A stretch of DNA of 43,105 nt, from contig CAXGWI010000015.1 of the NCBI GenBank assembly GCA_964013405.1, forward strand, positions 1 to 43,105, in the 5' to 3' direction. Shown here in pieces: positions 1 through 43,105 of the stretch. A program made the position numbers and the translations under genes. Under the pieces are notes generated by a model, which saw nothing but the letters and a program-made list of their open reading frames with translations, did no database searches and had not been told where the DNA came from. Each line of letters opens with the position of its first letter. The stretch's first letter is position 1. The DNA is from an uncultured Myxococcales bacterium (GTDB lineage: Bacteria; Myxococcota; UBA4151).

Positions 1-2
1 AC

Positions 3-1109
3 AGCTTCAAGGACATCAACAATCCTGATTACGACATGATCGTTTATGGCGGTCACTCCAATCTGGGGGGCAACACCCGGCGGAGTGTGGAAAATGCACC
101 GGAGGCTACGGGCGAGGGGAAACTGATCTTCCTCGGTTTGTGTTCGGGTAAGGACAATGTGGATCGGGTGCGCAAGGCCTTCCCAGATGCTCAACTGGTG
201 ACCACCTTCAACTCCTCCTATTTCACCAAGGGGGCGAAGGATGGCACCCAGTTCAGTGACGGTGAAGATGCTCGGGCCTTGAACGAGTTGATCAATGGGG
301 TGGTAGCCGAAGCCGATTGGCAAAGCATCTCTAAGGACATCAAGTCCAAGGCGGTGGGCTGGAATCACGGCAAAGAGCTGGGCAACTACATCACGCCCAT
401 CGACCTGCGGGTCAGCAACCGCTTGCGCGACAGTGACGCTGATGGGGTCGTTGACATCCAAGACAAGCACTTCAACTTGGATGTGCTGCCGGTCAAAGCC
501 CAACTGAACGCGGAGTTTGAAGCGAAGGCGCCGAAGGACGGAACCCTGAACGGTGACCTGCCGGCGACGGCCGCCTTCTTCGCCAACACGGTGGATCTCT
601 ACAATCCCACCTTCCGGGGCTTCAGCCATGAAGGGGCTGTCATCTCCGATGGTTACTTCAAAGGGGGTGCTGAGGAGCCAGTGGTTCGGTTTGAAACCAA
701 GACGGTCGACGGTCGAAAGGCCTACAGCATGCAAGTCAATGATCACTACAGCCACATGGGCGAGGAAGCGCTGCGGGCGGTGACCATGGTCGAGTACAAC
801 CGTCACCTGGCCAACACGGAGGCTGATTATCCCATCAAAGATCGAAAGATCGCCGAGCTCACCGGGCTTACGGCCGCTGCTGCCAGCTTAAAGTACGACC
901 ATGGCCGCCGGGATTCCTCGGTGTGGTATGGGCTCGTCAAGCATATGGGCTTGCCGGAGGGCGTGCACTACACCTCCATGCGGACGCTCATCATGAAGGA
1001 AAAGCACGACTACACGGGCTCCGAGAAAATTGCGCGGGCTTATCTTGAGAAGCTCGACCCGGAAACCCAGCAGGCGCTCACCGATCTCTACGCTGCGGAA
1101 TCGCCCTAG
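3..1109 (+). CDS. Hypothetical protein, 5'-truncated by the window edge
   Basis: Frame is open from position 3 (SFKDINNPDYD-MIVYGGHSNLGG...) to TAG at 1107-1109. Contains a Ca-binding-like DSDADGVVD motif. No family recognised. Confidence 0.8.
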   Translation, partial: SFKDINNPDYDMIVYGGHSNLGGNTRRSVENAPEATGEGKLIFLGLCSGKDNVDRVRKAFPDAQLVTTFNSSYFTKGAKDGTQFSDGEDARALNELINGVVAEADWQSISKDIKSKAVGWNHGKELGNYITPIDLRVSNRLRDSDADGVVDIQDKHFNLDVLPVKAQLNAEFEAKAPKDGTLNGDLPATAAFFANTVDLYNPTFRGFSHEGAVISDGYFKGGAEEPVVRFETKTVDGRKAYSMQVNDHYSHMGEEALRAVTMVEYNRHLANTEADYPIKDRKIAELTGLTAAAASLKYDHGRRDSSVWYGLVKHMGLPEGVHYTSMRTLIMKEKHDYTGSEKIARAYLEKLDPETQQALTDLYAAESP

Positions 1110-1171
1110 CGGGGAATAGTCTTCACACCGTGGTTGCTTCGTAAAGGCCGACTCGGCAGAGTGCCCGCACC

Positions 1172-2356
1172 ATGAATCGACCTCAGCTTTGTCCCAAATG
1201 CCGCACCCTCGTCGGCGTTGACGAAACCAGTTGCCACAAATGTGGTGCCAACCTTGGTGCTGCAGGTCGTTTCGTCCATGGAACCGTGCGCAGTTCCGTC
1301 GAGTTGGGCCAGGAAATCGCCTGGTGGCAGATCATCATGGGTGCGAACATCGCGCTGTTTATCGTAGGCCTCGGGCTGACTTTAAAGGCGACGGGAGACA
1401 TTGGCGGTCGGGGAATCTTCGCCATAGGGGCATCGACGGACATTCTTTTGCGGATGGGGATGCAGGAGAATTGGTTGGTGGGGGAAGGGGAGTGGTGGCG
1501 ATTGGTCACCTCGACCTTCTTGCACGGTGGCCTGCTTCACGTTGGCTTTAATATGTATTTTCTCGCCCAGTTGGGACCCGCGGCCGAAAAAATCTTCGGT
1601 CAGCGGGGCTTCCTGGTGATCTACGTCCTCGGCGGTGTGGTGGGTGGCCTTGTCCAGTTGGCGATGACCACAGCACCGGTGGTGGGCGCATCTGGCTGTC
1701 TAATGGCCCTGATCGGTGCCCTTGCCGGCTATGGTCGTTTGCAGTTTGGCAGTTGGACCAATCCACTGAGTCGAGACATGTTTCGAACGCTCATTTTTAT
1801 TACGCTGATCGGTTTGCTGCCAGGCCTGCACGCGGCTCATGGTTCACACATCGGTGGCTTTGTGGGTGGGATTGGGTTCCTCTTCCTCGTCCATGGATTG
1901 ATCAAGCGACGGCAGTTGAACATCTTGAGTTGGCTTGCTCGGGCTTCCGTCGGTGTCGTCCTGCTGTCCATGGTTTTGATGGTGATGGCTGCCCAGAAGA
2001 GGCTGCCGAACGAGTTTGTCGCCCTGAACGACTGTATGCGGTCTGCTTATATCAAAGGGCAGAGAGTGATCGATCGAGAGCGCGGTAAATCACGCCTAGG
2101 AACGAAGCGCGTTGGCGAAGACGGCGGTCGAGGAAAACGCGGGTTGGTGATTCCCCCAGAATGCCTAACGACGGACTATGGCTTCGGTGATGATGGCGAG
2201 GGCTACCGACAGGAAATGCGGGCGATCTTAGAAGATCTGAGGCCTGGTCCAGGCTTGGCGGGCCAAGAACAACGCCTCCAATCCCTGATGGGTCGCTACA
2301 AAGTCTGGCTGAACGGCTATTTTAAAGACCTCTACGGAATGAGTCTTTTTAAATGA
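1172..2356 (+). CDS. Rhomboid family intramembrane serine protease with N-terminal zinc-ribbon-like motif
   Basis: GEWWRLVTSTFLHGGLLHVGFNM, catalytic GASG and HIGG, several TM helices, N-terminal CPKC...CHKC. Confidence 0.92.
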   Translation: MNRPQLCPKCRTLVGVDETSCHKCGANLGAAGRFVHGTVRSSVELGQEIAWWQIIMGANIALFIVGLGLTLKATGDIGGRGIFAIGASTDILLRMGMQENWLVGEGEWWRLVTSTFLHGGLLHVGFNMYFLAQLGPAAEKIFGQRGFLVIYVLGGVVGGLVQLAMTTAPVVGASGCLMALIGALAGYGRLQFGSWTNPLSRDMFRTLIFITLIGLLPGLHAAHGSHIGGFVGGIGFLFLVHGLIKRRQLNILSWLARASVGVVLLSMVLMVMAAQKRLPNEFVALNDCMRSAYIKGQRVIDRERGKSRLGTKRVGEDGGRGKRGLVIPPECLTTDYGFGDDGEGYRQEMRAILEDLRPGPGLAGQEQRLQSLMGRYKVWLNGYFKDLYGMSLFK

Positions 2357-3579
2357 CGAAGCGATGGTGGTTGGTCGGCCTGGCTGGGCTCCTCGGGGTT
2401 GCGGTCCTGCTCATGTGGCAGACCCGTGGGTCCGACACCATGGTCAAAGCTGACCTCGCCGGCTGGGCCCTCCTCGAAGCGAAACCGCCGGCGGGGTTTC
2501 AAGCAGAATCCCCCGAGGGCCTCGCCCAATTGGTGGAACTGCAACTCTTTGCTCAGCGAATTGCTGGTGTCCAGGCAGCCTTTGGGCCGCTCTACCACCC
2601 CCAGCCATTGCCTTCCTCCTTCGGTTTGCCTGAGGTGGATGATGATCTCCTCAGAGGGGCGATCCCGCTGCTCCTGCGCCGGCAGCGGGGCCGCTGGGAC
2701 GAGGCCATGTTTTTGCCCCGCCTCGCCTATCTGCTCGAGCAACTCCAGGCCCGCTCCACGAAGCATTTCGCGGTGAGCCTGTTTCCCAGTCGGGTGCCGA
2801 TGCCCGGGGCTTTGACCGCGGTCATTCCAAAGGCCCAACTGTTTCTCCTCACCGGGCCCCGGGAAGCCCGTCAGTCAAAGGCGACCCGAGCGGCCTTCGA
2901 CTACCTTGTGGCTGAGGGGGGCCGCGTGCTTTGGGCCCAAACCAAGGCGAAGAATGCAGCCGATGCATCTGCCCTCCTGGTGTTGGCGAGCCTGAGCCAA
3001 AACGAAGAGACCGAGGCGGTTGTGATCGACCCGGCCGGCTTGGACGTGGAGGCCCAACTGAAAGCTCGGCTTCCCGGTGGACTACGTCTGCAGGCCATCG
3101 GCCAGGCCGGACAAATCCACTATGATGAGCAGTGGATGAGCGGTCCGGGGGCGAAGACGGTCCTGGAGCCGGCCTATCGTCAGAAGACCGCGGGATGGCT
3201 CAGTGCCGATGGTCGGGATCTGCTCATTCTCGTCGCCCATCAGCCGGGCCTGCCCATGCCGAGCCTGAAAGGCCTGACCCCCGAGCCCAGCCTCACGTTG
3301 ATCCCCCTCGGTAAGCCCGGGGAAATCGGCTTATCGCCCTTTGCGGCTCGATTGCCGGCCCTGCAGTTGCACAGGGCCCTTACCGGTGCCACCGACCATT
3401 GCGAACAGGTCCAAGAGATCCCCTGGATGGCGAGCTGTAGTATGAAGCGATTCCTTGAACCCGGGCGAGTCCGTGTCTATCTGCGCCTGAAGCCGCAGGC
3501 CGGCATCCCGGCCTTGGACGGTCTCGTCGGCCCGGCTGGATGGGGCCTTCGCTTGCAAAGTCCTCCGGAGGAGGACTAA
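2353..3579 (+). CDS. Hypothetical membrane-anchored/exported protein
   Basis: 408-aa ORF with ATGA overlap with the rhomboid stop and an N-terminal hydrophobic anchor (WWLVGLAGLLGVAVLLMW). Confidence 0.7.
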   Translation: MTKRWWLVGLAGLLGVAVLLMWQTRGSDTMVKADLAGWALLEAKPPAGFQAESPEGLAQLVELQLFAQRIAGVQAAFGPLYHPQPLPSSFGLPEVDDDLLRGAIPLLLRRQRGRWDEAMFLPRLAYLLEQLQARSTKHFAVSLFPSRVPMPGALTAVIPKAQLFLLTGPREARQSKATRAAFDYLVAEGGRVLWAQTKAKNAADASALLVLASLSQNEETEAVVIDPAGLDVEAQLKARLPGGLRLQAIGQAGQIHYDEQWMSGPGAKTVLEPAYRQKTAGWLSADGRDLLILVAHQPGLPMPSLKGLTPEPSLTLIPLGKPGEIGLSPFAARLPALQLHRALTGATDHCEQVQEIPWMASCSMKRFLEPGRVRVYLRLKPQAGIPALDGLVGPAGWGLRLQSPPEED

Positions 3580-3606
3580 GAGCCCGGACCCTTTCGTAGG
3601 GCATGT

Positions 3607-5142
3607 TTGGGAGTGAGCTTGGCGGAGGCAGAGGCGTCCTTCTCGGAATCGACCAAGCGGATCCTTCTGCTCGCTGTCCCCGCAGCTCTTGCCCTCGTCA
3701 CCCAGGGGGCCATCAATCAAGTCGATATGCTGTTTATCGGCCATCTGGGCGGGTCCTGGGACCCCATGTATTCCGGGGTCGATATCAGCGATGCTGCCCG
3801 CAACGAGCTGGCCACCAAGATCAAGGATGGTCAGGCAGCCATCGGAATCAGCATGAAGCTGCTCTGGTTGTATGCCGGCTTTCTGAGTTCCCTGGCCATT
3901 GGTACCCAAGCGATGGTCGCTCGTCGCTTTGGCGAGGGGGATCGGCCCATGGCGGGTGCGGTGGCCCTCAACTCCATCGCCGCGGCCTTCATCTCCAGCG
4001 TCTTCGTGACGGTGGTCGCCATCGTGCTGCTTCCCGCCTGCTTTGAGATGATCTCTGCCGGTGCTCTGGGGGTGATCGAACAAGGCGTTCTCTATGCTCG
4101 CATTCGCTTGCTGGCGATCGGTGTGATCGTCATGACCGCCAGCGTCCGGTCGTTCTTCGATGGCATTGGCCGAACCTATATCTTCATGTGGGTTGCGATC
4201 TTCATGAACACGCTGAACGTCGTGTTGGATTATGGCCTTGTTTTCGGTGCCTGGGGATTACCCAGAATGGAGGTCGAAGGGGCGGCTTGGGCCTCGGCGA
4301 TCTCTGCGGCGATTGGCCTGGTGGTGCTGTTCGGTTGGCTCTTCCTGAAAGACTATAAAGGCTATCAAGTCTTCCATTGGAAGCGCCTGCGCATCAAAAT
4401 GATGTGGCGGGTGGTGACCTTCAGTCTACCCAACGGGATTGCGACCGCCTTGATGACCCTGGGCTTCTTAGCCTTCGACAAGGTCATCGCAATGATCGAC
4501 GAGGTTCGAGTGGAGCGAGCGCTCACCGAAGCGGGCTACGTGGTGTCAAATCTATCGATGACCGCACGAACTGAAATCATGGATCAGTTGGGGACGGGGA
4601 CAGCGCTCTTCCAGAGTATCCACCAAGTGGTCATCGCGGTGATGATGCTCTTCTTCATGACCGGCTTTGGCTTTGGCAGCGCGGCCAGCACGCTGGTCAG
4701 CCACGAGCTGGGTGCTGGGCGCCTGCGTGGGGCTCGCCGGATCGGCTGGCGAACCGTCCTCGTGGGCGGCGTCATCGTTTCGCTTTTTGGTGTCCTTCTC
4801 GCCATCTTTCCAGCCCAGGTCGCGGCCATCTTTAATCCCCAGGATCCGGCCTTTCAGGCTGCAGCCGTCGCACCCCTTCGACTCGTGGGGCTTTGTGCCT
4901 TCCTGCCTGCGGGCGCACTGATCTTCTCCCAAGCCCTCTACAGCGCTGGCATGCCGGTCTTTGTGGCAGTGGTAACCACCGTGGGGATCGTTTGGCTCGT
5001 ACCCGGCTCTTATCTGTTGGGCATCACCTTCGACTTCGGTTTGTTCGGCGCTTGGATTGCCGCCATTGGCTTTACACTCATCCTGTTCGTGGCGATGGGC
5101 CTGATGTGGGTGTCGGACCGATGGAAGAAGATCGACATCTAG
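3607..5142 (+). CDS. MATE family efflux transporter (MOP superfamily)
   Basis: About 12 TM segments with MATE motifs VDMLFIGHLG, VARRFG, LNVVLDYGLVFGAWGLPRMEVEGAAWAS, GLFGAWIA. Start uncertain (3607/3613/3619). Confidence 0.9.
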   Translation: MGVSLAEAEASFSESTKRILLLAVPAALALVTQGAINQVDMLFIGHLGGSWDPMYSGVDISDAARNELATKIKDGQAAIGISMKLLWLYAGFLSSLAIGTQAMVARRFGEGDRPMAGAVALNSIAAAFISSVFVTVVAIVLLPACFEMISAGALGVIEQGVLYARIRLLAIGVIVMTASVRSFFDGIGRTYIFMWVAIFMNTLNVVLDYGLVFGAWGLPRMEVEGAAWASAISAAIGLVVLFGWLFLKDYKGYQVFHWKRLRIKMMWRVVTFSLPNGIATALMTLGFLAFDKVIAMIDEVRVERALTEAGYVVSNLSMTARTEIMDQLGTGTALFQSIHQVVIAVMMLFFMTGFGFGSAASTLVSHELGAGRLRGARRIGWRTVLVGGVIVSLFGVLLAIFPAQVAAIFNPQDPAFQAAAVAPLRLVGLCAFLPAGALIFSQALYSAGMPVFVAVVTTVGIVWLVPGSYLLGITFDFGLFGAWIAAIGFTLILFVAMGLMWVSDRWKKIDI

Positions 5143-5160
5143 CGGTTTCTGGGAGCGTTG

Positions 5161-7656
5161 ATGAGTGAAGAAGAAGAGCTAGAGACAGCGCCTCAAAAGC
5201 CAGCCCGTCGCTGGCTTAAGGTGCTCTTGATTCTCTTTCTGGTGGGCCTGCTCCTGGCCGCCGGTGCGGTGGGCGGAGTCATCTGGCACTTCAGCAAGGA
5301 CCTTCCCCGGGTCGATACTCTGGCCGAGTACCGGCCACCCCTGATCACTCGAGTCTACAGCCGAGATGGCGAACAACTGCTTGCTGAGTTCTGCGAGGAA
5401 CGTCGCACGCTGGTGCCTTATAAGGAGGTCCCCGAGCATGTTCGACATGCCTTTCTCGCCGCGGAAGATTCGGACTTCTTCAATCACGATGGCGTCGACT
5501 ATTTGGGCATCCTGAGAGCGGTATTTAAGAACCTTGTGCGCGGCGGCCGGGTCCAAGGCGCGTCGACCATTACCCAGCAGACCGCCCGGGCATTTTTGCT
5601 CCACCGGCGCAAAACCTACACCCGAAAGATTCGGGAGATCCTGCTGACCTGGAAGATCGAGGAACGGTTCAACAAGGAGGAGATTTTCTATCTGTACTTG
5701 AACCACATCTATTTCGGTGCCTGTTTGGAAGACGGCTTCGGTTGCTATGGGGTCCAAGAAGCCAGCCGCCGCTATTTCGGCAAAGATGTTCAGGAGCTGA
5801 CCTTGGCGGAGGGGGCCGTGCTCGCCTCCCTTCCCAAAGCACCGAACAAATACAACCCTCGGACAAGCCCCGATGAGGCCAAGAAGCGGCGAGACTGGGT
5901 GCTTTCGATGATGGTGAAGAAGAAGTTCGCTGCGGCCGATGCTGTGGCCGCAGCGAAGGAGGAACCCGTCCTCACTCGACCGACGCAGAACCCCTATTAC
6001 GAAAAGGCGCCTTATTATTCGGAGCACGTCCGGCAGATCCTCGAAGAAGAATACGGCCGGGAGACGCTCTACAAGGGGGGGCTCAACATCCGAGCAAGCG
6101 TGGATCTCGGGATGCAGCGAGCGGCGCGCAAAGCACTCATGACCGGGCTTGAGCGCGTGGATCGGGCCCAGGGCTATCGGGGCCCCCTTTACCGGCCGGC
6201 CGATGAGGCGGCCCAAGTGGCCCTCGGTAAGGCCATCGAAGCGACGGCCGTGCAGGGGGGGCAAATCCTCGACCTCCAAGGCTTGGCCGGCGAAGAGCCG
6301 CCCAAGGATGTGGCCGGGGCCATCCGCGTGGTGTCGGTCGCGCCGGGCTTGAGTGTGGGCGCACGAGTCACAGCGATCGAGAAACAAAAGACTCGGCGGG
6401 GGCGCCAGCGCTTCGGTCTCCTCGACATGGGAGGCGGGCGCAAAGGACGGGTGAATTTGAGCGAGCGGGCCTGGCAAAAGCCCTTGCCCGGACGGATGCC
6501 TAAAATCTGGGGCAATGGGCAGAGGCCCTACACTCGGATCAAGGCCGGGGACATCGTTTTGGTCCGCCTCACCAAGGTCAACGAGGACCAAAGTCTTGAG
6601 GCCCAGCTCATTCAAAAACCCCGGGTGCAAGGGGCCCTGATCGCCATCGACCCCCGCAGTCGGGACGTCCTCGCCATGGTGGGCGGCTACTCCTTCTTAG
6701 AGAGCCCTTTCAACCGGGCGGTCCAGAGCCGTCGCCAACCGGGATCGGCCTTCAAGCCCCTGGTCTATGCCGCCGGGATTCAAAGCCGGCGCTTCACGCC
6801 GGCGACCATGATCACCGATCAGCCGACGACCTTTCGAGATGCGGTCAAGGGAACCTCATGGAAGCCAAAGAATTACTCGGGGGCCTTCGAGGGGGATATC
6901 TCGGTGCGTTACTGCCTAACGTTCTCGAAGAACACCTGCTCCATTCAAATCGCCGAGAGCGTCGGTTACGACGCGATCAAGGGCCTGGCCCGATCCGTTG
7001 GCATCGAGAGCCGGCAGCCCAACGATCTGACCTTGTCTCTGGGGAGCGGTGAGGTCTTTCCCTTGGAACTGGCCAATGCCTACGCCACCCTCGCCGCCGG
7101 CGGGAAAGTAGCGAAGCCGATCTTCATCGCCCAGGTGGACGACCGATTTGGCGAACAACTCGAAGCCAACAAGGCGGAGTTGCGCCAGGTGGTCGATCCC
7201 GCCGTGAGCTATCTAACGTTGTCGCTTATGCGCTCGGTGGTGGAGAGCGGCACGGCCCAATCGGTCAAAGCCTTAAAACGGGACGTCGCCGGCAAAACTG
7301 GCACCACCAATGAGCAGCGCAGTGCGTGGTTTGTGGGCGCCGTTCCAGAGCTCGTGACGGCCGTCTACCTTGGCTTCGATAACAATGATCCCCTCGGTCC
7401 GGCCATGACGGGCGGCGGGATCGCCGCGCCGATCTGGTTGGAGTTTATGAAGGCCGCGTTGGACAAGGAGTCGAAGGAGCGCTTCGCCGTGCCGCCTGGC
7501 GTGGTCTTTGCGCGCATCGACCCGAAGACCGGGCTTCTGGCCCCCGAAGGCGCTGCTGGCGCGCGCCAGGAGACCTTCCTGACGGGCACAGCCCCGAAGG
7601 AGATGACTTCCATCGAGGAACAGACCGAAGCCGATCTGCTCGACGAAGAATACTAG
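5161..7656 (+). CDS. mrcA: Penicillin-binding protein 1A (bifunctional transglycosylase/transpeptidase)
   Basis: TM anchor. TG motifs AAEDSDFFNHDGVD, GASTITQQ, RKIRE. TP motifs SAFK, SKN, KTG. OB-like insertion between the domains. Confidence 0.93.
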   Translation: MSEEEELETAPQKPARRWLKVLLILFLVGLLLAAGAVGGVIWHFSKDLPRVDTLAEYRPPLITRVYSRDGEQLLAEFCEERRTLVPYKEVPEHVRHAFLAAEDSDFFNHDGVDYLGILRAVFKNLVRGGRVQGASTITQQTARAFLLHRRKTYTRKIREILLTWKIEERFNKEEIFYLYLNHIYFGACLEDGFGCYGVQEASRRYFGKDVQELTLAEGAVLASLPKAPNKYNPRTSPDEAKKRRDWVLSMMVKKKFAAADAVAAAKEEPVLTRPTQNPYYEKAPYYSEHVRQILEEEYGRETLYKGGLNIRASVDLGMQRAARKALMTGLERVDRAQGYRGPLYRPADEAAQVALGKAIEATAVQGGQILDLQGLAGEEPPKDVAGAIRVVSVAPGLSVGARVTAIEKQKTRRGRQRFGLLDMGGGRKGRVNLSERAWQKPLPGRMPKIWGNGQRPYTRIKAGDIVLVRLTKVNEDQSLEAQLIQKPRVQGALIAIDPRSRDVLAMVGGYSFLESPFNRAVQSRRQPGSAFKPLVYAAGIQSRRFTPATMITDQPTTFRDAVKGTSWKPKNYSGAFEGDISVRYCLTFSKNTCSIQIAESVGYDAIKGLARSVGIESRQPNDLTLSLGSGEVFPLELANAYATLAAGGKVAKPIFIAQVDDRFGEQLEANKAELRQVVDPAVSYLTLSLMRSVVESGTAQSVKALKRDVAGKTGTTNEQRSAWFVGAVPELVTAVYLGFDNNDPLGPAMTGGGIAAPIWLEFMKAALDKESKERFAVPPGVVFARIDPKTGLLAPEGAAGARQETFLTGTAPKEMTSIEEQTEADLLDEEY

Positions 7657-7659
7657 GCC

Positions 7660-7687
7660 TAAACAACCCAGACTTAACCGTCGATGT
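7660..7687 (+). promoter_or_regulatory. Putative sigma28 (FliA/SigD) promoter
   Basis: TAAA-N16-GTCGATGT against the SigD consensus TAAA-N16-GCCGATAT (4/4 and 6/8 matches), directly upstream of a flagellin gene. Confidence 0.7.
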
Positions 7688-7709
7688 TGGTAGTGGAGGC
7701 TTGTTCTCC

Positions 7710-7750
7710 CTGCTCCAAGGATGGAGCGGTTGGATCTCAAGGAAGAGGTC
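7710..7750 (+). promoter_or_regulatory. Two GGA-loop hairpins, putative CsrA-binding sites in the flagellin 5' UTR
   Basis: CTGCTCCA-AGGA-TGGAGCGG (7710-7729) and GATCTC-AAGGAA-GAGGTC (7733-7750). The second covers the Shine-Dalgarno region and ends 5 nt before ATG 7756. Confidence 0.65.
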
Positions 7751-7755
7751 GTAAG

Positions 7756-9876
7756 ATGCTTGCGATACGGTCGAACATATCGGCGCTTCACGCCCTTCAC
7801 CGCATGCAGAGGCAGCAGTCTCAGCAGCAGCTTCGAGGCGAGCACTTAGCCACCGGCAAGCGGGCGAACTCCGCGGCCGACGACGCCGTTGCGATCAATT
7901 TGTCGAGCCGGGCTCAGAACCGCTTGGCTGGGCGCCGGAGCGCACGACAAAACGCGCTGGATGCCATCGATCTCGTCTCGGGTATCGACCGATCGACGGG
8001 GGAGTTGGTGGGCATCCTCCACCGGATGCGAGAGTTGGGCCTTCGAGCCCAAAGTGAGGTCTTCGGGCCCCGAGAGCGCTCCTCGCTTAATGACGAGTGG
8101 ACCATGCTTCACGCCGAGATTGATCGCATCGGTGCCACCACTAATTTTAACGGAGTCGTTCCTTTTCAGGGCTCCACCCAACTGACCTTCCAAATGGGTA
8201 TTGGAGGTACAAACAACGATCGCATTGGCTTGAGTCTCGATAGTAATCTCGAGGCGGGCGTTGATGGACTCTCGATCAATCGCACCTTGCTGCTGTCGTC
8301 AGCGGCCACCCTGGCGATGGATAATGTACAACCCTACACATTTATCGCGGGAGAGACCGATACCCTGCGGATCGCAGTCAACGGCGGGGGTTTTCAGGAG
8401 ATCCGCTTCAATGCCGGGGCCAACAGTTCCAATCAGGTGGTCAGCCAGATCAATGCGGTCTTTCCCGATCTCGCGTTCGACATCGCCGGGCGTGTTTTTC
8501 TGCGTGCCGAAGGTTTAGGCTCCAATACGGCGATACGAAACGGCCCCGCACCCACGTCCCCGCTCCTCGATGGAACGAATGCGGGCCAATACGACACCAC
8601 CGGAGGGCGCAATACCTTCCAACTAGGAATCGATGGCGGCGGGCTCCAAAATATCACCCTGCCCGTGGGGGCAGCCATCACTTCTCAGCAGGTGGTCGAC
8701 GCCATCAACGGCGTGTTTCCTGGTCGTGCTCAAATGATCAGCCGGCAGCAGGCCAGCGAGATTCAATCGAACCAGGGGGGGCCGTTCGATATTCGAGCCG
8801 GCGTCAACGATACGTTGAACCTTGAGGTCAATGGCGTCAATCGTACCGTGGTCTTTGACGACACCAGTCCGCTGGATGCGACCAACGCCGGGCCCTACAC
8901 GATCCAGGCCGGTATCAACGATACCTTCCGTTATCAGTACCAGGGGAATATGCGGGTCTTGAGCCTCGCCGCCGGTGTCTATCAGCCGGGCGAGATTCGA
9001 GATCAGATCAACGCCATCGATGCGGGGCTGGCTTCTGTCGCCGGCGGTGCATTGCGTCTGCAACCGGCGGCCGGCACAGCCGTCCAGGTTCGCAACGGCA
9101 ACATGAACAGCCTCCTTGGCTTCGCAAACTTCGTCAGCCAGCGGGGCCAGTACACCGCGGCGAATGTGCGCACTGCGATCAATGATGTGAGCGCTGGGCT
9201 CGCCGTGATCCGGGGGGGGCGGGTGGTCATGCGACCACCGGGCACAGGCCCGAGCGCCCATCTGCGCATCCTTAATGGCAATGGCACAGCCACCCTCGGC
9301 TTCAATGCGGGGGATTCCACTCGGGGGACGGCTAGGGTTCGGATCAGTAGCTCCACCGAGGGGCGACGGGGTGAAGTACGGATCGGCGGGGGCTCGGCTA
9401 ACAACGCCCTCGGCTTCAGCAGCAACAGCCAGGTCAATGGTGTGGACAACAGCAGCGCCTCGGAAGTGCTCGGGGTGGACTACAACGAGCTCGTGCAAGG
9501 GGAGGACGCCCAAGTCCCCGAGGCCATGGGCCAGGTGTCGACGGCCCTGGGGCGGGTGATGGACTTTCGCGCTCGACTGGGGGCGGTTCAGCGCCGTCTT
9601 GAGCAGGCGATCGGCGCGATCATGCGTGCGGTCAGCGATGATCAAATGCATGACTCCCAGGTCATGGATGCCGACTTCGCTGTGGAAACCGCTCGCCTCA
9701 CCAAGAGTCGAATCCTTGCCAACAGTTCTACCGCCGTCCTGGGCCATTCAAGCGTCTATGGGCGCAACGCTGTCGCCCTTTTACGGGGAGGAAGCATAAG
9801 TCGCGGTGGACACCGCAACCTGTCCTCTGCATTTAGTGCGGCAGGAGCGATTCGCGGATGGTCGGCCGGCATTTAG
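7756..9876 (+). CDS. fliC: Flagellin (divergent, large) with four nested repeat modules in the variable region
   Basis: N-terminal IRSNISAL...LATGKRANSAADDA...LHRMREL...EIDRIGATTNFNG and C-terminal RARLGAVQRRLE...DADFAVETARLTKSRIL. ATG 7756 is preferred because of the RBS and the canonical flagellin N-terminus. Confidence 0.9.
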   Translation: MLAIRSNISALHALHRMQRQQSQQQLRGEHLATGKRANSAADDAVAINLSSRAQNRLAGRRSARQNALDAIDLVSGIDRSTGELVGILHRMRELGLRAQSEVFGPRERSSLNDEWTMLHAEIDRIGATTNFNGVVPFQGSTQLTFQMGIGGTNNDRIGLSLDSNLEAGVDGLSINRTLLLSSAATLAMDNVQPYTFIAGETDTLRIAVNGGGFQEIRFNAGANSSNQVVSQINAVFPDLAFDIAGRVFLRAEGLGSNTAIRNGPAPTSPLLDGTNAGQYDTTGGRNTFQLGIDGGGLQNITLPVGAAITSQQVVDAINGVFPGRAQMISRQQASEIQSNQGGPFDIRAGVNDTLNLEVNGVNRTVVFDDTSPLDATNAGPYTIQAGINDTFRYQYQGNMRVLSLAAGVYQPGEIRDQINAIDAGLASVAGGALRLQPAAGTAVQVRNGNMNSLLGFANFVSQRGQYTAANVRTAINDVSAGLAVIRGGRVVMRPPGTGPSAHLRILNGNGTATLGFNAGDSTRGTARVRISSSTEGRRGEVRIGGGSANNALGFSSNSQVNGVDNSSASEVLGVDYNELVQGEDAQVPEAMGQVSTALGRVMDFRARLGAVQRRLEQAIGAIMRAVSDDQMHDSQVMDADFAVETARLTKSRILANSSTAVLGHSSVYGRNAVALLRGGSISRGGHRNLSSAFSAAGAIRGWSAGI

Positions 9877-10457
9877 ATGAGACGGAGGTCGCCCTCGTTC
9901 ATGAGGTGATCCGGCAACGCCGGTCCATCAAACCCAGTGCGCTTTCAGACCGACCTGTGGCCCGGGAAGCGATCGAAGCCCTGCTCGATGCCGGCAACTG
10001 GGCCCCTAGCCACTACCTGACCGAACCTTGGCGCTTCGTGGTCGTTGAGGGGCAAGCACGGCATGAACTGGCCGATGTTTTTCTCGAAGCGGTCTTGGCT
10101 GCGGAGCCTAAGGCCGACGAGTACAAGCGCAAAAAGGTCCATGGGAAACCCTTGCGATCACCGACTTTGATCGTCGTGATTCGCCAGGGTGGGGAGCACC
10201 CGAAGGCCAAGGATCATGAAGATGAGTGGGCGGTGGCTTGTGCTGTCCAAAACATGGCCCTTGCGGCGGCCGCAAGAGGGCTCGGCCTCTTTTGGTCGAC
10301 GGGCACACCGATGGCTCACCCGCTGGTCGCTGAGCACTTCGGCTGTGATGACCGGTCCCGGGTGATGGGCTTTCTGTACGTGGGCTGGCCGGCCGCAGAT
10401 GCCTGGCCGGAGGGGCGTCGCGGCGACGTAAGTGACAAGACTGAATGGCGAGTCTGA
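9858..10457 (+). CDS. Nitroreductase family protein (YdjA-like)
   Basis: RRSIK, WAPSHYLTEPWRF, CAVQNMALAAAARGLGLFWSTG, GFLYVG. Confidence 0.9.
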   Translation: MVGRHLDETEVALVHEVIRQRRSIKPSALSDRPVAREAIEALLDAGNWAPSHYLTEPWRFVVVEGQARHELADVFLEAVLAAEPKADEYKRKKVHGKPLRSPTLIVVIRQGGEHPKAKDHEDEWAVACAVQNMALAAAARGLGLFWSTGTPMAHPLVAEHFGCDDRSRVMGFLYVGWPAADAWPEGRRGDVSDKTEWRV

Positions 10458-10504
10458 ACAAAACCGGTCTCTGGGCCGTTGAGAGGCGTGGAGGCTCGCG
10501 CACG

Positions 10505-11299
10505 ATGACTCGACTTGTATTATTTGCGGCCCTTGGGCTTGGCCTGGTCGCTTGCCCGAAGCCCCCGGTCTATCCGGCCTGTAAGACGGATAAGGACTGC
10601 TCCGAAAAGAGTGAGCGCTGCGTCTTTGGAAAGTGTGAGCAATGCATCGATGATAAGGATTGCTCGGCGGACCAACGCTGTGAGCGGAACGTCTGTGTGG
10701 ATCAGCCTGAATGCGAAGCGGACACCGATTGCGCCGAGGGGCAGGCTTGCCGTGAAGGCCGGTGTGTGACGCCCGAGCCGACGGGGGCCCGGTCTTGTCA
10801 GGTGGATCAAGAATGTGAAGAGGGACAGCGTTGTGTGGATGGCCTTTGCGCCGCCGTGCGTTCCTGCTCAGCGGATAGCGACTGTCAGGAGAACGAAGGC
10901 TGTCAAAACGGCAGCTGTCTGCCGCTCGTGGCCGAAAAGCCCGGACAAGGCGCTTGTGCCGATGAGGCCGGAGACCTCTGGGCTGCTGTCCATTTCGATT
11001 TCAACGGGGACAAGCTGGCCGATGACGCCCGAGAGCGCCTCGATCGATTAGCTCGTTGTCTGCGTGAGATCGACAAGGCGGAAATCCGAATCTTGGGGCA
11101 TGCTGACGAACGGGGAACAGAGGAATACAATCTCCATCTCGGTGAGCGTCGGGCCCGAGCGGTGAAACGCTATCTCGTCAACCTGGGGGTGCCAGAGAAC
11201 AAACTGCCGGTGGTGAGTTACGGTGAGAACCGACCGGTCTCCGAGGGCCAGGATGAGTCCAGTTGGGCGAAGAACCGGCGAGCGGAGTTCGAACGGTAA
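10505..11299 (+). CDS. OmpA/Pal-family lipoprotein with N-terminal Cys-rich repeats
   Basis: Lipobox LVAC, five C-x2-D-x2-C repeats, OmpA-like domain VHFDF...GHADERGTEEYNLHLGERRA...VSYGENRP...KNRRAEF. Confidence 0.9.
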   Translation: MTRLVLFAALGLGLVACPKPPVYPACKTDKDCSEKSERCVFGKCEQCIDDKDCSADQRCERNVCVDQPECEADTDCAEGQACREGRCVTPEPTGARSCQVDQECEEGQRCVDGLCAAVRSCSADSDCQENEGCQNGSCLPLVAEKPGQGACADEAGDLWAAVHFDFNGDKLADDARERLDRLARCLREIDKAEIRILGHADERGTEEYNLHLGERRARAVKRYLVNLGVPENKLPVVSYGENRPVSEGQDESSWAKNRRAEFER

Positions 11300-11303
11300 A
11301 GCC

Positions 11304-12197
11304 ATGCGTACGGTTCTTTTAATCAGCCTAGCCCTTGGTGGCTGCTGGGTTCCGATGACCCAGGGCAAGGTCATGGAAGGGGATATTCGGACCCTCCGGG
11401 ATCGGGTGATGGAGTTGGAAGACCGGGCCGAGGACAGCGAGAGCCGTTTACGGGGGCAGTTAGCCAAAGCCGACGAGCAAAGTCAGCGTTTGGCAAAAAC
11501 CCTCGACCAGGTCGAAGTCCTGGCCCGTCGAGCCAAGGCTGGGTTTGGTGAGGACCTCGCATCGATTCGTCGGGAGTTAGCCACGGTCGTTGGCCGTCTA
11601 GAACAACTGGAACAGGGAAGCCGACAGACCGACGGAACTGAGGTGGATCAGGCGCTCAAGACCCAAACGGAGGCGCTGGCGCTCATCGTGGAGCGAGTTG
11701 CAGCTCTTGAGGCGAAACTCAGCAAGCCAGTGGTCGTGGCCAAGAAGAAGAGCCCCGGCGAAGCGGCTCGTCAACCTTCGCCGGAGCGGGAAAAAAAGGA
11801 AGCCCAACAGGACAGTCGCACACTTTTCAAACGAGGGCGCTCCCTGCTGTCGAGCGGGCGCCATGAGGAAGGGCGCCGGGCCCTCAAGTCCTGGCTGAAT
11901 CGCTTCGGCAGCAGCCGGGATAAGGGCCGCCGTGCCGCGGTAGATGATGTCTACGTGTATCTGGGTGAAAGCTATCTGAAACAGGGCAGGCCCAAGGAGG
12001 CTGTCCCTCAGTTTCAACGAGTTTACGAAACGATGAAGCAGGCCGACATGTGGTCCCGCGCAGTCTTTCGCTTGGCTGAGTGTTTCGAGCAGATGCAGGA
12101 CAAAGCCGTCGCAAAAGCCTTCTACAAGATCGCGGTGAAAAACGGCAAAGGTCGCTACAAGAAAGATGCCGAGCGCCGACTCAAGCGCTTGCAGTAA
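11304..12197 (+). CDS. CpoB/YbgF-like coiled-coil + TPR lipoprotein
   Basis: Lipobox LGGC, long coiled coil, C-terminal TPRs (YVYLGESYLKQG; AVFRLAECFEQM). Lies immediately after the Pal-like gene. Confidence 0.8.
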   Translation: MRTVLLISLALGGCWVPMTQGKVMEGDIRTLRDRVMELEDRAEDSESRLRGQLAKADEQSQRLAKTLDQVEVLARRAKAGFGEDLASIRRELATVVGRLEQLEQGSRQTDGTEVDQALKTQTEALALIVERVAALEAKLSKPVVVAKKKSPGEAARQPSPEREKKEAQQDSRTLFKRGRSLLSSGRHEEGRRALKSWLNRFGSSRDKGRRAAVDDVYVYLGESYLKQGRPKEAVPQFQRVYETMKQADMWSRAVFRLAECFEQMQDKAVAKAFYKIAVKNGKGRYKKDAERRLKRLQ

Positions 12198-12199
12198 CG

Positions 12200-12670
12200 A
12201 TGGCCCCGCGCTGGCTCCCTCTCCTCTTCCTTTTGGTCAGCGGTTGCCCCTCCGAAGAGCGCCCCTCTGACACCTTGGCCCAAAGGGCCGACGAGATTCT
12301 CGAAGCCACTGGAGATTGGCTGGGGATCGAAGACCGAAAGTCGGCGGACTTCAGCGCCCTATTGACCTTGAAAACCGAGGTCGTGGAGGGTCGAGCACGG
12401 GCCCGTGGTCTCCTGCTCTTGCCCCCAGGCTCGTCGCCAAGGGTGGTGGAAGAGCAGTTAGACAGAGTCCTCACCAAGCCGGATCTCGTGCGGTTGACAA
12501 ACGTCCTCTTGGTGGTGGCCCGAGCGACGACCGCCGATGGTCAAGAGGGACCGATCCTGGGGGCCGGCTTCTATGCAAGTGACGGCCTGGGCTGGACTGG
12601 CAAGGCCTCTGGTCACCGCCGTGTCGCCATTGGAGCCGATGCTCTTGAGGTGCTCGGGATCGGTCGTTAG
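12200..12670 (+). CDS. Hypothetical lipoprotein
   Basis: MAPRWLPLLFLLVSGC signal/lipobox. Starts 2 nt after the previous stop. Confidence 0.7.
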   Translation: MAPRWLPLLFLLVSGCPSEERPSDTLAQRADEILEATGDWLGIEDRKSADFSALLTLKTEVVEGRARARGLLLLPPGSSPRVVEEQLDRVLTKPDLVRLTNVLLVVARATTADGQEGPILGAGFYASDGLGWTGKASGHRRVAIGADALEVLGIGR

Positions 12671-12731
12671 ACCGAGAGCGCTGGTCCGCGTCCTCATCGC
12701 AAGCTAAGGTAACGACGCCATTGGAGCGACT

Positions 12732-15212
12732 ATGCGGAATTTTATCGTCTCTTTCTTGCTCTTCGCAGGTCTGACCGCTTGTAACCCCAGCGTCGGTGCG
12801 CCCTGCGTGGCCGACACAGATTGTGCCTCGGACCAACTGTGCCAGGATGGCGCCTGTGCGGAGCGGAGTAGCGCTGCCGATGCGGGTCCCGTCCGGGGGG
12901 ACGAATGTATGCGGGACTTTGATTGTCCCGCAGGTCAACAATGCGCCAACGGTTTCTGTGACGGCGGCGAGACAGCGGATGCTGGCACCGGCGGCGACGA
13001 CCGTTGTGCGAACGATGAGGACTGCGGTCGGATGCGCGGTTGTTACGAGGGGACGTGCCACAGCCGATGCTTCAACGATTCCGTCTGCGAGCGGCAGGAG
13101 CCCGGAACGATCTGCATGGATGATCCAAACAACCGGCTGGGACTGTGTCTGCCGCCCGAATGTTCGGGGGCTGATGAATGCCCGGTGAACCACGATTGCA
13201 ATGATGGGCGCTGCGAGGAGTACACGCCTTGCGAGCGGGATGACCAGTGTGGCGCCGCGGGCTTCTGCAATGACAACGGCCGCTGTGAAGACCGGGAGGA
13301 CTGCCTCCGAGATGCGGACTGTGAGGACGGCCAAACCTGCAATGAGGGGTTCTGTTATAGCGTACCCAGTTGCGCGGAGGGCGAGACCTGCCCGGATGGC
13401 ACCGAATGCGTCGGTGGCAACTGTGTAGAAGCGATTTGTCGCTCCAACGACCAGTGTGCGGAAGGCGAGGTCTGTACCGCAGGGGTCTGCGCTCGGCCCG
13501 AAGCCATCGCACCGGACAAAGTGCTCGTCGTGACCCCCTACGGCGCCTGTGACTCGGGCAATGCAGGGGCTTGCCGCCTCCCCATGCGAGTCGGTGAGCA
13601 GGTTCAACTCCGGGCCATGGCCCTGGACGTCAATGGCGTCGGAATTCCCGGCTTGGACTTCAGTTGGTCGTCCCAAGGGGCCGCGAACATTTCGAACTCG
13701 GGACTCCTCACGGCTGCCGCGGCCGGCACCAGTCTCGTGACGGTCACCGCCTTGGAGGTGGAGAGTCGCCCTGTCACAGCCACGGTGGTGGCGGCCCAAC
13801 CCGGCCGTCTCCGGGTCGTCGATGATCGAGGGCGCGCGGTCGCAGGCGCTCGAGTCGCCGTGAGCGGCGAGTGGCTGGAAGCCAGCACCGACGAAAGCGG
13901 CAGCCTGCAACTGGACTTAGAGGATGGCGAGTTTAGCGTTTCTGTCTTCGCCGAGAATCACGACCAGATCGCTGTCTTTGGTCTCGCGCATTCGGCAGCG
14001 GCACCCTTTGACGGGCTCATCGCCATCCCCCAATCCATGGTCAGCCGTTCGGCCGGCTACACCGCCACCGTCGACTTCGGTGGTGTCCGCACCCAGGGGA
14101 GCGGCGATCTGGGTATTTCTGGAGCCAGTCTGCCCGATTTACTCTCCTTCGACCTGCCCGGGCTTGTGGGTGACACTTTTGACACCCCGGTCTCGATTCC
14201 TGGCTTGGGTAATCAAACGGTGCCGATTCCCGGCGGGATTACCTTCCGAGCCAGCCAGCCGATCCAGCTTGAGATCAAGAACACCGTCTATGCCCGTGGC
14301 TTCCCCGGTGTTCGGACCGCTTGGAGTTTCGCTGGCCGCGTGGATGCTTTAGGGCTCTTTGGTCAAATTCAGGGGTCCCAAGATATCGGCCGTGTCGTGG
14401 CGGCGATCTTACCCCAGGTGGAGAGTTTCGATCACGGCTTGATCGCCGGGCTCAATCTCAGCGGCATGGAGGATATTGTCGATGTGGACGACATCGATGG
14501 CGATGGTAACACCACCGAGGTGGTGGCCAACTGGCGCCGCTTCCCCAGTCGCAGCTTGCGTCCAAGTGTGCGTCAGAATGGTCGAACCTTGGTCCTCATT
14601 CCAGGCGCGGCAGGGGCAGAGTTCCAAGTGGTGGTCGGCGGTGTGTTGAACCCGGGGACAGGCTTTGTTCCTCTGGGGCTAACCTCTCGCAACGGTGAGG
14701 GGGCCCAGAGCCTACCTTTCGCGATCGCTCCGGCCTACGGCGGCCTGGAGGGGGCACCGTATGCCTTTGCCACCATGGCGCTGCGGGATCAGGGGCTCAC
14801 GACTCAAGCTCGTGTCTTGACCAACAGCAACCTCGCCGTTGAGCAGCGCTTCCCGGCCCACCTGCCGGTGCCGCAGACGGTCGAGCGTAGCCAGTTGAAC
14901 AATACCGTGACCATGAGCCCGGTCGCCGGGGCCCACCTGTTACGCTTCGTGGGTGTTGGGCCTGCGGGTCGAGTCGTTGTCTTCGCCCCATCGGCCGAAG
15001 CAGCCGCAACCTTTGCCCCACCGATTCCGGCCGGGGAAGCTGCGGGCGCTCGCCTGACGTCGGTGACTTTCGACGGTATTAGCTTATCAGCAGCGGCAGC
15101 GCCGGATCAGGTTGGCCTGATGAATCGACTGCTTGGCGGGGGCGCCGTCGTGCTGCGGAATGTGTCCCAGAACGCGACCGGCTTTGTACGTAAGGTGATC
15201 AGTCCCGAATAG
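12732..15212 (+). CDS. Large Cys-rich repeat lipoprotein with Ig-like/beta-rich C-terminal region
   Basis: Lipobox LTAC, about nine Cys-rich repeats, Ig-like segment (FSWSSQGAANISNSGLLTA), DIDGDG Ca-binding-like motif. Confidence 0.85.
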   Translation: MRNFIVSFLLFAGLTACNPSVGAPCVADTDCASDQLCQDGACAERSSAADAGPVRGDECMRDFDCPAGQQCANGFCDGGETADAGTGGDDRCANDEDCGRMRGCYEGTCHSRCFNDSVCERQEPGTICMDDPNNRLGLCLPPECSGADECPVNHDCNDGRCEEYTPCERDDQCGAAGFCNDNGRCEDREDCLRDADCEDGQTCNEGFCYSVPSCAEGETCPDGTECVGGNCVEAICRSNDQCAEGEVCTAGVCARPEAIAPDKVLVVTPYGACDSGNAGACRLPMRVGEQVQLRAMALDVNGVGIPGLDFSWSSQGAANISNSGLLTAAAAGTSLVTVTALEVESRPVTATVVAAQPGRLRVVDDRGRAVAGARVAVSGEWLEASTDESGSLQLDLEDGEFSVSVFAENHDQIAVFGLAHSAAAPFDGLIAIPQSMVSRSAGYTATVDFGGVRTQGSGDLGISGASLPDLLSFDLPGLVGDTFDTPVSIPGLGNQTVPIPGGITFRASQPIQLEIKNTVYARGFPGVRTAWSFAGRVDALGLFGQIQGSQDIGRVVAAILPQVESFDHGLIAGLNLSGMEDIVDVDDIDGDGNTTEVVANWRRFPSRSLRPSVRQNGRTLVLIPGAAGAEFQVVVGGVLNPGTGFVPLGLTSRNGEGAQSLPFAIAPAYGGLEGAPYAFATMALRDQGLTTQARVLTNSNLAVEQRFPAHLPVPQTVERSQLNNTVTMSPVAGAHLLRFVGVGPAGRVVVFAPSAEAAATFAPPIPAGEAAGARLTSVTFDGISLSAAAAPDQVGLMNRLLGGGAVVLRNVSQNATGFVRKVISPE

Positions 15213-15215
15213 GGT

Positions 15216-18200
15216 TTAGCGTCGCTCCACGGTGACGCCAGCTGATTCAAGGTCCTGTCGGCAGCGGTCCCGGTGCTCCGTCAGGCCCAGGCGATCCCAT
15301 TGCTGCAGGGCAGCGGTAAGAACGATAACGGCACCGTCGTAAATCTCGCGGCGTGCCATCAGACGGCCCGTGAGCTGTAGGCACATGGCTAAGTCCATTT
15401 CGACGACCCCGGTGCGTCGGATGGTCGCCTGGATTTCTTCAAAGGCGGTGAGGACGGTGTCGCTGTCCTCCTCAAGGGCCGAGCAAGCGAGCAATCCGGT
15501 TTGACTCACCAAGGCAAAGTAGAGTTTGCCGCCCCGGCGGAACAATCGATCCGCCTCTTCAAGATAGGGTGTCGCTTCCTCAATTCGCTCCATGGCAAGT
15601 AGGACGAGTCCCACGTTGCAGGAGGTCATGGCCACCGTGAAGGTGTTCTCGAGTTGGAGGCCCAGATCCCGGGCTTCCTCATAGGCCTTCAGGGCCTCGT
15701 CTAGGCGTCCGTCAGCCCGAAACACTTCGCCTTGGGAGTTCACCATCATCGCCTTGGAACTCACCTCACCCTGTTTGTCGGCAATCGAGATGGCATGATC
15801 GAGGAGATTTAAGGCCTCTTGGATCCGCCCTTGGGCAAGTCGGACATCGGCCAGGGTTTGTTGGTTTGAGGCCACCCTGACCGGGTTGTCTTGTTGGGTC
15901 TCGATCTCGATCGCCTCTGCGGCTGCTCGTTCTGCCCGATCCAAGTCCCCTCGGTTCTTGTGCAAGCGAGCCTCGATGGCGAGGGCCCGGGCAAGAACGC
16001 TGGGGCGATGTTGTGATCGCTGACGGGCCTGGGCGAGGAGCCGGTGGGAGGCATCGAGGTCGCCCGAGTCGCCAACGATTTTTGCCGCCATCACCGCGAC
16101 TTCAGCAATTCGGTCGTCGTCGCCAAGGCGCGTGGCCCAGGCGATAAGCCGGTCAACCTCGGCCATGACATCCTCAATTTGAAAGCGCTTTTCGGCCAGT
16201 TGAAAGCGGTACTTAGACTGATCCCAACGCCAGGCATGATCCGCTGGTAAGCGGAGGGCATCGAGGGCTGGATCAACAAGATCGAGGATCTCTTCGAAGA
16301 CCACCAGTTCGGAGGCCTTGAGGTGGAGCTTGGCCGCCTGCCATAAATAGCCGATAGCCCCAGAGTAAGCCTGAGCTTCGAGGAGGTGTGTACCGAGTCG
16401 CCGGGCCCGATTCGGTGCCGTCGGTAGGAGCATGTCCTCAAGTACCTGAGCTGCGGCCCCGTGATGTTGGTCCCATCGGCCCGCTTCTTTCGCCTGGCGC
16501 TCTAGGCTTTCCTGAAACAGGGCATGGCAGAAGGACCAGCCGGACTCGGTAGGCAGGGCTAAGCCGGCCTTAAAGAGCCGGTCGGTTAGGGTCTCGGGAA
16601 TCGGTATCTTCGAGGCAGCGCACAACTGGGCCCATTCATGCTCGTCAACATCCCGGCCGAGGACCGCGGCCAACTCCATGGCCGAACCCGATCCAGCCCC
16701 ACGCTCCGTCTCCAACTCGCTCAGTCGTCTTAGCCAGAGTTCATGGACATCATCTGGCACGCTGCCCAACTCGCCATCGGCCAGTCGGAACCCGCCGGCA
16801 CTGGGTTCGAGAACGCCCCGGGCCACCCAATCGCCGACCAACTGGACTGCAAAAAGCGGATTGCCCTCACTTCGTTTGGCCACTTGACCGACCAGTCGGT
16901 GGTCCAGACCAACCAACTCGGTGATGAGTTGCTTCGTATCGGTTTGTGTTAGTGGGCTCAGTTGCATCCGCTCAAGTTGCTCTCGGTCGATCATGCGCTG
17001 GAGGCGACCTTGAACGAAGGGGCGCTCTTTTAGGGCTTCGCTGCGGGCGGTCATGACCACGAGAATCGGTAGCACCCCAGCCAATTCCACGAGATCCTCA
17101 ATGAAGAAGAGGGCGTCACTTCCCCACTGGATATCGTCGATGACCAGAATAAGCGGACGCTCCGAAGTGATCCGTCGCAGCAGGCGACGAATGACCGCGT
17201 AGCGTTCTTGGGGATTGTTGAAGCGCAGCGCTGTTTCCGCCTGGTTGGACCGAACGATTTGCGCCAGCGCTCGATGTTCGAAATCCCCTTCGACCTTCCA
17301 TCGCTCACACAGGGTGCGGAGGCGTTTCGTGAGCGCCTCGGATTCCAGCCCGTGACAGCGCAGGTGGATATCGACCATGCCGCTGAGTCCCTGCCCGGGG
17401 GCCTGGCCGTCGCTATGGGTGGCGATTAGCGTTCGGGCCGCACCGGCCCAGCCTGCTTGGCGACAGAGCCAGTGACTCAGGCGGCTCTTGCCGCAGCCTG
17501 CCTCCCCTTCGAGGAGGATGGCCTTCATGCTTTGCTCTTCGCGGACGGAGGCAAGAGCCTGCCAGAGGCGCTCCTGTTGGGGCTGCCTGCCCACCAGCGG
17601 TGTGGGGCGCAGACCGAAGAGGGCAAGGCCTGCGCCCAGGAGCCGGTCCTCTGGTGTCATCACCCCCGTGCGGCGCCAAGACGACGGCATGGGCGCCGGC
17701 AGAGCCGGGGCTAAGTTGGTGGACAGTTCCGCCGTGGGCTCGTCGGTGGGTTGGCTCGTCGGCGGTGCTGGCTGGGCCCCAGCGAGGGCCTGTTCGTCCC
17801 AGGTGAGAAGGCCCGGTTCAGCGAAGGTTTGCTCGAGGGCGATCGTGGGGTCGTCGGGGCCCTCACAAGAGGGGTCTAGGACTGTGATTTGGATGTCATC
17901 ATCGCCATCAAAGGCGCAGAGTGCGGCCTCCTCATCGGGCAAAGCTGCCAGCGCATCGGCCCCGGCTCGAAAACGTTTGTCCGGAGATTTTTGCAGCAGG
18001 CGACGTAGCCAGCCTTCAAGGCCCTCAGGAACTGGGAAGAGGGGAAAGAAGCGGGGCGGCGGATCCCGCAGTTGACTGGCAAGAATTTGCGTCAGCGCCG
18101 CATCACCGTGCGCGAAGGGGGGGCGACCGGTCACCAATCGCCAGACAAGGCAGCCAAAGGCATAGAGATCGGTTGAAGCTTCGAAGTCACGCCAGTGTCC

Positions 18201-18776
18201 TAGGACCTGTTCCGGTGCCATGTAGTGGGGCGTGCCCACGCTACTGTGTACGGAGGTGACCTCATCGTCTTCGCCCAAAGCGAGACCAAAGTCGGCGAGC
18301 TTGATCCCTTGGCCCAGATCGTTGGCGTCTGAGACCAGCACATTGGCCGGCTTGAGGTCCCGGTGCAGCACGCCACAGGCGTGGGTATAGGCCAAGGCGT
18401 CAAGGGTGGCCACGATGGCAGCTCGCAGCTCCGTCCAGGATTCGAACTGATGTACTGCAAGGCTCCCGCCGCCACAGTGTTCCATGGCGAACCAGGGGAG
18501 GCCCACCTGAAGCCCAGGGTGCTGGCCCGCGGTGGTTTCATCGATGACACCGTGATCAAAGATCATGACCACACTGGGATGTTGAAGGCGGGCAACGGCT
18601 TCGATCTCTTTGGCGAATCGACGGCTCCGGGCTTCGTTGGTCTCAAGGGCCAGTCCGGCCATCACTTTGATGGCAACGTCGGTTCCCAGGCTTTCGTGGT
18701 AGCCAGCATAGACCCGGGCCATGCCGCCCCGGCCGATCTCCTCACCCATTCGAAATGCACCGAGACGCAGACTCAT
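15216..18776 (-). CDS. Ser/Thr protein kinase fused to P-loop (AAA/STAND-like) NTPase and TPR repeats
   Basis: GRGGMA, VAIK, HRDLKPAN, DFG, APE. Walker A GEAGCGKS, Walker B ILVIDD, SEGNPLF. C-terminal TPRs. Alternative TTG start at 18812. Confidence 0.92.
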   Translation of the reverse strand: MSLRLGAFRMGEEIGRGGMARVYAGYHESLGTDVAIKVMAGLALETNEARSRRFAKEIEAVARLQHPSVVMIFDHGVIDETTAGQHPGLQVGLPWFAMEHCGGGSLAVHQFESWTELRAAIVATLDALAYTHACGVLHRDLKPANVLVSDANDLGQGIKLADFGLALGEDDEVTSVHSSVGTPHYMAPEQVLGHWRDFEASTDLYAFGCLVWRLVTGRPPFAHGDAALTQILASQLRDPPPRFFPLFPVPEGLEGWLRRLLQKSPDKRFRAGADALAALPDEEAALCAFDGDDDIQITVLDPSCEGPDDPTIALEQTFAEPGLLTWDEQALAGAQPAPPTSQPTDEPTAELSTNLAPALPAPMPSSWRRTGVMTPEDRLLGAGLALFGLRPTPLVGRQPQQERLWQALASVREEQSMKAILLEGEAGCGKSRLSHWLCRQAGWAGAARTLIATHSDGQAPGQGLSGMVDIHLRCHGLESEALTKRLRTLCERWKVEGDFEHRALAQIVRSNQAETALRFNNPQERYAVIRRLLRRITSERPLILVIDDIQWGSDALFFIEDLVELAGVLPILVVMTARSEALKERPFVQGRLQRMIDREQLERMQLSPLTQTDTKQLITELVGLDHRLVGQVAKRSEGNPLFAVQLVGDWVARGVLEPSAGGFRLADGELGSVPDDVHELWLRRLSELETERGAGSGSAMELAAVLGRDVDEHEWAQLCAASKIPIPETLTDRLFKAGLALPTESGWSFCHALFQESLERQAKEAGRWDQHHGAAAQVLEDMLLPTAPNRARRLGTHLLEAQAYSGAIGYLWQAAKLHLKASELVVFEEILDLVDPALDALRLPADHAWRWDQSKYRFQLAEKRFQIEDVMAEVDRLIAWATRLGDDDRIAEVAVMAAKIVGDSGDLDASHRLLAQARQRSQHRPSVLARALAIEARLHKNRGDLDRAERAAAEAIEIETQQDNPVRVASNQQTLADVRLAQGRIQEALNLLDHAISIADKQGEVSSKAMMVNSQGEVFRADGRLDEALKAYEEARDLGLQLENTFTVAMTSCNVGLVLLAMERIEEATPYLEEADRLFRRGGKLYFALVSQTGLLACSALEEDSDTVLTAFEEIQATIRRTGVVEMDLAMCLQLTGRLMARREIYDGAVIVLTAALQQWDRLGLTEHRDRCRQDLESAGVTVERR

Positions 18777-18808
18777 GTCCCGAGTCTCTCGTCTGCGACC
18801 GAGACCTG

Positions 18809-19567
18809 TCAACGGGGGGTGGTCGTCGCCTCGATCACCCGGTTGACTTGGTCTGGTTTGAGAAGGCCGCGGGCCCCAAGGTACCGAGCGGCCTCGGCGT
18901 GTTCATCGAAAAGATAGATGCCCTCGGCAACGCCCACATGAGGCTTGATTCGATGGATTAATGCCGCCTCGATACGGTCGGGGAAACGGGTCATGATCTC
19001 CGCGAAGACTTCGTGGTCAACGTGGTTGTTGTCACCGATCAGAACGAAACGGGTGTTTGGCTGCTCCGCCAGGACTCGTTCGATGTCTCGTATCTTCTCC
19101 GGCTTAGCCAACCAGGGTTCACCACCCACACCACCCTCGATGGGCCCGGTCGGCATCTCGTGGCGTCGCATCCAAAGGTCCATGCCGCGGAGACGTTTTT
19201 CATCCCGGGCCGTGACGTAAAAGACGTCTCCTTTGGGGTCGCCTGACCGTTGGTCGAGGGCCTCGAGGAGTTCCCGAGCCCCCGGGTAGGGGGCCGGCTT
19301 GGGTTGATCGTTGCGGTGTTTGGGTAGGATGGTTTTGTCGATGTCCGAGATCACCCCTCGCCGGGGCTGCTCGCCACGGAGCCAGGCAAAAGCTTGCCGG
19401 AGATCATCTGGAAGGGCTTCCGCATCGCGTCGTGAAATCCGGCCATCGGGTCCGGCAGCATCCTGCGCAGCCGCCAATAAGGCCTCGCTGTTTCCCTCCC
19501 AGCCCCTGGCTTTGAGGGCCTCGAGTAGATTCGAGGGGGTTGGGCTTGGGGCTAATCGATTGACCAT
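18809..19567 (-). CDS. HAD-superfamily phosphatase, App1/DUF2183 (phosphatidate phosphatase-like)
   Basis: ISDIDKT (DxDxT), PYPG, VFYVTAR, K, FVLIGDN...DHE. Start at ATG 19567, with GGAG 11 nt upstream. Confidence 0.8.
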   Translation of the reverse strand: MVNRLAPSPTPSNLLEALKARGWEGNSEALLAAAQDAAGPDGRISRRDAEALPDDLRQAFAWLRGEQPRRGVISDIDKTILPKHRNDQPKPAPYPGARELLEALDQRSGDPKGDVFYVTARDEKRLRGMDLWMRRHEMPTGPIEGGVGGEPWLAKPEKIRDIERVLAEQPNTRFVLIGDNNHVDHEVFAEIMTRFPDRIEAALIHRIKPHVGVAEGIYLFDEHAEAARYLGARGLLKPDQVNRVIEATTTPR

Positions 19568-19598
19568 AACGGCTGGGGCTCCGGGGCGATCTTGGGGG

Positions 19599-19625
19599 GT
19601 ATCGGCGGCGACGTCCAGCGGTTGT
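19599..19625 (-). promoter_or_regulatory. Possible sigma28 promoter upstream of the App1-like phosphatase
   Basis: Minus strand ACAA-N15-GCCGATAC: -10 matches GCCGATAA 7/8, -35 is weak (2/4). Lies 31 nt from the start codon. Confidence 0.4.
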
Positions 19626-19733
19626 GTTGTCTTTTTCCTTGCCGGCCGCGCTGCTTTGCTGCAAACGGCGCCACCAACCAGCGACGTGTCCGGGGCAGTC
19701 CGGGCACTTAAAAGAGCCAGAAAGGGCATCGCA

Positions 19734-20354
19734 ATGAGTCGTTATACCGGACCCCGTCTTCGCATTATGCGCCGTCTCGGCGTCTCCCTCCCGGGCCTCG
19801 CCCAGAAGGAGCCAACCCGTCAGTATCCTCCCGGTCAGCATGGGCCTACCATGCGTCGAGGCAAGGTGTCTGACTATGGAATGCGCCTGAAAGAAACCCA
19901 GAAGGTTCGTTACCATTACGGACTGCGGGAGCGTCAACTCCGGCGCGTCATCAAGCAGGCCATCCGCTCCAAGCAGGCCAGTGACGAGAAGCTCCTCGAA
20001 CTGCTCGAGCGCCGCTTGGACAACCTCGTGTTTCGTTCCGGTTTGGCCCGTAGCAATCGGGCGGCTCGCCAGATGGTCAACCACAGCCACGTGCTGGTCA
20101 ACGGGAAGCGGGCCAACATTCCTTCGATGGTCTTGAATCCCGGTGATGTGATCACCATCAAAGAGAACAGCACTTGGAACAACAACCTCGACAAGGAAGG
20201 AGCCTACCCGGCTCACTCCATGCCGATTCCCGGCTTCCTTAACGTGGAAGAGGGGCCTGGCAAGATCGAGGTGACTCGCCTGCCCCAGGCCGATGAGGTT
20301 CCCCTCAGCGTCGATGCCATTCAGGTCATCGAGCGCTACAGCGGTCGAGTCTAA
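19734..20354 (+). CDS. rpsD: 30S ribosomal protein S4
   Basis: MSRYTGPRLRIMRRLG, PPGQHG, YGLRERQ, LERRLDNLVFR, ARQMVNHSHVLVNG. Confidence 0.96.
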   Translation: MSRYTGPRLRIMRRLGVSLPGLAQKEPTRQYPPGQHGPTMRRGKVSDYGMRLKETQKVRYHYGLRERQLRRVIKQAIRSKQASDEKLLELLERRLDNLVFRSGLARSNRAARQMVNHSHVLVNGKRANIPSMVLNPGDVITIKENSTWNNNLDKEGAYPAHSMPIPGFLNVEEGPGKIEVTRLPQADEVPLSVDAIQVIERYSGRV

Positions 20355-20381
20355 CGCAGCGCCCCCGGGCGAGGCCAGGAT

Positions 20382-20415
20382 GGGAGCCGGGATCACCCGG
20401 CTCTTTTCCTTTTTT
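20382..20415 (+). terminator. Rho-independent terminator after rpsD
   Basis: GAGCCGGG-atca-CCCGGCTC stem followed by a TTTTCCTTTTTT tract. Confidence 0.85.
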
Positions 20416-20538
20416 TACCCTCCTATGGAGCCGGGCAGTGTGTTTCGCATCCCGGCCTGAACGCTGCGCAAGGAACTGCCTATTGCCCCGACAAAAAAGC
20501 CCGGTTACGGCTGCCTCGCAAACAGGGGAGGACTGATC

Positions 20539-20769
20539 ATGTCCCTCGACGCCAAAGTGACTGAAATTATCGCCGAAAATCTAGGTGTTCCAGCGGAGTC
20601 CGTGACCCCGGATAAGAGCTTCGAAGAGCTGGGTGCTGACAGCCTAGCTGTTGTGGAACTCGTGATGGCTTTTGAAGACGAGTTTGATATCGAGCTCGAC
20701 GATGGCGATGCCGCCTCGTTGAAGACGGTGCAGCAAACCATCGACTTCGTGAAGAACATCACCGCCTGA
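20539..20769 (+). CDS. acpP: Acyl carrier protein
   Basis: LGADSL phosphopantetheine site, ELVMAFEDEFDIE, strong GGAGG RBS. Confidence 0.95.
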   Translation: MSLDAKVTEIIAENLGVPAESVTPDKSFEELGADSLAVVELVMAFEDEFDIELDDGDAASLKTVQQTIDFVKNITA

Positions 20770-20787
20770 TCATCGGGGTTTCCCGCC

Positions 20788-22026
<1,239 letters not shown>

Positions 22027-22027
22027 G

Positions 22028-22501
22028 ATGTCCTGGGGCCAGGGACGACGCCTGGTCCTGGCTTCGGACCATGCGGCAGTCGAGCTTCGACACATGCTCG
22101 CAGAAGCAGCTCGGACTTGGGGCTTTGAGGTCGAGGATCTCGGGCCCGACACATCAGACTCAATTGATTATCCGCTTCAGGCCCAGCGTTTGGCCAGTCG
22201 TCTCGCCGCTGGAGACGGAGTCATGGGGGTCCTCGTCTGTGGCACGGGGATTGGTATGAGTATGGTTGCCAACCGGTTCACCCATGTGCGTGCGGCGGCC
22301 GTCAGCGACGACTTCACCGCGCAAGCGACTCGGGCCCACAATAATGCGAATGTTATCTGCCTTGGTGCTCGCACCCTCGGTCCAGGGCTCGCAAAGCAAC
22401 TGCTAAAGACCTTCCTTTCGACTGAGTTCGAGGGCGGGCGGCATCAACGCCGTGTGGATCTCTTTCCTGCCGGCGCATCCGTAAAGGACTCTTCATCATG
22501 A
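22028..22501 (+). CDS. rpiB: Ribose-5-phosphate isomerase B
   Basis: [33 protein letters not shown]. Confidence 0.95.
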
Positions 22502-23766
22502 CATCTGGTTACGCGGTTTCCTCCCTTGGGTTGACTGACCAGGACCCCATCGTCGCGGCGGCTGTGCAAGCGGAAATCCGTCGGCAGCAAGAGGGCATCG
22601 AACTGATCGCGAGTGAGAACTACGTCAGCCCGGCCGTCCTCCAGGCCGCGGGCAGTGTGTTCACAAACAAATATGCTGAGGGTTACCCTGGGCGGCGCTA
22701 TTACGGTGGCTGTGTGCACGCTGACGAGGTGGAGCAACTCGCGATCGATCGGGCCAAGGAGCTCTTTGGCGCCGAAGCGGCCAATGTCCAGGCTCACAGT
22801 GGTTCTCAGGCCAATATGGCCGTCTACATGGCCTTGCTAAAACCCGGGGATACAGTCCTTGCGATGAGCCTGGACCATGGGGGTCACCTGACCCACGGTT
22901 CACCGGTGAACTTCTCTGGCCGGCTCTACAATATCGTTGCGTACGGCGTCGACCGGGAGACCGAGCGAATCGACTACGAAGAGGTCGAGCGCCTAGCCCA
23001 TGAGCACCAGCCCAAAATGATCATCGCTGGTGCATCAGCCTACCCAAGAGCTTTGGATTTCGCTCGTTTCCGCAGCATTGCCGATGGGGTGGGGGCCAAA
23101 TTGATGGTGGATATGGCCCATATTGCGGGGCTCGTTGCGGCAGGCGTGCATCAGAGCCCAGTGCCCTTTGCAGACTTCGTCACCACGACAACCCACAAGA
23201 CGCTCCGGGGCCCCCGAGGCGGCCTTATCCTGGGTCGAGCCGAGGAGTTCAAAAAGGTGAACTCTCGCATCTTTCCGGGGATCCAGGGCGGTCCCCTCGT
23301 CCATGTGATCGCCGCCAAAGCGGTTGCACTGAAAGAAGCAGCCGATGCCTCTTTTGTCGACTATGCGAAGGCTGTGGTCGCCAACGCTCAGGCTTTTGCG
23401 ACGAGCCTGAGCGATGGGGGCCTACGCCTGGTCAGTGGGGGGACGGATAACCACTTGGTATGCGTCGACGTCCGGCCCGCTGGTCTGACAGGCAAAGCGG
23501 CGGAAGCAATTCTGCAGGCCGCAGATATTACGACCAATAAGAATATGATCCCCTTTGACCCCGAGACGCCCTTCGTCACCTCTGGGCTGCGGCTAGGCAC
23601 CCCGGCGATGACAAGTCGCGGAATGGGAACGGCCGAATTTACCCAAATGGGTGTGTGGATTGCCGAGCTGCTCCGGGATCCGGACAATAGCGACCGTCAG
23701 CAGCAGGTCCGGGATGAAGTCCATCGTCTCTGCGCAGGTTTTCCGCTGCCTTACCCACTGGACTGA
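22498..23766 (+). CDS. glyA: Serine hydroxymethyltransferase
   Basis: [41 protein letters not shown]. Confidence 0.97.
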
Positions 23767-23841
23767 CGGGGTGATATCTCACGGCGCTGGTGCCATGTCA
23801 CCGGGGTCCTTTTAGGCTGGCTACCGGGGGGGCTGAGCGCT

Positions 23842-24234
23842 ATGGCTGGGCCGATGGAAAAGCCGACTCGACAGATTATGGTTGTGGATGACAACGCCGT
23901 TCTGCGGCGTTTGCTCACGACTGTGTTGAAGTTGCGTGGTTTTGAGGTCCTGACCGCCGAAAATGGTGAGGTGGCCCTGGATATGCTCGCCAACGGAGCA
24001 AATGGTGTCAGCATGATGATCGTCGATGTTCGGATGCCTCGATTAGATGGCATCGGCGTTTTGAAGGCTGTGAAGCGAGAGCACGCTGAGATTCCCGTGG
24101 TGATGTTGACGATCCCAGACGAAGCCGATCGGGCCGATGAAGCCCGTCAACTTGGGGCGGAAGACTTTCTCATCAAGCCCGTCGACCCAGGGTCGTTGAT
24201 GGCGGTGGTGGAGCGAGTCATCGGCAACGCGTGA
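23842..24234 (+). CDS. Single-domain response regulator (receiver)
   Basis: VVDD, phosphoacceptor IVDVRMP, MLT, FLIKP. Confidence 0.9.
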   Translation: MAGPMEKPTRQIMVVDDNAVLRRLLTTVLKLRGFEVLTAENGEVALDMLANGANGVSMMIVDVRMPRLDGIGVLKAVKREHAEIPVVMLTIPDEADRADEARQLGAEDFLIKPVDPGSLMAVVERVIGNA

Positions 24235-25379
24235 GCGCTGATTTGAACGAGGATGACCGCTTCATGGGCTTGGCCCTTGAAGCCGGCTTAACGGGACTTG
24301 GGCGCGCGGCGCCCAACCCTTGTGTGGGTGCACTTCTCGTTAAGGATGGTCGAGTGCTCGCCCGGGGTGGGCATCGTTTTGATGGTGGGCCGCACGCAGA
24401 ATCTGTGGTGCTGTCGCAAGCGGGGACCGATGCCCGAGGAGCGACGCTTTACGTGACGCTTGAGCCTTGCTGCCATGTAGGACGTCAGCCCCCCTGTACA
24501 GAGGCGATCCAGGCAGCCGGCATTCGGGAGGTTGTTGTCGGCATGGTCGATCCAGACCCACGCATGAGTGGGCGGGGTATCCAGCACTTGACCCAGCAGG
24601 GGATCCGCTTGCGCGTCGGTGTTCGCCAGGAGGATTGTGAAGCGCTCGATCCGGGCTACATCCACCGCCAAGAAGAGGGCCGTCCCAGGGTGGTGTTAAA
24701 GACCGCTGCGACCCTTGAGGGGAACGTGGCCACCCAGAGTGGTCATAGTCAGTGGATCACCGGGGCGACGGCCCGCGGCCTGGGCCATGAACTTCGAGCT
24801 CGGGTGGGGGCGGTCATGATTGGTCGGGGCACGCTTGAAGCCGACCAGCCTCGGCTGACAGCCCGGTTTGACGGACACACCCCTTGGTGGCGGCTCGACA
24901 ATGACTACCAGCCGAAACGCCTGGTGGTCGGCGGTGCTCGGTGTGATCACGAACTCCCCGCGGAAGGCGGTGCTCGGTGGTACTTAGGTCCGGGGCTTGG
25001 CTCGAGTTTTGAGCGCTACCTCGATCTGCCTCGCCTCAGTGGTGGGGAGGTGAACTGGCCCAGTGCCTTGAGGCGATTGGCCAAGGAAGGGGTCAACGCG
25101 GTTCTCGTGGAAGGGGGCCCCCAACTTGCTGGGTCCTTGATGCGCGCCGGCGTCGTCGATGAATGGCTCGCTTTTACTGCACCCGCGACCTTGGGAGGCC
25201 AGGGCCGAGCAGCGCTGGCTGGCGACGGCACCGATCACATGACCGGGGCGACCCGGGGCCAGGTCGAACTGGTGGAGCGTTTGGGCGATGATGTCTTGGT
25301 GTGGACGCGATTTAGGGAGGGGCCCTCGTTTGCAGCTCAAGAGAAGCTGCTAAGGTGCCTCCGAGGGGAGATGGAATGA
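24231..25379 (+). CDS. ribD: Riboflavin biosynthesis deaminase/reductase
   Basis: PNPCVG, HAE, TLEPCCH, SQWITG, VLVEGG. Confidence 0.95.
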   Translation: MSADLNEDDRFMGLALEAGLTGLGRAAPNPCVGALLVKDGRVLARGGHRFDGGPHAESVVLSQAGTDARGATLYVTLEPCCHVGRQPPCTEAIQAAGIREVVVGMVDPDPRMSGRGIQHLTQQGIRLRVGVRQEDCEALDPGYIHRQEEGRPRVVLKTAATLEGNVATQSGHSQWITGATARGLGHELRARVGAVMIGRGTLEADQPRLTARFDGHTPWWRLDNDYQPKRLVVGGARCDHELPAEGGARWYLGPGLGSSFERYLDLPRLSGGEVNWPSALRRLAKEGVNAVLVEGGPQLAGSLMRAGVVDEWLAFTAPATLGGQGRAALAGDGTDHMTGATRGQVELVERLGDDVLVWTRFREGPSFAAQEKLLRCLRGEME

Positions 25380-26464
25380 GACCTCTGGTTCTTGCGATGC
25401 TCATGACGGTGGTCGCTTGCCCTGGTGGTGGCGACAACCCGGCCGATGCGGGCGCTTCGATCGATGCGAGCCGGCCGGATCTTGGCCCGCCGCCTTTTGA
25501 TGCGGGCTTTGCTGGTACTCTTGGTAGCTTGTGCAGCCAAACAGCGGACTGCCTCGACCATCGACAGCGCTGTTATGTGGGGACGGCGAACGGTAGTTTT
25601 CCCCGTTGCACCGTTGACTGCAACGACCTGGAGGACTGCATCGACTTCGCCCAGGGCGCGAGCATCTCCCTCGACGATACGGACTGTGCTCGGCCGGCCA
25701 ACTCTTCTGGTAGCCGTCGATTCTGCGTCCAGAGTCCAGGGCGGGGCGGTGGAACCGAGCCGGATGCGGGGGTTTCCGATGGCGGAGAAGGCCTCGATGC
25801 GGCCGGCGATGTGGGGCCCTTGGATGCGGGACCTCAGCCCGATCTGGGGCCTGGTCAGGTCCCGGGGACCTACTGCACTCGCGCCGATCACTGTCGTGGC
25901 CAACGGTGCTTGGCCGGGGAGACCGGCGACCCCCGCTGTGCGGCATCCTGTGAGCAGGCTGTTGACTGCGTCGACTGGGCCACCATCGCCCAACTGGACA
26001 TGGACCGTGTCGGCTGCCTTGAGCATGAGACCGGGCGCTACTGTGGTGAGGTACGCCGGGTCCCCTCGGTGGGCTGGAATGCCGACCTCGTGACTCGGCT
26101 TCACGGTGTATCTGGTCGTGTCCGCATTGATGAAGGACCGGCTTTGACCTTTCGGCGTTTTCATTACGATGGCTCTGCTCATGGTTTAGACGTCGTTCTT
26201 GCCCTGAGTTTGGGTGACCCCGAAATCGCGGCGGCGGAGGGGCGTCTGATCGTCGTCAAAGGGAGGATGACCTGTCGTATTCAGGGTTGTCCGGACGATC
26301 ATCCTTGTCTCCCGAATGGGAATTGTAATGGGGCTCAGTTTACCGTTCCCATGCCCGAAGGGGTTCAGTTCCAAGATTTTGATCATGTCACGGTCTTCGA
26401 CCGGGCCGCTGGAGCGAACGGGACGGCCTTTGCCACCGGTGAGTTCCAGCCGTCACAACCCTAG
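25376..26464 (+). CDS. Lipoprotein with two Cys-rich modules and a C-terminal DM13-like domain
   Basis: Lipobox VVAC. Duplicated 8-Cys module. HGVSGRVRI...FHYDG...VPMPEG...DHVTVF resembles DM13. Confidence 0.7.
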   Translation: MRPLVLAMLMTVVACPGGGDNPADAGASIDASRPDLGPPPFDAGFAGTLGSLCSQTADCLDHRQRCYVGTANGSFPRCTVDCNDLEDCIDFAQGASISLDDTDCARPANSSGSRRFCVQSPGRGGGTEPDAGVSDGGEGLDAAGDVGPLDAGPQPDLGPGQVPGTYCTRADHCRGQRCLAGETGDPRCAASCEQAVDCVDWATIAQLDMDRVGCLEHETGRYCGEVRRVPSVGWNADLVTRLHGVSGRVRIDEGPALTFRRFHYDGSAHGLDVVLALSLGDPEIAAAEGRLIVVKGRMTCRIQGCPDDHPCLPNGNCNGAQFTVPMPEGVQFQDFDHVTVFDRAAGANGTAFATGEFQPSQP

Positions 26465-26474
26465 GAGCCTGCTG

Positions 26475-26975
26475 ATGCGTTGGATGCTGTTCCTGTTTGC
26501 TGGAAGTCTTGGCTGTGCTCACGGCGGCGACCTCGTGAGCCAGCCCCCTGGAACCGAGAAGACGGAGGTGGTGGCTGAGAAGATTGGGCCGACACCGACC
26601 GCTGAGGAGGTGGAAGCCACCAGCCTGCTCGACATCAGAAGCCAGCTTCGACTGGCGATGCCGACGATCCAGAGTTGCTACGAGGGCTTCCTGACACCCG
26701 AATCGCATCCGGCCGTCGAACTAGAGCTCGTCCTCTTGGCCGATAAGGAGGGGATCGTTCATGGTTTGAGAGTGGAGCGGATCGAGCCGGATATTCCGGG
26801 CCTTGTCGCCTGTTTCACGCCCCGCCTCATCAAGGTCCGCCTGCCGCCTAGCGACGAGCCTCAAGAACTGGCCTTCCCCGTGAAGTTGACGCCGACGGCT
26901 GGTTTGGGGGCGACTCCTTCCATCAACACGATGGAAGCACCCCCTAACCAGGGGCCACCCGAGGGCAGTCCCTAA
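26475..26975 (+). CDS. Lipoprotein with AgmX/PglI C-terminal (TonB_C-like) domain
   Basis: Signal ending SLGC, and IQSCYE...DKEGIV...LVACF...RLPP...LAFPVKL pattern. Confidence 0.65.
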   Translation: MRWMLFLFAGSLGCAHGGDLVSQPPGTEKTEVVAEKIGPTPTAEEVEATSLLDIRSQLRLAMPTIQSCYEGFLTPESHPAVELELVLLADKEGIVHGLRVERIEPDIPGLVACFTPRLIKVRLPPSDEPQELAFPVKLTPTAGLGATPSINTMEAPPNQGPPEGSP

Positions 26976-27400
26976 CTCTCTGCAGGAAAGTCGGCTTCGG
27001 GCGATTCCCCGAGCCATTGTGCAGCCTGACGTTCGGCCGCAAGGTCCCGACGCCGGCCCCGGAGGCAGATGTCCACATCGCGAAAGGCATGGGCCACAAA
27101 GCGGGCCTGGGGCCGCAACATGCGACCAGAGGCGAAGAACTCACTAAGATAGGCGTCGAAAAAGTCGACGAGCAGGAACAAGGCATCGTCTTGATCTTGC
27201 GGGACCTTCGTTTCAATGAGCGATTGCCAAACCCAGCGTTGGGTCTCATCGGCTCGGTCGAGCCGGAGGGTAAGGCGGACATGATCCTCGTGGCGCTCGT
27301 GGTCGGCCTGGAACACTTCGTCCTCAAGAAAGCCTGCGTAGCGGCTGCTCAGCGTCGCTGCGAAGAGGCGCTCTGTTTCCTGATTGAAAGGATCACTCAT
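26972..27400 (-). CDS. Hypothetical protein
   Basis: 142-aa ORF coupled to pyrE (TGATG overlap at 27400). Confidence 0.7.
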   Translation of the reverse strand: MSDPFNQETERLFAATLSSRYAGFLEDEVFQADHERHEDHVRLTLRLDRADETQRWVWQSLIETKVPQDQDDALFLLVDFFDAYLSEFFASGRMLRPQARFVAHAFRDVDICLRGRRRDLAAERQAAQWLGESPEADFPAES

Positions 27401-27963
27401 CAGGGAAAATGACTCCGCTTAAACACGGACCGTACCTCAAGGCCCGTTTGGTCCTCGAGGGCTTCACAGCCCCCTTCTTCCCGGTCGACGAGGACGAAGA
27501 CGGCCTTCGGAAGATGGCCTGCGTCGAGCAAGCGGTCGATGGCAGCGACGGCCGATTGACCACTGGTGACAACATCCTCGACCACGACGACTGAAAGGTG
27601 TTCGTCGAGGGCGGCATCGCCTTCGACACCCTTGTTTGCGCCATGGTCTTTGGCTGACTTGCGGACGTAAAGGGCTGGCAGCTCGCGGCCCCGCTGCGCT
27701 GCGGTGAGACTGATCGCACTGGCAAGGGGGCAGCCACCCAACGCTGCGCCCGCAACGGCATCGAAGGGCCGCCCGCGTTCCGCTTCTTCCGCCTCGATGG
27801 CTGCGAGCATCGTTTCTCCCACCAGCAGGTGTCCCCGGCCCGACAGGGTGCTCTGGCGACAGTCGATATAAAAATCACTGGTCCGCCCGGAGGATAAGGT
27901 CACTTTTCTTCGCTCGAAGCTGCGTTCAACGAGGAGGTCTAAGAGTTCTTTTTTAGCGCTCAT
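27400..27963 (-). CDS. pyrE: Orotate phosphoribosyltransferase
   Basis: LSSGRTSDFYIDCR, VRKSAKDHG, PRPP loop VVEDVVTSG. Confidence 0.95.
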   Translation of the reverse strand: MSAKKELLDLLVERSFERRKVTLSSGRTSDFYIDCRQSTLSGRGHLLVGETMLAAIEAEEAERGRPFDAVAGAALGGCPLASAISLTAAQRGRELPALYVRKSAKDHGANKGVEGDAALDEHLSVVVVEDVVTSGQSAVAAIDRLLDAGHLPKAVFVLVDREEGGCEALEDQTGLEVRSVFKRSHFP

Positions 27964-28492
27964 CGCTCTCTCCAGGAGTAAGGGTCATATGGCTTAGGTC
28001 GGGTGCTTTTGGCGGACGACGAGGAGCCCTGCGGGGACGACGCGTTACCTGTTCTGGTTGGGAGGCATCAGCATCGCTCTCGCCTGTTGAGGGCCTTGGG
28101 CGATGGCCTTCGGCAGGCCTAGAGGCAGTTCGCGGAACCCATGAGGGGGCGGGGGCGACCCGTGGATCGTGTCCAGGGAGGGCTTCCGGTGGGCGGGAGT
28201 CAAGTCGGCCGTGGATGGTGCAGCCATCAGCGAGGCTAATGGCCGGCGCCTGAATTCCGCCAAGGGCTTGGCCTTCATGGGCGACCTGGACCCGGGCCGC
28301 TCGAATGGGACCTTCGACCGTCCCAGAAACATGCACATCATCGGCCGTGACACCGCCTTCGATATGGCCGCCGGGTAAGATGTGAACGATCTGCCCGAGT
28401 ACCTGTCCTTGGACTCGACCGGCCACCTCAAGATGCAGCCCTTCTAGGGAGCCCTGAATGGTGGTCTGGGCGTCGACGAATGTGCGATCCAA
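27953..28492 (-). CDS. Bactofilin (polymer-forming cytoskeletal protein) with Pro/Arg-rich tail
   Basis: TTIQGSL...LEVAGRVQGQV...IEGGVTADDVHVSGTVEGPIRA...GGIQAPAISLADGCTIHGRL. Likely TTG start at 28492 after GAGG. Confidence 0.82.
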   Translation of the reverse strand: MDRTFVDAQTTIQGSLEGLHLEVAGRVQGQVLGQIVHILPGGHIEGGVTADDVHVSGTVEGPIRAARVQVAHEGQALGGIQAPAISLADGCTIHGRLDSRPPEALPGHDPRVAPAPSWVPRTASRPAEGHRPRPSTGESDADASQPEQVTRRPRRAPRRPPKAPDLSHMTLTPGESDER

Positions 28493-28568
28493 AATGAGGT
28501 CCTCAAGTTCGAAGCAATTGATCCCGTTATCTGCTAGTTGCCACTCGTTGGCGTTCGGAGAAAGGCCT

Positions 28569-28916
28569 ATGCGATCTGTTTTCAAATGGACACTTGCTTT
28601 GGGGCTCTTCATCTCGGCCACGTCCGCCGTTGGCGCACCCCGTCTCGCCCAGTTGCCTAACGAGGCGAGGGAGGTTGAAGGCCAGACCAATCTGTATCTT
28701 TATCGCAGGGGCCAGGACTGGAAGCGCCTCGTGAAATGGGTCTACCGGAATTATGGCAAGCAAAGCCGTATCGACCCGGTGAGTTTCGCTGGTGGGATTC
28801 CCCTGCTGACAGTCGAGTCCAAGAACCCGAAGTTCAAGTGGACCCATGTCCATTTCTTCAAGGTTCGAAACAAGATCTTCATCTCCGTGGTTCCCAAGGA
28901 ACCCAAGGACAGCTAA
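28569..28916 (+). CDS. Small exported hypothetical protein
   Basis: Sec-type signal (MRSVFKWTLALGLFISATSAVGA) and a basic mature region. Confidence 0.7.
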   Translation: MRSVFKWTLALGLFISATSAVGAPRLAQLPNEAREVEGQTNLYLYRRGQDWKRLVKWVYRNYGKQSRIDPVSFAGGIPLLTVESKNPKFKWTHVHFFKVRNKIFISVVPKEPKDS

Positions 28917-28949
28917 CAGCCCACCGCTCAAGGCAAAGGGGAGGCGGCA

Positions 28950-29843
28950 GTGCTGCAGCCGGAGACGTATTTTCAGGATTTGGTGCTGGCGCTCCAGGCC
29001 TTCTGGGCGGAGCGCGGCTGTATGATCGGCCAGCCCACCGACTTAGAAGTCGGCGCCGGTACGTTCTCGAAGCATACCTTTCTGCGCTCTCTGGGGCCTG
29101 AGCCCTGGAACACCGCCTACGTCGAGCCATGCCGCCGACCCACTGACGGCCGCTACGGGGAGAACCCCAATCGATTACAGCACTATTATCAGTTTCAAGT
29201 GCTGATGAAGCCTGCACCCATCGACGTCCAGGCAACCTACCTCGAGATGATGGAGGCCATTGGGATCGATCCTGAGTTGCACGACATTCGCTTTGTCGAA
29301 GACGACTGGGAATCCCCCACTCTTGGTGCTTGGGGGCTGGGCTGGGAGGTCTGGCTCAACGGCATGGAGATGACCCAGTTCACCTATTTTCAACAGGTGG
29401 GCGGTTTCGATCTTAATCCGGTCAGTGTGGAACTCACCCTCGGTATTGAGCGCATTGCGATGTACTTACAGGGCGTCGACTCGGTCTATGACCTCATGTG
29501 GTCCCCAGGGCTCACCTATGGCGATGTCCACCACCGGGATGAGGTCGAGTACTCCAAATACAATTTTGAGACGGCCGACGTGGAGCTCCAACGGGACCTT
29601 TTCAATCGCTTTGAAGCAGAGTGCAGCGCCTGTTTGGAGCAGTCCTTGGTGATTCCAGCCTATGACTACACCTTGAAGTGCAGTCATGCCTTCAACATGC
29701 TCGATGCCCGGGGCGCCATCTCCGTGACCGAGCGTCAAGGCTACATCGGTCGGGTGCGCAAGCTGGCTCGCCAAGTGGCCGTGGCCTGGGTGGAAGAACG
29801 GGAACGACTGGGTCACCCCCTGGTGAAGGGGGAGGGACCATGA
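28950..29843 (+). CDS. glyQ: Glycine--tRNA ligase alpha subunit
   Basis: [56 protein letters not shown] start after GGAGG. Confidence 0.97.
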
Positions 29844-31891
29844 GTCGGACGCTACTCATCGAGCTCGGTTGTGAAGAACTGCCAGCCCGGTTCGTTCGTC
29901 CGGGCCTACAGTCACTCAAAGGGGTCGTGGAGGACCTTCTTGCGGAAGCTCGGATCCCCTTTGGCGAGGCCCGGGTCTACGGCACCCCTCGGCGCCTTGC
30001 CGTCGTCGTCGCCGATGTGGGGAGCGCTGGCGAAGACCTCGAGGAGGTGGTGAAAGGACCGCCGGCCCGTATCGCCTTCGATGAAGCCGGTGAGCCGACG
30101 CAGGCAGCAGCAGGCTTCGCACGGAAAAATGGGGTGGAGACCAAGGACCTCTTTCGTTTGGAGACAGACAAGGGCGACTACGTCGCGACTCGGATCCAGC
30201 AACAGGGGCGGCCTTTGGCGGAGGTGGTGGCGACGCTTGGCGAGCGAATTGAGAAGATCCCATTTCCGAAGCGGATGCGCTGGGGCTACGATGTAGGACC
30301 CTTCGCCCGTCCCGTTCACTGGTTCGTGAGTCTCCACGGCGAGGAGGCGCTTCCCTTCCAAGCCTTTGGGGTGGCTTCTGGTCGCCACAGCCAGGGCCAT
30401 CGCGTCCATGGTAAAGCAGGGGCAGAGATCGCCTCAGCCGATGCGTACACCGCGTCCCTCCGGGCCGTTGCGGTGGAGCCTGATCGAGATGTTCGCCGGG
30501 AGCGAATCCTGGTGGATGCAAAAGCGTTGGCCCAGTCGGCGGGCGGCCAGCTGGTCGAAGATCCCGAGTTGATTGAGACGCTGGTCGATTTGACTGAGCA
30601 CCCGATGCCGGTCTTGGGCCGGTTCGACGCTGGCTACCTGGAACTCCCCCGGTCGCTGCTGATCTCCGAAATGCGAGAACACCAGAAATATCTGGCTGTC
30701 GAGGACGATCAGGGCCAGCTACTCAACGCCTTCATCGCGGTCAGCAATACGGCGTCTCGAGAGCCACAGGTGGTCGCTGAAGGCAACGAACTCGTCCTGA
30801 AAGCCCGCTTTGAGGATGCCCGCTTCTATTTCGAAGAAGATGCAAAGACATTGCTCATCGAACAGGCCGAGCGCCTGGAGGACGTCCTGTGGGAGCGGCG
30901 TCTCGGCTCCCTCGCTCTAAAGACGGAGCGGGTCGGCGGTCTGGCCTTATGGCTGGCCCAGGAGTCGGGTCTTAGGGTCGATGCCGATCAATTGGCTCGG
31001 GCCGCTCGTTTGTCCCGGGCCGATCTGGTGACGGGGGTGGTGGGCGAGTTTCCTGAACTCCAAGGGGAGATCGGTGCACTCTACGCCCAGCGGGACGGTG
31101 AGGCCCCGGAGGTTGCTGCAGCGCTCGAAGCCTATTATCGCCCCCGGTTCTCGGGGGATGAGTTGCCGGAAGGTCGCCTCGGTCGTCTGTTAGCGGTGGC
31201 CGATCGAGCCGACAGCCTGGTGGGCATTATCGGTATCGGCAAGGAGCCTACGGGGGCGGCCGATCCTTTCGCCCTTCGAAGGGCAGCGATCGGCATCTGT
31301 CGGCTTCTCGACGAGGTGTACGTGAAGGTCAGCTTGGCCGCACTCTATGGGGCGGCAACTGCTCAGTATCCGGAGGGGCAACTGGCCGAGGACGCCGTCG
31401 AAACAGCGGTCCAGTTCACCCTGACTCGGCTACGGGGCCAACTCAAGGAAGCGGGGCACCCGACCGCCCGGATCGATGCCGTCCTTGCGGCCGGTGGTGA
31501 CTGTCCTGGGGCCTTGAGTGGGCGGGTCCGTGCTCTTGCGAGTGCCGACCTGAGTGACTTGTCCGCCGCGTACAAGCGGGCAGGCAACCTGCTCAAGAAG
31601 GCCGATGCCGCGGATTTGGCCGCGACTGTTGGCAGCGGCTCGACGCCGTCTGAGCAGCAACTTCAGGGGGCTGTAGACGAGATCCAGGAAGCTCTTGCGG
31701 TGGCTCGAGCAGCGCAGGATTGGGTCCAGTGCTTGGCACTGGTCTCCACCTTGAGGGCCCCATTGGACCGCTTCTTCGATGAGGTGATGGTGATGAGCGA
31801 AGACGCGGTCGAGCGTCAGCAGCGTCTTCAATTATTGGCCCGAGTTCGAGGCTGCTTTCTTCATCTCGTCGATCCGTCCAAGCTCGCCTGA
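29840..31891 (+). CDS. glyS: Glycine--tRNA ligase beta subunit
   Basis: [47 protein letters not shown] overlap with glyQ. Confidence 0.96.
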
Positions 31892-31905
31892 GCGATGGGC
31901 TTAGA

Positions 31906-34608
31906 CTAGAAGCCGCCGCCGCCAGCTGCTTGGTGCGCACCACCCACGTTCCTGCACATGGGTACCTCGAGACCGACCGGATTCATGGATCCTAGGCCCT
32001 GAACACCGGTGATGTTCATGTCGCCAGCGCGGTTCTGTACGACCACATTTTGTTCCATACCTATCTCTTGGTGGCTCGGGTGGCCCGATAACTCGTTGCC
32101 CTCGATGTGCACGGTGACGGTCCCGGCCAGGTGGGGGGCATTGTCATAGCTGCCCCATTCGGCGTGATCGACCGCGAGGCCGCCCACGTGGTTGTCACTG
32201 ATGGTGTTGTGACTGACATTGAGGGAAACCACGTCGAGGGCGGCCACCCCATAGCCAAAGAGCACCAGTTCCGGGGACCCATTGACCATATCCACGAATC
32301 CGGCCTGCCGGGTCCGACTGAGGTTGTTGGACTGGATATTGATCGGTGCTGTGGAAGCCCAAGCATAAATGCCGGCCCCCCGGGACCCGGTGATCGTGTT
32401 GGCCTCGACAGCAACATCGGTATGGGACCGCAAATCATAGAGAAGGACCCCCCGCCCCAGCACATCGGAGATCTCATTGTTGCTGACAGACCATTCCCCG
32501 GTCGTCGACTCCCCGCGCAGGGAGATACCCGTTCGTTGCCCGCTTTGGATTTCATTGCCCTCGATTTGGCCGCTGCCATCGACCTGGCCGATATAGATCC
32601 CATCGTGTCCAATGGGGCCGAGCATCGTGTTGTTGTTCACAGCCAAGGAGCCTGAAATTCGCTGGGCGATGATACCGGTCCGAGCGGCCCGCCCGATCTC
32701 ATTGCCTTCGATGCTAACCCCGCCACCATCGGGAGCCACCGTTTTATAGACGCAAATCCCATCAAGGCCGATGGGGCCCAGGAAGCGGTTGTCGTGGATC
32801 TCCCAGGAACCGGTCGGGTAGAGGTCTGGATTGCTCCAACTGGTCCCAAGGTACATACCGTGCTGATAGGCTCGGCCCACCGTGTTGTTGACCACCCGGC
32901 CTGCGCCAATCCCGCCCAGAACGCTGATGCCGGCACCGGCAAAGGGGCCGCTGAGATCATTGTCGGTGATGCGGAGGTTGTGAGCCAGTTGGACGAGAAG
33001 AATACCGTCTCCCTCGCTAACATCGCCGATGGCGTTCGCACCGATGACGAGTTCAGGTGCAATATCAGGTGGGTCGGGTTGCTCCTGGTTGTAGATCAAA
33101 ATGCCCGCAGCACCAGTGGGGCCGACAATCCGGTTTTGGAAGACTCTGATGTTTTGGCCGACATCGCGCAAACGGATCGCATTTTCGCCGGTTTGTCCGA
33201 TGTGGTTGCGCAGGATGTCGAAACTTGATGTTTGCTCACAATTGATGGCTGCGATGCCATAACTGCCGACGGGCCCATCGATTCGGTTGCCCTCAAGGAT
33301 GATCGGCGCAGTCACACCATCGATCCCGATGCCCGAGTGGCCGACCCAGCCAATCGTGTTTCGGTACAGCCGCTGAGTTTCATCACCGCCGCGCCAGTAG
33401 AGAACGATGCTCGAGTGGGCAATGGGGCCGCTGATCTGGTTGAAGGCAATGTTGAGAGGACCGGCGCCGCCGGCGACCGTGACGGCCGAGCCACCGACTT
33501 GATCGAAGCGATTATGCTCGATGTTCACAGCCCCCTCTTGGTGTTCTTCGGCGTTCACGTAGAGGCCCAACTCACCGAGGGGGCCTGCGACTTCATTATT
33601 GGAAAACCGGAGATCGCCATCGATCGAACTCACCGTGACACCCCGGGAGGCAGAAGCACCCACATAGTTGTGGGTCATGGTCACATCCCCAGCGATATCA
33701 AGGATGTTAACAATCCAACCCCAGTTCGGTCCGCGAAAATCGCTCCCAGCGATGGTCACCGGTCCGGCTGATCCGACGACAGCAAAGCTGTTGATGTTGG
33801 TGCGACCGAAGCTCGTGCTCGAAAGATGAACGCCTCTCGCACCCACATCGTAAATCGTGATGCCAAGGGTATAGGTTGATTCGATCATCAGCTCGCTCAG
33901 CTCGATGCCACCGGCCCCAAAGACCGCCAGTGCGCCCTCACGGAAGCTATCAGGGCTGCGTTCGACCTCAGAACTCAGGTGGAGACCTGCAACGCGGAGG
34001 CGGGCCACATCGTCCACTTGCACTGCGATCTGATCACCACCGCTGAGATGGGTTTCGCTGGGACAGAGGCCCACCAGCGTCACGACACGGCCTGAGCCGC
34101 CGATGGCTAGGCCTTCCTCGAACGTGCCGGCACCGTAAAGCAGGGTGATATCTGCATCGGCTGCGACCCCATCGAGGGCAACCGTCGCGCTTGGCGCCGG
34201 TGATTCAGGGCTTTGCCCATCACCGCTACCACCAACGGCGATGTAGCGTTTCACAGCCTCCCGGGCAGCCCAGGGGTGATCGGTGGCGAAGGGGCCGGCG
34301 TGGCAGGCAGCGCGGGGGCCGACGACGGGCCGGCAGCGCTGGAAGAGGGGATCATAGGCGGAGTGCTCGTCGCATTCCGGTACCGGCGAGCTCTCCGGCC
34401 CCGTGTCGAAAGCTGGCTGGTCGACCCAAGGGTTCGGGTCACCGAGATCACTTGTTGGTCCCATCCAGCCCAGGGCCGGGGGGTTGCAGGCCCTTCCCCT
34501 GCAGTCCCCCTCAGCGCTACGAATCGGAAAGGCGTGGGGTTCCTTCGGGGGCGGGAGTTCAAAGCAGCCAACCAGAAGGAGCGCGGTGATGGGTATGAGG
34601 CGGTGCAT
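31906..34608 (-). CDS. Right-handed parallel beta-helix repeat lipoprotein
   Basis: MHRLIPITALLLVGC lipobox and many N-x-I/G-I coil repeats. TAATG coupling to the upstream gene. Confidence 0.85.
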   Translation of the reverse strand: MHRLIPITALLLVGCFELPPPKEPHAFPIRSAEGDCRGRACNPPALGWMGPTSDLGDPNPWVDQPAFDTGPESSPVPECDEHSAYDPLFQRCRPVVGPRAACHAGPFATDHPWAAREAVKRYIAVGGSGDGQSPESPAPSATVALDGVAADADITLLYGAGTFEEGLAIGGSGRVVTLVGLCPSETHLSGGDQIAVQVDDVARLRVAGLHLSSEVERSPDSFREGALAVFGAGGIELSELMIESTYTLGITIYDVGARGVHLSSTSFGRTNINSFAVVGSAGPVTIAGSDFRGPNWGWIVNILDIAGDVTMTHNYVGASASRGVTVSSIDGDLRFSNNEVAGPLGELGLYVNAEEHQEGAVNIEHNRFDQVGGSAVTVAGGAGPLNIAFNQISGPIAHSSIVLYWRGGDETQRLYRNTIGWVGHSGIGIDGVTAPIILEGNRIDGPVGSYGIAAINCEQTSSFDILRNHIGQTGENAIRLRDVGQNIRVFQNRIVGPTGAAGILIYNQEQPDPPDIAPELVIGANAIGDVSEGDGILLVQLAHNLRITDNDLSGPFAGAGISVLGGIGAGRVVNNTVGRAYQHGMYLGTSWSNPDLYPTGSWEIHDNRFLGPIGLDGICVYKTVAPDGGGVSIEGNEIGRAARTGIIAQRISGSLAVNNNTMLGPIGHDGIYIGQVDGSGQIEGNEIQSGQRTGISLRGESTTGEWSVSNNEISDVLGRGVLLYDLRSHTDVAVEANTITGSRGAGIYAWASTAPINIQSNNLSRTRQAGFVDMVNGSPELVLFGYGVAALDVVSLNVSHNTISDNHVGGLAVDHAEWGSYDNAPHLAGTVTVHIEGNELSGHPSHQEIGMEQNVVVQNRAGDMNITGVQGLGSMNPVGLEVPMCRNVGGAHQAAGGGGF

Positions 34609-36716
34609 TATTGGTGCTCCTGACATGCCGCGATTTGATAACCGGCCGAGACGGGGCAGACGAGGTCGCCTGGGCAGTCTGCATCCCGAGCACAGGCCCG
34701 GCTGCAGCGATTGTTTCCGGCACAGAAATAGCCGTCGGGACATTGGATTGAACTGGCGCAGGGCTCGCCGGGGCCGGCCCGCTGATCGGCGGGGGCTTGG
34801 GCAATGCAGTAACTGTCTCGGAAGCGCCCTTGGCCCAGAAAGCAGCGTCGGGCCTCACCGCAACTATCCAGGGAGACCGTGTCGCAGTGTTCTTCGTCAG
34901 GCAAACAGGCGTAGCCAAAGTTTTGCGTATCGATTTGAGTATAGAGGCAGGCGCTGCCTTCGTCACAGCCCCGGTCGCCATGAAGGAAGCCTGGTGTGCA
35001 GCCGGGCCGACAATGGGGCGCACCGTTCTCATCGGCACCAGCACAGACCAGCCCATCGCCACACTGACGGTCATTCTCACCCCGTGCTGCGTCTCGGTCA
35101 CAGGCCGCACCTTCGGGGAGATCGCCGCCTTCGTAGCAGATCCCGATCCACAGGCCATTCCCCACGGAGATTTCCTGACAGTAGCCATCGAGCCGGCCCG
35201 CGCGACCGTTGTGGCACGGTCCTCCCAACTCACCATTGGCATAGGGACCGTATGCCGGGGGCAGGTGTTGGGCACTGCCGCAGTACCGGGTCCAGCAGTA
35301 GGGGGTTGGGCCGTCAACGCAGTAGGTCTGTCGATTGAGACAGTCATCCTGTTGCTGGCACAATCGGATGCACATCGGGCCTTGGTTCATGGCGGCGCAG
35401 ATCAAGCCGTCTGAGCAGGCCAATGATTCGGAGCAGGTTTGGAATTCACCCCGCCGGCACCGGTTGTCACTACAGACGAGGTTGGTGATGGTCCCGGTTC
35501 GGTCGTAGCCGTAACAATCGCCGTTGGTTTCGCAGGGCAGCCGTCGGGTGTCCATACAGTAGCCTCGAGGCCAGCCGTCGGGAAAGCGACAGAATCCGGT
35601 GTCGCCGGCACAGTCCCCATGAAAATCACAGGTAGGTTCACAGCGGAAACAGGCATCTGCACCGCTTTCGTTGCCATCATCACAGACCTCATAGTTCTCG
35701 TGATTCACAGGGAGGTCGAGGCGTCGGATCCCATCGCCGCAAACCGCGTTGAGACAGTGGTTCGTGCAAGCATCTTGGTTTTCGTCGTTGCCGTCATCGC
35801 AGGCCTCATAGCCGACCTGGCCCGGTTCCCGGTCCTCCCGCAGGATCCCGTCGCCACAGTAAGTGGCCCGACAGTTGGGTAGACAGCCGTCATTGCTGGC
35901 CGCATTGGCATCGTCGCAAGCCTCAAAGCCGGGCTCACCCTCCGCGAGATCTTGTCGATGAATTCCATCACCACAACGGGCCGGCTGGCAGCGATTGGTA
36001 CAACCATCTCCACCGTCACCATTACCATCATCGCATGCTTCACCCTCCTGGACGATGCCATCGCCACAGTAGGGCAGGGTGCAGTCTGCTGCACAGCCAT
36101 CATCGTTCACGTCATTGCCGTCATCGCAGTCCTCATAGCCGGGCTGCCCAAGGGCCACGTCGAGTCGAAGGATCCCATCACCGCATCGGGCCGGGATGCA
36201 CGCTGAGGTGCAACTGTCCGTGTCCAATGCATTGCCATCGTCGCAGAGTTCGGCCTCGGCCTCGCCGGGGGCTAGGTCGACTCGAAGGAGGCCATCGCCG
36301 CACCGGGCCGGCTGGCAGGCGGTGGTGCAGGCATCGGTATCGAGGGCATTGCCATCATCGCAGCCCTCCCGTTCCGAATGGAGCACGCCGTCCCCGCAAC
36401 GAGCCAGCGCACAGCCGGTGCAGTCATCGCCATCGTCTTCGTTGCCGTCATCGCAAGCTTCGAACTCGGGATGGTCTGGATCGAGATCGGCCCGGACGAT
36501 GCCATCACCACATCGGGCCGGTGCACAGGCCCGCGTGCAGGCATCCCGGTCGATGAGGTTGCCGTCATCGCAGTCCTCGTTGTCGCTGAGGAGACCATCA
36601 CCGCAGTAGCGTTGCGGTCCTGCGTCAGTTTGCGGCTCATCCGCCCCAGCCGTCGGCGTAAACTCGTAGCAACCGACCAGGCAGGGCACGAGTGCGAGAA
36701 TCCATAGGCGCCGCAT
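34608..36716 (-). CDS. Myxococcales-type Cys-rich repeat (DUF4215-like, CGDG) lipoprotein
   Basis: Lipobox LVGC, nine CGDG...E-x-CDD[GA]N...C repeats, then a further Cys-rich C-terminal region. Confidence 0.88.
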   Translation of the reverse strand: MRRLWILALVPCLVGCYEFTPTAGADEPQTDAGPQRYCGDGLLSDNEDCDDGNLIDRDACTRACAPARCGDGIVRADLDPDHPEFEACDDGNEDDGDDCTGCALARCGDGVLHSEREGCDDGNALDTDACTTACQPARCGDGLLRVDLAPGEAEAELCDDGNALDTDSCTSACIPARCGDGILRLDVALGQPGYEDCDDGNDVNDDGCAADCTLPYCGDGIVQEGEACDDGNGDGGDGCTNRCQPARCGDGIHRQDLAEGEPGFEACDDANAASNDGCLPNCRATYCGDGILREDREPGQVGYEACDDGNDENQDACTNHCLNAVCGDGIRRLDLPVNHENYEVCDDGNESGADACFRCEPTCDFHGDCAGDTGFCRFPDGWPRGYCMDTRRLPCETNGDCYGYDRTGTITNLVCSDNRCRRGEFQTCSESLACSDGLICAAMNQGPMCIRLCQQQDDCLNRQTYCVDGPTPYCWTRYCGSAQHLPPAYGPYANGELGGPCHNGRAGRLDGYCQEISVGNGLWIGICYEGGDLPEGAACDRDAARGENDRQCGDGLVCAGADENGAPHCRPGCTPGFLHGDRGCDEGSACLYTQIDTQNFGYACLPDEEHCDTVSLDSCGEARRCFLGQGRFRDSYCIAQAPADQRAGPGEPCASSIQCPDGYFCAGNNRCSRACARDADCPGDLVCPVSAGYQIAACQEHQ
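35628..36608 (-). repeat. Nine tandem CGDG Cys-rich coding repeats (short and long variants)
   Basis: Visible in the translation and as recurring gccgtcatcgca-like DNA on the + strand. Confidence 0.85.
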
Positions 36717-36835
36717 GAATTAACTCCATCAACTCCATCATGACCTGATCGAATCCCTTTTATCAAGGTCGCGCGAGGGCGACGGGCTTGACAGGCTAGA
36801 CGGTCCGTTCCACTGGGCCGCGGTCGGGAGTCGAG

Positions 36836-37720
36836 ATGGGGACATTACAGCGCTGGGTTCTAGCCTCCCGGCCGGCGACCTTAACGGCCGCCTTGGTGCC
36901 GGTTTTGGTTGGCAGCGCTGTTTGTTGGCGATTGGACCGTTTCCATGGGGCCACCGCTGCCATCGCTTTGCTCGGCGCGCTGTTGATCCAGTTGGGCACC
37001 AATTACGCCAACGACCTCCACGATTTTCTCAAGGGGACAGATGACGAGAACCGTCTGGGACCGACCCGGGCGGTCCAGGCCGGCTTGATCAGCGTTCGAG
37101 CCATGCGCTGGGCGATGGGGATTGCCTTTGGGCTGGCCTTCGTTGTGGGTCTTCTTTTGGTCTGGCGTGCCGGCTGGCCGATCGCTCTATTAGGTTTGGT
37201 TTCGATCCTCTCTGGTTGGGCCTATACGGGGGGGCCCTACCCACTGGGTTATCACGGCCTTGGGGATCTCTTCGTCTTTCTGTTTTTCGGTTTCGCTGCC
37301 GTCGTGGGTACTGTGTACGTCCAGGCCCTCGAGGCACCGCTGGTCGCCTGGTATTTTGCCGTGCCCGTTGGGGCCAGTTGCACGGCCATCATCGTGGTCA
37401 ACAACCTGCGGGACCGGGGGGGCGATGAGCGTAGTGGCAAGCGGACCCTCGCCGTCCGGTGGGGGCCGGTCTGGACCCGTCGGTACTATCTCGGCTTGCT
37501 CCTCGTGGCGACCTTTGCGGGGCCCCTTTTCGCCTTGCTCGGACAGGGGGGGTGGGGGCTTTGGGCCCCGGTATTGCTCCTGCCGTTCGCCTGGCGTTTG
37601 GCCCGGGCCTTGCACACGGCCGAAGGGAAGGCCTTAAACCCAGTGCTGGCCCAGACCGCTGGCTACCATTTGGTGTTGGGCATCGTCTTGAGCTTAACGC
37701 TCGTCTTTTCGGAGGGGTGA
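36836..37720 (+). CDS. menA: 1,4-dihydroxy-2-naphthoate polyprenyltransferase
   Basis: [39 protein letters not shown]...GKRTLAVR. Confidence 0.95.
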
Positions 37721-38682
37721 TGATTCGAGCTTATGATCTCATGTTGGCCGAACCTCTGGAAACAGGCCGAGGGCTACTCACCTCGTTTAGCGGGGCGCTG
37801 CACGAGCATCCCGACGGTGGGCTGGGTGATCAACCGGGTCTGGATGCGGTCAAATCCTTTGGGCAGGAACTCCGTAGCTTCGCCCAGGAAACGGCCGAGT
37901 TGGATGCCCTTGCACGCCAAGGCCATGAGCCTCTGTACAAGTTGATCAGCCGTCGGTTTCTTGGCGATGGGGCCGGTCCTCGGCGTGGGAGCCGAGTGCT
38001 CGTACACATGACGACAAGTCTATCCCAAGGGCTCGCTGCTTCGGGCTTGGCCCGCTTGCGTGGGATGGGGACGCTGAAAGTCAAAGTCCCTGAGGGCGAG
38101 AGCTGGCCTTCAGTCCTACGGCAGCTCGAGGAGCTTCGGGTCGTCGCACCGGAGTTGGTGATTCGCTTAGATCTCGCAGGGGGCTGGGAGGGGGACCTCC
38201 GGCGCGGCGTTGATCTGCGCCCCCGACTCCACGCATTGGCTGAGCTCGATCTGGAATATGTCGAGGATCCCGTCTTGCCCCTCTCCCTCGGGCAGATTCC
38301 GCGAGATATCGTTCCCCTTGCCGTGGATGTCTTAGACCTGGCCCCCGGTGAGGCGACCCGGCTCGTCAGCGGTTTAGGCATTCGGACCTTGGTGGTGAAA
38401 CCCCAACTCCTCGGGACTTGGGGCGCGGCCATCGATTTGATTCAAATGGCCCAGAGCAAGGGGATCCAAGTTGTCCTCTCCAGTTTGTATGATGGCCCGG
38501 TCGGCATTGCCGCTCTGCTCCATCTTGCGGTCGCTCTCGGATTGACCGAGACAGCCCAGGGGCTCAACACTCTCGCCCTTTGCACGCCCCATCCATGTCA
38601 GGACCTGAAGCCCGGCCGTGATGGTCGAATCGCTGTGCCCGAAGGTCCTGGCCTCGGCTTGGACCGCCCCTGGGCTCCGTGA
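37720..38682 (+). CDS. menC: o-succinylbenzoate synthase (enolase superfamily)
   Basis: TLKVKV (KxK), IRLD, YVEDP, LAVD, VVKP. Lies between menA and menE. Confidence 0.78.
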   Translation: MIRAYDLMLAEPLETGRGLLTSFSGALHEHPDGGLGDQPGLDAVKSFGQELRSFAQETAELDALARQGHEPLYKLISRRFLGDGAGPRRGSRVLVHMTTSLSQGLAASGLARLRGMGTLKVKVPEGESWPSVLRQLEELRVVAPELVIRLDLAGGWEGDLRRGVDLRPRLHALAELDLEYVEDPVLPLSLGQIPRDIVPLAVDVLDLAPGEATRLVSGLGIRTLVVKPQLLGTWGAAIDLIQMAQSKGIQVVLSSLYDGPVGIAALLHLAVALGLTETAQGLNTLALCTPHPCQDLKPGRDGRIAVPEGPGLGLDRPWAP

Positions 38683-39848
38683 CCGAGCGCTGCGCGTTGC
38701 GGGGCACGGCTGAGCCGGCGACCCTCGATGCCCTTGATGCCCTGCGCCGGCGCCAGGCCCAGGTGCTCATGGTCCATCCAGACGCAACAACGACGGAAAC
38801 CGAGCAATTACTTCAGCATTGTGGGGAGCCACCCTTTTGGCCCGAGACGATGTCGGCATCTGGAGCAGGAGGGGTTCTGATTGGGACCAGTGGGACAAGT
38901 GGTGAGCCGAAAGTGGTGTGCCTGACGTGGTCTGCTCTAGAACACAGCGCCCATCAGGTCTGGCAGGCCCTGGGGGGGCGCGCCGGGGATCACTGGCTCT
39001 GTCCCTTGCCCCTCGCCCATGTGGCCGGCCTCGCTGCCGTCGAGCGTTGTCGAGTTGGCGGCGGCGTGCCCCTGTTTGTCCAAGCGGGTGGTCGTGGTGA
39101 AGAACTCCTTCGAGCCTTGCAAGGCCCGGAGGTCCAATTTGCATCCCTCGTACCTACCCAACTCAGTCGTTTGTTGAATGTCCTCAAAGGCAGGCGCGCA
39201 CCGGCGTTGAAAGCGCTGCTCGTAGGCGGCGCTGCGATGCCTCCCGAACTGCTCCAGCAAGCTCGGGAACAGGGCTTTCCCATCGTGTGCAGCTACGGCT
39301 TAAGCGAAGCGGGCTCGACGGTGGCGATGACCGCCCTTCAGGATGCTCGGCGCCCCGAGGCTCTCGGCGATTGGGCCGAGTTACTCCCCAGTTTTGAGGC
39401 ACAGGTCGTCGATGGAGAACTCCAACTGCGGGGGCCAGCGCTTTTTCAGGGCTACTTCGGTGCACCCGCACGGCAGCCGGGGGATTGGTTTCCAACCGGC
39501 GACCGCGCCGAACTCCGGGATCGAACCTTGCGAATCACCGGCCGGCAAGGACTGTCTTTCAAGCGGGGCGGGGAGTGGATTGACCCTCTTGAAATCGAGC
39601 AAACCTTGGCGAGTTGCGTTGGCGTCGACGAGGTCGCCATCCTGGCCGAGCCGGACCCGGATTTAGGCCGGCGGATCGTCGCAGTTGTCGTACCAGAGGC
39701 CGGCGCTGAAGATCTCCTCGCGCATCTTGAGCAATTTTGTCGTGAGCATCTGGCTCGTCACAAACACCCGAGTCGCTGGGAGATTCGAAGCCAGAAGCTT
39801 CCCCGCAGCCCCCTGGGCAAAATACGCCGTCGTCAACTGATGGGATGA
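38679..39848 (+). CDS. menE: o-succinylbenzoate--CoA ligase
   Basis: TSGTSGEPK, LPLAHVAG, SLVPTQL, SYGLSE, TGD, GGE, LPRSPLGKI, plus gene context. Confidence 0.85.
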   Translation: MTERCALRGTAEPATLDALDALRRRQAQVLMVHPDATTTETEQLLQHCGEPPFWPETMSASGAGGVLIGTSGTSGEPKVVCLTWSALEHSAHQVWQALGGRAGDHWLCPLPLAHVAGLAAVERCRVGGGVPLFVQAGGRGEELLRALQGPEVQFASLVPTQLSRLLNVLKGRRAPALKALLVGGAAMPPELLQQAREQGFPIVCSYGLSEAGSTVAMTALQDARRPEALGDWAELLPSFEAQVVDGELQLRGPALFQGYFGAPARQPGDWFPTGDRAELRDRTLRITGRQGLSFKRGGEWIDPLEIEQTLASCVGVDEVAILAEPDPDLGRRIVAVVVPEAGAEDLLAHLEQFCREHLARHKHPSRWEIRSQKLPRSPLGKIRRRQLMG

Positions 39849-41200
39849 TTTTGCAGCCAGTCGATGGCCAGGACTCGCAACCGTTCGGGCTCATTGCAAT
39901 CTGGTTGCTCTAAGACGGCTTCGAGGAGGTGATTCTGGAGTGCGCTCAGCCAGGGGCCACCCGGTCGCCCAGCCAGGTCCATCAAGGCCTGGCTACTCAT
40001 GCGAAGGTCCCGTCGACTCAGAGCGTGTCCAGCCGCCCGCTGATTGCGCAAGCGGGCCTCGATGACATCCACTTTTTTCAGCAGGTCGTCGACGTCATCG
40101 GTCCCCTTGCCAGTGAGATCAGCCCGCTTAAAGGCCAAGAAATCATCCAAGTCCTCGCCGGGGAGCTTCCGGAGCAGTCGACGTATTGCGCTATCGCCCC
40201 ATGCTTCGCTGGGGTGGATCATGTGGTGGGCCACCACTTGGCCGACCCGTCTTTGTCGTGCTTTTGAGAATTTGAGACGCTGGCCGATCTGTTCGGTAAG
40301 GTCCATGCTGACCTGCTCATGACCGAAAAATCTGAATTCACCTTCATTGTCTGGATGGGGTTCGGCGGTCACGGGTTTGCCCAGGTCGTGAAACAGGGCA
40401 GCCCAACGCAGTGCTGTGGGTTGAGACGGGCAGGCATCGAGCACGGCGAGGGTGTGGTTCCAGACGTCGTAGGCGTGATGTCGGTTTTGCGCCTGGCCCA
40501 TCATGGGGACGAACTCCGGGAGGATCACATCGAGCAGTTGGAGTTCGGCGAGGAGACGGAATCCGATGCTTGGGCGCTCGCTCCGTGCGAGCAACTTATC
40601 TAACTCGTCCTCGATCCGTTCGACGGCGATGTTTCTGAGCAACGGGCCCATCGCTCGGAGCGCTGCCGCTAGACTGTCCACCAGCACCAGATCATGGGTG
40701 CTGGCGAAACGCACTGCCCGGAGAATCCTTAATGCGTCTTCGCGGAGGCGTTCCTCGGCCACGCCGACCGCTCGGAGTTTTCTGGCTTCGAGGTCAGCGG
40801 CGCCGTTGAAGGGGTCGATGAGGCAGTCTTCAAGGGGGTCCCAGGCGATGGCGTTGACGGTAAAGTCGCGCCGGGCAAGATCCTCTTCGATCGTGGACAC
40901 AAAGCGAATGGTATCAGGGTGTCGATGGTCGCTATAATGCCCCTCTGCGCGAAAGGTCGTATGCTCGACGGGAAGGTCATCCACCATGATGGTAACGGTG
41001 CCATGGCTGAGACCCGTAGCATGGACCCGGGGGAACAGCGCTTCGATCTGGTCCGGCCGCGCGGGACTGGCGATGTCCAAATCCCCAGTGGGCCGACCCA
41101 TCAGGCGATCCCGAACAAAGCCGCCGACAACGAAGCCTCGATGACCGGCTTTCTGGAGTTGCTCCAGTAAGGCCTTCGCCGCGAGAAGCGTTGCGCTCAC
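39833..41200 (-). CDS. cca: tRNA nucleotidyltransferase (class II CCA-adding family) with HD domain
   Basis: VGGFVRD, DLD, DLARRDFTVNA, EDALRILRAVRF, HTL...FHDLGKP. GTG start at 41200 overlaps the upstream stop. No poly(A) polymerase G-RR-F signature. Confidence 0.88.
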   Translation of the reverse strand: MSATLLAAKALLEQLQKAGHRGFVVGGFVRDRLMGRPTGDLDIASPARPDQIEALFPRVHATGLSHGTVTIMVDDLPVEHTTFRAEGHYSDHRHPDTIRFVSTIEEDLARRDFTVNAIAWDPLEDCLIDPFNGAADLEARKLRAVGVAEERLREDALRILRAVRFASTHDLVLVDSLAAALRAMGPLLRNIAVERIEDELDKLLARSERPSIGFRLLAELQLLDVILPEFVPMMGQAQNRHHAYDVWNHTLAVLDACPSQPTALRWAALFHDLGKPVTAEPHPDNEGEFRFFGHEQVSMDLTEQIGQRLKFSKARQRRVGQVVAHHMIHPSEAWGDSAIRRLLRKLPGEDLDDFLAFKRADLTGKGTDDVDDLLKKVDVIEARLRNQRAAGHALSRRDLRMSSQALMDLAGRPGGPWLSALQNHLLEAVLEQPDCNEPERLRVLAIDWLQNHPIS

Positions 41201-41655
41201 ACGACCGGCGGGTGGATGGATTCGGCCCTCGCCTTGAACTGATTGAGCATGGCGGGGAAGGTTTTTTCTACCAATCGTTGCTGCAGGTCGCTGGGCACAA
41301 GCCTGCGCAAGAGTCGGGGGATCTGTACTTCGACCTCGACGCCGTAGGTCGCTTTTGTCCGGCCGTCGGGGAGGGCTTCCAGATCCCACCCCCCATCATT
41401 TTTCACCATCCACTTACTGTCTTGGAGGGTCCAGTGGAGCTTCTTGCCCACTTCCCCCTCTAAGCGAATGGTCATGCCGATGGATTTGATCACTTTGACA
41501 TACTGGGTGATCACAGCGTCGTCCCCATTGCGGCTATGGACCTCCACCTGATCCACATCTCTGAGAAAAAGCGGGTAGGCTTCGTAGTCAACAAGGACCG
41601 AGTAGAAGTTCTCGGGGCTTACATTGATTTCGATATCTCTTCTCGCGGCAGTCAT
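41197..41655 (-). CDS. SRPBCC / polyketide cyclase (RatA/Coq10-like) protein
   Basis: VLVDYEAYPLFL, NDGGWDL, TKATY, FKARAE. Confidence 0.85.
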   Translation of the reverse strand: MTAARRDIEINVSPENFYSVLVDYEAYPLFLRDVDQVEVHSRNGDDAVITQYVKVIKSIGMTIRLEGEVGKKLHWTLQDSKWMVKNDGGWDLEALPDGRTKATYGVEVEVQIPRLLRRLVPSDLQQRLVEKTFPAMLNQFKARAESIHPPVV

Positions 41656-41669
41656 GGAGTATCGGTCTC

Positions 41670-42644
41670 CTAGGAGGTCGGCAGAAAGGGGCTGCGGTCG
41701 AAGTCGTGGACGGTCTCTAAGAAGCGAATGGTGCCGGTTTTTGAACGAAGAACCAAGCTGTGGGACCGGGCACCACCACCGAAGAAGTCGACCCCTCGCA
41801 ACATGGGGCCACCGGTCACCCCGGTCGCCGAGAACATCACGTCACCGCCGGCAAGCTCCTCAAGGCTAAAGATCCGGTCGAGATCCTCTGGGGCAAAGCC
41901 CATGCCGAGGGCCCGGGTTTTTTCCTCTTCGTTGCGCCAGGCCATCTGACCTTGGAAGTCGCCGCCAAGGCAACGCATGGCCACTGCCGCAAGCACGCCT
42001 TCGGGGGCCCCTCCTTTGCTGACGAAGAGGTCGATACCGCTGTCACGCTTACAGGTGGACAAGGCAAAATTGACATCGCCGTCGGTAAAGAGGGTCACCA
42101 TCGCACCGGCCGAGCGGACTTCGTCGACCAGGGCCTCATGGCGAGGGCGCTCGAGAATCGCGACGTTCAGGTCACTGACCTCGCATTGCTTCGCGCTGGC
42201 GAGGGCCCCGAGGTTCTCGGTGACGCTCTTTTTTAGAGAGATGTGCCCGCGCCCTTCAGGGCCGCAGGCGATTTTGTTCATGTAGGAATCCGGGGCGTGA
42301 AGCATTTGGCCTCGCCGGGCCGTTGCGATCACCGCCAGGGCCCCCGGCTTGCCGCCGGCACAGAGATTGGTCCCTTCGAGGGGGTCGAGCGCAATGTCGA
42401 TCTCTGGATCATCGGCCCCCCAGCGTCCAACCTCCTCGCCGATAAACAACATGGGAGCTTCGTCACGCTCCCCTTCGCCAATGACCACCCGGCCACGGAT
42501 GGCAAGACTATCAAATGCGGAACGCATCGCGTCGACGGCGGCCTGATCGGCGGCGATCTTATCGCCCTTGCCGTTCCATCGCGCCGCTGCGAGGGCAGCT
42601 CGCTCCGTGACTCGAACCATCTCTAATGCAAGATTTCTATCCAT
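41670..42644 (-). CDS. glpX: Fructose-1,6-bisphosphatase class II
   Basis: MDRNLALEMVRVTE, VIGEGERDEAPML, DPLEGT, DGDV, GGAPEGV, ATGVT. Confidence 0.96.
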   Translation of the reverse strand: MDRNLALEMVRVTERAALAAARWNGKGDKIAADQAAVDAMRSAFDSLAIRGRVVIGEGERDEAPMLFIGEEVGRWGADDPEIDIALDPLEGTNLCAGGKPGALAVIATARRGQMLHAPDSYMNKIACGPEGRGHISLKKSVTENLGALASAKQCEVSDLNVAILERPRHEALVDEVRSAGAMVTLFTDGDVNFALSTCKRDSGIDLFVSKGGAPEGVLAAVAMRCLGGDFQGQMAWRNEEEKTRALGMGFAPEDLDRIFSLEELAGGDVMFSATGVTGGPMLRGVDFFGGGARSHSLVLRSKTGTIRFLETVHDFDRSPFLPTS

Positions 42645-43065
42645 TGACCTCTTCCTCAAGCTGAGCCTGCCATGCTTCAACCAGGCCCTTCAATTCCCGC
42701 GGCCAGCGTTGGGGACGGCCCTCGGCATCGATGAGGGCATGGCGGGTCTGACCGGTCGCGAGGACTTCATCGCCCCGGAAAATTTCATATTCGAAACGTA
42801 GGGAAGCGCCTTTGAGGCCAGCGAGGCAGCATTTGATCGATACGATATCGTCGTATTTCGCCGAACGATGATAGCGGACCGTGGCTTCTGCAACGGGGAG
42901 GAAGAGGCCCTCATTCTCGAAGCGGGTGTAGGCCGACCCACTGCCCCGGATCCACTCGTTTCTACCGATCTCAAAGAGCCGCAGATAGTTGGCGTAATAG
43001 ACAACACCCATTTGATCGGTGTCGCCGTAAATGACCCGGTAGTCGGTCGTGACGCCGGCCGGCAT
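42637..43065 (-). CDS. Acyl-CoA thioesterase (YbgC/FadM hot-dog family)
   Basis: YGDTDQMGVVYYANYLRLFEIGR. Confidence 0.9.
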   Translation of the reverse strand: MPAGVTTDYRVIYGDTDQMGVVYYANYLRLFEIGRNEWIRGSGSAYTRFENEGLFLPVAEATVRYHRSAKYDDIVSIKCCLAGLKGASLRFEYEIFRGDEVLATGQTRHALIDAEGRPQRWPRELKGLVEAWQAQLEEEVNG

Positions 43066-43103
43066 TAAGCGTCCGGAATGCGGGCCATACGTCGGAAATC
43101 GGC
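43065..43103 (-). CDS. 3' end of an upstream gene truncated by the window edge
   Basis: ...ADFRRMARIPDA-TAA, with the stop overlapping the thioesterase ATG (TAATG). Confidence 0.4.
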   Translation of the reverse strand, partial: ADFRRMARIPDA

Positions 43104-43105
43104 GA

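Follow-up and report, generated by a model that had tools for sequence, protein, structure and literature searches.

A 706-residue flagellin paralogue with four nested outer repeats and a C-terminal tail in a flagellated Myxococcota lineage

The window, the whole stretch of 43,105 nucleotides analysed here, contains a real flagellin gene at 7756..9876 on the forward strand. It encodes a paralogue of 706 aa and 74 kDa, as identified by Pfam and by alignment with an orthologue. The ORF ending at 9876 (+) matched Flagellin_N (PF00669; E 1.3e-17, 64.6 bits against a cut-off of 26.6) and Flagellin_C (PF00700; E 9.9e-11, 42.3 bits against a cut-off of 23). The start is likely ATG 7756 rather than 7684, because the orthologue aligns from 7756 and the promoter and leader occupy the upstream stretch. 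The gene is flanked, as an earlier note on this DNA had described, by a PBP1A (mrcA-like) gene at 5158..7656 (+), assigned by profile match, and a nitroreductase gene at 9858..10457 (+), which is followed by Pal-like and YbgF-like genes. Both peptides quoted in that note are present (residues 20-34 and 88-97); a repeat insert of ~400 residues and a C-terminal tail of 29 residues had not been mentioned there.

The other 36 ORFs scanned in the window had no match to a structural flagellar family. The sole flagellar-named match elsewhere in the window was a sub-threshold FleQ hit on a plain receiver domain. With the FlgL (HAP3) model TIGR02550 the 706-aa flagellin scored 57.6 bits against a cut-off of 127.2; the true flgL lies not at this locus but after flgK on contig C7, and in trees the protein groups inside the flagellin clade of its family, apart from the FlgL clade. 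As for flagellinolysin, the HE dipeptide is absent from the protein, so there is no HExxH motif, and NF033876 gave no match at E 1e-6. Meaningful DNA repeats were not found, Rfam gave no match, and sigma-70 and terminator scans stayed at chance level.

A sigma-28-like promoter, CTAAACA-N14-GTCGATG, was predicted by motif at 7659..7686 (+). Both boxes are conserved in the orthologue locus L013, with an altered spacer. The motif, which was built from the very sites it describes, also occurs upstream of two other flagellins of the window's genome (G000) and of the pre-fliD flagellin in G002, G003 and G005. RNA folding predicted a leader hairpin with an AGGA loop, a CsrA-type site, at 7710..7729 (+), and a second hairpin at 7733..7750 (+) whose AAGGAA loop covers the ribosome-binding site. 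The 73-nt leader folds alike in the window and in L013 (z -2.1 and -2.8). The gene was listed in 18 sequencing runs, all marine metagenomes with small shares; the four that were aligned gave short pieces of 90-100% identity. In RNA run X11, 3 of the 6 short contig pieces over 20 kb lie inside the gene. Because this run had been found with the gene itself, at 8% of words and as contigs only, its expression signal was set aside as evidence.

L013 was assembled independently; its flagellin is 77% identical to the 706-aa protein and lies in the same gene order over 11 genes, which makes misassembly of the window unlikely. GC and GC3 are even along the window. The paralogue is restricted to its genus: it was absent from all four sister-genus genomes searched, which keep other paralogues, and in two of them (G003 and G004) PBP1A directly adjoins the nitroreductase gene.

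The two D0/D1 halves have their full length, including the pair of D0 helices and the D1 bundle. The N-terminal half (residues 1-170, 7756..8265, +; PF00669) is diverged and 62% identical to that of the orthologue. The C-terminal half (residues 580-677, 9493..9786, +; PF00700) ends at the usual ..ALLR register. Measured against 19 flagellin references, 36 of 63 conserved columns are kept, compared with 43-54 in the other six G000 flagellins. The core is thus the most diverged of the seven, in agreement with the divergence claimed earlier. The peptide LHRMRELGLR given as an example is present; the "usual" LQRMRELAVQ is not the local norm, which is LDRMRELAVR, and paralogue C116:8928 also has LHRMRELA. 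Between orthologues the core is 67% identical and the insert 83%, and other flagellin pairs reach 75-90%. Core dN is 0.27 with saturated synonymous sites, and insert dN is 0.12 with dS ~2.8. These comparisons indicate that the D0/D1 halves are under purifying selection. For the D0/D1 phylogeny that the earlier note had proposed, two trees both placed the core within the main clade of the family's flagellins (96/91 and 95/91). A sister relation to C116:8928 was set aside as a long-branch join.

The insert consists of four nested repeats of ~85 residues, each domain lying inside the previous one by sequence profiles. Outer repeat 1 (D2) covers residues 188-269 (8317..8562, +; profile positions 2-83), and its closing element, judged by eye, is probably at residues ~563-575. 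The N-terminal part of outer repeat 2 (D3) follows at residues 273-330 (8572..8745, +; profile positions 2-69), then that of outer repeat 3 (D4) at residues 338-371 (8767..8868, +; profile positions 3-32). Outer repeat 4 (D5), whose fold was predicted, is uninterrupted at residues 375-460 (8878..9135, +; profile positions 2-89). The C-terminal parts of D4 (residues 462-520, 9139..9315, +; profile positions 33-90) and D3 (residues 521-558, 9316..9429, +; profile positions 59-90) close the array. A whole-protein AlphaFold2 model from a 3-sequence alignment had a pLDDT of 38 and was discarded. The nested 3D layout rests on the sequence profiles because D5 is the sole repeat modelled; its model has a pLDDT of 93.

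The D5 model was compared with six FliD D3 entries and gave Z 5.8-6.4 with rmsd 2.3-3.0 Å over 80-84 of 86 residues; the repeat profile matched FliD D3 at E 0.002-0.008. Since Z is under 8, it is the agreement of the two methods that supports a predicted FliD D3 fold. The repeat also resembles the outer domain of Pseudomonas PAK FliC (4NX9; Z 5.3) and phage tail-sheath domains (profile E 2.5e-5; predicted fold Z 5.8-6.7). G000's own FliD matches it weakly (16.9 bits). Foldseek against PDB and viral models returned no match at E 0.001; the highest-ranking weak hits were to flagellin, FliD, sheath and minor capsid entries. At E 0.001 PF07196 (Flagellin_IN) did not match the window protein. Of 36 proteins scanned it matched 8, and in 4 of these the score for the whole protein or for a stretch reached or exceeded the cut-off. 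The ESM atlas gave unnamed clusters only, plus one weak Flagellin_IN lead (22% of one cluster). The window repeats score much the same with profiles built from tandem flagellins as with those from virion-like proteins, and we therefore do not name a repeat donor.

Large flagellins that carry the same repeat and have normal ends exist, one group being ~860 residues long. The insert of these proteins matched only G000 and G001, plus one weak match, among 401 genomes, and the ~860-aa flagellins were not found in the metagenome scan. A literature search for work connecting phage sheaths with the outer domains of flagellins found nothing on point, and word searches of the available text of PMC10256154 and PMC8931119 gave no phage link.

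The tail extends 29 residues past the normal flagellin end (9787..9876, +) and covers the ribosome-binding site and start of the nitroreductase gene. Of 74 sequences compared, the 3 orthologues share this overhang of 29, and in the remaining 71 it ranges from -3 to +5. Thus the 706-aa chain does not end at the end of the D0 helix, as that of a bulk flagellin does. The tail has an estimated volume of ~3,400 cubic Å against an estimated ~2,400 for the channel per subunit. In a homopolymer there would be no room for it in the filament channel, and because it exceeds the volume per subunit, even sparse copies may hinder export. Its synonymous divergence is low, a sign of constraint at the nucleotide level; the tail may therefore be kept for the downstream gene. 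A possible hairpin in the tail RNA over the nitroreductase ribosome-binding site was not stronger than shuffles (z -0.9 and -0.2). A second metagenome scan added one further copy of the known orthologue and one unrelated locus. A literature search on flagellin C-terminal extensions found nothing on point.

The genome, which belongs to Myxococcota, is 94% complete with 0.71% contamination. The search for further flagellar genes and the flagellin count suggested in the earlier note gave 8 PF00669 matches, which are seven flagellins and FlgL, and a full flagellar gene set on contigs C7, C11 and C116. The flagellin is thus alone in the 43-kb window but not in the genome, and the proposed flagellated lineage with dispersed flagellin paralogues is borne out. 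The other six flagellins are short (270-276 aa). The export apparatus and chaperone genes include flhA, flhB, fliP/Q/R, fliF, fliI and fliS, and fliD is normal. The regulators are fliA, a flgM-like gene, csrA and fliW, the last two on C7. Only a single set of basal-body genes is present. All 6 genomes of the family have flagellar genes, and none of them has a match to the CheW or MCP families.

Across the phylum, flagellin was present in 103 of 301 genomes searched and FliF in 99. The genomes with flagellar genes include 20 of 115 in the family showing the strongest gliding-gene signal. GltJ of the Agl-Glt gliding system was over the cut-off in 111 of the 301 genomes; its best score in G000, a single marker in a genome 94% complete, was 44.8 bits against a cut-off of 450. 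MYXO-CTERM had 3 matches over the cut-off. A flagellin in a myxobacterial genome is therefore no surprise, contrary to the earlier view, since about one third of the phylum genomes searched and all 6 genomes of the family carry flagellar genes, and flagella of Anaeromyxobacter were described in 2008 (PMC2330069). The idea of an ordinary paralogue in a routinely flagellated lineage is half right: the lineage is routinely flagellated, but the architecture is unusual.

Several known systems resemble this one in part. Bdellovibrio bacteriovorus, a related delta-type bacterium, is reported to have six short flagellins scattered in the genome, all in the filament and some at low level (PMC2791853), with minor and position-specific subunits; its proximal FliC3 has six extra C-terminal residues (bioRxiv 10.64898/2026.06.08.730854). 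Those flagellins run as 29-31 kDa bands and are described without a large arm, whereas the present protein has a mass of 74 kDa, four outer domains and a tail of 29 residues. Anaeromyxobacter dehalogenans is likewise a myxobacterium with flagellar genes, fliC among them; strain K was reported to swim and the genes were inferred to be ancestral (PMC2330069). Its genes form one 55.7-kb cluster with chemotaxis genes, in contrast to several contigs, seven flagellins and no CheW or MCP in the 6 family genomes here. Vibrio FlaE/FlaF (PMC6692518) and Campylobacter FlaC (PMC8306008) are likewise surplus, diverged paralogues in a flagellar regulon. However, FlaE/FlaF are of normal size and 53-75% identical to true flagellins, FlaC is described without a central domain, and their exclusion from the filament is experimental, whereas our protein is known from sequence.

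Flagellin outer domains nested one inside the next have been described (PMC8306008), as have flagellins with several outer domains, grouped in 682 outer-domain clusters (PMC11532411). The latter are similar in having D2, D3, D4 and so on nested between the D0/D1 halves, with a fold like FliD D3 and 4NX9. Compared with that account, our protein differs in its four homologous nested copies, in an insert more conserved than the core, and in nearest sequence relatives that include phage tail-sheath and baseplate proteins. By profile and predicted fold, the outer domains of phage contractile-tail sheaths (XM1 gp6, 7KH1; PhiTE, 9CB9) are the same small beta/alpha domain, displayed there on a virion and not on a flagellin.

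We suggest, with about an even chance of being right, that the 706-aa flagellin is a minor decorating subunit of the filament that shows a four-domain surface arm. The gene would be a duplicate of the family's short flagellin that acquired the nested repeat arm and landed in the mrcA-nitroreductase junction. Transcription would occur late from the sigma-28 promoter, with CsrA/FliW holding expression until export starts. The protein would leave through the flagellar channel and enter sparsely a filament built mainly of the short D0/D1-only paralogues; its diverged core and its tail would hold its share low or confine it to a single position. The arm probably serves in adhesion or surface shielding, which is the weakest step of the proposal. 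In favor of a minor subunit are the full flagellar system, the presence of fliA, a flgM-like gene, csrA and fliW, the six short paralogues, a promoter and AGGA hairpins that the orthologue retains and that other flagellin genes also have, complete D0/D1 halves under purifying selection that belong to the family's main clade, an insert nested like other flagellin outer domains (PMC8306008), and the low-level filament flagellins of Bdellovibrio (PMC2791853). The earlier guess of a minor or specialised subunit fits this evidence. Against it, the 36 of 63 conserved columns and a core that evolves faster than the insert would also fit loss of polymerisation; the tail is larger than its share of the channel, and the extension known from Bdellovibrio has 6 residues against 29 here.

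These objections lend some weight to the main competing reading, a secreted adhesin or matrix protein homologous to flagellin, possible though doubtful, in which D0/D1 would act as export signal and chaperone site without polymerising and the repeat arm would work outside the cell. FlaE/FlaF are a precedent: they look like normal flagellins and are exported via FlhA, yet are absent from the filament, and they bind exopolysaccharide (PMC6692518). However, D0 and D1 are complete and under purifying selection, the nested arrangement lends itself to radial display from a filament, and in FlaC, reported to be without a central domain, the architecture is the reverse of the one seen here. A tip or terminator subunit, added last so that its tail plugs the channel, growth stops and FliD-D3-like arms decorate the end, is distinctly unlikely. 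The repeat fold, a channel-filling tail and the position-specific flagellins of Bdellovibrio agree with it, but fliD is normal, the sister genus lacks the gene while retaining other paralogues, and the nucleotide constraint suggests a tail kept perhaps for the downstream gene.

A role as main subunit of another, thick type of filament made under particular conditions, with the tail cut by a protease or skipped by a +1 frameshift immediately ahead of it, is in our view very unlikely. The gene has its own promoter and leader, and large flagellins with the same repeat end normally. A TAA in the +1 frame, five codons beyond the normal end and behind a conserved CTT TTA CGG, is shared by the window and L013, and TTA makes up ~4% of Leu codons. 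However, an SD-like stimulator was not seen upstream in these two independent DNA sequences, many conserved core residues are lost, and the basal-body set is single. The earlier alternatives, a repurposed flagellin in a flagellum-less cell or a chimeric contig, drew on a 43-kb window with no other flagellar gene. They are hardly credible given the flagellar set on three other contigs, the low contamination, the 11-gene order shared with L013, the even GC and GC3 and a core that groups with the family's flagellins.

A further reading, which is unlikely, is a self-limiting display or tip-plug subunit on a filament that is otherwise bare, in which a domain shared with phage sheaths was captured, expanded to four nested copies and joined by an oversize tail, the ~860-residue flagellins with six tandem copies having arisen independently. 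If true, flagellins would have been converted recurrently to display proteins through parts common to virions.

Flagellated Myxococcota are already known and are common in genome collections. With about one third of the phylum genomes searched carrying flagellin and FliF, the description of myxobacteria as non-flagellated reflects the fruiting genera in culture. The 706-aa protein is a clean case of a reversed flagellin pattern, with a variable core, a conserved outer arm and a long C-terminal tail. It allows a direct test of how long the C-terminus of a flagellin can be without preventing entry into the filament, and it ties the outer domains of flagellin, FliD and FlgK to phage tail decoration domains.

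The flagellin open reading frame lies on the + strand, ends at 9876 and reaches back to 7684 in its longest form. We took the protein as 706 aa (7756-9876), since the orthologue alignment begins at the ATG at 7756 and the putative promoter and leader occupy the stretch upstream. Both flagellin domains score above the Pfam cut-offs in this protein, and the two peptides quoted in the earlier note were found in the frame. Its neighbours are as described there, the PBP1A gene mrcA (5158-7656) and a nitroreductase gene (9858-10457), and none of the 36 other ORFs scanned in the window is a structural flagellar gene.

The description of a lone flagellin fails when extended to the genome. The source genome (3.9 Mb in 244 contigs, completeness 94%, contamination 0.71%; the window is its contig C15) has eight PF00669 matches: C116 and C7 carry three each, and C9 and the window one each. 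Since one C7 match is FlgL, there are seven flagellins, and the other six are 270-276 aa with the D0/D1 core alone. The earlier note had proposed this count and a search for flagellar genes. A scan of 103 ORFs taken from the flagellar loci of the genome found a full set, in which several calls (e.g. fliD, motA, motB, fliQ, fliR, flhB and flgM) are best matches under the curated cut-off. C7 carries fliS, fliD, flgL, flgK, flgM, motA, motB, fliM, fliN, fliP, fliQ, fliR, flhB, flhA, flhF, a MinD-like flhG, fliA, flgF, flgG, flgH, flgI and a flgJ-like gene; csrA and fliW adjoin flgL. C11 carries flgB, flgC, fliE, fliF, fliG, fliH, fliI, flgD and flgE. On C116 the three flagellins are adjoined by flaG and by pseB, pseC and pseD-like glycosylation genes. 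A 552-aa ORF on C7 (L017:875-2530) has FlgH as its C-terminal 230 residues, and its N-terminal 320 residues may be a fused FlgA. The second FHIPEP gene of the genome is SctV (C1:103156-105153); with SctJ, SctL and SctN, which lie on C48 beside a Ser/Thr kinase (L023:10505-17057), it belongs to a separate, non-flagellar injectisome (type III secretion) over two contigs.

Flagella in a relative of the myxobacteria had been considered surprising. In a sample of 301 phylum genomes, in which kin are not independent and the unpublished G195 is included, 103 have flagellin and 99 have FliF, and all five further genomes of the family have flagellin. No conclusion drawn here depends on G195 by itself. 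Anaeromyxobacter dehalogenans has a 55.7-kb flagellar cluster including fliC, and strain K swims (Thomas et al. 2008, PMC2330069, in part). Given the counts and this cluster, a flagellated myxobacterial relative is neither rare nor new. The gliding protein GltJ is above cut-off in 111 of the 301 genomes; the best match in the source genome is weak (44.8 bits against a cut-off of 450), and three MYXO-CTERM matches there exceed theirs. In family f10, which has the strongest GltJ signal, flagellin occurs together with FliF in 20 of 115 genomes; several of these are 7-10 Mb in size and have GltJ above cut-off. Flagellar and gliding genes may coexist in large-genome myxobacteria.

Misassembly or chimerism, also raised earlier, is contradicted by locus L013, which carries a full-length orthologue with 77% identity and an identical order over 11 genes. 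The match in the same-genus genome G001 is 77% as well, and the two were counted once. A third orthologue (P0003) has 64% identity. GC and GC3 of the gene agree with those of its neighbours. In two sister-genus genomes with the junction assembled (G003 and G004), mrcA ends right at the start of the nitroreductase gene and the flagellin is absent between them; in G002 and G005 the contig stops within mrcA, short of the junction. A full-length match was found in none of these four genomes. The simplest reading is that the flagellin was inserted at this junction in the genus of the source genome; the alternative is its loss from the sister genus. A D0/D1 phylogeny, as the earlier note had advised, was built from 65 rows after removal of one broken frame and one truncated protein. 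In this tree a long-branched clade of the three orthologues lies within the family's own flagellin clade (96/91). This placement was kept at 95/91 in a 40-row tree from which 23 rows, including FlgL and long-branched neighbours, were dropped. The nesting in both trees points to duplication inside the lineage.

Elsewhere in the window, the stretch 10445-15212 includes a gene for a Pal-like protein with N-terminal cysteine-rich DUF7107 repeats, which recur on a downstream 826-aa Ig-like protein; this gene order is retained in G003. At 31906-36716 (-), glyS and menaquinone-type genes flank a beta-helix protein and a second protein whose cysteine-rich repeats are of the myxobacterial type (TIGR02232 above cut-off).

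The divergence claimed for D0/D1 was borne out. Of the 63 columns at least 90% conserved among 19 outside flagellins, 36 are retained in this protein, the lowest count of the seven; its six paralogues keep 43-54 and FlgL 24. Between the window protein and the L013 orthologue, identity is 67% in the core and 83% in the insert; four other flagellin pairs of the genus have 75-90%. The customary pattern of a conserved core and a variable outside is inverted here. Purifying selection still acts on both core and insert, and the core helices have no deletions.

We searched residues 180-575 against 1.84 billion representatives and obtained 36 matches. A Pfam scan of 35 of these plus P0003 identified 10 other flagellins or flagellin fragments, four phage tail-sheath proteins (best E 2.9e-13), one baseplate J protein and one FlgK, along with numerous unnamed proteins. 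Four nested copies emerged from a profile of the shared ~90-residue unit. Copy 1 (profile positions 2-83) covers residues 188-269. Copy 2 has positions 2-69 at residues 273-343 and is completed by 59-90 at 521-558. Copy 3 is likewise split, with positions 3-32 at 338-371 and the remainder, 33-90, at 462-520; copy 4 is intact at 375-460. A profile built without the orthologues gave an identical map. The intact repeat, modelled from 28 sequences (pLDDT 93), best matched the sheath of PhiTE (Z 6.7, rmsd 2.9, 75 aligned). Next came FliD D3 from various species (Z 5.8-6.4), the model of an algal virus capsid protein (6.2), the sheath of XM1 (5.8) and FliC of Pseudomonas (5.3), all middling values. 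A sequence profile, which itself contained sheath rows, recovered these same proteins (E 2.5e-5 for the XM1 sheath, 0.002-0.008 for FliD). The fold also bears a weak likeness to minor capsid and penton proteins from giant viruses of algae and protists (BFVD; PDB 8RBT, 8H2I). An additional search brought in FlgK, FliD and large flagellins from other phyla. A separate clade of ~860-aa flagellins (P0005, P0006, P0007, P0008, P0012 and P0018), with diverged cores and D0 ends, has six tandem copies, which suggests a second, independent gain; a search of 401 phylum genomes did not find their hosts.

A putative promoter, CTAAACA-N14-GTCGATG, was predicted at 7659-7686, right behind the mrcA stop; it resembles the sigma-28 consensus. 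Both boxes are conserved in L013 and the spacer is changed. The motif also lies upstream of two more flagellins of the source genome and of the fliD-preceding flagellin in G002, G003 and G005, and it is missing within 300 bases of four of the seven. The two are short and diverged (L009:3388-4215 on C7 and L011:8526-9383 on C116); of these, the one that precedes fliD makes up a separate clade conserved throughout the family. A strict pattern has three genome matches, all ahead of flagellins, against one in a simulated genome length, an enrichment that is partly circular because the pattern derives from those very sites. A looser pattern has seven against eight simulated. The leader has two predicted hairpins with AGGA loops, a motif of CsrA sites, and its fold is identical in L013. 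Such a leader would be expected under CsrA control, and PMC8306008 (in part) describes the CsrA/FliW switch.

All three orthologues extend 29 residues past the usual ..ALLR end, and the remaining 71 of 74 sequences finish at -3 to +5 relative to it. The C-terminus of flagellin is turned towards the central channel, and the filament rises 4.8 Å per subunit. The channel is ~25 Å across in the excerpted text of PMC10256154. We estimated a channel volume of ~2,400 cubic Å per subunit against ~3,400 for the tail, so with this rise a homopolymer of tailed subunits looks impossible. Synonymous divergence is halved in the tail (pS 0.36 versus 0.73 elsewhere), and its coding sequence overlaps the ribosome-binding site and start of the nitroreductase gene. 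At 9778-9802, window and orthologue both read CTT TTA CGG, although synonymous sites are saturated, and five codons further on each has a +1-frame TAA. This TAA might be a relic of an older stop, or CTT TTA CGG a possible frameshift site. Together, the low pS, the overlap and the TAA argue for a tail that may be a fixed read-through retained for the downstream gene, and count against a role in the protein. On either reading the tail would be translated and would limit assembly.

On this evidence the gene would behave as a late flagellar gene with a predicted promoter and leader, its export-and-assembly core apparently complete and its arm conserved. The short paralogues would build the filament, with the 706-aa flagellin incorporated sparsely or at a specific position. 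We give such a subunit about an even chance. Bdellovibrio offers a precedent: its six scattered flagellins are all within the filament, some as minor components (PMC2791853, in part), and the proximal one has six extra residues (bioRxiv 10.64898/2026.06.08.730854, in part). The main rival, secretion without assembly, has an analogue in Vibrio FlaE/FlaF (PMC6692518, in part) and seems less probable, although sequence by itself does not tell the two apart. Less likely than either are a tip plug, which we consider improbable, and a conditional main subunit, which is more doubtful still. The arm may serve in adhesion or shielding, which we infer from its position and from the occurrence of this domain on the surface of virions.

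Multi-flagellin systems, large outer domains (PMC11532411, in part) and flagellated Myxococcota are already known. Searches of open-licence papers did not find nested sheath-like repeats, inverted conservation and a long tail combined in one protein, and the excerpted text of bioRxiv 10.1101/2021.07.06.451402 has nothing on flagella. All six family genomes (G000-G005) encode a complete flagellum and six or seven flagellins. CheW and MCP families were found in none of the six (completeness 59-94%), and the CheA dimerisation domain has no match in the source genome. A flagellum without chemotaxis is odd among relatives of myxobacteria.
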